A stretch of 64,000 nucleotides of DNA, the filler included, from Basidiobolus ranarum (lineage: Eukaryota), in the NCBI GenBank assembly GCA_040143965.1. It is 9 parts of 9 records of this genome, joined end to end, with 100 filler letters (N's around TTAATTAATTAA, not from the genome) between each part and the next. Parts side by side here need not be neighbours in the genome. Positions count along the whole stretch, not along the records: positions 35,906 to 42,963 come from JASJQH010008061.1; 8 more parts are not named here. The stretch is one strand, 5' to 3'. The notes below the pieces were generated by a model, which ran no database searches, had not been told where the DNA came from, and saw only the letters and a program-made list of their open reading frames with translations. The translations under genes and the position numbers were made by a program. Of this stretch, positions 1-64,000 are shown piece by piece (positions within the stretch are counted from its first letter, which is position 1; every line of letters starts with the position of its first letter).

Positions 1-1160
1 CTTGTTGTTTCTGATAGTAAAGGTGCGATTGGTGTATGGGACTGGGAATCCAGACAAAGAATCAACTATTTCGCTAATGGTAGGGGCCGAAGACCAGTCA
101 CATCAATCAAGTTTATCAACGAGGAAGACAGCGCACTCCTGGTCACAGGATCTAATGATGGGCTCGTCAGGATCTTTAAGAACTACGATTCAAATGAGAT
201 ACAAACCGTTTCCGCTTGGAGAGCTCTATCAGAAATGCTACCAAGCAACCGTGGAAGCGGCGTAATATTAGATTGGCAGCAATCTCGAGGAAGCTTGCTT
301 GCCAGTGGTGATGTTAAATGTATCAAGATCTGGGATGCTGCACGGGAGACTTGCGTCTCGGAGTTGCCTTCAAGATCAGGCAGTTGTGTCACCAGCTTAA
401 CAAGTGAAAAGATCACTGGAGATATAATTGTTGGTGGTTTTGGAGACGGCACCGTACGAGTATATGATAGACGGATGGATCCTAGAGACAGGTATGGTTA
501 TGACTTTTCGTCTGTTTTCCGTTTGTAGTCTAATGTAGTTTATATCTAAATACAGTATGGTAATGTGTTGGCGTGAGCATCCAGGCTGGGTCATTAATGT
601 TCATATGCAGCATGGCGGGAATAGAGAGCTCGTTTCTGGCAGGTGAGTAGATTTTTAAGTCCAAGTAGTTACATCACACCTTAACTTGTTTCTTTGAATT
701 TCAACAGCGTGGCTGGCGATATCAAACTTTGGGACATTCGTCACCCAACATCCATATACACCATTGAAGCTCATACTCAAGAATTAACTGCTTTGGCAGT
801 ACATGAACATGCCCCTGTGTTTGCTAGGTAAGCTATTTACTTAGCCTTTAAATGTATATTAGAATTGAACACTAATAGAACTGCATTTTGAATAGTGGAA
901 GTTCCAATCAGTCATTGAAAGTCTGGAATGCAGGAGGTACAAATCTTAGCACGATCAGGCACTACACGGGCATTTTATCCCAACGTGTCGTTCCTATATC
1001 CTCGGTTGCTTTTCATCCTCACAGAACGATACTAGCAGTTGGTGGAGAAGACCAATACATCTCTCTTTTCAGGTGTGGCCTTGAAGGGGTTGCCGTGAAT
1101 CCTTATTGGGGGGATAAGAATTCGTATGAGAATCACTTGATGGAGACACAATTTAATTAA
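1..1160 (+). CDS. KOG1: TORC1 subunit Raptor/Kog1/Mip1, C-terminal WD40 region (5' truncated); exons about 1-491, 556-642, 708-827, 896-1160
   Basis: The spliced translation gives Raptor-type segments: '[27 protein letters not shown]', '[24 protein letters not shown]', '[10 protein letters not shown]', '[13 protein letters not shown]', '[13 protein letters not shown]', 'VAFHPHR'. Three GT-AG introns keep the frame. Confidence 0.93.
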
Positions 1161-1827
1161 TCCAACAGCTTAGGTTCATCTTTGTACTTATCCCTAACCA
1201 TCAACATTTAAATACTCAGCTATTTTCGAAATTCCTATAGACTTTTGGTATCCAACACATTCTATCTTTTTGATATTTATACTATTTTTTATGACTTCGG
1301 AGGGCACTAGATTACATCCCATGTTTTTTTTCTATATTCCGAAGTATATCCCATTTTATAATACGAGATTGAATTAAGCTTGAAATCCAATCTATGTTTC
1401 TCACAATGTAGTTCATTATTATATTTCATAATATGTATCTAATTAAAGACAAGCTTCATTTCAATCCAGGAATTGGACCCTTCAACATGCCATTTTACGG
1501 GGCCTCCTTGCGATTTGACCCCTCTGAACCGGTGAAGGGAGTTTTCCTTACCCTGCTGTGTTTGTTGATATTCATTGCATGGTAAATTGACCAAGTTGAA
1601 ATTGAATTAACATTTATTGAATTCTTTTCAACAAATCGTAAAAATAAAGCATGACAAACCTTTTTATAATTGAGTAGATAGAATGGATTTAAATAATGAC
1701 TTATAGTTGAATTCTAGGTAGCTATGGTTCCTTTTTTGACTTGGCTACATTTCTATCACTATCACTACTAGAATAATATAATCAGTTAAATCTTGAAGTT
1801 GAGGTGAAAGTGATGGAAAATCTGTAT

Positions 1828-4082
1828 TTACGTCTCCGCTTGCTTCCGTTGATGACGAGCTTTAGGACCCCAATGCTTGGTGGGATTATGCTGGAAACGC
1901 ACCAACTTGATCTTGCGCGATTCGGGTGTGGCATCAGGATGAAGATTAAAATTCGCCACGAAACTAGAAGATATTCTATTTTAGTTTAATCGTTCAACTA
2001 CAATTTGAAAATAAAATTAGAATACCTCGCTTTTTGGGATAAAATCTTGGATGCTGGTGAATCTTCAGATATGTTCTTTACGGGATTTCTTTCCACCTAT
2101 GTTTCCATGATTAATTGCAACCTAAAATAAAATGTTTCTCCCTGAACGTACCCAATTTCTCATAATATCCCAGAGTACATCACTTGGTGCGTCTGTTTTC
2201 AATGATCCTTGGCAAGCATGAGACACACTAACCCTGTAACCTTCGTTTAAAATGGCCGAACTAAAGGATCAAAATGTTAGTCTAGGCTTTAGTCTACGAT
2301 GAGGGCATTTCCAATAGAATTCATTACCAGACAGAGACGAGTGATGGACTATTACAATGGAGAACTCTAGTAAGACCTGATAAAGTGTAATAAAACGGGA
2401 CATCTAATTCCTGAATGGTTTTAGTTGAGATGTATTTGAAGCAAACAGTTTGAATATTTTTACTTCCGAGATGACGCTTGCCATGCCCATCATTCGAGGT
2501 TGAGTTTTATAATTCTCTGCGGATACTTTGACATGGCTTAGCAAGCGAGTGACAAAATTCTTGTCATGAATATTGGCGCCCCAGAATGGACCACCTACCT
2601 GAGTATGATTACTGGTTATGAAGGCTTTCCCTAATAGTGATTTGAATTAAATATTACGTGATGTAAGCTTCCACAATGCTTGCAAAGACCATTGACGATT
2701 GGGCCAGCCACGGGTCCGTATTTGGTGCTATTACCATCTACTGTGATCTTCCCGAGAGGTTGCGTCTGAAATGATCTACAACCAGAGCACTGATATACCA
2801 TTGCTGTTTTGCTATAGGTATATGTGAGCGATTATTATCAAATCAAAAACATACTCAAAGTCAAAACTACCTAGCATTTTTCTTGACTTCGGCGGGAGAA
2901 GTATAAACACGAACAAACAATCTGACGTAGAAATCAATACTGCATGACATCAAAGGGACAATTTGTCTTTTATAACGAGCAGCGGCTGATTGAAGAGAAT
3001 TGAGAACTAATCTGAGAGCCTGATTGTTAGATAAGGTTAGTATTTTGACATCATTCACATGCATCTCTGCGAATACATACCATCTCATGAGAATAATCCG
3101 CTTTGACTGGCATTCCACCATATTTGTAAAAGCTGTTAAATTGAAAGTTATAAACTATGGTATCGGTTTAGGATGAATACGTGCTAGTTTACCAGGTCTC
3201 AGTATAACTATTACTAGCTAGAACAGCCAAGTCAGTGCATGTCACGCATAGAAGCCCTTAATCTTTGTATCAATATTACTGCACCCGTCAACATAGCTAT
3301 TAGATATTTTACCTCCGTCTGATACAGCTTGAACAGCACCATCAATAAATGGAGTAGCAGATCCGTACGGATCTAGATCAACGACATCATAACGTTTCAA
3401 GGGATCCCGATGATCATACATAACAGAGCTGGTTGATTAATCCTGTTAACATTCTATTGAGAAAACTGTTGAAATAAAACAGAACTAGTACCAAGCATCA
3501 CCCAGACTGGGGCGAACTTTATCCTCGCCCAAGTTATTAAATTTGAGGTTACGTTTGATAGCAGTAACAGCATCAGGCTCGAGGTCGTTGGCGACAATGT
3601 ATTTGACGTCAGGTATCTCTTTCGCGTAACGAATAGAGCGAAGACCAGTTGCAGATAAAGCTTCCAGAACCGTAAATTCCTTAATAGGCTCTACATTCGA
3701 GTTGGACTAGAATGTAGTTTAGCAAACTGATAAAAGCAAAATAGAAAGAGCAACTCCATTACTTGAGAATCGATATCCCGGGCATGAACTAGAAGTAAAG
3801 AGATAAATGAATTTAGTTTGACACGTCTGGAGATACTCATGTCTTCGAAACTGCTATACTTTGGTTATTCTTCTTTTTTTCAGCCATTTTTTGCTTTTCC
3901 TCGAAAAACATTTCACTCCAAGTTCTTATGGCTGCGATAGACATATCTCGGTTGAATTGTTGAACAGGATTGTAAAATACTTCATTAGAAATAGGGAATA
4001 AGATAGTTGCTTGTCCTTCGACAATCTTATTATACAACGATTCATCAAATTGTACTTGTATGTCTTCAGCGTTAGTATCCAT
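1828..4082 (-). CDS. TRM1: tRNA (guanine-26-N2,N2)-dimethyltransferase, multi-exon
   Basis: Motifs '[18 protein letters not shown]', '[18 protein letters not shown]', 'DLDPYGS', '[12 protein letters not shown]' and C-terminal '[16 protein letters not shown]'. ATG at 4082, TAA at 1828-1830. Many short introns and a probable 26-nt exon at 3763-3788. Confidence 0.95.
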
Positions 4083-4716
4083 ATTATTAGTACTCTATCA
4101 GAAATTGTGTTCAACCTCGAGTCATTCAATATGGAAGCCAAGAAAAATTCACCAGTATTACTTGCACAAGTAGAAATGATTTTTTATTTAAATGCTAATG
4201 CATTACTCACTACCACTCAATAATATATTCAGCTGGTATGTTTCTAAATATGATTAGCATGATGATTGGTTTATTAGTAAGTTAAAATATCCGAGCCCAG
4301 TATATCATTCAGTCAGATGAGATATACATATATATAGATTTTTGCGGTATAGCAGGGTAACGTTGGAAAATTGTTCATCGAAGATGAGGTTATCAAAATC
4401 ATGATGTGTATATGCATATACCGAGATAACATTCCATTCTACAACATAACCAGTCAACTAGTATGATAAACATGCTTTGGTACTACAGCATTGATCATTA
4501 AGCATTTATCATGAAATTGGTGACCTGTGCAACTAGTGAACTGATTTGAATTTTCAATGGAAAAAAATTCCTATATTGATATTAATCGTCGATTTTTCTC
4601 ACGTGCTCGGTGACAATGTTCAATCTTGATGGAACTTTTCAGCTTCACCATATGCCTATGAAGCCCAACCCTACATTTTAAACTAACATAAGAAGTTCAA
4701 CTTCTATATAAATACA

Positions 4717-6226
4717 ATGGAAAACATACCTGAAGCATTGAAGTTTATAAATCCGTATTACCAACGTGCTAAAGAGTTGAAGAATCATGAACCTATCATC
4801 GCTTATTATTGTATGACTTGTAAAATTCACGAAATCCATTTTCTTCCTCAATTAATCAAGCCCTTTATCACTGTATAGGTAACTACTATGCCGCAAAGCT
4901 TGCCATAGCAAAAGGTGCCTTGGATAAGGAATGCCAATTATTTTTAGTCACCCTGCTTGATAACTTGGAGCAGGTACACATGAAGCGATCTATCTTCATC
5001 TTTACAGTATTCTAACTTTTCCTCCTTTAAAAAGGAGAAAAAATCCTTAGCTAATAATGAAATCGTCAATGATGATGAAAAAGGGAAAGCATACATCGAG
5101 GATTTCGCCGTCAGAGTGTTCTTGAATGCTGACAATGAAGATCGAGCTGGAAAAGCCAGCAAGTATGTTTAGCACTGTTTCTATTTACTATTCTCGAAAA
5201 CTAAGTTACGTTATATAATAGAAAAACTGTCAAAACTTTCCTAGCAGCATCTATATTTCTTGAACTTTTGAAAATCTTTGGTGAGGTGGACCCAGAGGTA
5301 AGCAACGAACCATCGATTGGAGTATCACTCTAATCGAGACATTTCTTTGTATTTTGCGACATTTAGTGATATGTATTTTATAAATATATTTATAGATCGA
5401 AGAGAAAGTCAAATATTCAAAATGGAAGGCTACTGACATTATGAAGGCTCTGAAAGAGGGTAGAACTCCTCACCCCGGGCCGCCTGGATGGGAGCCCTCT
5501 AATGAAATGAACGATGAAAACGTCAACTCAAGCGAGTTTCAGAACGTAGACGATGTACCGAAAATTCAAGATTTCCCAGCTCCACCCTCATTCTCACCAC
5601 AATTCGACCCGAATGAAACTAATCAGCAAAAGTTTAGCCCCCCTCTGAATCCACCCAATAACTCGAATTTTGATGAAGTCAACGGAGAGAACTTTAATAG
5701 AATGAATTCCCAGCCTAGTCCACACCAATCTCCACCACAAAACTTCCCCTCTTTCGCTGAATTTCCATCAAATCCATCAGATAATTTGGGCTCTAATGGG
5801 TACTCTTCTCACCCATCGTACGATCAAAGTCATACCCACTTTGGGCGTAACGATTACAATGATTCACAACACTATCCTACCCAGAATATGAATGATTCCC
5901 CATACAATCCAAACTTCGCACCTGGTACCAACTTCAATACGGGAATGCCGCAGCATCCACCCAACGATCCCTATGGGTATAACAGTCAACCTCAGCGTTC
6001 TTTCCAACCACCACCACCACCACAAGCTTATCAGCAACAACAGCAGTATCACAATGAGCCAAGTCAAGATGAATATGCCAAGCTGGACACTGATCCTCAA
6101 GCTATCTCTATGGCACAAAAGCATTCACGCTTCGCCATCAGTGCACTTGAATATGATGACGTGAAAACTGCGGTAGAGAATTTGAGAAAAGCATTGGCAA
6201 TTCTGGAGCCCTACAACAGGAAGTAA
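4717..6226 (+). CDS. VTA1: ESCRT/Vps4 cofactor Vta1 (MIT domain, P/Q/N-rich linker, VSL domain); exons 4717-4810, 4879-4973, 5035-5162, 5222-5297, 5396-6226
   Basis: N-terminal 'PYYQRAKELKNHEPIIAYYCNYYA', 'FLNADNEDRAG', 'KVKYSKWKATDI'. C-terminal 'AQKHSRFAISALEYDDVKTAVENLRKAL'. Four frame-preserving GT-AG introns. Confidence 0.93.
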
Positions 6227-6834
6227 ATGACTCCAGTCGAACAAACACAGTGATATCATTTTGCAATTGCCCATTTTCAAAATAGTAAAAAATCCCCAAA
6301 TTAACCTTAAATCTGCCAAAGTAGTTTTTATTTCAAGAATGTTTAACAACTGTACCGTACATTGGTAATGGAATAGGTTCTTGTCGGAAGAAGGATATAG
6401 AAAATGTCGTTACCAGTGTAAATGGCTTGATGCTTTTCTAACCTTGGGATATTTCAATGGCTTTGAAATATATACGGCTCGGTTAGTTTCTCCGATGAAT
6501 AGAAGGTTACTAACTAAAAATAATTGTTAATCGAATCAACTGATCGTAACTAGCTTCACATTGTTTGGAAGAGCGAATTGAGATATCAGTAGATTGTAGA
6601 GAGCATTTGACAAGTTTCGTTGTAAACGTTAAGGGTAACAAAAAGAGATATATACACGATTACTTATAAACACGAAAAATTAACTACGGCGTTAACTAAG
6701 AGTCCAGCTCATAAATCAGACAATGTAACCAAGTACAAACAAAAAATTTCGAAAGACCTACTTGCTATGATTGACTACTACCCAAGCAAAAGTTGTGACG
6801 GAAGTATCAAGTTCACGCTGGTATGATTGGGGAA

Positions 6835-7020
6835 TTATTCCTCTTCATGAGAGTGTTCATCTGGTGAATCGGCAAACAATTCACTTGCAGTAGAGTTTAC
6901 ACTACTACAATAATTGACTGCTAAGTTTGAGGACGAAGCATCTGAGTGAGAGCCTTGGATTACCGACGCAGTAACTAAAGTGGAAAGATGTGAACTTTCT
7001 TCAATTTCCCCTTGTGTTAT
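6835..7020 (-). CDS. possible terminal exon of an unknown gene cut by the contig end
   Basis: A 62-codon Ser/Glu-rich open frame follows an AG at 7021-7022 and ends in TAA. No recognisable motif, and other acceptors are possible. Confidence 0.25.
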   Translation of the reverse strand: MTQGEIEESSHLSTLVTASVIQGSHSDASSSNLAVNYCSSVNSTASELFADSPDEHSHEEE

Positions 7021-7097
7021 CTAGGATCCCACTGATTTACAAGTCCAGCATTCCTTGCATATTAGAATAAACTGACGAGTCTTATCAGCATGGTATT

Positions 7098-7197
7098 NNN
7101 NNNNNNNNNNNNNNNNNNNNNNNNNNNNNNNNNNNNNNNNNTTAATTAATTAANNNNNNNNNNNNNNNNNNNNNNNNNNNNNNNNNNNNNNNNNNNN
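7098..7197. other. artificial contig spacer
   Basis: 44 N + TTAATTAATTAA (stop codons in all six frames) + 44 N. Confidence 0.99.
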
Positions 7198-7544
7198 TGA
7201 TTCAAGATCGAGGCGTTGAGGCAATCATTAATGATAACTTGATTGGAAACGTGTTGACTATGGGCGGGCTCCTGGGTGGTGTCATTACAGGGCTGATCAC
7301 CTATTTGTTCATTTTAATCTTCAAGCCTGCTGTCAACAACAACGGGCAGTTCACCATTATTTTCATTCTCTTTGGTTTCATCATCGGCCTCACACTGTTT
7401 ATTCTTGTCGCGGAGGTGATTGAGAGTGGAACTGCTACAACATTCGTGTGTCTAGCAGAAGACCCCAATGCATTACGCCAGTCACAGCCTGAGCTCTTTG
7501 AGAAAATCAGACAGACTTATCCTGAAGTTGTTCAGGGCGTATAA
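7198..7544 (+). CDS. PNS1: choline transporter-like protein Pns1, C-terminal fragment
   Basis: 'IQDRGVEAIINDNLIGNVL', two hydrophobic helices, then 'VIESGTATTFVCLAEDPNAL...YPEVVQGV*', typical of the fungal Pns1 C-terminus. Confidence 0.85.
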
Positions 7545-8771
7545 CTTGAACACCTATGAGGCCACCTCCAAATCACTCCATTCAGTGACCATCCACCCAT
7601 TGCTTTATCACTGTGGTCGCATGCTCCACTGTATCTAGTACTACCATAGGTTTACCCAGTAATTAACATATTAATATATTTCAAACTAAATTGGAGTATT
7701 GATTGCATTCTATCACCTTGTTCGCATCAAGTGCCCCTAATATACATCGTTTGCATTCATCTAATCTACTCGATTCGGCATTATGTTGGGCGTGTGTGAG
7801 AGAGGGGAGGCATAGAGAACAGAGAATCTCACCCGAACTGTTCCTGTTTCAACATGATCCTCTCAGCAATTGTGCCCCGTTTGTTTCGTACTGGTTGTCA
7901 TGGAAAAGCACTATGCACAGATACCAGAAAAATACCGAGTGGGCAATAGCCAGTTAGGGGCGTTGGTGAAATACAGTCTCTTGACCTTCCATTCTAGATT
8001 TGTTGTCCTACTAGCCCATGTTGGTTTCGCCGATTGACGCATTTGATTGGTCAACTCTGGATCGGATCATGATCTCACCATAGTTTCTTTATTGCAGATT
8101 GCGGATCTGGGAACTGCAAGCTTATACAATAACAAAGAAGTATTGCGACTCTTACTTAATACGGAGGCACATGACATCATATCATTGCACCAGATTCGCT
8201 TGGAGGTACTAGGAATAAATCTTATTAATTCTTTTACTATTTATAGTTCGTGCCACTTACTGCACTTAATGCACTTGTGCACACTTGCTAGTGGACTCAA
8301 CATGATGTAGAGCTTAAAAATGCATCTGATATTGATTTGAACTTACATATCTTCTCAGTAGAATCAGTGTTTCATTGCCATTAGATTCCTGATCACGACC
8401 GGCGAATCCAGAGTAATAAAGTGGACATATTTGGTACCAATAAGTACATGTGGTCTTGTGTAAGGCAGCGAAATGGAAACTTAAACTTTAATGGGTACAC
8501 AGAGCATGAATGCCATTTTATGCTATTACACCGCATTTTGCATATGTACCATGAGTTACGAGTATTTTTCTACATGACCAAATCTACCAGCTGGTTAATC
8601 TCTACCAATAAGGCAATGTTTACTCATGCAGTCCCAAGGCTGATTTCTGAGCGATTGCCTCAGTTTGTTATGGATGTCTGATGCATATCTGTTTTCCTTC
8701 TTTCTTGAAGGTTCAAATGTACTTTTTGGATATTGACATCATTGAGTTGAAATTGCTTCTTCCCAAGTTAT

Positions 8772-9065
8772 TGTCGAAGTATTTTGGGAGTTGTTGGAAG
8801 TAGAAAGAATTGATGGCATTCACTGGTTGATTTATTGAATGGAAAGTGGATATTTATAGTTGGGTAAACAAAAAAACATATATAATATGTTAAGGAAGGT
8901 CCCAGGAACATGTGTGCAAAGTTTGGGGCCTCTACGACAACTTTGAAAAATGTTCCAAGTAAATTCCTCTTGAAAATAGTGAGTGATATCTTGGTGAAAT
9001 ATGAAATAACCAATTACTGAGCTATATATGACTATATAGATGTTTAGGCTATGTTAATTTCAACA
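8772..9065. mobile_element. solo LTR, family A, internally deleted, with 5-bp TSD
   Basis: TG...CA termini flanked by GTTAT at 8767-8771 and 9066-9070. Homologous to 9416-9763. Confidence 0.85.
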
Positions 9066-9415
9066 GTTATACCATTATCTATAATAGTATCTATATCGTC
9101 GATAATCTTTTCTTTTAGGATATAGCGTTTCTACAAAAGGTTTGAACTCTACTGTATCTTTCACTACTGATACTCGACTTAATTATTCGTATCCAAACAT
9201 GAATCAATTACCAGGCTAATTAAAGATTGATTTGATACTTGTAATAAATAATGAACTGGATAACTTACTGTCAGAGTTAGCTCCAGAGATTGAAACATGC
9301 TATTTTAACTTTTAAGATCTCTTATTACTGATCAGTTATGAGCGCATTGTTTTTGATGATCATTTTGTTGTATTCATATTCTTTAGTCTGACGCCCCCTA
9401 TATCGACCAGTTAGT

Positions 9416-9763
9416 TGTTAAAGTATTTGGGAGCCTGTTGGAAGTGGTTTGGAGAATTAGAGAAAGTGGGGGTTATCACTTGTTGATTTATTGAGTAGAA
9501 AGTTGACATATATACTTTTGTCAAGATGTAAACAAACTAACGTGTAGAATGTGTTAAGAAAGGTCCCAGGAACATGTGTGCAAAGTTCGGGGCTTCTAGC
9601 ACAAGTTAGCAAAATCTATATATCAGAGAAGTTCTAAGTTGGTGTCAATATTCTAAGTAAATTCCTTATGAGAATAATGGATAATATCTTAGTTCAATAT
9701 AAGATAACTAAGTACTAAGCTATATATGACTATATAGGTGTTTAGGCAATGCTAATTTTAACA
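9416..9763. mobile_element. solo LTR, family A, 348 bp, with 5-bp TSD
   Basis: TGTTAAA...TTTAACA inverted termini, flanked by TTAGT at 9411-9415 and 9764-9768. Confidence 0.9.
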
Positions 9764-9805
9764 TTAGTAGGCTTTTAGACATGACTACTAAGAGTTGTTT
9801 GAGAT

Positions 9806-10076
9806 TGTTAAAGTATTTTGGGAGTTGTTGGAAGTGATTTGGAGAATAAGAAGAATTGGTGGTTTCACTTAATGGTTTATTGAGTGTAAGTTGTCATTTA
9901 TACTTTTGTCAAGAAGTAGATAAGTCAACGTGTAGAATGTGTTAAGGAAGGTCCCAGGAACATGTGTGCAAAGTTCGGGGACTTTTGGACAAGTTTGAGA
10001 AAAGCTTCCAAGTAAATTCCTCATGAAGATATTCAATAATAACAGTGGAATTTAGGTAGCTAGCTATATGACTATA
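9806..10076. mobile_element. LTR family A copy, one end degraded
   Basis: Starts TGTTAAAGTATTTTGGGAG and shares the core AAGGTCCCAGGAACATGTGTGCAAAGTT. The right boundary is approximate. Confidence 0.75.
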
Positions 10077-12027
10077 CTGCTATTGCTGAAAATGACAAGC
10101 ATCTATAGAGGTCAAGGGTTACCATATTGACTATGATAATATAATATGTATTTATTGTTACTTAGCAAAGTCCTCTGAATCCACTTCCTAGCACAATTTT
10201 TGTGTTAGCATATTTAGTATGACTTTAGATTACTCAAAGTATTCTAATTGCTTTCAATTTCGACATCTACATCTGATAAAAATAATACTTTTTCTATTAA
10301 TTCAAGAACCTTTTGGCACTTTCTATATGTTGAGTGGAGTCGGAGTAAAGCCCTTGAACTCAAATGACCAGAATGCCTGCTATATAGTCTTCAAATCTTT
10401 TCGAGCTCTTCAATGTTGGTTGCTTGCATTCAATCCATATAAGCACTAAGAGGGTCTTTCCAAAACTTTCAAATGGCTACTGTTGATTTTCGTAGTAATA
10501 ACTTGGCCTGACTTCTGGATGGCAGAGTGTCGATTTCATTGGATCGGGAGCACTTGCTCTAGTAGAAACACCATTTCTTACTCAATCCTAGGTTGACAAC
10601 CAACTATCAATAATGAGTTTCAACCAAGGTTTGGATAGTAAAGCACTATTGCATACACGTCCATAGTAGTTAATATATTGTCTGATTCATTTTGATCCAA
10701 AATATTGCCAAGTATTGCTTTTTAATATCGTCCAATATCGGAGAATACTTGGAGAATCATATACAGAGCCTCAGCTCACTTCTTTAGCAAATGCTCGAAA
10801 GCATGTTCCTACGATGTTAGCCGAGTGCTTGTCTCTACAGAATGCACTGTTGCTTACTGATAAACCAAATTTTGAATGTCTACCTGTGTTGCCGTGAAAC
10901 ACCGTACATACTGGATCCTGTGGTACATTGTATCTGACGTTATTTACACCAATTCGCAACATCCGCTGGACTAATAAGTCACCATTATTGTCACGAAAAT
11001 AGTTTAATAATGATACACAGAGCGTGATCTATCCACATTCTAGATTAATACTAGGGTGGCAAATGGCTGCTTTTCAATGCTACCAAAGTTGGTCACTACT
11101 AAACCACATTCTCTGCTTTAAAGCGGTAACCCTTTCTAGATCTTCACAGAATCAACCCTGAAGTTGCTCATACTGAAGCCTTAGTTGGGTTTGGGCCAGG
11201 GTCTAACGCTAATGATGGATATCCAGCCTCCGTATAATCAATCGCTTAAGGAAACTGGTAAAGGGTTTCAGGCAATTGGTTGAGAAGTTTTTATCCTTGT
11301 TGGAAGTAGTACAGTTTGATTGCCATGTTCTCGTGCTTCTTACGCTCCAGGTTCATAGTTTCTTTGAAGGGAAACATTTTGACTGCTAGCATCTACTAAA
11401 TATAAATATATACGTTGATTGTTGAATTGGGGATCTATCCTTTTATGGCAATCATTATAAACAGATTACGACTTGATTCTCATGTCATTAACGATCGAAT
11501 TAACCGAAAATCCGAAATTCCGAAATTCCATGTGAACAAACAAACTGTCTGGAAGGCTAGCTGGTGCTAAAAGCTGTAGCGTATCTTCGTTACGCCGACG
11601 CTGTTACCTGACTATTCTCTGCACCCTCGTTGCTCGATCCCCCGTCGAGTTGTAGCTCATTCCTTCGGGTGTGAGACAAGCGTCTTTCTTCGTTATCTAT
11701 TTAACTTGCAGTGTGGTTCAAATTAATTTCCACCTTTTTCGGTTCGTCATTGATTTCGCAAAATGAAAGTGACGTTTTATTACTAAAAAAGCAAACAGCC
11801 TTCACTCGATTAAAATGGTGTTATTGTTTGGGCAGTAACTGTTCTAGGCAGCCAATAATCGGTGCGAAAAGCGGAAATAAAATTCTCGGTAGGATTCTAA
11901 AGAAAACGCTAATCAAGGATAAAGTGGAAATTGCCAAAAATATTCATTGGAGTTAGACTACAAAACCAACGCTTGCTGAGCAAAGCAATTTCAAATTCTC
12001 TTATCGTAAGCTTTTCAACATTTCAGT

Positions 12028-12639
12028 ATGAAACTTTGCTCCTGTAACTGCCATCAAGCCCAAAGAAAGCAGGCTGACCCCACAGCGTTGGGTATTATGA
12101 GCTTCTCTATCTCCACGGTAGTTCTAGCTCTGCTCTCTCTTGGCATTGTTACCGACAATTCTACGGTCATTTGTGGATGGGGATTTTTTATGGGTGGCCT
12201 CTGCCAGTTTATTGCTGGCATGTGGGACTTTGCCCGAGGTAATAACTTTGGTGGCTGCGCTTTTGCTGTTTATGGTGCTTTCTGGTTTACTACCGGAGTG
12301 AATTTTTTACCTGCAGCTGGGATCGCTCAAGACTACACCGACGGTACTTACTTGAAGGCCACTGGTATCTGCACCTTTGCTTGGGTCATTCTGAACGCCA
12401 TTTTTTCCTATTCGGCTTGGCGTACACAGCCTAAGACCTCTTTTATCACCTTTTTCCTCCTCTTTCTCAGTTTGGTGTTTCTATCCATTGCTCAGCTCTT
12501 CGGTGTTCAAGTTTGCTTCACAATCTGTGGTATTGTTCAACTTTTGGCCGCTGCGGTTGGCCTCTACGTCTCAACAGTCATATTGTCCACTCCGGACACA
12601 ACTAATGAAGACTTGTCTATGCTTGACGATAAAGTTTAG
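12028..12639 (+). CDS. Gpr1/Fun34/SatP (AceTr) family acetate/ammonia transporter, intronless, 203 aa
   Basis: 'ADPTALGIMSF' (variant of NPAPLGL), 'GGLCQFIAGMWDF', 'NNFGGCAFAVYGAFW'; about six hydrophobic helices. Confidence 0.9.
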   Translation: MKLCSCNCHQAQRKQADPTALGIMSFSISTVVLALLSLGIVTDNSTVICGWGFFMGGLCQFIAGMWDFARGNNFGGCAFAVYGAFWFTTGVNFLPAAGIAQDYTDGTYLKATGICTFAWVILNAIFSYSAWRTQPKTSFITFFLLFLSLVFLSIAQLFGVQVCFTICGIVQLLAAAVGLYVSTVILSTPDTTNEDLSMLDDKV

Positions 12640-13976
12640 GCAATATTTGTCTAGAAACGGTGAGCATCAAGCTGGATTTATCACATTCATCGTTACACCT
12701 CGACAGTATTGAATCACATACACCAAGCATATCATCCAATCCTTTACTTATTCCACATTCCCAGGCAATCCTTGTTAATGCTTTTGTTTTATCCACTTCT
12801 GCCACTTGCTCTTTTCACTGTATATACGTATAACCAAGTGAGCAAAAGATCCCTAGGAGTAGAAAAAATCCTTACATGAGGACTGTTTACCTAATTTATG
12901 AACTCATTTATAAAATCAATATATCACATGTTCCATGGCTGGTAATATTTATACATTAGTATTTGGACTTTTGTGAGCAATGATTTTTTTGCGCTACTTC
13001 TCACATCCAAAGACATTGCGTTTATCCATTGTGTGGCCTCAGTTATAGAGGGATCTGCTTTCTAAATGAGTGAAATGACTTCAAGCAGGAAATATTTTCA
13101 ATGGATATGCATTGGAACTTTTGATGGCTTGAAATTGAGTACAGTCAAGGAAACTCTCTTTAATTGAGACAGAACTGATTTTCTGACTACAACTGAACTT
13201 TATACTATTTGTTGGTCGGACGGCATCTATTTTGCTTTTTACTTGATTGACAATTCTAAGGAATTCTGCGAAAAACAATGCCTCGGGTAAGATGCATAGG
13301 CCTCAACGTGTCAACATGAGTAATACCCTGAAGCACCCCATTAAACATTTATTACTTGTCAGATGATTTACCATGACAAATGTAACAAATACTATGCAAA
13401 TGTTGACACAGATGTTGATCTCTTATATTGTCCAATCTTCCGTATTTATTAAATTGGATTACATTATATATTTACATACTTATCTCCAATACTGATCATT
13501 ATTTGCTACTCTTCTCACAGTCACACCATTACTATTTCTATCAATTTATTTAGAGGTTACGTTTGAGTGGTGGGAAAACCTAGAGGAGTACACAGAGGTA
13601 AAGTCAAGTTTCTTTACTTTTGTAAGCATTTCAAAACAAATCTCCGTTCATCAGAAAATTTATACCAATTTTCAGTAAATTAAAGGAAACACCTACTGAA
13701 GAATTCAACTCAATTCAAACGAAAACATATTTACATATATATGCTGATATTCGACAAAAGTAGCGCTCACAAGATACTCTTTTGTCGTTTTCAACCACTT
13801 GAAATTCTTCTTTTATTTATTCCCTTTGAAAACTAAACTCTTCTGGGCGATTATACGAAGGCCTAAATCCTTCTCAAGTATACCAACATAATTTACCCCT
13901 CAATTTTGTTGAGCTCCCCCAAAAAGTATTAAGAAGACGTATATATCTGTCTTTATAGTTACTCTAGTTTAGCCCA

Positions 13977-14264
13977 ATGGAAACTTGCAGTTCAGACCCT
14001 ACGACCGAAAAACGAGTCAGGAATGCTCCTCTCACTATATCAAATATGCTAGTGTTCAATGAGCCGCGAAGACCCACAGATAGGGAACCCCTAAGGCACA
14101 AAGGTCTCACTCCTGGTAATGGTTCGAAATATACTGAGCAAAGTCTTTCAGATGAGGAATTATTTGATACCGAGGACCTCGAACACAATTCACCTATAGA
14201 TCAGTTCGAACCACGAAGTGAAGGATTTATTAAAATTGGGGTTCGAACACTTTACCAAGCTTGA
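13977..14264 (+). CDS. hypothetical protein, probably a first exon cut by the contig end
   Basis: ATG-initiated 95-codon hydrophilic ORF, GC-richer than its flanks, with TATATAT at about 13940. No recognisable domain. Confidence 0.4.
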   Translation: METCSSDPTTEKRVRNAPLTISNMLVFNEPRRPTDREPLRHKGLTPGNGSKYTEQSLSDEELFDTEDLEHNSPIDQFEPRSEGFIKIGVRTLYQA

Positions 14265-14289
14265 CTTACGACGCTGCGTAAAATAAAAG

Positions 14290-14389
14290 NNNNNNNNNNN
14301 NNNNNNNNNNNNNNNNNNNNNNNNNNNNNNNNNTTAATTAATTAANNNNNNNNNNNNNNNNNNNNNNNNNNNNNNNNNNNNNNNNNNNN
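14290..14389. other. artificial contig spacer
   Basis: Same 100-bp N/TTAATTAATTAA/N linker. Confidence 0.99.
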
Positions 14390-14721
14390 GCCTGTTGGAA
14401 GTGGTTTGGAGAATTAGAGGAATTGGTGGTTTTCACTTATTGATTTATTGAGTAGAAAGTTGACATTTATAGTTTTGTCAAGATGTAAACAAAATAATGT
14501 GTAGAATCTGTTAAGGGAGGTCTCAGGAACATGTGTGCAAAGTTTAGGACTTCTAGCACAAGTTTGAAAAAACTTTTATAGCTGAGAACATCTAAGTTGT
14601 AAAAGATATTCCAAGTAAATTCTAATTGCGGATAATGGGTAATATCTTAGTGAAATAAAAGATAACTTTATACTAAGCTATACATTAGTATATAGGTGCT
14701 TAGGCAATGCTAATTTCAACA
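14390..14721. mobile_element. LTR family A copy at contig start
   Basis: Colinear with 9416-9763; ends GCTAATTTCAACA. Confidence 0.85.
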
Positions 14722-15363
14722 TAGCATTCACAAAAATAATACACATGGTCTTAACCCTCATATATTAGGCATCGGTGTTGCCATATAAGTGAGCAACATG
14801 ATATTAACACTCTCTCTTGTATCTCCAACTCTGTGAAGTTATGGTGTATCTCAAAGACCTAAGCAGAAGGTAAAGTTCTTGGCTCTACTGATTAAATATG
14901 AGGTGGCTATACACATGCCAATGTTGCACAATAGTAATACCTCAATTTGCTTTACTTTATTTATAAGCCTTATTTTAGTAAGCTATCTGATAAATTTGCA
15001 TAAAAGAATAATGAACTTGACTTGGAAGTTTAGGCTAAGAGAAGGAAATATAACATATGCTGATCCACTCTTTTCATGTAGACTTGGATCCTTTATGCTC
15101 AAGCAAGTTACCTGCAAGAGAATATAGCTGACAGGCTCTGCAACAGTATTTTGACACATGATCTACTATATTTGATTCTTATATGTACCTATTAATTGCA
15201 AGATAATGTGTGAAAGAACTAATACTAGCAAAAATTTTGCTTCTAACAATGTCAGCTCAAAGCTGATGCACTGTGTATTTAAATAGCAGTCTATTATAAA
15301 GAGCATTGAATAGGCTTCATAATTAGGAAGCTGCTTACTCTGGTTAATCTGGGTGCTGTACAT

Positions 15364-15710
15364 TGTCATAGTATTTTGAGAGCATTTTGGACATGGTTAG
15401 GAGAACCAGAAAAATTGATGGTATTCAGCTACTGATTTATTGAGTTGAAGTTGACATTTACAACTCTGTGAGGAAGTACATAGACAAACATGTAAAATGT
15501 GTGAAGGAAGGTTCCAGGAGCATGTGTGCAAAGATTGTGGTATCTGGCACAATTTTCATAGTCTATATATCTGAGAACTTCTAAGTTGACATCAATATTA
15601 TAAGTAAGTTCTGATTGAGAATAGTGAGTGATATCTTTGCGAAGTATAGGTTACATAAATACAAAAATATATATACCTATATAGGTGCTCAGATGATGCT
15701 GATTTAAACA
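15364..15710. mobile_element. older LTR family A copy
   Basis: TGTCATAGTATTTTG...GATTTAAACA, colinear with 9416-9763 but more diverged. Flanks TACAT/AACAC match only partly. Confidence 0.75.
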
Positions 15711-16387
15711 AACACAAAGGCAAAAAATGTAGTGAATGTAGCAATCTAATCCTTAAATGCTAAAAAAAGCAAATCAGTTATGAACTGTAGTATATATCCT
15801 AATATTAAAGTGTTTTAGAATTGAGTCAATATCCCTGATCCAAACACTTGCTCCTAATAAATTATTTTAAACCTCTAGATACCTATCTATCAAAGTAGTT
15901 GAAACAATTCATCTTTCTAATCAAGTGTGTAGACCTGGATTGTGCTATTGATTAAAATATACCAGCTATCAGATCTGGAGTACAAGGTGCAAACTCAATC
16001 AATACTCTTATATTTGTCACCACTTTCTATTATCAGCAAATTGCCTAGGCTTTAGACCACAACTTTATGTTGCAACATGAATTATGTTTATCACTACTTT
16101 TATGTGATTTGTCACTTGTGTGCTTCAATTTTAGAACAAAAAAGATCAGGTTTGAGAAATAACGTGAGAGCATTCTAATTGTTAAGTATACTTCAAGCCC
16201 ATTGCTGAGTTATCCAAGTCCTGTTACCTATCTTCAATAATATCTAAAGCCCAAAAAAAGTTATATATTGACAGTTATCTAAATCTCAGTAAGAGAAGTG
16301 CCAGATTCGTCAGAGCAAGTTAGAATATCTACTTGCCTGAAAACATCCAACCACGAAGGTTTTTTGATCATACGGGATTTATTCTTT

Positions 16388-16552
16388 GTGATAGTGCCAG
16401 ATTGTGCTGTATATATCCTATTGGATAAAGTATTTTAAGATTTATGCGGCACAATTTGGCACTACACTCTGGCATGATCAATTTCAATCACAATCACTCT
16501 GATATATTGAGAGAAGGTCCAATAAATCCTGGCACAATGGAACATGTCCATT
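16388..16552. repeat. dispersed repeat, copy 1 (unclassified TE remnant)
   Basis: Colinear with 27682-27853 on another contig (GTGATAGTGCC...ATTGGATAAAGTATT...AATTTGGCACTA...AAGGTCCAAT...GCACAATGGAACA). Confidence 0.7.
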
Positions 16553-17170
16553 GCACTAGGATTTCAATGAACTCTTTGTGTCAAATTGCTAGGCTAAATA
16601 GATCTTGAAGTAAGATCCTAATATGCCTACAGATTCACTCATAAGTCCTTGAAAAGGTAAAAGAGGTTAGCTGGTGAAAGTACAATCTCTGGCTTGCTCA
16701 AAGAAAGAATATTCTATTTTGCCAGAATGGGTGAAGCAGTATTTTAATAGCGAAGGATATTTATAACCTACCACTATCAGAGCTCCCAACGAATACCTGC
16801 TCACCAACTAGTTGCAAAGACCATATAATGAATTGCTATGTGCCATAATAACTACAGGTAAAGACCGCAATATTACGATCAAATGGCAACGATCATGTTC
16901 ATATCCTACATAGCAACGTCACCTACTAGGGGGGGTTGATGGCTGAGTTAACTCCGTGTACTAAGGAATTGACCACAAACGTAATCAAACACAAATGCTC
17001 ACAAAGATGAAAATGGGATCTACCTTCTACAAAACTAAACTTTATTGGGATCATTATGGATGCCGAATGAAATGAGTTAATACCCTCATCTCGATAGAGA
17101 AATAAACCGAATTTCTAGGGGAGAACCGAATTATATCCCCATAGTTCATCTTTCATGAATAAGCAGTATA

Positions 17171-17479
17171 CTATTGTCTAGCAACAGTGGGTGTCAATGA
17201 GAACTGTACAGTTGGTTGGTATTTTCCGTCTACAAAAAATCCATTGTTTAGAACATCTTCGAAACTTGCAGCCATACGTAGTTTCCGACGAGCGGTTTCC
17301 ATCTGGTCCATATGAGTTAGTGGAATTACTTCTCGTGCTGAACGACTTCTCGTATTCGGCTCTATTGGCAGAAGCGCATTATTTTCTACGTTAATCCATA
17401 TACTCGGAAGCCCAGGGGATGTACGAGGCTTGCGTGCTGGCATCTTGAAGGGTGTTGTAGGAGATGAGTACGTAGGCAT
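17171..17479 (-). CDS. uncharacterised 102-aa protein, paralog of 19779-20258
   Basis: ATG-initiated ORF whose last ~45 aa align with the C-terminus of 19779-20258. TATA-like box at about 17653-17660 and a candidate 5'UTR intron at about 17501-17565. Confidence 0.7.
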   Translation of the reverse strand: MPTYSSPTTPFKMPARKPRTSPGLPSIWINVENNALLPIEPNTRSRSAREVIPLTHMDQMETARRKLRMAASFEDVLNNGFFVDGKYQPTVQFSLTPTVARQ

Positions 17480-19778
17480 ATTTCCGATAGGGGCTGAACA
17501 CTGACGAAATAAATATGTTTATTGGTAATGATGTAGCACACCTGGGCTACCCTAAAGCTTCTCACCTAACTGCAAAGGGGAATAAAATAATTAGAATAGG
17601 CAGAGCCAAGGAATAAGAGTAAGAGTATGATGGTTCTCTATGAAGAGGTCGAATATATATACGAATCGGAATAATCTTTAGATTAACAATCACTCAAATG
17701 GACTCTAGTTTTGTGACAGGTCCCAAGCAGGACGCGTCTTCGGGGTTTTGAATATGGCGACTTGAGTTCATACTTTGGAATACTTTGTTTCGCAATGCCG
17801 CTAATGATCAGTAAAGTTTTGAATCCGTTTGATTCAATCTATTCCCATTCCTAAACTTGCCTACTAAGGCTGAATTAATACCAAGCTTGAATAAGGGGCG
17901 GTGAGAATTTGGCGATGGCTGATTTCTTTGTTTTGAATAACCTTGATTGATAAGTCTGATGTTATACTAACAATATCGCTCTTGTGAGATGTCTTGCTTT
18001 CATCTATCTCATCGTTGGAGTCATCATGATAGAAACTGGAATGATGGTCCCAAAATTTTATTTGTGCTCGTTCAATCCGAGTCCTTCGTTTCTGACCCAA
18101 CCTTTTATTTGCCTTTGTCTGTTAATATCAACATAAATTCGATTTGAAATAAAATCAAGGTTAGGTGGACAGCAATACTAGTGGGGCCAGCCTCGAGCAG
18201 ATTTTAAAAATAGACTTGCCCCCCCCCCATGTAGCGGAGTGTTTCAGTGTATTGAGCGCCCCTGGTGAAGCAATAGGCGGTCCAACACATTCCAAAAATA
18301 CTGGACCTAGTTTAACCGTAATCAACTAATTATATCACCATATGGAGCTTAGCAACAAAGCCGTCACTATTGGAAAAGAACAACTTGAGGGCAACTCCTT
18401 TCCCACCCATAGAACATTCGTTTTCATCTATAATGCCCAAGGATAAGCTTTATAGTGCTTAGATTAACCTGTAGATGATGGACAGCATGTATATGGTGTT
18501 AAAGAGCTATATCATAGATATTATGGAGAACTACACAGCTCTCGGAACTTGCTTGAAAATGGTTTGAGATACTATTCAATCGAAAATGTCTTGATCCTTT
18601 TCAAACCATCGTAAAGCAATTGGAAGGGATCTAAGATCACACAAATTAGATACTCTGGAAGTTTCTGACTGTTTACAAATGATCCATTGGATATAATACG
18701 GATCTATGTTATATCAAGCACGAGCCCAGCTACTAATAACCAAATCTGCAACAACGTACAAACATGCTTCTGGTTAATGATTACTTGCACTTGTAGTCAG
18801 TTGAAAGGCTCTGCCGATCTCTTATGGCAGAGCCTACTCATCCCTTATATCAGCAGTGAGTAAATGTCCCGTAATAAAAAATAGATATGATCGGTGGACC
18901 GTACATATTCCTTGCTCATTAGATCATCGCTTCTGTGCATAGAGCCAAAAACAGAATTCAACGTGTACATCATCCGCTCTGTACGCTCCTAGCCTAGAAA
19001 CACGTCAAATAACACGTAGAATATGTGATCATCCTTGTCATTTTAGTGCTCCAACATCATTGGAAGAACGGGATGTCTGCTGGGTCCAAAAATGTGTGCA
19101 TGCTAATGAATATATTTATTGAGCCAAAGCCACCCACATGTCCAATACCTATGCAGTTACCGATACCGCTAGTGACCACCGCTACAGACCATGAGCGGTT
19201 GAGCCAGTACTTCTAAAAACCCTATCAATGGTGGCGACCTTCTGGATTCTACCAATTACCTAGTGAACATTGGCGTCTTAGTGGAGATAACATTGGCCAA
19301 CTGCTTCTGCTTCTTTAAGGGGAGATCACGTTACTCCTAAAAGTATGACAACGGAGTATGTGCGACTTCTCGATTTGGATATACCTGAGATGAGAGTGAA
19401 ACATGCATGCTTATATATATTTTCTAATTATACGCGAATTCAAATACGAATTTACTTCAAGGCATATATTATATTCAGGACAGTGACGCTTAATGACAGG
19501 ATAGATTTTCAACGACCTCTATGATCGTTCCTGATTACATAGGGATTTAATTGTATACTTAGAACCTTGCCGACTAATTTGAAGATTGCAGCCAAGACTA
19601 ATCACTTGCATACCAACAACTTTGGTCTAGGCAAGGGGAAATATAAAAGCAGGGTTTCAGTTCCGTCATTAATTTCACAAACAGCTCTCCATTGCAAGTT
19701 TCCTTCAAATCGTATCCTCCAAGGTGGCTACATTGAACTACAAAAGTTTAGTTTTAATTGATCTAGCAGCTACCACCA

Positions 19779-20258
19779 ATGGTTCGCAAATTTCTGAAAG
19801 CTCTTCCTAGACTCTCGTTGATGCCTCAAAGAGAACGCTCCGCAATTTCGCCAGTTTCCTCTCCCACCGCCCATAACTTTAGTTCTGATGGTTTTGCATG
19901 TAGAACTAAAATGGCCTATAATTTTCTGGACGACAAGATCGAAGTCAACAGAGTTCCCTCCACATCTGAAAAGAAATTTCTGAAGCCTCTTACACCTTTG
20001 TCCCCCAAGTTTGCCTCTCTAACCGACCCTCTAAGAACTCCAATATTTATGGAACAGTCACTAAAGTCTCCGTCTTTTCACCGTATGAACATTCAAGCTA
20101 CTTCTTTCCAAAAGGACAATGCAGAAACAGCAAAGGAAAGACTTCAAAGAACCAAGAATTTCGATGATATGATACATAATGGATTTTACAACGACTCCAA
20201 TGGGCAATACGAAGAAACTCTACGTTTTTCACTTACGCCGAGTGTAGCCAGGCATTGA
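19779..20258 (+). CDS. uncharacterised 159-aa Ser/Pro-rich protein, paralog of 17171-17479
   Basis: ATG-initiated ORF with TATAAAA at about 19642. C-terminus 'ETAKERLQRTKNFDDMIHNGF...ETLRFSLTPSVARH'. Confidence 0.75.
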   Translation: MVRKFLKALPRLSLMPQRERSAISPVSSPTAHNFSSDGFACRTKMAYNFLDDKIEVNRVPSTSEKKFLKPLTPLSPKFASLTDPLRTPIFMEQSLKSPSFHRMNIQATSFQKDNAETAKERLQRTKNFDDMIHNGFYNDSNGQYEETLRFSLTPSVARH

Positions 20259-21383
20259 ATAGGCTTGTAAAATAAGCCACTTCTTTAATCACATATTGCT
20301 AGCCCCATTTTCCCAGGCTTTGAAACGTTCTTCCACTCCCTTTGTTCAGCTATTACTTTCAAGCATGCTATAGTGTATATAGATTCTGATATATTATTGT
20401 TTGCATTTTAAACTTATTCATCTCTTTACGGATTTCTCCTTCATCGTCGCTTGTATTTCAGCTTGATTACATCTAGATACGGCCAGAAAATGAGACTGGT
20501 GAAATAAAGGTTATTATCCTATAGTTAACTTTCCTTTCGCTACGTAATTATCGAGCATTCTTTTGTCTATGTTGAATATAGAAGAACCGATCATTATATT
20601 TTGACCCTTGGCGGGAAATTTGAGCGGCGCTTCAGTGATTCATGAGTTTTCATCAACTATTCTTGCCAATGCTATTTTCGATTACTTAGCCTATGCATAT
20701 CTATTTTGGGTGAACTTCAACCGATTCGGCTGAATATGTTCTATTCCGATGACTCTGACTTTGTACATGGACTGTACTCCTTAAATTATTACAGACTGTC
20801 TCAAGCTGAGAAGTAGTCGGATATCAGCCTCTTTCAAACGTCTATTATGAAGGACTGTCATTTCCCTGAGGTGGACGTTCATAATTGAATCACTGATATA
20901 GACATCCAAGCTTAGTTGCATTATTACCTCCGATGGGTTCGAAAGTCCGAAATGAGAAGAAATATCAGGGAGGCTATAACTAAGTAAAATTGCAGTAACC
21001 AATCGAACAATACTATGAACTCTTCTAGTTCTTACTTAAATTGGAAGTAGATTAAATTCCACAAGCCAATCTTTTAATTTGTCGTCCAATATTTCCAAAA
21101 GTAGACAATATATGGCTTGGTCTCAATTTCTAGATTAGGATATGTCTGGCGGCTTTGCTACCACCCAGTCAGAGACTTGCGTTCTCGACTCTCTCACTTG
21201 TGATCAATTCGAAAATCTTTTTCTCATAGGTATTTGTACTTGTGGGCTTAGAAATTGAACTTTCTTACTTCCTTTACTTGCATTGAAGAGCATTAATCAC
21301 ACCTGGAGTATTGGGAAGTCATATCTGTGGCTGAGGGGTTTGATGTCTGAAAAGTGTAGGGACAGTTGTTGCAACCTCCGATC

Positions 21384-21467
21384 TATTGAAATTAGCATAG
21401 CCTAAACACCTAAATAGTCATATATAGCTTAGTATTTAGTTATTCCATATTTCACAAAGATATCACC
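21384..21467. mobile_element. LTR family A fragment, inverted, at contig end
   Basis: Reverse complement of the right end of 9416-9763. Confidence 0.8.
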
Positions 21468-21567
21468 NNNNNNNNNNNNNNNNNNNNNNNNNNNNNNNNN
21501 NNNNNNNNNNNTTAATTAATTAANNNNNNNNNNNNNNNNNNNNNNNNNNNNNNNNNNNNNNNNNNNN
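21468..21567. other. artificial contig spacer
   Basis: Same 100-bp linker. Confidence 0.99.
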
Positions 21568-23699
21568 AGAATTGTATTTCATTTAAAGCTCTGTATGGAT
21601 AAAAACCAAGTGTGGATGAACTCAGGAGCTTTGGTTATGCAGCATATTGACTATTTCCTGCTTAAAAATGCTCCAAACTGGAACGCAAAAGCAGAAAATG
21701 CATATCTCATGGCTACTGTGATGGATCCAAGACCTACAGAATATTTTACACTAAAAATCAGAAGTTGTTTAAGTGCAAAATTGAGATTCTTGATGAAAAA
21801 GCAAATTTTTTGCCTCAAATCACAGTTCTTGATTCAGAAAATGTAATCAACACTTTTCAGGGAGTCTCTGTCAAAATTCCAGCTGTAACTAAGCCCTACT
21901 AAGCTATAATACAATCCAATTTATAGTAAAGTATGATTTAGGACCCAGGAAATCATCCAGAAATAGAAATAAGCCAGATAACTGGTGAAACACTACCAAT
22001 GCTGACATATATGCTTATGCGTCATTCTGTAACATACACAGACTCTTGATTAGGCTCATGATTATCTAGAAGAAACAATTTGAGAAGAGCAATGACTGAT
22101 GCGTTTTCTTAATTTGAGTGCAATAAAGCAAGGGTTTGCAGTCCATTACCATCAGGGAGATAGCTGATAGGCTGCAAATGGGTCTACAAAGTCACAAACT
22201 GAGCTGATGGAGCCATGGAAAGGTACAAAGCAATATCTGGTGCAAAACATTATTAACAGACTCTGGGAGTTGATATTAATGCAACCTTTGCTCCAGTAGC
22301 TCTATTGGATCAATCCTGGCCCTTGCAGCCATTCATAACCTTGGTTTACATCAAAGAGATGTAAAAATAGCAACTTTGAATGGAAATATAGATGATGAGA
22401 TCTGTATGGTGCAACCAGATGGATTTATTTACCCAAAACATGCTGATATTCCTTTAACTGCAGATATTACTATATGGATCTAAGCAAGTTCTTAGAGCAT
22501 AGAATAAAAAAATACATACTAATATGAAATTATTAGAAATACACAAGTGTACTGCTGTTTGCAGTATTTGCATCAAAGCAACTGGAAATAGGATCCTTAG
22601 CTTGGCACTACATATGGACGACTTGATCATGGCCACAAATGATCTTGAAACACTTAATCAAATCAAATGCAGCTGATCAAATCTACCTCAGATGACTGTT
22701 ATGGGTGAATTAAGTTACTTTCTTGGAATCCAAGTTAATAGAAACAAACCCAATCAGAATATCAAGAATCTGTCTAGATACATTCCAGATATTGTAAGAT
22801 GTTTCAATATGGAAAATAGCAGGCCTGTATTGATATCAATGGATCACAATGTGAAATTAATTACAATTGCTTCTGATTTGGTCCATAATGACTCAAATCA
22901 GAGCCAGGAGTTCCCTTATAAAACCATGGTGGGTTATTTAATATATACAATGGTCAGAACACATCCAGACATTGCTTTGCCAGTGGGAACTCTCAGCCAA
23001 TATCTCAGAAATTCAGGATCTGAGCACAGAACTGCTGTAAAAAATCATTCTGGAATCTGAGAGGAACTCTAGATCTAGTTCTAGAATCTTCTGCCACTCC
23101 TGATGCACAAATTTTTGAAGGCTACAGTGATGCAGACTGGGGAAGAAACCTTGATGATAGAAGATCAACATTTGTGTAAACTTTTCTTGATGGTAATGGA
23201 GCCATAACTTGAAATAGTAAGAAGCAACCAACTGGAGCACTTTCCACTACAGAAGCAGAGTATATGGCTGCATCTGCTACTACACAAGAAGCTATGTAAT
23301 TAAGGAAGTTATTTACAGACTTAGGAAACATGCAAAAACATGCTATTACTGTATTGGAACATAATCAAAGTTGTATTTCCTTCCTAATAACCCAATATTT
23401 CATGCTAGAACAAAATGAATAGATATTGGGCATCATTGAATTAGAGAAGCAATAGGGAATGACATAATCAAACTTGTCTATAGCCCTACTGAAGAAATGA
23501 TTGCTGACATCTTAACCAAACCTTTAGCTAAAGCACAATTTGAATCATTAAGTTATATCTTATGTTTAACAGAAATACAAAATTTTAAATTGAGTGGGAA
23601 TGTTGAAGTTGAGTAAAAAGCAGCTCATTATTTAGTAATTACATTACTTATATTGTGACTATTTGGCACTCAATTCTACCTTCCAAAACTTGTTTTTAT
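21568..23699 (+). mobile_element. degenerate Ty1/copia element: integrase C-terminal region, RT, RNase H, PPT and start of 3' LTR (family B)
   Basis: Remnants 'IGCKWVYK', 'MERYKA', 'HMDDL', 'MGELSYFLGIQV', 'THPDIA', 'GYSDADW', 'ALSTTEAEY', 'MIADILTKPL' with many stops and frameshifts. PPT GAGTGGGAA at 23592-23600, then TGTTG at 23601. Confidence 0.93.
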
Positions 23700-26545
23700 T
23701 GACAAAATTGTTCAAGGGATTTGAAAGTGTCTTGGTCAATAATGGATATGTGAATGAGACACTTGAGTTTTATTGGATTGAATATGTCCCATTTAGAGTT
23801 TACTATGAGATGCAACTATAGGACATGCTTAGATCTTAACAAACATGTCTGTCAAGCATGGGTGAAAACCTGAGGTTGTTTGGAAAAGTTTTGACAAAAT
23901 GGTGAAAACTGGTAAGAGTGATCTAATTAATATTTCTATCAGATAGGGCAATAAACATATGTTTTTGAATGGCAGAATTCAGTGCTAAATAATCAGAATA
24001 AGAATATACTAACTATTTAATAATGAGTTGCCATTTACCTATTTTCAATATTACCACTCAACTAATCATTTTGTATTTCTCTATCATTTCTTTAGTAGGG
24101 CAATAGACAAGTTCAATAATATCATTCTGTTTTGCTTCTCTAACAAAATGATGCTTAATATCTACAAGTTTTGTTCTAGCATGAAATGTTGGGTGTTTAG
24201 TAATGAAATACACTTTGATTATCCTTGAATACAGTAATAGCACATTTTTGCACATATTCTAAGTCTGTTAATAACTTCTTTAACTACATAGCTTCTTGCA
24301 TAGGAGCAGACACAGCCATATACTGAGCTTCTGTAGTGGACAGTGCCGCAGTTGGTTGCTCCTTACTTAACCAAGTTATGGCTTCATACCCATATAGAAG
24401 AGTGTGCCCAGTTGTTGATATTCTATCATCAAGGTTTCTTCTTTAGTGTGTATCACAGTTGCCTCCAAAATTATGTTGATCAGGAGTGGTGGAGTATTCT
24501 AGAATTAGATCTACAGTTCCTTTCAAATACCTAAATATTCCTCTTGCTGCAGTTTTGTGCTTAGATCCTGAATCTTTGAGATATTTGCTGAGAGTTCCCA
24601 CTGGTGCAGCAATGTCTGCATGTGATCCAACCATCATAGACATTAAACACCCACCATAGATTGAAAAGGAAACTCCTGGCTTTGATTTTAGTCATTATGG
24701 GCCCAATTGGATGAAACTATGATTATCTTCACATTGGGATTGATATTGCCACAGGCTTGCTATTCTCCACATTGAAGCATTTCAGGATATCTAGGATATA
24801 TCTAGATGTATTCAGCCTGATGTTTGGATTGGTTTTATCTCTTCTAATTTGGATTCAAAGAAAGTAACTTACATCAATTGTATCAGTCATCTGAAATTGG
24901 TATGATAAGCTACTTTTCATCTGATTAAGTGCTTCTAGATCATTTGTAGCTTTGATCAAGTCATCCACATGTAATGCTAAGATGAGGTTCTTATTTCTGG
25001 TTGTTTGATGTAAATACTGTGATTTGCCATGCATTTGTGGAATTCAAGTGAATCCAAATGGGTATCTATTTTATTGTACCATGCTCTGGGTGCTTGCTTG
25101 AGTCCATATATTGATGTATGCAGTTTAAAGACCATATCAGGATGTTTTGGGTCAACAAATCCATCTGGTTTCTCCATACAGATCACTTCTTCTGGGTTTC
25201 CATTCCAAAAGGTTGTTTTTACATTCAATTGTTTTTAATCAATGTTATGTATGGCTGTGAGTGCCAGCTTTGATTTAATGGAGCTGAACTTAGCCACTGA
25301 AGCCTGTATTTTATCAAAGTCAATGCCTGGAGTCTAGGTATACCCTTTTGCAACTAATCTTGCTTTGTACCTTTCTATGGCTCCATCAACTTGGTTCTTG
25401 ACCTTCTTGTTACATTTGCAGCTTATTGGCTTTCTTCCTGATGGTTGAGGATGTAAAACCTTATTTTTATAGTCTTGAATTGAAGAAAACTCATCAGATA
25501 TTACTTTTCCCATAATTGAGATTCTACATACTTGAGCGCTTGATCCAGAGTCTGTGGCTCATCACAGAATGCTGCATAAGCATGTACATCATCATTCAAA
25601 GTATTCCACCAGTTTGCTGGCTTTTCTCTGCTACTGTATACTCTTCTTGGTCCTGAATAATCCTCTGATACAGATGGGACTTGTTTTTCAGTTGAATAGG
25701 GTTCATAAGAAGCTAGATTTTTGTCAGACACTTCCTGAATAGTGCTGACTGCGTTTTCAGGATCCAGAACTGTGATTTGAGGTGAAAAGCTTGCTTTTTC
25801 ATCAAAAGTCACATACTGGCACCTAATTGTCTTCTGATTTTTGGCATCAAGCAGTTTGTAGGCCCTAGATGCATCATGGTAGCCAAGAAATATGCATTTT
25901 GGCTTTGAGGATCAAATTTAGAGCATTTTTGAGCTGGAATTAGGCAAAATGCTGTGCAACCAAGGATCCTGAGATGATACACTTGGTTTAGAACCATATA
26001 GGGCTTTAAATGGCATAGAAAATCTTAGCAATCTTTTTTGGCATCTAATTTTCATATAGACTGCAGTGGAGACAGATTCAGCCCAATATTGGTAATCTAT
26101 CTTTGGATCATATTACCTTGATCTAGCCATTGCCACTCTGATCTTATTAGCCTGATCTGCAACTCTATTTTACTATGGAGGTATGGTACATTAGATTGTT
26201 GCTTGATTCCATGTTTAGAACAAAAACTGGCAAAGTCATTAGAGTGTTATTGTCCACTATTATCACTCCATAGTACCCCTATCATTTGTGCTGATTCTTT
26301 AGGACCTTTTCCTGCCTATTAAGATGTTTTTATAAGCCCACATAGGTCAAAATGAATCAGGGCAAAATTCTGAGTTGATTTGATCTCTCCAGAGCTTTGA
26401 AACATCTGTCTGCAAAGTTTTGCTTATATGAAACCTTCACACAGATCCATTTAAAGAGAGTTTCAATATATAAGCCTGAAACAAGATTATTTGCAAACAT
26501 TTGTGAAAGTTTTTATTCCCCAACACAGCCAAATCTCTTGTTTCC
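23700..26545 (-). mobile_element. degenerate Ty1/copia element of the same family: integrase, RT, RNase H and complete 3' LTR (23700-24050); 5' part missing
   Basis: 'SIYGLKQAPRAWYNKID', 'FHARTKLVDIKHHFVRE', 'LRILGCTAF'. The LTR is colinear with 51564-51912 and 55731-56080. PPT-like tract at 24051-24061. Confidence 0.92.
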
Positions 26546-27463
26546 TGTAGTTTCCTGCAACCACTGCTCAAGCTTTGCTATTATAGCACTAAGGGGTTGT
26601 ATTGATTGGATACAAGGCTGCATAGTGAAGCTTGCTGGTATCTTGAGCTCTGCTGTGTCTAAAGGCTTCTTCCAGCTGAAAGATCCAAACCCAAGATTTT
26701 CATTGACTTTACCATGGTACTGGTGGACCTTGATACTCATTGTACTTCTTGACATAGTTGGTTTTGATAGGTTCTGGTTAGCATTAGCAATTCTTTGTTG
26801 TTCCTGGCTCAAGAGCTGCAGACAATGGGGCTGCTGTGTAATGGTCTATTCTAGAGCATATTTCCATTCAGATGTCTCAGACATGGCAACAATTCTTCTT
26901 CAGGGCAGAGGATAGGTTTTTGCTGCTACTAATGTTATAGTTCTTAATGAGGTAGGAATTACAGAGGGGTTAAGTAAGCTAGTATTGTATTAACTAAACC
27001 AGGAATGAAGTTTATTGAGAGGGATACTCCTGTATTTATGCTTAAGCTCATAAATCAGATGAAAAATGACTCACCCACTGATTGCTAAACCAATTATAAT
27101 ATCAGGATCTAGCTACATCATACTGGGATGGCATAGTTTTTGGCCAAGACATTCTGACGCAGCATAGCAATTGGCTGATATATGTTTAGTGACACATTTA
27201 AGATGAGCATTTAACCTAATATAAGGAGAGGGATGTGATTATGTGACCTTTCATTGGTTATGATCTTAAGACTATCATGTGATCTACCATGACTAACTAC
27301 TGGAACATCTTATGACTGCTGACTATTACTGTTTGATATCTAGATAATTAAGCACTGATGGTACTGATAATACTGATGTGGCAACAATATTGATATACTG
27401 AAAGTACTAATATACTGATATTACTAAATGTGACATAACTGCTATGATTAGGGAATCATAACA
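26546..27463 (-). mobile_element. 5' end of a Ty3/gypsy-like element: LTR (26933-27463), PBS and gag start
   Basis: A 531-bp segment bounded by TGTTAT...ATAACA is followed on the minus strand by TAGTAGCAGC (PBS-like). A frameshifted gag-like 'KVHQYHGKVNENL..WIFQLEEAF' follows. Confidence 0.7.
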
Positions 27464-27681
27464 CCTTTACAGCCTGAATTATTTTGTTAACTATTATAAA
27501 AATTTTGAAAATTGAATACAAGTATACCAAATACATGCATCTAATGGCCAAAATGCTTTTGCCAGAAGCAGGGGGAAGTCAGAATAAGATCTTTTGAAGG
27601 CACAAACTGTGGTTGAAAATTTGCTAGAAAAATATGTTTTCTTATAACACACATAACTCCTTGTTATTGGACTAGTTCCTA

Positions 27682-27853
27682 GTGATAGTGCCTGATAATG
27701 CTATGTATATTGCATTGGATAAAGTATTCTAAATTTTTCATGGCTCAATTTGGCACTATCCAGTACTCTCATGCATGATCAACTTCAATGTCAAATATTG
27801 TAATATATTGAGCCAAGGTCCAATTAATCCTAGCACAATGGAACAAGTACATT
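27682..27853. repeat. dispersed repeat, copy 2
   Basis: Colinear with 16388-16552. Confidence 0.7.
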
Positions 27854-27961
27854 TGTTCTTTGTTGACAGATAACTTATTTTTTCCTTCCAAAGGTTAACT
27901 AAGGTATTTGCATTTGTATCTCTTATTTACTTTGATATATTGATGTAGTATTCTTCCAACC

Positions 27962-28095
27962 TGTTGACAGTGAAATTTCCTAAACTCCTAAATAATAATA
28001 TAAAACTAAGTATTTAGTGGTCTTATATTTCACCAACATATTATGTATTGTTCTCAATTGGAATCTACTTACAGTATTTTCACTAACTTAGGAAG
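27962..28095. mobile_element. diverged inverted fragment of LTR family A
   Basis: Weak reverse-complement match to the right part of 9416-9763. Confidence 0.5.
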
Positions 28096-28641
28096 CATAT
28101 AATTGATGATTGTTATCATAAGAAAACCTTCACAACTTTAATCTGATTTGGATTGACTGTTTACTTACCTTCACAAAAGGATCAAGTTAAATATGATTTT
28201 AATCAATTTCTTCTGCTTCAGGCAAAAAGTTTCAAGATTTTGCAAAATAGTTGCACTTTGTTGCCTACAATCTCAGAAAACTATGGATTAACTCCTGTGC
28301 CAAAAAATTCAACTCATATTTTATACATTTACCACATCAATGCTGATTTATCACCCTTGATGTTCCTAATTTCATCAATACATTCTTGTGAATATTTTTG
28401 CAGAGTTCTTCATACCCAAGGTTTAGCTTATATCCAACCCAAGTTTGTATCAATATCTCCATCAAAGCTCACTATTGTATTAATGATGCTGAATCAACAT
28501 TCTTCCAGCTATCAGGCAGATACCCTGCATTATTGTGCCACTCTGTATTAAGTTCTTCCCAGATATCTGCATGGTCAACATCAGACTGAATGTCAAGTTG
28601 AATGTTCTTCTTCTGAAGCCACTTTCTGCATACTTGCACTG

Positions 28642-28741
28642 NNNNNNNNNNNNNNNNNNNNNNNNNNNNNNNNNNNNNNNNNNNNTTAATTAATTAANNN
28701 NNNNNNNNNNNNNNNNNNNNNNNNNNNNNNNNNNNNNNNNN
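28642..28741. other. artificial contig spacer
   Basis: Same 100-bp linker. Confidence 0.99.
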
Positions 28742-29486
28742 AAGCGGCAATTGGGCAATTAACCGAGTACCTTGGTCTTTAGGAGTTTCCAGCATATAGC
28801 CTTATGCTCACCAGGACCTTACGACCCTGGGGGCCCTACACTTGAGCTATTACATGCATTACCGCTAAAGCAGCTAATACAAAAGGTAATATAATATCTC
28901 TGATCATCTCATCTTTTAAGAACTATGCCGCCGAAAAGCTGCCGAAGGGTTTCGGTTGCCACTCGAATCAGTGATTAGCCTTTGAAATTGACTCTGATTC
29001 GTGCTCATGTGATCCTGATCCAACCTTAATCCCTCTTTTAGGAATATGAGTCTGACCATGGACATAAAATATCGCATCTAATTATCAACTATAACATGAG
29101 TAACATCAAACCAACTTAAAATCTTTCTACCTGCCTTCAGGAAACTTACTCTTCGGTCTACGAAGTTACTTTAGATATCGAGTCTTCTCCTTCGGTTTCA
29201 GCCAAGAACAATCACTTTTACTAGGTGTTTTCCGTTCTCTGAAGCTATTGCTTTAGCTCGTGACTTAATTGTAATTTTATGGTATGTTCTCCAAGAGTTT
29301 CTCCCACAATGTTTTTCTACCAATTCATACTTATACTTCCCTTATGGTTATTGAATTTCATTCGTTCTGTTCCATAGAATCACTGATTGCTACGTTCTGA
29401 ACTGGACAAATACTGTGTACTCTAGTCAATCCTTTCTTTCTTTGATATCGGTCGAATATTTATTTATATCCTGTCCCATCTCATAT

Positions 29487-31364
29487 ATGGCCGATCAACA
29501 ACCTTTTCCGTTTGCTTTCGAAGACCCATTGTTCTCGAAGGGTTCCAGTATGGCTGTGGACGATCTTCCCTTAATTGGTTCGCAAATACATCAAGATGCG
29601 TCTAGCGCTAGTCACAGCGCTAGCGAAGGACATGGCGCACAGAGACGCACCGATTCTCAGGTTTCCTTCCTTAACAAGGCTGAAGTGCTAGCCTCTGAGA
29701 ATACCCATTCCCCCAGAACGATAGATTCCTTCTCAGCAAATACGTCTGCAAGCCAAACACAAGAGACCCAAGCAACTTCAGATCCTTGGGGTATTTTGCA
29801 GTCTATTAATCCTGATTACGCTACCGTTTATTTAAGTAAAACTGATGGCAGAGGATACTTGTTGGGAAGACACAAAGAGTGCGACATTATATTTAATCAT
29901 CCACAAATCAGTAATAGACATTGCTTGATCTTCAAAGAAAACAGGGTCGACACCCAGACCGGACCAGTGGATTGTATTTTTATTGAGGATTTAAGTACCA
30001 ATGGGACTTACGTCAATGGCAAGAAAATTGGGCGTAATCAACGAAGACAGATACATCCGGGTGATTCCATTCAATTGGCACGCTATAATTCCAAGCTGCA
30101 TGAAAAGTTCAACGATAATTTTTACATCTTCAAGCAAGTCACACATGAAACAAATGAATTAGGGCTAACCATCAACAAGAAATATCTGATTGGTAACACA
30201 CTGGGACGAGGCAATTTTGCCGAGGTTAAATTGGCTACAGACAGAACGACAGGCAAACGATATGCGGTGAAGATAATTAACAAGCGGAGGTTTCTCAACA
30301 AGCCTAAGCTTACCGAATCCTTGCAGCGCGAGATCGCCATTCTAATGGCAATCAAGCACCCATGTATTATATCTACACACGGAGTCTATGACGAGGAGGA
30401 TTTTCTCTATATTGTCTTGGAGTTGGTGGATGGAGGAGAGCTGTTCGATCTTATTGTTAAAAAACGGCGGTTCACTGAGCCAGAGGCCAGAGTTGTCTTT
30501 TATCAACTTTTCCAAGCCATCAAGTATTTGCACGACCGTGGAATTACCCATCGTGACATGAAGCCTGAAAATATCCTTCTGGATCCTCGGGACCCGTTGC
30601 GCGTAAAGATATCTGACTTTGGTTTGGCCAAGATTGTTGGTGAAGATTCGTTTATTAAAACTTTATGCGGAACTCCAAACTATGTGGCTCCTGAGGTATT
30701 GCAACCTCCACAGTACCGGCAGTACTCGAAGAAAGTCGATCTATGGAGCCTGGGTGTGATATTGTATATCTGTTTGTGCGGATTCCCTCCCTTCTCTGGT
30801 AAGGTTACTGTAGCGGAATAGCCCATGATTATGATCTAACTCCACCTTGATGACAGATGAACTTGGCCCACCAAACATGCAGGCTCAGATCAGAGAGGGA
30901 ATCTATAATTTCCCTTCGCCATACTGGGATGATATATCTCCTGAAGGTTAGGACATCGCCATCCTCTGAATTTTATCTCGCATACTAAACACCATTAAAG
31001 CTATCAGTTTAGTTGAGAAGCTCTTACAAGTGAATCCGGAGAAGCGGCTGACTGTAGACGAAGCCTTGGAGCACCCATGGATGAAGGTAATCAAATAGTT
31101 TGATCTGCCTGCCTTTCAGTAACGTTGTTAATCTTCTATCTTCTCTCTTTTCATTTTAAGATGGAGAATCAGATGCATGAGGTTACGTCAACTGCTCCTT
31201 TCTTCCATTCCCTGAAGCAAGAATTCAACCGAGTTCACACAACGCTATCTCCTGAGAAAGTTCTAAACGAGCTACAGTCCGATGGTAACACTGCCGCGGT
31301 TCTCAAGCGCGAACCTGCAACACATCGTGCAGACTCACCTTCCAAACGCCCGAGAACTTCATAA
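29487..31364 (+). CDS. CHK2: checkpoint kinase Chk2/Cds1 (SQ/TQ cluster, FHA, Ser/Thr kinase); exons 29487-30798, 30857-30946, 31001-31086, 31161-31364
   Basis: 'SQTQETQ'; FHA motifs 'GRH', 'ISNRHC', 'DLSTNGTYVN'; kinase motifs 'LGRGNFAEV', 'AVKII', 'HRDMKPEN', 'DFG', 'TLCGTPNYVAPE', 'LCGFPPFSDE'. Three GT-AG introns. Confidence 0.93.
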
Positions 31365-31985
31365 GGCTGTTTCGTTCCCTATTTTGCCCGTGAGCTTGAG
31401 GACAGTCAGTTTATTTTTATGACAAGTAGGCACTAACAGTGTAATCCTTGGTTCGAACATTTTCCAAAAGCATTCCACGGGTAAATATTGTTAGCCTTTT
31501 ATTTTTCAGATTTGCATCCTTTACCCTGGAGCCTTTCATTCCATCACACCACCAACGTTAACTTGGATTTACATGCGAGAGCTCTCACGTTTATGAAATC
31601 ATTTTTATTGCTAATGAGCGATTCTATCGTTTTTGCAAAGAAATTCTCAATTTGTGGAGCTCCATTGTTAGTATGCACGAATATATATGGAATTATATTA
31701 AACGCATGTTATGCCAAATTTAAGTTTGTAAAAATCGTTTTATTAGTGGTTAGCGTACAATAGAGTGCGAGAAAGTGTAGATTGAAGCTAGTGATAGCAA
31801 TTCTCAACAGGTGTCCATAGATATGCCACCGGACACAGTAGTTTCAAGCAAAGGAAAATTGGGGATTCTTGAATTGAATGAATGAAGAGCAGTTAAACGT
31901 ATAGTATAGCCTTTTAAAAATTGATTCCAACAAACCTACTCAATAGTCACATTCATTAGCATTGTGATATATAGGTTCTACTTAT

Positions 31986-34601
31986 TTAGGCTTTGGAAAC
32001 GGTAGTAATTGATATCTCGATTTGCCGTCTTAACGTGTTAATTTCTGCAGATCCTGGCCATGCATTAGGCTTCGGCTTTCTGGCCTTAATGTAAATAAAT
32101 GATATGAGCTTCCTGAGCCCTGTATCTTCATAAATAACAAGAAACCCACTTGACACGCATTGTAACTTTGCACCGGATTCTCCAAAATTTTTTGGACGTA
32201 ACTGAGAAGGTAAACTCCACAATCGACGGAATTCACCTGTTTCGGGGTCTAAAACTAGTTAAATAATAAAGAATAGAAAAGACCGTGCAATGAAGTCTCT
32301 TTACCATAACCTTTTTTTTGTAAACTTTGTTAGTGGCTTCACAAGAGTACTTCAAGTTGGCTTCGGTTTTCAAGTACGCCTCGAGCTGATGATGGATTTT
32401 CATATGGTTTTTCTTGGCCATGGAGTCAAAGATGAAGATCCAGGGAATTCTACATAGAAGCAGTGAATTTGTAAGTTTTCCCAAATTTAATTATTGGGAG
32501 ATAAACACTAACGACTCGAAGCAGGTCTTGTCCACTTCCCCACTTTCCTTGCTTACTTTGCTGTGTTTCACAAATAGAAAACTGGGATTGTATATCAAGG
32601 CTAAAACCCAGTGCAATCTATTGGAACGAGTTAAGGGAAGTGTTCCAAGCTGGTAGGTGTTGCATACTAACCCCTTATTGATCGGTATGAAGATAAACTG
32701 CTTTTCGAAAATATTGATGTCTGTATTCCACCGTTTGATCTTTGACTTGGCATTTTTACTGATGAGTGGTTAATATTGAGGGGATTTCAGTTGGACAGGG
32801 CCCCTCTGATGTTTACCTATTTTCTGTATCAATCGCAAGGCTATAAAAAAACGGACTAAAGATGTGGACTTTACTAGCCAGTAATGGATCTTTTTCGACA
32901 GTCTTGGCGTAGATATATCTTTGGGTAAAGTCATCAGCACTCCCCCAATTCGCTACAAATGCATATTGTAATGTAGCAGCATTCTACCTCAAAAAGAATT
33001 CAATCACGTTGTCGTTTAACATTTCGTTTCTTTTCACGCGATTGAGGTCCCCCATGGTCACGGTAACTCCACCGATTTCATTGAAAGGATAGTTAAACAA
33101 TCTGGAAGTTGGAAAGGATGTCAGTTGATTCCCATAGATTGAGTAGTGCGTATCGCAATACATAGTGCTATCTGATATATCCAAATTGGCAGTGTCGTTT
33201 CTAGCGGAGTCTGATCGGTTAGATTTATCTACCACATCCCTTGCCAGTTCAGGTTAGATTTTTAACTGAAAACTAGGAAATGATGTTGAAGTGTCTACCT
33301 TGGTGAGCTTTCCATTTCAGGAATCTTGAATGTAATGATTTTCTTGGGCTCCTTCAGATATCTATGAAATTTGTTCAAGTTGGCATTCAGAACATGTGGG
33401 CTGTGGACAGTGAAACGTATGTCTGATTACCGCCTGAAGGGTCTTACTTCGTGAACGAGGTAGATAGTACTGGAATTCATGTTGGCTAGGTGCAAGTCAT
33501 CAAAGCTGCAGTATACCATGAATCATAAGAAGCCGGACATACAACGTAACAAGTTAAACTAGAGCAATTCACCGTGTAACTTCAACTTTAAGTGACATGC
33601 ACCAGTGAATGAAGATGGTCATTCTCGGGCGTAAATGACGATCATAAAGACATTCTATCTGAAGTATAGCTGGTTTCGCTTTGTACTCTGGGTAGGCGGC
33701 AGATGCTTTGAAAACTATCAGCGATTCATTAGGCTGTGCCGTCTTCTAGAAGAATTGTTCAGTTGTCCAGTTCACTCAAAATTAGAAACATCTATAGATC
33801 AACCGAAGTGTAGATTTGGATTTCCTTTAATGAACTGTAGCCTCGCTCTTTATCAAGCGTTTCCCCTACACGTACTTTGATGTCGTAATTTGGCACCATA
33901 AAGGTAATCTCCTTCATGGCTATATTCCACTGGATATCCAGTGATTTCATCGATTTCAAGTCGGAGATTTTTCGCAATAATGGATTACTAGACTCCTAAG
34001 AGAAACAAAGGTCAGACAGTGGATGCTACTAAATTCTGGATGGGAGCCGCCAATGCCTGGTTATCTGAGGAGGGTAAGTTCGTTGCAGGTTCACCTATAG
34101 TTTCTGTTTATGCAAAGCTTTAGATCTCACGAGTGGAAGAACCTCCATTATTCTTTAACGACATACTTCGCTTCTGCGGTGTCTGTGGGACCTTTTCTGG
34201 TAAATGTTCGGTACTACTCGGGGGTACGTGTAGCAGTGACTTCTTTTGCCCTTTTCCTTTCCCTAATGTAAAAACTGGATACACATATGATTAAGCATCT
34301 TCGCTTGATGACCAGGAAAGCCTGTTCCTTTCGGAAGTTCCGAATTATCTTATCACCTAAATCACCCGAACAATCCGAATTACAGTATGGTGAGATGTAG
34401 AGGCTAGAGGATGCTCGCATCGCATCAATAAGAGCGGAGTTCTAATCCATGAAAGAAGCTTATCAGAATCAATCCAAAGCGATAGTCACTATGTTACCCA
34501 CAGACGAAATGATCATTTCAGTTATTTCTTCAAAGTCTGCTGAAACCTCACAAAAGATACTTTTATACAATGATCAAAAAACAAATCATGCACCTAGTCA
34601 T
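31986..34601 (-). CDS. ULP2: Ulp2/SENP6-7-like SUMO protease (peptidase C48), multi-exon; 5' end uncertain
   Basis: 'VTVTMGDL...MLNDNVIEFFL', 'NIFEKQFIFIPIN', catalytic 'HW', 'IFIFDSM' and 'PKQVNSVDCGVYLL'. Long low-similarity N-terminal region. Confidence 0.8.
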
Positions 34602-35805
34602 GGTTGAAGGCGCCGTAATTGTAACAGGTAATACGAGTTGTGTTATCTAAGCATAAATCTATGTCGCATCAAAAATACTTCGGGATATCTTATAGTACAA
34701 CGTCGAAGCTAAATCGACATTCAAATACTATGATGTGTCGGGTGTTAGGAACACTCGTTCAAGACTGAGCAACTGATTTACACGTGACAAACAAACTGCT
34801 CATTACAGATCCTAATAAAGATGATTAATCAAAAGACCAGTAGTATTTCAATTGAACCACATAAAGAACTGGGATTAGTTGAATTACAATTTATACCATT
34901 GCCATGTCAAAAACAGCCTTGATAGAGAGAAAAGTTACCACTTGCCCCTATTGAGGGACTCAGTAACCGGCTCTTCGTTATGCTTCATATTGACCAAGAT
35001 ATTGGACAGGTATTTAAACTCATATGAGCCAGAATCAATAACTTGCGGGATTATAAACTTCAAAACGCTAAGCCACTTCAAAATGGAGTTTGAATATATC
35101 TATTCATTAGAGGATATTTCCCTCAATAGATTGAACAACTACAAGTGCAGTAGATGATAATATTACCAATAGAATACTATGTCACAGTGATATAGCATAG
35201 CTACCCATAAAAAGTTATGTACCAGCTTGTGGAGTTACCAGGAGATATTTGCAGCCTCCTGCACTGCACCACATCCAGTTTCAACAGCCAGGTTGCAACA
35301 TATACATTACTAGTAGACTATTCTAGCTTGCAACTAGTACTATTGAGACTAAAGCATCCTGGTGGTACATGAATGGCTTTTACTATGTCTGATAATGACG
35401 TGCATAGCTGGAGGCTTTACATATCATCTTAATATCTGGTTCTAACAAAACATTAGGCAGAAATGCATGGGTGCCTCACTATCCCACCTCTATTCAGCAT
35501 CAATATATTACATTAAGCTCTATCTGCTTGTGCTCTTACGGTAGTCAACAGTAGTATACATACATTTAATTTCCAACTAGCTGCCGACTTCCGATGTATT
35601 TGTGGTAATGTAAACAAGTCCAAGTTATGTCAGAAAGTACTTGCTTTTTGTAATTCATCTTTCTAAATCAACCATTTGAAGAGGACAATATAAACCTAAC
35701 TGCAAAAGCCCGGTCTCAGTATTGATTAATAACTCAGATTCCACAGGAAGCCATTAATAGCTAGGTCACAACTGCCTCTCAATTTGGAACCATTAAAATG
35801 AAAAA

Positions 35806-35905
35806 NNNNNNNNNNNNNNNNNNNNNNNNNNNNNNNNNNNNNNNNNNNNTTAATTAATTAANNNNNNNNNNNNNNNNNNNNNNNNNNNNNNNNNNNNNNN
35901 NNNNN
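35806..35905. other. artificial contig spacer
   Basis: Same 100-bp linker. Confidence 0.99.
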
Positions 35906-36190
35906 TTCTTCACGGAAAGAGAGTGGTGTATCCATGGGCCTTGGAGCCATATTGGTTACGGAGAATCTACGACTCCCAAATTCTTTTGCGGCCGCGCAAG
36001 TGAAATCCTTCATCGGGGCCTTGGAGCCAGCATAGATGGAATAAAACCCTGTGAATGCCGCAAGCATGACGGTGAAGATGGTACTGATTTTTTCACTCTT
36101 ATTGAGTCGTTTACCTGCTTCTTGAATGAAGGAGTAGGCAGACTTAGAGATAATGTATATCATAACATCATCTTCTTCACTTTCCTCCAC
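35906..36190 (-). pseudogene. short-chain dehydrogenase/reductase fragment (PRK12744-like); N-terminal Rossmann half absent
   Basis: 'SKSAYSFIQEAGKRLN', YxxxK motif 'YAGSKAPMKDFTCAAAKEFGSR', 'APRPMDTP'. No TGxxxGxG segment upstream, where the DNA is AT-rich and non-coding up to the peroxiredoxin stop. Confidence 0.75.
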
Positions 36191-36429
36191 GCTGTCTCAA
36201 AATAATTATTGAACATTCCATACTTGGATTAAACATGACACACAGTTCCATTGCAATCAAGCATTACCATAATTTATTATCTGCTTACTACTTCGATAAC
36301 ATACAACTTACAATATGAATTCCATAAAAAAAGTTAAATAGACCCAAAGAGCTGAGTGAAAGATGCTGTTAGCATCAGTTTAATGACATTTATTAATGTA
36401 ATGTATACACAATATATATGCAAATCGAT

Positions 36430-36930
36430 CTAGACACCTAACTCTTCAATATCTTTGAGCATATGATTGGGACCAGAGATTCTGTAGCTTGATGGTCCAG
36501 GCTCTTCAATGTTGATAACTTTGACATCATCGACATACATACTGTATCGCAAGGATCTCACTCCTAACCCAGGCATTACCTGAGTCAATCCAATCTTTTC
36601 GTGGAATGAGCAGTCACCATTAGATATAACCTCAACTTTATCCATGATATCATAGTTTTGTGACCAAGCGTGCATTACAAATGGATCATTTACAGCGGTA
36701 CAGTAGATGGCATCGATACTTTTATCTTTGAATGAATTGTAGTAAAGCCCATATTCAGGAAGGTTTTTGTTGCTACATCCGGTGGTGAAGGCTCCTGGAA
36801 GATCAAAAAGAACAACTTTCTTGCCCGCGAACAAATCTTTAACGGAGAGAGTGCGCATTTCGGAGCCCTCTTCAGGGAGAGAGGTAAGATGCTCACTGTA
36901 TGGAATCTGACCACCTTTTTTGATAGTCAT
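36430..36930 (-). CDS. Prx5/AHP1-type peroxiredoxin, intronless, possibly decaying
   Basis: 'LFAGKKVVLF-LPGAFTTGCS' (PxxxTxxC intact), 'AVNDPFVMHAW', 'GLGVRSLRYSMYVDD'. Several usually conserved residues are altered. Confidence 0.88.
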   Translation of the reverse strand: MTIKKGGQIPYSEHLTSLPEEGSEMRTLSVKDLFAGKKVVLFDLPGAFTTGCSNKNLPEYGLYYNSFKDKSIDAIYCTAVNDPFVMHAWSQNYDIMDKVEVISNGDCSFHEKIGLTQVMPGLGVRSLRYSMYVDDVKVINIEEPGPSSYRISGPNHMLKDIEELGV

Positions 36931-38321
36931 GTTGAATACGGTTTCATTAGCGCTACGTGCCCTAATATTTCGAACATAATGATATCTTTAGTTATCTCAT
37001 TACAACATTAATAATGTTACAGTAGTCAATTGATTAATAGCCACATAACCCAGATCGTATTGCTTTCAAATTGTCACAGATGAATTACTAAATATACATC
37101 TTCACCTACATAATGCTCCCATGTATGTTGCTAAAATTGTTGTCCTAAAGTTTAGTCACCATGTGTTTCTGGAGATGTGGGCATTTGAATATCTATATTC
37201 TTGATTACGAGCTCCCTAGAAAAGCTATAGTTGTGAAGCTTGGTAAAAATTGGGGATTGATTTTGAGATATATGTGTAAAGAATATGAAAGTGATTGGGG
37301 CATTATCTTTTCTCCAAAAATGTCATCGCTTTTTGTTCGATAATCTAATTTCATAACATTTATACCAATCGAGTATCACCCATATCAAGAGGCCTTGAGT
37401 ATCTCTAAATCCCCCATAACTTTTGGAGCTCATTTCGAACTGTTGTAACTTTGTACAGCTTTGCTAATAGTGATGTTATACACAAAGTTGATAAAGCCAC
37501 TGGTTTAAATGTATGAATTAACGTGGTTTGTGCATAGATGGAAAGAAAGCATACTATTCATAGCTTATGTATTATCTCTGGCTAAGCATCTCACACTATC
37601 TAGATGGAACCAAAGTATTTCTTAATGGGAATCTGATGATACCTTAAGTTAATAACTATTACTGACAATCCCACTTGAAATAATACTAAATGGCATTGAT
37701 ATGAGCTTAAATACCGCTATAGCCCAACTTTCAAGAGGATGTTAGTGAAGGAACATTGTTAGTATAAACTGACTAGAGAAAGCACTAACCCTAAAGACCA
37801 AGGAAAGGTAGAAGTTAGATATACTGGCAGTGTGGTTTGGAGTCACTGATATTTTTGTTCAAAAAATTGCATCATACTGTATTTGGATATTGTATCATTC
37901 TTAGCATGTCAGAATAAAAAAATATTGATGGCCAATTCTGACTAGAGAAGAATTAAGAGCACAAGCACTAAAGCATCATCAACATAGACTCGACTATTTC
38001 TACATCATTTCCTGTTCTCTAGCAACCAAACTATGAGGTTATGGTACTTTAACTTAAATATCACTAACGACTTCTATTTAGTACAAAATTTAGCTCAAAT
38101 CGAGTAATTAAAAAATTTCTGCGGTGTTTCCAAAATATTCACGATTACAATCTCTGACATAAGTTATCATGATACCTGTATTCTTGTTCAACTCGTAAGT
38201 TCTCTATTTTGATGATCTATATATATCAATCACAATTATATTGAAATTGAGTCAAGTGTATATTTAGCAAAGTACAGGTTGAAAATCTGACAGAATATAT
38301 AGTAGAGTACAAGGAATAGTA

Positions 38322-38385
38322 GCTCTATGGTTCCAAAATCTTGTCAAAGTTGAAGAGGATGCAGGTTTAATTCCTGGCCAGAGCA
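38322..38385 (+). pseudogene. possible decayed tRNA-derived sequence
   Basis: GCTCT...AGAGC-A acceptor-like ends and a T-arm CAGG-TTTAATT-CCTG. Only 64 nt, with no recognisable D arm. Confidence 0.25.
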
Positions 38386-38765
38386 ATATTTATCCTTGCT
38401 CCCAACATTACCTAAGAAAATACACCAAAAATTAGGTTAATTCTATGGTACATTCTAAGCAAGCAAATCAACCTTGAACTCCATCATAATAACTAAATCT
38501 AAACTACATTGACAAAATTCTTAGCACAACTCAAAGTGATCAATCAAAATCGCTGTTGATAAAACTGAGTAACTAGTAGGTATCAGTGCTTCCTTGGGTA
38601 AGTTCTTGAATATGCTACCTCTGAGTATAGGGGCAGTCTATGTATCAAGTACCAAAATTTCTATAGCAAAATACAATTCTAGTTATTTATTTTCTGTCAG
38701 TTTAAATGTTTCGGCATTCACTCCAAGTAACTTGTACTAAGGATCACCACGCAATCCTGTAGCCT

Positions 38766-40247
38766 TTATTTTTGAAGTTTTCTTAATATCAGCTTAGTTC
38801 CATTTTTGGCTACCATAGCAAGACTATGCTCTTCTCGTTCAATATTGCGACATTTCTCTGATACTAGTACTTCGTATTTTTGAAGAATCATTGATATTAC
38901 TAAAGTGGCAGCATGTATAGCATAGCGCTGTCCCAAACAGCCGCGTACCCCTAGACCGAATGGGACAAAAGCCAAATGCTGGCCGTCAGAAGGAGCACCT
39001 TCTTTCTCTTGTGCGACTTTTTCTTTTTCTAGGAATCTATTAGGATCATATACCTCCGGATCAGTCCAGTATTTTGTATTTTTATGAATAGCAACCATAG
39101 GTATGACTATGGTGGTGTTTTTTGGTATGAAGTGACCACCAACATTCTGGTCTTGGTTGGTGACTCTCCAGGTAGCGATGGCGGTGGGTATGCACCTAAG
39201 GCTTTCTCTGATTGAAGCGCGAACGTATGAGAGCTGCGAAATATGACTAATTTCTGTTGGTGGTGTGTGTAGCCCACAGATTTTAATAATCTCCTCACGT
39301 GCTGTTGTTTGGCACTCCGGATTTATAGCCAAGTGCCACAGAGTGTTATTAAGTATAACGTCATTCTCAAACGTCCCGAACACAAATGTTAAGATCTCTT
39401 CTTGGATCTCTTGTTTAGTGAACACAGGAGACCCATCACTGTTCTTTGCAGAGAATAGAAGGCTCATCAGGTCTCCAGGTTTATCATGGATCTCTTCTCC
39501 GTGCTTACGCCTCTGTAGCTCTTTTGTTACTAGTTCATCCACCTCATGATGCACCTCACTTAGTAAGTGTCTCTTTTGACGCCATGTGGAAGAGAATGGA
39601 AAGATTCGGGTATATCTCAAATGGCCCAAGAATTTCAAGGTTATTTCCATTTTTTTGCCTAATGTTTGGTGCGAAGATGCCTCTCCAAAAACATTATAAT
39701 CATTCATCGACATCCATATTTGGTGAGTGTACGGCTCTAAAACGACCTCAAAAGAGCCATCATCCGAAATAGTACTAGATTTCTCCCAATCCAGAAAGGT
39801 GTTGGACACAATCTGCCGAAATTTTGGCATCAACTTCTCAAAAGGCTGTCTTGAGAATATTCCGTGTAGTAGACGACGTCTCTCTTTTGCTTCATCTCCC
39901 TTCAAGAAAGTTATTCCACCCATTAGCCCCTTCAAAAAATTCAGCCCTTCAACACGCTTATCTAATCTCAGCACTTTCATTTCACTCAATAGCTTTGGGT
40001 CATCTATAGACACGACTAACTCTCTACCATCCCAATACCGAGCTAAAGAGCCATATTTAGTATGCAAGTCAACTAAGAACTGGGCATACGAGCCAGCTGA
40101 GCAGATTGTAGCACGATTGTCAGTAAACAAACCGCATTCAGGTCCAGGTATGCGATTACCTATCTCACGTTGTCTTAAAAATGACCTTGCAATGTGCAGC
40201 AGTCCTGCTAATAAAAAAGTAATCACGAGAGTAATCCAAGTTTCCAT
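38766..40247 (-). CDS. cytochrome P450, intronless, 493 aa
   Basis: N-terminal membrane anchor and IPGP hinge, ExxR ('ESLR'), PERF-like 'DPNRF', haem motif 'PFGLGVRGCLG'. Atypical I-helix 'TFVFGTFENDVIL'. Confidence 0.96.
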   Translation of the reverse strand: METWITLVITFLLAGLLHIARSFLRQREIGNRIPGPECGLFTDNRATICSAGSYAQFLVDLHTKYGSLARYWDGRELVVSIDDPKLLSEMKVLRLDKRVEGLNFLKGLMGGITFLKGDEAKERRRLLHGIFSRQPFEKLMPKFRQIVSNTFLDWEKSSTISDDGSFEVVLEPYTHQIWMSMNDYNVFGEASSHQTLGKKMEITLKFLGHLRYTRIFPFSSTWRQKRHLLSEVHHEVDELVTKELQRRKHGEEIHDKPGDLMSLLFSAKNSDGSPVFTKQEIQEEILTFVFGTFENDVILNNTLWHLAINPECQTTAREEIIKICGLHTPPTEISHISQLSYVRASIRESLRCIPTAIATWRVTNQDQNVGGHFIPKNTTIVIPMVAIHKNTKYWTDPEVYDPNRFLEKEKVAQEKEGAPSDGQHLAFVPFGLGVRGCLGQRYAIHAATLVISMILQKYEVLVSEKCRNIEREEHSLAMVAKNGTKLILRKLQK

Positions 40248-42237
40248 GGAGGCTTACTGAATTTGGGGAAATAATATTATAAGTTGAAGGTTATTTACTC
40301 TAGTCGAAGTGGTACTTTGGGGCAGAACTAACCTAGAGGAGATAGTGGTAGATGGTTAGATGGAAGATACGATGGAATTCTAGTGGTAAGAGGGGATTAG
40401 TTGAATAGAAGAGACAAAAACATCCTATTTAACTGAGACAACACAATATAGGCATTGGATTTCAAGTCCATGTGGAAGATCCAGTGCTCATTTAATAAAA
40501 TTCTATTCACTGACGTCAACTACGAGCCGGCGGATCCAAATCTAAACTTGGAGTGACACTTATCCAACACCAGGCTTCTTGAAACCAAGGGTCACGATGG
40601 AGGTGTGGCAGCGGCAAGATTCACAAATGTGTAGGGGAACTAAAGGTAATGCAAGTAGAACTGTAGGGTTATCGATGGAATCTGCCTTGAACTACACCAT
40701 TCACGATGGAACTTTGGATTGTAGCTGTAGCAGCATTATCGAAGCCTCATTAAAGTCTGAATAGTATATTGTTAGTAAGTAGTGTGGCAGCGATGGGTGG
40801 ATATATAGCCAATAGCATAGATGTACACCCTAGACTGGCTTCTGTGAATGTGAAAACACAAGTCACGTTGATGTCTAGTATGATATTCAAGCTGGATTGG
40901 ATTTGTTCCATCAAATCACAATGATGACTAATATACGTGTTCCATCAGGCTAAGGGCTCTTGGATCTTGGCTCATAATATTGAATTAGCAAGCTTTGAGA
41001 TTCATTAAGTCAGAGTATGTTGAATGATTTTAATATGAGTTCTCTCATATATATAGTACTGTATATGGCACTATGTATCAAACCTGATATTATTATTATG
41101 ATGTATGGATATACTATAATAGAATCAGACAAGTATGCAGGGTTAGGGTTCACATTAAGCGAAGAATTCAGATACGAAATTACCATGCAATTATCTGAAA
41201 TTGACTTTAGGTAGGTGTATGTCTGGCGGATCAAATATGTGTTAATATACTCTTTCTGCTGGAGCACTTTGGTGCATGTATGAAATGAGGATGAGGAATT
41301 AGCTGGTGAAGAAGCTTTCTGCGAAAGTCAGCTAGTAGCAGAGACAAGTGATTTACGTTGTCTATACTTCGTGGTTGGAACGAAATGAACAGTGAAATTG
41401 CTTTGGGATAAATTAAGGATGTGTGTAATGAAGCCATTGCTGTTTGAAGTCGAAGCTATGGAAAAGAGGTTCAGAATAATGATCAATATATGCCTTTACA
41501 GTTTGAGAGATTTGGATGCCATTGCAAATATCTGGCAGTCTCCCAACACTTAGTATAAATTTCAGCAATATTGATTATGGTATCCCAAGCTCTACATATA
41601 AACTGAGCCATAAATTCATCTTGTCTAAGTTATGCATTGACTAGAGTAAATCGAGAACATCCACATAAATTATATTAGCATTCTTCAGCAAATTATTAAC
41701 CTATGTGCTTCATTGTACGTTTTATATGGCCAATATTTAGTCAAATGAGTTCAAAAGTACTTCTCCAGAGCGCAAGACAATTTTGATTATTCCCTATACT
41801 TTACATTGATGAAAGGTACTGTATTAATGACACTCAGTAGTGGTATACTTACTAATATGGCCTAAAGAAGTCCAGTGTAAGACCTGATCAATGAACTAGG
41901 ATTTTCATGAAACACTTATTGTCTAAACCGGCAAGCACGAGTTGAATGAGAATATATTTATTGGGTTGAAATTGAATTGAATTCCAAGATTCCCAAGCCC
42001 TAAATAAATGAACAAAAAAGTGGAGAGTAAACCACCAACCAAAGTTGAACCAAGAATAAATAGTGCTCTCATGATAATCCAGCCAAAGGGGAGGCACACA
42101 TATATATAAGTTCGTATTACTCGAAGCAATACTACGTACAGCATTGGTGAGGTATTGTGAAGTAGAGAATGCAAAGGAGAACACATATATTAAAGACCTG
42201 AAAATATACAAATAGCATTATATATGGATGCAGTACT

Positions 42238-42963
42238 TTAATTTCCTTTTTTTACTTTATCTACTAGGGAGATAATTGCGTCTTTCGTGCCCAGTACACA
42301 AGCGATGGCAGCTATAACGATGATGATGGAGCACCAGAGGAGCTCAAGTTTGTTCATGGAGCGGAGTCCATATAGTTTGAGGTATAGGACAATAGGTGCA
42401 ATAAAGATGATGATAGAATAAGCCAGTGCTCCGATGAGTGACATCAAATCATCCACATATGGAAGGAACATAGCAATCAAAGCCAGAACCACAATGATTG
42501 TAGTACGTAAGACAGCGCGAAGCATGAATTCCTTGGAAGCTGAGTGATATCTACGATCAATCCTTAACATACTCTCCATCTCATAAGCGAATCCAGTAAG
42601 GTATAGGGGAGCAGCAAGGATAACATGAGCCGTGATCATAATGATGGCTATGGTAGTAGGAGCACCATTAGGTAGACTTTTGTAAATCGGAGACTGCACG
42701 GTTCCTCCGTATACGTAGTAACCACACACCGAGATTAAAATGTACATTCCACAAATTGTCGCCATGGCCATTGTAAGGACTTTAGGCCATGCTTTTGGAT
42801 GAGCCATACCTGATTCAATGTGAGGATAAATGACATTACCACCGAACGAGAAGCAGATTGAAGCGAGAGCAATGGGCAGACCGGAGGAACTAATGAACTG
42901 GTGGGAGCCGGTAACATTATCAAGGCGACCATGGAGATCAACAAAACCTACAATAACTGAGAC
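42238..42963 (-). CDS. amino acid transporter, AAAP/Aa_trans family (Avt1-like), 5' truncated
   Basis: The frame is open from the contig end: 'ICFSFGGNVIYPHIESGMAHP', 'GYYVYG', 'PYVDDLMSLIGA'; multiple TM segments. Confidence 0.9.
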   Translation of the reverse strand, partial: VSVIVGFVDLHGRLDNVTGSHQFISSSGLPIALASICFSFGGNVIYPHIESGMAHPKAWPKVLTMAMATICGMYILISVCGYYVYGGTVQSPIYKSLPNGAPTTIAIIMITAHVILAAPLYLTGFAYEMESMLRIDRRYHSASKEFMLRAVLRTTIIVVLALIAMFLPYVDDLMSLIGALAYSIIIFIAPIVLYLKLYGLRSMNKLELLWCSIIIVIAAIACVLGTKDAIISLVDKVKKGN

Positions 42964-43063
42964 NNNNNNNNNNNNNNNNNNNNNNNNNNNNNNNNNNNNN
43001 NNNNNNNTTAATTAATTAANNNNNNNNNNNNNNNNNNNNNNNNNNNNNNNNNNNNNNNNNNNN
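42964..43063. other. artificial contig spacer
   Basis: Same 100-bp linker. Confidence 0.99.
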
Positions 43064-43504
43064 GAAAATTCTATATATCTGAGAACTTCTAAGTTAGTAA
43101 AAATATTCTAAGTAAATTCCTTATGAGAATAATGGATAATATCTTAGTGAATTATAAGATAACTAAGTACTAAGCTATATATGACTATATAGGTGTTTAA
43201 GCAAAGCTAATTTCAGCAATATATAGCTTAGTATTTAGTTATTCTATATTGAACTAAGATATCACCTCAAGAAGAATTTACTTAGGAGTTTGAAGATATA
43301 TAAATTTCAATAACTTGTGCTAGAAGCCCCAAACTTTGCACCTATGTTCCTTGGACCTTTTTTAACACATCTTACACATTTGTTTGCCTACATCTTGACA
43401 ACACTATAAATGTTAACTTTTAATTCAATAAATCAACAAGTGAGAACCACCAATTCTTCTAGTTCTCCAAACCACTTTCAACAAACTCCCAAAATATTTC
43501 AACA
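43064..43504. mobile_element. two abutting LTR family A copies in opposite orientation (43064-43218 and 43219-43504)
   Basis: The first copy ends GCTAATTTCAGCA. The second is the reverse complement of most of 9416-9763 and ends CCCAAAATATTTCAACA. Confidence 0.85.
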
Positions 43505-44173
43505 ATTGCAAACTGTATATAGTGAAGAATTCAGCAATTTTTTTGCTTCCAGCATGTTTTTTGAAATACCCACTATTAATGACCATCAATAAACTCTAAA
43601 GTAGCCTATAAGATTTGTAGGGCTTGATACAAGCATATAAATCATGAGTTTGGCATGCAGTACACATATAGAGAGATAGCTACATGTCTGATTAAAGTAG
43701 TGTACTATTTAACATTCAATGTGCAGAATTTGGTGACCATACTGAGCTCATATACTGATTATCTTTCGTGAGTACAGGGTAGAGAATGAAAATCATAATT
43801 TTGACTAATAAAGTTCTTCACAAACCGGTAATTGTAGTAAATACTTGAGATGGTAAAATTAGAAGACATTGTGTTGAAATAAGTATCAATGCTTCAATAG
43901 ACAATAGATTTTAGAATAGGTAATTCCATTCAACATTTGATATATGACAGTATAGATTACCCAATCATAGGTTTGGGAATTAGTTCTCTGATCCTGCAAG
44001 CAACAATCGCTCATGATTACAAGCGGTTGTGACATATTATCATCAGAATCACGTGTATGCAAGTGCATGACGTCATACAATATCCTGGTTAGTATTTATT
44101 CACATAGTGCTCCAACGGATCTTTAATATACACTAAATTTTCCTGTACAAAACAGCGATACGCTATCACCTCC

Positions 44174-45232
44174 ATGCGCATTCTAATCACCTCTGTAGAA
44201 GAGCGACGTATACCCAACAAATATATAGTTTATAGACTCGAAATTAAAGAAGGTGTACGAGGTTGGGTCGCTTATCATCGTTATCAAGATTTTTTTAATC
44301 TACATCGAAACCTGAGTAAAAAGTTCCCTGGTGTTCAACCACCTGGCATCTTACCACCAAAGCAGTCATGGTTCAGTAGAAGTGCTACTGGGATTGGCTC
44401 TGATTTTATTGAAAATAGACGCGAACAGTTGGAGCTATATTTAAACGCCATACTACAGGATGCTTCTGGAGAATGGAGAGAGAGCGAAGAGTTTACAAAG
44501 TTTTTAGAGACACCAAGGATAAAACATGTTGATGTTTTAAACATCACTTCAGAAGATTGGCTAGATGAACTGAAACAAATAGAAAAAGGTGTTCGTGAAG
44601 CCAGGGCTGCTATCGCTAAAAGAGATTCTTTGAGACAAGACAAACAAATTGCTGCTGCTCACAGAGCAACTATGGAGGCCAAGAATGCTTTGGCACCACT
44701 AGACACCAGAATCATTGGTTTAGAAGATGCTCTGAAAGCAATGAGTAATAAACGTGGTGACCAAGTTATTCTAAGTAGCGGTGAACTATCTAGGCGTATG
44801 GATATGTTGAACCGAGTGAAAGATGAAAAATCGGTGCTAACTAAACTATGTCATATTGGTATGGGATCTGTTTCTGAGGCTGGAACTTCCCTCCTTGCTC
44901 CACCAACCCATTCGCCACCATCGGCCCCTACTAATCCTACGAAAGGTTCGACTAGAGTGTTTGGTAATACTCGAGCACTTCCTCAAGAGACGGAGGTTAC
45001 AGCAGGAAAAAATAATGAAGAACTTTTGAATTTTCAACAACAACTTATGGAGAATCAAGACCAAAATCTTGACCAATTCTCCTCAATTCTTGAACGACAA
45101 AAGCAACTTGGACTTACTATTCATCAAGAGTTAGATTCACAAAATCAACTACTTGAAGAGTTGGATGATCAAGTGGATAGAAGTGGAGCTAAATTGAAAC
45201 GAGCCTCTAAATTGGTGAAGCAAATCAAATAA
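44174..45232 (+). CDS. VAM7: vacuolar PX-domain Qc-SNARE Vam7, intronless
   Basis: PX domain 'HRYQDFFNLH...LPPK...IENRREQLELYL'. C-terminal SNARE 'QDQNLDQFSSILERQKQLGLTIHQELDSQN'. No TM anchor. Confidence 0.92.
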   Translation: MRILITSVEERRIPNKYIVYRLEIKEGVRGWVAYHRYQDFFNLHRNLSKKFPGVQPPGILPPKQSWFSRSATGIGSDFIENRREQLELYLNAILQDASGEWRESEEFTKFLETPRIKHVDVLNITSEDWLDELKQIEKGVREARAAIAKRDSLRQDKQIAAAHRATMEAKNALAPLDTRIIGLEDALKAMSNKRGDQVILSSGELSRRMDMLNRVKDEKSVLTKLCHIGMGSVSEAGTSLLAPPTHSPPSAPTNPTKGSTRVFGNTRALPQETEVTAGKNNEELLNFQQQLMENQDQNLDQFSSILERQKQLGLTIHQELDSQNQLLEELDDQVDRSGAKLKRASKLVKQIK

Positions 45233-45636
45233 CAATCTTTCGCATCTCTTGTCTCTAGTGTCCATTCTCTAGTATGTAGCTTATGCTTCAGTATGTAGTC
45301 TATTCTCTAACTCTCGATATTTTCCACCTACATTGCTCCATCATCCACTAAATGTACATTTCTTATTCATGGGTTTATTTTCAACAAGCACTAATCAACA
45401 TTGAATACATTTCTATTTACTACTTCATAATCACATTTACAGTGAGAAACTCATATTGATACCAGATGTAGTTACTTAACATGAGTGAATCTAATTTTGG
45501 TAGATACAGACTATGACTTCCTAGATGCTTTTTATCTAGCACATAGACAACAACAAGGGAATGCTGTGAATCCTCGAAAGGTGCCTGGGGAGGTACCATA
45601 CGAGTTACTCAAGAGGAGCCTTACTTCGCTAAAGGG

Positions 45637-45888
45637 TTATTTAACGAGATTAGGTGAGGGTGGTGGTGGAAACATGAAGACTTCAGAATTCTCTATAGCT
45701 GGTGAGCGAACCGGTGAACGGTCATATTCCTCAGGTGAATGTGTGAGATAGACTTGTTCAAATCTGCTAAATCGTACAGATTTGGAACTAGTTGGGGAGG
45801 TACTCTCACTATTCAATTCAGGTATAGTGTTCGTGTTGATAATAGTGTTCGTATCGATAATAACAGGGAACTGTCTCTTTAGAGTCAT
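45637..45888 (-). CDS. 83-aa protein with a PP1/Glc7-docking motif (Bni4/neurabin-type)
   Basis: ATG-initiated ORF containing 'KSVRFSRFEQVYLTHSPEEYDR'. Pyrimidine-rich leader and TATA-like tract at about 45990. Confidence 0.65.
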   Translation of the reverse strand: MTLKRQFPVIIDTNTIINTNTIPELNSESTSPTSSKSVRFSRFEQVYLTHSPEEYDRSPVRSPAIENSEVFMFPPPPSPNLVK

Positions 45889-46790
45889 TATGGAAGTAAG
45901 GGTAGCAGAATTAGGGTGTAGAACGAGACCTGCTCGAAACGAAGCGGAGAAGAGAAAGATGGGATAGTCAATATTGGAGATAGAAGGTTGTATAAATAAG
46001 CAACTACAAGCAACAATATTCGAGGCTATCTAAGTATCCTAGTAAAGTAGTTATGACTTCTAAGTAGGGCAATCAGTTTATTGGAATCGGAGCCCTTTCC
46101 ATTCAGAAAATCAATGGCCAGAGTGGTACTCAAAGCAGCGGGTAACAGCGGGTAGAATCCAAATGATTTCTGTTTATGGTGCTTCAATTATAGTGATAGT
46201 GAGTAATTAGAGCAATAATGAGGTCCCATTGATTTTTATCCAAATTGAGCCACGATGGTTCGACCTCACTAGCCGGTGTTTATACGTCATATAGGTGGGT
46301 CATGGTTTCATTGGTTCTGGTCTTGAATTAGTTCTACCCGCTGACTATTTTTCTTTTCAAGTGGCTTTTTGCATCTGGATCTGGAGCTGAAGCTGGAGCA
46401 GTGCACACAACAAAAGTGGGACTAATACACAACGTTGATAGGTTCGGTGTATATTTTGATATTGTTGTTCACTCTTGCACCAAGGTTTTCACATTTCATT
46501 CAAATACCGGAGATTCGCCAAGCCTTCCAAAATACCTTATTATCATTGTTCATCTACTATCTTGCCATCGTGTTCAACTCTACGATGATTTGAGAGCCAG
46601 ACCTTATATCATATGAGAACCAGACCAGAGCTATATTGACTGATTTGTTTCCACATCACCCGTAGTAAATTCTGCATATATATATAAAGTAAATAATGCT
46701 CTAAAGAAACAAGCTTAAATATCTCAATTTCTCTGTGGAGCTGGAATATTTATTCTGTATCTGCATCTTCTAAAGCCTTAATGATAAACA

Positions 46791-48273
46791 ATGGTCACTA
46801 TTGATCCTACTAGAAAACCTTTACCCGAGCATTTATATGAAAAGGTCCTTGGGCCAGTTCGTTTTGCTATTCGTCAAGGATTGTTGAATCATGGCTGTAG
46901 GGATACCAAGCTTTTATGCGATATTCAGGTGAGCTTAGCTGGTTCTACTTCAGTTAATTCAATACTAAGCGATATCTCTAGAGTGGTTTAAGATGCAAAG
47001 TTTTGGACTATTACTTCCTTGGTAGTGGAGTGCTTGGAAACCATTTGACTTTTGTTCTTGTACTGCCGAGTTTTTTTCTTTTTAATCTTCCTGACGTTGG
47101 ACGAGTGTTAGTATATTTATTATCGTTTTATCGTCATATATATACCAACTAACATGAAATTCCTCAGAATGTCCAGCCTGCTTCTGTATGGAGTGGTAGT
47201 AAGCTCAGCGTTGAAGGTTTTGTTTGAATAGTATGAATTGAGACAGTCCACTTTGTAACTCATGAATGATAAACTAGGACTATCTGTGCATTCCTCGTCC
47301 ACAGTCTCCGCCTGTTCATCGACTATCGATTAGCAAAGCACATGGTTTGGAATACGGGTTTCCTTCGTCTCATACAACAAACTGCGTGGCTCTTGGACTA
47401 GCTTCTCTTTCATACATCAGCTCATCAGAAGCATTTTCATTCCATACTCAAATATTGCTTATTACTCTGACTGTGGTTTATATGACCTCAGTATCCTTTG
47501 GAAGAATTTATTGCGGCATGCATAGTGTAATGGATGTAACAGGGGGATTTGTTCTAGCAGTAGGGTTATGGATTATATTTTATTTATGTCAAGAATATGT
47601 GGACCAGGTGATCTTTCATAGTGGTATTTTATCATTTGCATTGACCATAACGGGTCTACTGTCCATGATATACTTAAATCCTGAACCACTTGATCCATGT
47701 CCCTGCTTTGAAGATTCTGCCGCTTGCATAGGAGCGATTATTGGAATTTATATTGGAACTTGGGGTACTATACATGACTCAAGCTATTTGACCGACTTTT
47801 CAGCTATGAACTGTGGATATGTACAACTCGTAATGAGATTGCTTTTGGGATTAGGAAGTATCATAATATCGCGTACAGTGATGAAAAAAGTGTGTCGCTT
47901 TTGCTTACCACCTATCTACCAGATTCTCAATATCCCCACTCACATCCCAGTACAAACAAGAAGTGCCGTACGTCGCATGTCCATTTCAATAATACCACCG
48001 CCAATAGACATTGAGAATAACAATGAAGCAAAATCCACCATCATCTCCACTGGAAAAACTCTACACTCAAGCAATTCAAAGTTAAACTGTCGAGAGAGTA
48101 AACCAAATAACAAAGATATGAACAAAGTAGATTCGGATGTTTTGAAAGCATACCGAGAGTCAATAATCCCGCGATACGATATAGACATTCTGACCAAAGT
48201 TCTGGTTTACACAGTAATGGGGTGGTTCGCTTCGCAAGGGAACTTGATTTTATGCAAGCTCTTATCAATCTGA
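46791..48273 (+). CDS. LCB3: dihydrosphingosine-1-phosphate phosphatase (PAP2 family); exons about 46791-46928, 46982-47106, 47169-47216, 47278-48273
   Basis: PAP2 motifs 'KDYLCIPRP', 'EYGFPSSH' and 'GRIYCGMHSVMD', plus 'PEPLDPCPCFEDS' and 'PRYDIDILTK'. Confidence 0.9.
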
Positions 48274-49210
48274 TAATTCCATACTAGCTATGTGTTATGT
48301 ACATTCTCCTCGGAGTAGTAGAAAACGTTCTCTACATACCTCACGCCAAGCACATTTTGTCACTGATGAAAGCAATGGAGATGGAGATATTGAGGAGATA
48401 AAGAAGTTACCATGAGGATTACTCCAACCAATAAACAAAGCAGTAGGGAAGAATGTACTCATGGAATGTATTACAACCAATAGACGATAAGAAAAGTATT
48501 AAACAGAGAGAATATTGCCAATTAAAGAAAGTCGACTAATAGATATTTCTAATATATTTCCCAATGAGTAATCATCATCGAGATAACACTATTTTTAAGT
48601 TGTATAATGCATGCAACGCCTCCAAATCTAATTCGATCCATTAGGGTGAATAACTGTTTGATTTGCCAACTAGGCAGTCATGATGTAAATTACTGTAAAT
48701 TACTGTGAAACACTGTGAATAATCTAACTTCAAAACGTTTATAAAAAGGCTTTTTGTGATTAGAAGAACAGATATGGTTTAGAAGATCGATGGTCCAACG
48801 AGCCATGTGATGACTGATCGTTAAAATTAGCTACTGGTATCAACTTAGGACACCTAAAGCGGAGATCGATACTCGATCTTAAATTCACAAACAATTCATG
48901 TGTTATTTTTAAGCGCCAGATGAATGTCGTAGTCATAGTGTTCGGTCATTCACAATAGAGTTGAAGTAGCTCGCTTACTTGATAGTTACTACCGCTAACT
49001 TTACAACGTATAGGCTGTAGGTATATTCCGATTTAGGTTTGGAAGAAACACCAAGAAACACGTTAGAATAGAATATTTCACCAATGAAAGAGTATGCACT
49101 CAAAAATATCTTGATGATGTGATTACAAAGCCGTATCAACTATTATATAAGTAAGCTCATATGCCTCTATTAATCAACATTGAACTGTTGGAATCATTCA
49201 GCAAATAAGC

Positions 49211-50112
49211 ATGCCTAAAGTAAAAACTAATCTACTTCGTGTGGGTTCTCTTCTGCTAGCACTATGCCAGCACTTGAGCGCTCAAATGTATACTGCGACA
49301 GCGCTCTTTGACCTGAGAGGGTCGACTTTTCCATCTACCTATACGTACACCATGGGCTATGGCACCGATTTTGAAATATACGAAATCAACTCGCAATCTT
49401 ATACTGCAACGATATCCGGCTTTACCGTATCTAAAACCTTTCCTTCCCAATTTTTTTCTGACTCGATTGCACCTCTCACTTTTACCGATGATTTTCGTGG
49501 ATTAACAGTAACAGAAACTTTCTCGGCCAGTACTGCTATAAGAGAGCTTCCAGCTAGAACTGTTATACAACGTGTTGATCCTACCACAATTACGAGGTTC
49601 TTACCTACCTCTTCCATCAGTGTCGACCTAGCTGCTCTCACTGACACAGTATTCGCCAGTGCTCCATTCCCCACGGTTACTTTGACGGGACCTGACGACC
49701 CAAATAGGGACACGTCTTGGGAATTGGATGTTAACTTGGGTACCTTATTCTTCATGGGAACAATAAACGGCCCAACTGTCACTCATTTAATAGGTAGCAG
49801 CATCAACACCGCAGTGATTCCACCAAGAACCATTTCTTATGTAGAGAATGGGAGTACCTCTGTTTCAGTGTTTCCCCAGGAGACGGTAACAAATACTGGA
49901 GTGGCGTATTTCACTGAAACTTTTGGTCCCACCTATGTTACTAGAGTTGTTGAGCCTACTGTAGTTAGTGATATATTTCCACCAGTATATGTTACAGCTA
50001 CCCCGACAATCACTATCACTGAACCAAGCACTACCGTGCTACCCTCTACTGTGATCGGCACCGTGACACCAACTACCAACTCTGTAATCACTCAGGATTC
50101 GACATCCTTCAC
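49211..50112 (+). CDS. secreted Thr/Ser/Val-rich protein, 3' truncated by the contig end
   Basis: TATAAG at about 49146; signal-peptide-like 'MPKVKTNLLRVGSLLLALCQHLSA'; 300 open codons with 9-residue periodicity. Confidence 0.8.
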
Positions 50113-50212
50113 NNNNNNNNNNNNNNNNNNNNNNNNNNNNNNNNNNNNNNNNNNNNTTAATTAATTAANNNNNNNNNNNNNNNNNNNNNNNNNNNNNNNN
50201 NNNNNNNNNNNN
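50113..50212. other. artificial contig spacer
   Basis: Same 100-bp linker. Confidence 0.99.
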
Positions 50213-51563
50213 TGATAATAGTGGATGCATATCTTTAAGGATAGCGGCACGACCAGAGACAGCAGGGCAAGGTTGATTGGATGGAGAGTGAACTGTAAAT
50301 CAAGGATGGAAATCATAATTTGCATAGTCAGGAGTTTACTTTGTTGAGGTATATTAAGTTGTTGTATGCCAATTCAGCAAGAAGCAGCAGTTTTGTCCAA
50401 TTATCTTGATTATAGTTAATAGTGCATCGCAAATATTGCTCCAAAACTTGATTGACTCTTTCAATTTGGCCATCATATTGGGGATGGAAGGCAGTGGGGA
50501 GATTGGCAAACTGAGGTCCTTGGTCAGAGATGATAGTTTCAGGGAGTCCATGTAGGCAGAAGATATTTTGAGTTACCAATCCTGCTGTTTGTTGTGCATC
50601 AATTAACTTGTTGCAGGGCACAAAGTGGGCCATCTTTGTTAGATGGTCAACAATTACCAAAATTGAAAATATTTGGCAGACAAGGGAAGATCAGTTATGA
50701 AATCCAGGGATATGCATTTCCACAGCTGATCAGGAATTGGAAATGGCTGCAGGAGGTCATAGGACAGATGTCTTGGAGTCTTCACTAAAGCACAAACATC
50801 ACAGGTGCAAACATAATTCTTGATAAGTGCAAACATTTTAGGCTACCAATAATCCCTGGATGCCAGTATATATCATTTTGCAATACCAAAGTGTCCTGCA
50901 AGTGGTGAGTCATATCATTCCTGTGTGATTTAGAGTTTGTAATGTAAAATCACTGCTTATAGAATAAGAGATCATTGACAATAGAGAAAATGCAGTACAT
51001 GTGCAAGCTTGAGAGGCCTCTGGGTGTATCCTGGGCTTTCTTGATTGCTATTAACAATGGGTCTTCAGATTGGAGTTTGCAGATATCTTCATGGAATATG
51101 CTTGAAGTTGGCAGAGAAAGAGCAGTCACACTTTTTGAAGTTGGTGGGGCTTCAGTAAGGGAGTATTTTGTTGGCCAAAGGCCTTATCCCCTTCTTTAGG
51201 CTGATATTCTGTTCTACGTGATAAGGCATTAGTTTTTCCTTGCTGGCTACCTGGTCAATATGTAATCACATAATCTAAACTAGCAAGAAATAATGACCAT
51301 CTTACTCAAAGCTGGTTGAGCACTTTAGTTGTACTCAAATACTAAAGATTGTTATGATGACAATAGACTGTGATTGTGTGATTTGCACCATCTGAGTATT
51401 GTTGCCATTGTTCAAATGCTGCAATAATTGCTAACAGCTCCTTGTTATAGATGTCATAGTAGATGTCTGTTGCAGAGAACTTTCTTGAGTAAAATGCAAC
51501 ATGGTACAGTAAGTTATCATCATCACACTGTGATAGTACTGCTCCTTGAGCAAAGTCAGATGC
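50213..51563 (-). mobile_element. degenerate Tf2-like Ty3/gypsy element: RNase H C-terminal part and integrase
   Basis: 'ASDFAQGAVLSQ', 'AGHFG', 'YVCTCDVC', 'WKCISLDFITDLP', 'HGLPETIISDQGPQF', 'TAFHPQYDGQIERVNQVLEQYLRC'. Confidence 0.92.
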
Positions 51564-54500
51564 TGATAAAAGTGTTTAAGGGATTTGGAAGTGTTTTGGA
51601 CAAGGTTCAGATCTGTGTATTAGGTAGTTAAGTTTTATTAGAATGAGTCCTATATATAGTTTGCTATGAAATAGGACTATCAGAGGTGCTTAAAAAAATA
51701 ACAAACTTGCCTGTTAAGAATGGGTGAAAATTTGAGGTGATTTGGAGAGGCTTTGAGAAAATGGTGATAATTGGGAAAAGTGATCTAATTGCTATTTCTA
51801 TCAATTAGAGCAATAAACCAACATTTTTGTATAGTAGAATTAAGTGCTAAACAATCAGAATATGAATAAGCTAACTACTGAATAATGAGTTGCTATTTAC
51901 CTTTTTTCAACATTCCCACTTAACTAATGATTTTGTATTTCACTTAAACCTAATTTATATCTTAACAATTCAAATTATGCTTGGCTAAAGGTTTAGTAAA
52001 GATGTTAGTAATCATTTCTTCAGTAGGGCAATATACAAGTTCAGTTGTATCATTCTCTATTGCTTCTTTAACAGAATGATGCCTAATATCTATATGTTTA
52101 GTTCCAGCATTAAATGTAGGGTTGTGAGGTAAGCAAATGCAATTGATCTTCTTAAATACAGTAACAGCATGTTTTTGCATGAATCCTAAGTCTGTAAATA
52201 AGTTCCTTAACCACATGGCTTCTTGCAAAGTAGCAGAAGCAGCCTTATACTCTGCTTCTGTAGTGGAAAGTGCTATGATTGGTAGCTTCTTACTATTCCA
52301 AGTTATGGCTAAGAATCCTATTTCCGGTTGTTTTGATGTAAATACTGTGTTCTGCTGTGCATTTTATGTTTTCCAGTGATTCCAAATAGGTTTCTATGTT
52401 GTTGTATCATGCACTCGGTGCATGTTGGAGTCCATATAGCAATGTTTGCAATGTACAGGCCTACCAGGGTGTTTTGGGTCAACAAATCCATCTAATTGCT
52501 CCATATAGATCTCTTTGTCTAGATTTCCATTCAGAAATGCTTTTTTGCATCCATTTGAGGTAAATCAAGGTTATGAATGGCTGAGAGTGCCAGGATAGAG
52601 CTAATGGTGCTAAACAGAGCTACAAGAGTGAAGGTATCATTAAAATCAACTCACCAAGTCTGGGAATAACCTTTTGTAACTAATCTTCTTTGTACCTCTC
52701 CATGGTTCCATGAGCTTGGTGTTTGACTTTGTAGACCCATTTGTGATATATTGGCTTTCTCACTGATGGTAGAGGACTTATATCCCACATTTTATTGTCA
52801 TGAAGTGAAGAAAACTCATCTGACATTGCTTTTTCTCATAATATTGATTCTGGACACTCCAGAGCTTGAACTAAAGTCTGTGGATTGTCACAGAATGCTG
52901 CATAAGCACATACATCATCATTGGAAGTTTTCTACCAGTTTCCTGTCTTTTTTCACCGTGTGGATGATCTTCTGAGTCCTGAATCATCCTCTGATAAAAT
53001 TGGTACTGGTATTTTGTTTGCATAGGGCTCAGATACAGCTGGAATTTTGTCAGCTACTTCCTGAATAGTGCTGATTGTGTTTTCTGGATAACAAACTGTG
53101 ATTTGAGGTGAGTTATCTGCTTTTTCATCAAAAACAATATCTCTGTACTTAATTAACTTCTGATTTTTGGTATCAAACATTCTGTTGGCCTTAGATCCAT
53201 CACAGTAACCAAGAAATATGCATTTTCTGCTTTTGGGTTCTAGCTTAGAGCATTTTGAGCAGGAATTAGGCAATATGCTATGCAACCAAAGATCCTGAGA
53301 GGATCCACAATTGGTTTTGATCCATATAGGGCTTCAAATGGAGTAGAATTTCATAGCACTCTTGTTGGGCATCTGTTTTTGATATTGACTGTAGTGGAGA
53401 TAGAGTCAACCCAATTTTAATAATCAAACTTTTGTTCATGTAACATTGCTCTTGCCATCTCCACCATAGTCCTAATACAAATGGGACCAAAATTTGGGTC
53501 AAATTGGACTCAGATACAGCTGGAATTCTGACAGACACTTCCTGAATGGTGCTGATTGTGTTTTCTGGTTGAAGAACTGTGATTTGAAATGAAAAATTTG
53601 CTTTGTGATCAAAACTCACCTCTCTGCACTTAGTTTACTTCTGATTTGGGCATCAAACACTCTATAGGGCTTAGCTCCATCACAGTAACCAAGAAATAGG
53701 CATTTTCTGCTCTTTGGTTCCAATTTAGAGTAGTTTTGAGTGTGAATTATGCAATATGCTATGCAACCAAAAATGTTGAGATAATCCACATTTGGTTTTG
53801 ATCCATATAGTGCCTCAAATGGAGTAGAATTTTGTAGCAGTCTTATTGGGCATCTGTTTTTGCTATAGACTGCAGTGGAGACAGATTCAGCCCAATATTG
53901 ATAATCTAACTTTTGAACATGTAACATTGATCTTGCCATCTCCAGTATGGTCCTATTGCCATGTTCTGCAACTTGATTTTGCTGTGTAGTATAAGGTATA
54001 GTTGTTTGCTGCTTAATTCCATGTTAGGAGTAAAAACTAGCAAAGTCTTTAGGGCAGTATTATCCACCATTAGCACTCATTAGTACTCTTATTTTTTGTG
54101 CTGATTCTTTCTCTGCCATTGCTTTGTAGTGCTTGAGCATAACTAAGGTCTCAGATTTTGATTTGAGAATCAATACCCAAGTATATGGTGTTTTGTCATC
54201 AATAATGATCATAATGAACCTGTTACCACCTAGTAATTGTTTTTCATGAGCCCGCATAGATCAGAATAGATCAGGGTAAAATTTTGAGGGGTCTTAATCT
54301 CTTCAGAGCTTGAAAGTGACTGTCTTTGATGTTTTCCATGTATGCCACCTTCACACAGATCCAATATAGTGATATTTTCAATTTTTAAGCCTGTAACAAG
54401 CTGATTTCAGATCATTTGGGTCTGTTTTTGTTCCCCAATGTGGCCTAATCTTTTATGCCACAGTTGACAGCTTATTTTACTATTTTGTCCAACTTTGCAT

Positions 54501-56080
54501 GCTCAGAATGCAATATATTGATTTTTAGCATGTATAAGTTTTGGGTTTTGATCCCAGTAGCTAATTTGGTATTATCTGATCTGTAATAGTGTATATTGCC
54601 TGACTGAGCACAAAATTTGGTTCTTGAGTTATTGCTTGGCTCACTAAGAGTAGATTCTTGGCTATATTTGGAACATAGAGTATATCATTCAATTTTGCAG
54701 ACGGTGTAGCTGAGTATTGGTCCAAATTGAGCACTACCATGCCCTTACCAACTGCATCTAGTGCATAGACATCACCTAAGTAGACTTTGCTTGTTTGAAT
54801 GGGTTTCAAGCTGGAAAACCAATGGTTCTGATTTGACATACATTGGGAAGCTTCTAAATTAATGAACCATGTTTCTGAGTCTTCTTTAGTGGTTACTGAT
54901 AGGGCAGACCAAAATAGGTGATCACTATCAATGCTTACTTGATTTGCTTATTCCAATTTTAGCTTTTTGGCAGAAATCCTTTTTCTGCAATCTTTGATTA
55001 AATGGCCTGATTTGTAACAATACTTGCAGATAATTGCTTTCCTATTAGGGGCATTATTATTACAGCCTGTTGGATATTTTACAGCTCCAAAAAATGCCTT
55101 ACCTGCATTATTTTGCTGAGAATTAGATCTCCTTAATTCCTCATTCATTAGCCTAGCACCATTGTATTCCATTGTTACTGGCTATGATCTTGATTCTAGG
55201 GCAATTACAAAGTTCCCAAACTTGTCTGGCAGGCTCCCAACTAGTGTGATGACTAAGTCATCTTTATTTAGATGTGCTCCAATGGATGAGAGCTGATCTG
55301 CTTTAGTTTTTATCCAATTTATATGATTAAGCTTAGAATCATCAGAATTCTTCTGAATTGAGAATGATTTTTGCCTACACTATAGCCTGATAGCCAGACT
55401 TTGAGTCGTACATAGTCTCTCAAGCTTTTCCCAAGTACTTTGGAGGTTTTCATTGACTGTATGTGCCTCAGTTGAGAGTCTCTTGGATGTACAAAGTGTA
55501 GTGAATGCTTTCTTCTGCTCCTTGTTAAAGGCCAGAATAGCTTCTGGTGGTCCCTTTGGCTCTATTTCATCTTCTATAACACATCCACAAAGGTCATTGT
55601 CTTCTAGCAACATTGCATTTTGAGCTTCTCAAGGTGAAAGTCTTCCCCATCAAACTTCTCTGTTGATGCAAAGACATTGGTAATAGTACTAGTAGACATT
55701 CCTTTAGCAGCTAGCTTGGGGCTCATAATCTGATAAAAGTGTTTAGGGGATTTGGAAGTGTTTGGACAAGATTTGGATTTGTGAATTAGACACTCAAGTT
55801 TTATTACATTAAATATGTGTTATTTATAGTTTACTATAAAATAGTACTATTGGACATGCTTAGATCTTAACTAACATGCCTGTTAAGCATGGATGAAAAT
55901 TTAAGGTGATTTGGAGTGGTTTTGAGAAAATAGGGAAAAAATGGTAAAAGTGATCTAATCAATATTTCTATCAATTCAAGCAATAAATACACACTTTGAA
56001 TGGCCAAATTGAGTGCTGAATAATCAGAATATGAAAAAGCAAACCACTAAAAATGAGTTGCTAATTGCCTAATTTCAACA
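51564..56080 (-). mobile_element. two-LTR Ty1/copia element (family B), degenerate; 5' LTR 55731-56080, 3' LTR 51564-51912
   Basis: Paired ~350-bp LTRs, PBS at 55719-55730, gag ATG at 55699, zinc knuckle 'CKYCYKSGHLIKDC'. Protease, integrase, RT and RNase H remnants in copia order; PPT adjoining 51913. Confidence 0.95.
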
Positions 56081-56895
56081 GATATATCAGTTTCAATAAT
56101 AAAAGGCTTGTCTAGCTTGGGCTGCACCAGGATTGGTGTTGAGATAAAAGCTTTCTTTGAAGTTACAAATTCTTGTTGGGAAGATGGGTTCCAGTCAAAT
56201 AGGAGTTCTTTCTTGGTAGAGTTTGGTAATGGAGCAGATATGTTGTAGTAGTTCTTCACAAATCATTGGAATACATTTGTAAATCTAAGGAAAGATTTCA
56301 TATCCTACACATTCTTGGGAGTGTCTCAAGACAGAAAAGATTCTACCATCTTAGGGTCTATGGGGATGCCTGATGGGCTGATGTTATATCCAAGGAATTT
56401 AACATCAGCTTGGTCAAATTCACATTTCTCAGGTTTAGCATAGAGACCAGGGGTTTTCAACTTTTCTAGGACTTGGGAAACATGAATATTATGTTCTTGA
56501 GAGTATGAGAAGACCAAGATATTGTCAAAGTATATTACCACAAATAGTCAAGACTCTCTCCTAAGATACCATTCATCATGTGTTGGAAGACTGCATGGGC
56601 GTTTGTAAGTCCAAATGGCTTGATATTGTATTCTAAGTGTCCATAGTAAGCTTGAAAGGCAGTTTTCCATTGTTATCCTGGTTGGATTCTTACAAGATTA
56701 TAAGCACCTTCTAAATCAATCTCTGCAAATACCTTGGCTGCACCAAGCTTATCCCAGAGTGAGTTGATTAGTAGCAAGGGGTACCAATTTTTGATTGTAA
56801 TACTATTTAAGCCTTGATAATTGACACAAAAATGGAGGGATCCAGCCTTTTTCTTAACAAATAAGATTGGAAAGCCTGCTGAAGACTTTGAATCT
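56081..56895 (-). mobile_element. RT and RNase H N-terminal part of the same gypsy element as 50213-51563
   Basis: 'PILFVKKK', 'WKTAF', 'PFGLTNA', 'VIYFDNILVFS' (decayed YLDD), 'LYAKPEKCEF', 'KPFIIETD'. Confidence 0.92.
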
Positions 56896-57258
56896 ATTCA
56901 AGCAGTGACACATTTACTTGTGGCAGGACATTTGTTGACTTCAAGTTAGGGATATACTGGTTGAAGTCTTTATGGAAATTTGCCAAAACTCAAAAGCTTA
57001 TTCTTATGTGAACAGTAACAAGGGTCAGCTATTTGCCAAGTGTCAGTGCTATTCCAAATTTCAGATGTTTAGCAATATTTCCACCATTAGTTTACTGGTA
57101 AAGCAAATTGATGTTGTTGAGTTATGTCTAATCAGTCAAGTATTTGCATATGTAGAAACTAAACACAACAACATTCTTGTATTTTTTGACTCTCATTATG
57201 GCTGGAATACAAAGCCTCAAATTACTAAAGAAATCATGCATATTAATTCTGTTAAAGT

Positions 57259-57358
57259 NNNNNNNNNNNNNNNNNNNNNNNNNNNNNNNNNNNNNNNNNN
57301 NNTTAATTAATTAANNNNNNNNNNNNNNNNNNNNNNNNNNNNNNNNNNNNNNNNNNNN
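57259..57358. other. artificial contig spacer
   Basis: Same 100-bp linker. Confidence 0.99.
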
Positions 57359-58289
57359 CATATAATTATACACTGAAAGTAAAGCGCACAAAGCTAGACC
57401 ATTCCCACTTAGTCTGACTATGCTAGGTATCAGTGGGGAATCTGGCCGTGACGTAATGATATAGCTGTTGGCGTCTCTGGAAATGGCCAATGTCAATTAG
57501 CAGCAGGTTATATTAAACCACGCAACATGGTGACGGCTTGAATAAGATATTGTGTCTACATTAAAGCCATCATCGAATTCTAAACTGATATTGATTGGTA
57601 GATCGATTAAATGAAGCCTTGTAGTTATTGTCTAGGGTTTAAGAAGCTTAGTTCGTGCATCTTTGCATCTCCAAGGAAAGGGAATTGTAACGATTACGTT
57701 TGGTAACTGAGAAGGACAAAGGTGAATCACGTATTAAGATCCGTTGGATCGCAATCCACCATTAGATCCAAGACGATATTGCTCTTCCTATATTGATACG
57801 CCTCTCCCTTGAATGATCCTCCTGAAGCTACACTAACCTACTTTTGTGACAATCTTTTAGTAGGGGAGACTTGAGTTGTTTAAAGCCTCGACATCGAGAG
57901 AATCTGATGGGGTTGCCAAGACTACTCACTATCACATGATGGGAGATTCCTCATTTACCGAATATCACGATAATTGAATTTCTGACTATTTGCCATTAAT
58001 AAAAGATCAATTTCCTTAGGTCAGAATAATTATATTGAGGTATAAATCATTGGTGTTGAATTTGCCAGTCAATATCGGATATTATGATTGAAATTTGATG
58101 CCATGTACTAATATATTGTTGATCGAGGCATTTCAACTTGTTTCATACTACCAAGTAATAGCTTTTGACAGTTGAGGTTATATTTTAGAACTTCGAACGC
58201 TATCGTTAAAGATAATCTCGTCTTCCAGGCTTAAGTAATCTCTACTTCCAACCTAACTACCTAAGTTTATCCCCCTAAAGTTTTATTAA

Positions 58290-61200
58290 ATGGATGTCGA
58301 CGAACTATTGGATCAATTTGACTGGAATGCTACAATAAATGCAGCAGCATTGGAAAGTAAATTGAGTGCCGAGTTGGCTAGTTTGGAAACAGTAAATTTC
58401 TTTTGGTTACCTCCTCTCGAAGGATTTTACTAACTACTAGGAACTTACCAAGGTAAACGTCAAATCTATCATCGAGGCTGATGGAAGAATAGGAGAAATC
58501 GTATCCGGTTTAGACAAGGCTCTCGAGGAACTTGAAAATTTGGACGACTTGCTAACGTTGTATTATACAGAATTAGATGTAAGCTGAGTGAAATTCAACT
58601 TAACCCATACTATAACTCAACTTCACATCATCTCAATGAGTTACTTTACTTAGACGATGGACCATGACGTGAAGTATATACAATCACTTAACAAAGGCCT
58701 ACAAATACAAGCTTCCAATCAGAAAAAGCTTCTGACAGAGGTAGATCATATTGTGGTAAGTATTTGTTACTTTATTATATTCGATATGATTTCTGTATTG
58801 ATATTAACAAAACCTCTGTTCAGGAATCGGTTACTCTACCTGATTCATGTGTTAGTACCTTACGCGAAGAGTCCCTAGAGAGCCTGAGTGGTATCAATAA
58901 AATCGAAGAGAATGCAGCCTTTTTGCAGAAACAGTTACAACGACAGTACAATGAAGGTACGAATGAGACCCGTTGGTTCTGGTGTTTGATGATTGTTTGA
59001 CAAATTATCAATCGACTTTTATAGGTTCACAAGAGTTGAGTGTTTATGCTGAGCGTGTGGAGTTGTTTACACAGACTAGCAATAATTTCTCAACTAGAGT
59101 TATGGAGTACCTCAAAGTTATGGTTGTGTACCAGGTATATAGAGCAGTGTACTTCGAGGCTTCTCGTCACAATTATTAAGTATATATGACATTTCCGATT
59201 CATTTCTGATATAGGCCGAGAATTGCATGACCGACACTAAGAATCGTCAGGCTAAATTAGCTAGTCTCAAGATACCCGGATTAGAGGCTATGAAAGGCCA
59301 CATTCAAAAATATCGAGGACTAACACTATGGCTGAAGGAGATGGAATTCCGAAAATACAACGATATTCAGATGGTAAGTATACAATACATATGAAGCCAA
59401 CTTATATTGCACTCGGTAAATCAAAACAACCCAACAAATATAGGTTTATGTCGAAGCAATGAGCAAACTTTATAAAAAGGAAATTAGAGAGGTCACGGAT
59501 TCTTTAAGAGCTTTCTTTCAGCCTAGTAAGCGCTATGGTGAAGAGTTTGATTATGGTAAGTGGCAGAAAATATGATAAAAGTATACTGAGAGTTAAGTTC
59601 TGACGTATTCATCTCATTAGTCTTTACTACCACTTCCGAGAAATCACAGGGATCGTCAGTCACAAGGTCAGCTCTTGGTAACCGAAGAATGAGCTTTGAA
59701 AGCCATGAGCCGAAAATGAAGTCTGATGAAGTTGGCTATTTCTGAAACCGAATATCTTTAGGTTGACCTATACTAACCTCTTCTATCAAGGCATTCAAAA
59801 TAGTGCTCGACTTCATAGCTCCTACTGTCATTCAAGAACAGAACTATTTCATTGATTTTTTCCATTTTGCTGATGATAACGAGAATTTCCAAGATTGGGT
59901 AAAGACAAAGAAAACTCAACAAGAAATAGATGATCTAAGCAAGCCTCGCACACTAACTAAAGACAGAAAGAGGAAGCAAATCATGTAAGTTATAGAGTTT
60001 ATTGAGCACTAAATCATTTCCTAATTCATCTCGTTATTTAAGGCAAATTCTAGAAGGCGTTTTTGACGGCTTACCATACGAAATTTCCAGTATGATAGAC
60101 AATGGCAGCAGGGCCGATAGTAGGTTAGTCCATGAAGACATCTAAACTCTAATTCAAGTCATCATAGGCTGAAGTATATCTTTTGGCTCCAATAGTTGTG
60201 CTGCTGGAATGCTTGCCTGCGTGGAGCAGCATCTGTCTGCTTGCGAAAACCAAAGTCAAGACTTTCTTTCTGGTGTCCTTACTACACAGAAAAATCGGTT
60301 GACAACAATATTTGAGCGTTTTGTGGTAAGTTCGATGTTGACCCATCAATAGTTACTATTTCACTCTATTGATTTAATCACTCCTAAGGATGACCAACTG
60401 CGAGCCATTGAGGATACCAAAGTCAAAACCAAGAAGCGTAGTGGAATGCTATCGTTTGTAATGACATTTCCGGTATTGTATCATCACATTATTGTTAAAA
60501 TAATTGCTACTTGATTTATTGATATAGTCATTATTTCACTTTGGTATAATAGAACTTCGTAGCTAGATTGGAGGGCTCCCTCGGTTCCTGCAATACTGAT
60601 GTTCGTCAATTGGTTAGTCAGGCTTATGGTCGAATTGTCAAAACTATGTTTGACAGTTTGGATGCAATTGCTAAAGAGGCGGATTCCATGAGTGCTGATG
60701 ACAAAGAACAACTAAACATACATATCCTCACTATGGGTAACCAATACTTTATCTCGCTAGATATACTATTTAGAGCTAATGATGATTATATCTGTCACAA
60801 AATCTAGAAAACATGCATCACTTCTTTATGGAGATCCGTAGATTTAAAATTCCAATTTTGGAAGCATATGGAAAACAGGCTCGTGAAATGTATGAAATGA
60901 GTTTAAGTTGTTACGTAAGAGCAGTGATGCGCCGCCCACTAACTAGATTACTGGTAAAGTTGCTGAATCAACTATATTTTCAACATCCAAGTTAACTGAT
61001 TACTGTTTACTTGTATTTTAAAAGGAATTCTTTGATGGAGTGGAAGGTTTGTTGAAAACTACCTCACCAGAAGAAGTGAGTTATCACTTAAGCTACAACA
61101 AGGTTGCACTTCGCAAAGTCGTAGCCCTTTATCCTGGGAAGGAGGTAACTTCGATATTCTGTATAATATCGTCTATTGCTTATTCATCTTAAAATATGGC

Positions 61201-61433
61201 TCTTTTAGATTCGTAAAGGCTTAGATACGCTATACCGACGTGTGGATAAGCACTTTTGCGAAGAGGAAGGCTTATTACAAGTCGTTTGGAGAGCTATTCA
61301 AGAGGAATTCTTGAGACAACATGAGCGTTTTTCAAATTTGATCCAAATATGTTACCCAGATGCTAATGTCTCCCTGGAGTTTTCAATTCAAGATTTGTTA
61401 GGGTATTTCTCCGAGTTAGCTAGAAGTCATTAA
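58290..61433 (+). CDS. SEC3: exocyst subunit Sec3 (coiled-coil and C-terminal domains), many short exons; 5' end uncertain
   Basis: 'DELLDQFDW', 'DVKYIQSLNKGLQIQASNQKKLL', 'QLRAIEDTKVKTKKRSGML', 'DDKEQLNIHILTMENMHHF', 'RRPLTRLLEFFDGVE', 'DKHFCEEEGLLQVVW'. Confidence 0.92.
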
Positions 61434-62358
61434 TACTGCACTTGCTGTCACAGTTGATTTTGCACCGATTTTCATCGGAATCAGCCTCATTTTTGATATC
61501 ATTAATCTGCATCTGCATTTCTCGTCGAATAAAGTATTCTGGCAATTTTGAAACGCTTGTATTTCGACTATTTGTTTCTGTTAGATAATTAATCTTTATT
61601 CAACATCTTGGTTAACTTTAGTTATGATACATATATCAGAAACAAGAAACCAATGTACTTCAATGTTCATAATTCAAGCTTGATGCATATAGGAGCAGTA
61701 GCAGCGAATTCAGGTAGTTATTGATCCCTGGGATTTGGGAAGCATTAGTTTCCCTGGAAGATGAATTTTGCATGCAAGCTGTTACTGTACACATACCAAT
61801 CGACAATGCTGGCCAATTTCAATAGATATATTGTCAATTAACTGTAAAAACTATTGAAATATATCATGGTGAAATATGACTTCCAAAATTCATAGCGCAT
61901 TTCTTTTAGCTTTCTTTGCATCCTGACATGATTCTGTGGTTGATTTTCTTCATCTTTCTAACATCTGAAATATGTATAAATATTACTTTTCCATTCAATA
62001 ATATGACTTTGGCAAATCACATATCTCTTGAAATCATCCTAAATGCTCCAAATGCCTTCGGCAACTTGGAGCATCTTGCCCACTGGTAGCTCGTCAAATG
62101 TGTCAAGTGTTCAATCTACAAGGTGCACTCTGAGAGGTTTTGGTAAATTCATCAATTCTAAATGTGATTAATTCGTATTGAAGCTGAGGTATTTTGAAGG
62201 TAAGTAAAAGCAGTTTAACTGCTGATTTGTGTTTATCTAGATTATCTTCGAACTCAACAAGAATTTGTTCAGGAATATTCCGAACAAATATTTATATTGG
62301 AATACTTTGATCTTGAGATCAAATATAATACCCAATCTGAAACCAATTGATTCTTACC

Positions 62359-62915
62359 TTTTCTGATCTGAATGCTCAGATGAAATTCCGCTCATTTAGT
62401 TGGGTTTTAATGTAGGATTTTTTTTAATCATTGATTTATATGCAGATTCAAGAGTAGAGTGCCTCATTGATGGATTAAAGAAGAAAGGTACGAGTAACGA
62501 TCTTTGCCAGAGCGATTGTGGAGAACACGATGAGTCGTGGCTACAAAGCAACTTTAGGTTAACCGTTCGAAGGCTTCTCCAATGTTAACAACGAATGTAT
62601 CCGGAATTGATGGTGCATCAATCCACTCTCCTTGCCGGGTCTGAATTTGTAAACCTCCAACATTATCTTGTAGTAAAATGGTAAGGAATCCATAATCCTA
62701 TAGAGCGAATGGTTACGTCAATTCATCTACTTCATTATGTACAAAGAAATCATGAATCTAACCTTGTGTGGTCCAACACCTAATCCATGCTTTTCGGGTT
62801 GATCTACTGGGTCGCCCATGGATGGATAGCGTACAACTTTGAGACGATAATATGGCTCTGTGTTGAAAGTTGCCAAATAGTTTGTTAGAATGGTGTCATC
62901 CAGCTTTAAAGCACT
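62359..62915 (-). pseudogene. 2-oxoglutarate/Fe(II) dioxygenase (IPNS/DIOX-like) pseudogene; boundaries approximate
   Basis: 'RLKVVRYP', 'GVGPHK|DYGFLTILLQDNVGGLQI', 'FVVNIGE', 'ATTHRV', 'RYS'. In-frame TAA at 62556-62554 and a 1-nt frameshift at about 62490. Confidence 0.85.
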
Positions 62916-64000
62916 CGACTGTCATTTTAGTGAGTTCTCAGCTAATTTAGATTAGTAAATATTGATCTATTGGTCTACTACTCTATATTACTCAGGGTTT
63001 AATGGTAACACGACCGAAAAGGAAATCCGAATATTCCATGTAATGACTGTGATGGCTGTACCTGTAATGACAAATGTAAAGTTTATCACTAACTCTTCTT
63101 TACTTTTACTACTCCCTCTCTAGCTTTAGAAGTTCGTCCAAGGTAAGAGAATTGGTGTAAACAAGCAGACCATCATTGCTACATGTACACTTTTTTTACA
63201 TTTTCGCCGTTATTTATAATCAAAGTAGGGCTTCCTTGTGTTCCAAGGAGTGTGTGTACAACCAAAGTGTCTAACAGCGGATCAGATTTAACTAGGAGTA
63301 GCTATTACTAAATAGCAAACAAGGTCATCGATTTAGGTATTCGTTCGTCAGTAGTAATAGTAACAATAGAATTTGATTAGTAATCTATATTGATGCAATC
63401 CTTGAATTAATAATTGCGAGCCATGTAGTAGTAATAATAAATAGTTATGAAGTCATATAAAAAAACCGTTAGTTTAAACTAACATGACGAGGGAAAGGGA
63501 AGCCATATAGAAAGCACTAGATGCTAAAATCCATCATGCTCATTAAAATCACGTAGATCAATACATATATTTTGATTGCTTGTTAATGGCGACGGTTAGC
63601 CATAGTCCTTCTCCAATTGGGTTTAAGAGCAATAAAAGTACAGGGCTTAAATTCCAGTATCTTACCGATACGCTATCTTTTTTGACCTCCTTGCCTAAAA
63701 AGATAATGAATGGCTGTGAATAACATAGATTATACCTATTATTAACAGTAACGATAAATTCATGAGTATACTCGGTTGTGACTGACACATCTTTAGCTGA
63801 CATCCTGTTCCTTGTTAGAATATCTTGGAATATGTAACCGTGTTTCATAGTTTTGTTCCACGTTTACCTAGAAATTAGTTTAAAAATATCCGTTAGTTTG
63901 TACTGGTTTAAATGGTCTGAATCCCAACCGAATAAATATATTATCGATATTCGGGTCATATCGGAATATATTGTAAGAATTATCATTCGGGGTTTTGGAA

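Follow-up and report, generated by a model that had tools for sequence, protein, structure and literature searches.

Basidiobolus ranarum carries an intact gene for a cytochrome P450, here P0001, in which asparagine stands at the I-helix position of the catalytic threonine and whose N-terminal region resembles that of CYP20. Our joint best explanation, which we hold with moderate confidence, is that P0001 is an anchored member of a family sharing this asparagine (the Asn-type family), that it is related to CYP20 at the level of the clan, and that it most likely activates O2. The family is small, unstudied and patchily distributed across eukaryotes, and it may already carry a CYP number. All positions refer to the window, the whole stretch of 64,000 nucleotides that was analysed.

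An intact P450 gene with a confidently predicted fold

On the minus strand an open frame runs from stop to stop over 38766..40253. Read from its first ATG (40247-40245) to the stop codon (38768-38766) it yields 493 residues without any intron being required (Table 1), and the product aligns end to end with a 498-residue P450 of Basidiobolus meristosporus (99% cover, 64% identity). Residues 51-481 match the Pfam p450 profile, PF00067, at E 2.6e-59, and their score of 201.7 bits lies above the curated cut-off of 22.8. Structure prediction, which had been proposed as a check, was run with AlphaFold2 and returned a P450 fold with a mean pLDDT of 92.9 and a pTM of 0.92. According to Foldseek, the best matches of this model are CYP4B1 (TM 0.82), followed by P450 BM3 and CYP3A4/5/7 (TM 0.74-0.79). 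Profile and fold, together with the ExxR motif, the PERF-type meander and the Cys haem loop FxxGxRxCxG, place P0001 in the P450 superfamily; the gene is intact, with all core motifs and a confident predicted fold. The haem loop aligns to those of ordinary P450s with zero insertions or deletions. The open reading frame, the motif positions and the alignments all agree with the initial annotation, which had described a P450 lacking the I-helix threonine but retaining ExxR and the haem cysteine, and the strings that it quoted are present, the one starting with IPG from residue 33 on and the I-helix at residues 288-299. No second copy of P0001 was found within the 64-kb window.

The hydrophobic helix at the N-terminus is followed by a Pro-rich hinge, IPGP, at residue 33. 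Sequence and model suggest that this helix is likely a membrane anchor, which would probably be inserted in the ER.

Table 1. Features of the P0001 gene, with nucleotide positions along the window
Feature	Residues and sequence	Position	Strand	Basis
P450 coding sequence, complete, intronless	493 aa + stop	38766..40247	-	ORF, translation, Pfam, model
Hydrophobic N-terminal helix	2-23, ETWITLVITFLLAGLLHIARSF	40179..40244	-	Sequence; model helix 2-30
N-terminal signature	33-85, IPGPECGLFTDNRATICSAGSYAQFLVDLHTKYGSLARYWDGRELVVS	39993..40151	-	Alignment, bit-score contrast
I-helix oxygen-groove motif	288-299, FVFGTFENDVIL	39351..39386	-	HMMER alignment to CYP3A4, 51-sequence alignment
Codon of the I-helix asparagine	N295	39363-39365	-	
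K-helix ExxR	348-351, ESLR	39195..39206	-	E348 and R351 invariant in 51 aligned P450s
Meander, PERF type	401-405, DPNRF	39033..39047	-	P402 invariant, R404 nearly so in 51 P450s
Haem loop, canonical	430-439, FGLGVRGCLG	38931..38960	-	F430, G433 and C437 invariant in 51 P450s
Haem ligand	Cys437	38937-38939	-	

Asparagine in place of threonine in the I-helix

The acid-alcohol pair of the motif (A/G)Gx(D/E)T is a common, though not an obligatory, feature of the P450 superfamily. The corresponding stretch of P0001 reads G291-T292-F293-E294-N295. Both the HMMER alignment to CYP3A4 and a MAFFT alignment of 51 P450s set E294 and N295 onto the acid and the threonine, respectively, and therefore the acid has been kept and the threonine exchanged for asparagine, so that P0001 has only the first member of the pair. 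Directly after the asparagine the alignment shows a one-residue deletion, and DSSP assigns a break in the I-helix of the model at residues 292-295.

The same arrangement is the hallmark of the whole Asn-type family, whose I-helix reads [G/A]-x-[F/T]-[D/E]-N and is then shortened by one residue; [DE]-N occurs in all six of the six family sequences that reach the I-helix, with the acid kept in every one. Besides P0001, the members come from Basidiobolus meristosporus, Paraglomus brasilianum, Chromera velia and uncultured eukaryotes, and the family spans two early-diverging fungi and the alveolate Chromera. A known fungal CYP family, with an insignificant likeness to CYP20, had been named as the outcome that would speak against the initial annotation. 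No populated fungal CYP family was found near the Asn-type family, the nearest other fungal proteins being far weaker matches or lying outside the clade, and the likeness to CYP20 is specific. A word-indexed search with residues 28-130 of P0001 gave two matches among 36 candidates, namely the query and its Basidiobolus orthologue. Among the papers listed in our literature searches, none dealt with P450 families of Basidiobolus or with relatives of CYP20 in fungi, cyanobacteria or protists.

N-terminal likeness to CYP20

Compared with residues 28-130 of P0001, 96 of 120 CYP20-family proteins reach 25 bits or more (median 30.7, maximum 44.1), but none of 78 single-domain P450s from outside CYP20 do (median 1.4, maximum 17.5), these 78 being the best whole-protein matches to P0001 among the matches listed. 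CYP20 representatives were picked from the matches by the published haem-loop motif and confirmed by a search with P0158. The parallel with the N-terminus of CYP20A1, which the initial annotation had drawn from recall, is borne out by this contrast. P0001 carries the CYP20-type signature GNL.DI..AGSLH.FL..LH..YG....FWWG..L.VS, and over residues 33-85 the pattern IPG..(G)N...I..AG(S/G)...FL..LH..YG....(F/Y)W.G..L.VS is common to CYP20 and to the bacterial relatives described below, five of six of which show the signature by bit score as well. Judged by these comparisons of sequence, the likeness is real, specific and far above chance. An Atlas structure search with residues 28-130 returned a cluster labelled "cytochrome P450 20A1-like" (TM 0.84 by query), which we regard as a lead only; Atlas feature searches with P0001 gave generic P450 clusters only.

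Over the whole protein the similarity is modest. P0001 and an oyster CYP20A1-like protein align end to end in BLASTP over 474 columns, of which 28% are identical (E 7e-41); a second BLASTP value is 26%, and identities over ten aligned CYP20 rows are 20-26%. Under the nomenclature rule a protein joins a CYP family at about 40% identity or more to named members, and the 20-28% found here is far below this threshold.

A probable wider group with bacterial P450s

In a tree of 71 rows and 504 columns (LG+C20; 41 of the 149 listed representatives included, vertebrate CYP20A1 left out), the Asn-type family is monophyletic (100/100) and forms one clade with bacterial, mostly cyanobacterial, P450s, a P450 of Okeania and CYP20, with a support of 100/98. 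Within this clade, cyanobacterial proteins and that of one Cellvibrionaceae MAG are the sisters of the Asn-type family (98/88), and the Okeania P450 is the sister of CYP20. The 15 CYP20 rows, among them a record annotated as CYP20 in Balamuthia mandrillaris, form a clade of their own (100/100) with the Asn-type family outside it, and the chytrid protein P0140 falls outside the joint clade altogether. The sequence data suggest that the Asn-type family branches separately within a larger assemblage, to which bacterial, mainly cyanobacterial, P450s and CYP20 also belong. Because it is a separate branch and shares the N-terminal signature, P0001 is best described as a distant, clan-level relative of CYP20 and not as a CYP20. 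Membership in CYP20 itself was considered and rejected: in addition to its low identity and its position outside the CYP20 clade, P0001 has a different I-helix and haem loop, and its nearest sisters are bacterial.

AU tests on all columns, run in IQ-TREE under LG+G4 with fast constrained searches and therefore weaker than the mixture model, rejected trees in which the Asn-type family joins clan 3/4 rows (p=0.0036) or a different bacterial P450 group (p=0.012), and did not reject an exclusive clade of the Asn-type family and CYP20 (p=0.072). When the N-terminal 144 columns, which correspond to the first ~130 residues, were left out (70 rows, 360 columns, LG+G4), the joint clade of 26 rows was not recovered, the support for the Asn-type family with its bacterial cousins fell to 54.6/58, and CYP20 and Okeania grouped with clan 3/4 rows (93.1/75). 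On these shortened data a constraint to the joint clade was not rejected (AU p=0.080), and a fast tree calculated earlier, also with the N-terminus removed, had placed the Asn-type family with CYP20 and Okeania (SH-aLRT 75.2, with one long-branch row attached). The putative clan link between P0001 and CYP20 rests mainly on the first ~130 residues. The initial annotation of P0001 as a CYP20-clan relative therefore stands in part, in that the joint clade is well supported on the full alignment, but P0001 is not of the CYP20 family and the clade is not recovered without those residues.

Comparison with CYP20, bacterial relatives and solved structures

CYP20 proteins are like P0001 in their length of about 470-490 residues and in their N-terminal hydrophobic segment. 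Both I-helices are atypical, as had been noted at the outset, but they depart from (A/G)Gx(D/E)T(T/S) in opposite ways: CYP20, with GGFHT[TS] in invertebrates, has kept the threonine and replaced the acid by histidine ([GS]FHT[TS] in 10 of 10 rows), whereas the Asn-type family has lost the threonine, the equivalent residues of P0001 being TFEN. Available excerpts of the literature give the I-helix of Capitella CYP20 as AGFHTT (PMC4229089) and call the CYP20 motif "degenerate" and its haem loop atypical (PMC8110760). In our alignment the CYP20 haem loop, FGFAGKRKCPG, contains an extra residue, in contrast to the canonical loop of P0001. The Okeania P450 (P0074) has the I-helix AGFHTT, the same as in CYP20.

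The bacterial relatives comprise P0033, P0034, P0052 (Anabaena), P0053 and P0101, as well as L001, L002 and L015, which came from a scan of genome contigs with the alignment of bacterial cousins; their sources are Leptolyngbya, Anabaena sp. PCC 7108, Floridaenema and the Cellvibrionaceae MAG. The Leptolyngbya protein L001 matches P0033 at 71% identity, and L015, the protein of the MAG, matches P0101 at 100%. As the nearest sister group, these proteins are also the best full-length single-domain matches beyond the Asn-type family (138-160 bits), with 24-27% identity to P0001. Their I-helix has the normal length and contains threonine or alanine, never asparagine. Since three of the five cousins have alanine at the threonine position, the wider group may be prone to unusual oxygen chemistry.

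Among proteins of solved structure the best sequence match of P0001 is CYP3A4 (HMMER, E 1.4e-35). CYP3A4, CYP4B1 and BM3 are about 20-23% identical to P0001 and possess the canonical acid-Thr pair.

Proposed chemistry and alternative explanations

Could a P450 without the I-helix threonine still activate O2? Asparagine takes the threonine position of A/GGxD/ET, as it does in P0001, in the working O2-dependent enzymes P450cin (CYP176A1), OxyB and RufM, according to PMC13439498 and PMC10465960. These enzymes are soluble and bacterial, act on cineole or peptides, which offer no clue to the substrate of P0001, and have no special sequence kinship to the Asn-type family; none of them appeared among the top sequence matches of P0001. 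Peroxide-cleaving P450s, too, are marked by an asparagine above the haem iron, at the corresponding distal axial position of the I-helix (SRS4), as PMC13049297 describes for PGIS (CYP8A1, Asn287), plant AOS (CYP74A, Asn321) and fungal LDS/EAS. As the exchange occurs in both O2-dependent P450s and peroxide isomerases, an unusual chemistry of P0001 is possible; the initial annotation, which took the loss of threonine to indicate an isomerase, peroxygenase or hydroperoxide lyase, went too far. We propose that P0001 would most likely activate O2 in dependence on NADPH-P450 reductase, that the carboxamide of N295 may assume the hydrogen-bonding role of the threonine or help to position the substrate, by analogy with P450cin, OxyB and RufM, and that the substrate is probably lipophilic and endogenous. 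Consistent with this proposal are the acid retained in all family members, the canonical haem loop, the N-terminal anchor with its Pro-rich hinge, and the fact that the nearest solved proteins, CYP3A4, CYP4B1 and BM3, are reductase-dependent mono-oxygenases. The deletion after the asparagine and the modelled break at 292-295 fall outside the O2-dependent account.

We consider it unlikely that P0001 is instead a self-sufficient isomerase, lyase or synthase that transforms peroxides in the manner of PGIS, CYP74 AOS/HPL or fungal LDS/EAS, with N295 promoting cleavage of the O-O bond in a lipid hydroperoxide or endoperoxide and neither reductase nor O2 being needed. The shared asparagine, its occurrence throughout the family, and the additional deletion and helix break all fit such an enzyme, and a peroxiredoxin-like open reading frame nearby would fit too, weakly and possibly by accident. 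The residue next to the asparagine, however, is an acid in all family members, as against glycine in PGIS and phenylalanine in AOS, and the asparagine itself is dispensable in several of the peroxide-cleaving enzymes (both from the excerpt of PMC13049297). The haem loop of P0001 is canonical in length and sequence, and PGIS, AOS and TXS are missing from its best 60 sequence matches and from the Foldseek matches listed. Finally, the fungal LDS/EAS are fused to a dioxygenase, whereas P0001 is unfused, and no lipoxygenase or haem-dioxygenase domain was detected in the 17 open reading frames of at least 110 residues scanned over 24-54 kb of the window.

Two further explanations concern ancestry. 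P0001 could be a diverged true descendant of CYP20, either a relict opisthokont orthologue of CYP20A1 or a gene acquired from an animal; the initial annotation had suggested a relict opisthokont or a horizontally acquired relative from the CYP20 clan. The signature shared with most CYP20 proteins, the BLASTP match to the oyster protein, the exclusive clade that the AU test retained, and the opisthokont affiliation of Basidiobolus and Paraglomus agree with this, yet we rate it as very unlikely: CYP20 is fully supported without the Asn-type family, identity is low, GGFHT[TS] and FGFAGKRKCPG (see the excerpts of PMC8110760 and PMC4229089) are both missing from P0001, and the family is present in the alveolate Chromera. 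The best tree places bacterial P450s between the Asn-type family and CYP20, and therefore a simple relict history is not favoured; the position of the family outside animal CYP20 excludes a recent transfer from an animal host. Conversely, the link to CYP20 could be an artefact of a convergent or recombined N-terminus on a catalytic core of clan 3/4-type or other P450 descent. The joint clade disappears without the first ~130 residues, the median score of residues 270-470 is 65 bits for CYP20 and higher, 82 bits, for other P450s, and CYP3A4 is the best solved match. Nevertheless, a signature common to bacterial, animal and fungal members is hard to obtain by convergence, the clade survives the AU test on the C-terminal data, from which a fast tree once recovered the grouping of the family with CYP20 and Okeania, the low C-terminal scores fit CYP20's own derived I-helix and haem loop, and clan 3/4 placement was rejected on all columns; we find this explanation, too, highly improbable.

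Implications

Few human P450s still lack a known substrate, and CYP20A1 is, to our knowledge, one of them. P0001 shows that the N-terminal signature typical of CYP20 is older and more widespread than CYP20: cyanobacterial P450s carry it too, as does the small family of two fungi and Chromera, and the Asn-type and cyanobacterial proteins could serve as comparative handles on this orphan, being microbial proteins that could be expressed. Few P450s manage without the catalytic threonine, and the conserved acid-Asn pair adds to them a eukaryotic example that is probably anchored in the ER. A bolder combination, which we think unlikely, is that the Asn-type family, the cyanobacterial P450s and CYP20 form one ancient clan and, at the same time, that the fungal and alveolate branch is an undescribed eukaryotic enzyme of oxylipin type. 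Were the former true, human CYP20A1 would gain its first tractable non-animal relatives, both fungal and cyanobacterial, including the Okeania P450; were the latter true, [DE]-N and the deletion would have arisen to serve a chemistry other than hydroxylation, with a lipid peroxide or something similar as the substrate.

Gene neighbourhood

P0001 is flanked by genes or fragments for an FHA-kinase, an SDR fragment, an amino-acid transporter, PX and PAP2 proteins and pieces of retroelements. The idea of a gene cluster with a dioxygenase or lipoxygenase partner is unsupported by the reading frames scanned over 24-54 kb. The composition of the gene is unremarkable (GC 0.416, against 0.431 in a neighbouring kinase exon). 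The peroxiredoxin-like open reading frame lies 1.8 kb downstream of P0001, a weak and possibly incidental association. With regard to the bacterial relatives, L001 is found together with a second P450 and an O-methyltransferase, and L002 with a penicillin-amidase-like gene.

Asparagine at the threonine position of the I-helix

The 493-residue P450 under study, P0001, matches the Pfam p450 family over residues 51-481 (E 2.6e-59), and the P450 strings quoted in the initial annotation were all located in it. In an alignment of 51 P450s, E348, R351, P402, F430, G433 and C437 of P0001 are invariant. The segment G291-T292-F293-E294-N295 coincides with the (A/G)Gx(D/E)T motif, both in the HMMER comparison with CYP3A4 and in the MAFFT alignment, and the two are concordant. 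The catalytic Thr, which the initial annotation had described as missing from the I-helix, is indeed absent: its position is taken by an Asn, the acid is kept, and one residue is missing directly after the Asn. An AlphaFold2 model built on the MAFFT alignment of the 51 P450s is confident (mean pLDDT 92.9, pTM 0.92) and features an N-terminal helix (residues 2-30) and an I-helix that is broken at residues 292-295. According to Foldseek the nearest solved folds are CYP4B1 (TM 0.82), P450 BM3 and CYP3A4/5/7; the best solved sequence match is CYP3A4 (E 1.4e-35).

An exhaustive HMMER search with P0001 against 1.84 billion cluster representatives returned 35,347 P450s at E <=0.001, but just 67 at <=1e-30. 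The closest representatives are those of Chromera velia (P0022, 8.9e-77) and Paraglomus brasilianum (P0023, 8.5e-73), together with three environmental clusters (P0035, P0056 and P0063). [G/A/V]-x-[F/T]-[D/E]-N and the same deletion are found in every one of the six sequences spanning the I-helix (P0001, P0002, P0022, P0023, P0063 and P0177); the Asn is therefore a character of the family, and a lesion of the P0001 gene alone is excluded. Further blocks are conserved in this Asn family, for instance GLNFL.GL, LPFSS.WR, TWRVT and LAF.PFG.G.R.CLGQR. Some of the environmental sequences appear to break off or to carry odd inserts, as unspliced eukaryotic gene models would. Another representative from the search, P0138, has the I-helix AGHGNT, with Gly-Asn at the acid-Thr pair, a pattern quoted for PGIS (PMC13049297).

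Relationship to CYP20

The published haem loops of CYP20, the family of the animal orphan CYP20A1, read FGFAGKRKCPG in Hydra, F-AGKRKCPG in Aurelia and PFGFGKRKCLG in Capitella, and the I-helix is described as "degenerate" or, in Capitella, as AGFHTT (PMC8110760, PMC4229089). Screening the matches of P0001 for this haem loop identified two CYP20 representatives within the 150 best, P0158 (E 2.4e-26) and P0143 (8.4e-27). A search with P0158 gave 298 relatives, of which the best 120 were used; many of those listed are named cytochrome P450 20A1, and they come from cnidarians, echinoderms, molluscs, amphioxus and sponges.

The CYP20A1-like N-terminus reported in the initial annotation is statistically specific. 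Residues 28-130 of P0001 score at least 25 bits against 96 of the 120 listed CYP20 proteins (median 30.7, maximum 44.1), against five of six bacterial relatives and against none of 78 other single-domain P450s (median 1.4, maximum 17.5). For residues 270-470 the direction is reversed, with a median of 65 bits against CYP20 and 82 bits against other P450s. By best single-domain score the top CYP20 proteins reach about 115-125 bits against P0001 (aligned residues 4 to 463), level with the best representatives outside the family and with CYP3A4. By BLASTP, P0001 and an oyster CYP20A1-like protein are 28% identical across 474 columns (E 7e-41). Membership of P0001 in the CYP20 family was rejected, the identities in the alignment being 20-26%. 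CYP20 has GGFHT[TS] in 10 of 10 I-helices, keeping the Thr and replacing the acid by His, whereas the Asn family shows the opposite change; the CYP20 haem loop is one residue longer, with a KRKCPG core, whereas that of P0001 is canonical.

The tree comprised 71 proteins: P0001, 41 representatives out of the 149 listed, 13 more CYP20 proteins found with P0158 and 16 proteins, including the Basidiobolus meristosporus orthologue, from the P0001 protein search. Predictions longer than about 620 residues, fragments except P0063 and many redundant single-domain rows were left out. Under LG+C20 PMSF (504 columns), with which a quick tree was concordant, the Asn family (100/100) and CYP20 (100/100, 15 rows, Balamuthia within) are both clades. 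The former joins the bacterial P450s P0033, P0034, P0053, P0052 and P0101 (98/88), the latter the Okeania P450 P0074 (100/98), and all of these form a clade of 26 rows. Outside it lie clan 3/4 rows (including Nematostella CYP3A29, CYP4F, CYP4C and CYP4G), plant CYP734-type rows, a chytrid P450 and clan 2 outgroups. AU tests under LG+G4 rejected a grouping of the Asn family with either the clan 3/4 rows (p=0.0036) or another bacterial group (p=0.012); an exclusive pair of the Asn family and CYP20 was not rejected (p=0.072). Recent acquisition from an animal host was rejected, as P0001 is not nested among animal sequences in the LG+C20 tree.

The initial annotation had proposed a relict or acquired CYP20-clan relative. 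The grouping with CYP20 holds on all 504 columns (100/98), but the clade contains bacterial P450s and is not recovered in a tree built without the 144 columns that run to residue 130 (70 rows, 360 columns, LG+G4, 1000 ultrafast bootstraps). In that tree the Asn family is still at 100/100, its union with the bacterial cousins falls to 54.6/58, and CYP20 with Okeania (91.7/85) shifts beside the clan 3/4 rows (93.1/75). Enforcing the 26-row clade costs 46 log-likelihood units and is not rejected (AU p=0.080). In an earlier fast tree on the same 360 columns the Asn family joined CYP20 and Okeania (SH-aLRT 75.2), with a long actinobacterial row attached. These results indicate that the clan-level link to CYP20 is real as a sequence signal but comes mainly from the N-terminal quarter of the protein.

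The P0158 relatives include a CYP20A record of the amoebozoan Balamuthia mandrillaris, with the full annotation "Cytochrome P450, family 20, subfamily A". The basal branches of the CYP20 clade are P0261 and P0297, which stand for the Balamuthia record and for metagenomic proteins also called "family 20 subfamily A"; this suggests that CYP20 itself may reach beyond animals. Two arthropod predictions, P0092 (Strigamia maritima, 895 aa) and P0083 (Lamprigera yunnana, 960 aa), each have two tandem P450 domains and CYP20-like haem loops, G(Y/F)AGKRQCPG and GLGKRKCLG, respectively; they may be tandem genes fused by gene prediction.

Possible mechanism

P450cin, OxyB homologues and RufM carry an Asn instead of the Thr; O2 is still used in these enzymes, and putting the Thr back into RufM or P450cin nearly abolished activity (PMC13439498); according to mutagenesis of P450cin, this site does not require a residue that forms hydrogen bonds (PMC10465960). 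An Asn is also described above the haem iron of PGIS (Asn287), plant AOS (Asn321) and fungal LDS/EAS domains, where it may aid peroxide O-O scission (PMC13049297), and P0001 could by analogy be a self-sufficient peroxide isomerase. We regard this as rather unlikely, since the Asn is dispensable in several of those enzymes (PMC13049297) and every member of the Asn family keeps the neighbouring acid and the canonical haem loop with its Arg. Because of these features, the putative N-terminal anchor with a Pro-rich hinge, and closest solved relatives that depend on a reductase, we lean towards P0001 being an O2- and reductase-dependent oxidase, in which the Asn would modify the site of proton delivery or substrate positioning.

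The gene and its surroundings

The first ATG is preceded, two codons upstream, by a stop codon, and P0001 is 64% identical to an annotated 498-residue B. meristosporus P450 over 99% of its length; an intron need not be assumed. Its flanks consist of ordinary eukaryotic genes and pieces of retroelements, and the GC content of the gene (0.416) is like that of a neighbouring kinase exon (0.431); the gene is therefore part of a fungal chromosome rather than contamination. No second copy was found within the 64-kb window, and an oxylipin gene cluster was rejected, none being visible among 17 surrounding ORFs (110 aa or longer, 24-54 kb of the window). The peroxiredoxin-like ORF lies about 1.8 kb downstream on the same strand, a position that may be incidental. 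The exon with FHA and protein kinase domains has the domain order of checkpoint kinases. The retroelement fragments, broken across several frames, contain a retroviral polymerase SH3-like domain and an integrase core.

Features of the P450 gene and its surroundings in the window
Feature	Position	Strand	Basis
P450 ORF, single uninterrupted frame	38766-40247	-	ORF and translation
First ATG of P450 ORF	40247-40245	-	
Frame end of P450 ORF	38768-38766	-	
Peroxiredoxin-like ORF	36430-36987	-	Redoxin E 7e-17, AhpC/TSA
Long exon, FHA then protein kinase domain	29355-30821	+	Pkinase E 1.2e-66, FHA 2.1e-19
Retroelement polyprotein fragment	25501-25911	-	
Retroelement polyprotein fragment	50328-50690	-	
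Retroelement polyprotein fragment	52953-54023	-	

Novelty and bacterial relatives

A generic annotation, "cytochrome P450", already exists for the B. meristosporus orthologue, and the Asn family may already have been assigned a CYP number. In the literature searched on CYP20 in fungi, cyanobacteria and protists and on Basidiobolus P450s we found nothing on the Asn family, on its conserved [DE]-N I-helix or on the N-terminal signature that ties it to cyanobacterial P450s and CYP20. The most useful by-product is that the human orphan CYP20A1 has bacterial and fungal relatives.

P0074, from Okeania sp. SIO2C9, has the I-helix AGFHTT, as invertebrate CYP20A1 does, and CYP20 as a whole is its sister group with or without the N-terminus; it could serve as a bacterial handle on human CYP20A1. 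P0052 comes from Anabaena sp. PCC 7108, and P0101 is the same as a Cellvibrionaceae MAG locus. P0033 is 71% identical to a Leptolyngbya locus; a Floridaenema locus is 39% identical. At the Leptolyngbya locus (L001:23-5093, Leptolyngbya sp. Heron Island J) a P450 that is partial in the locus, an ORF without a Pfam match, the cousin P450 and an O-methyltransferase lie in this order on one strand, a row that looks like a small tailoring cluster.
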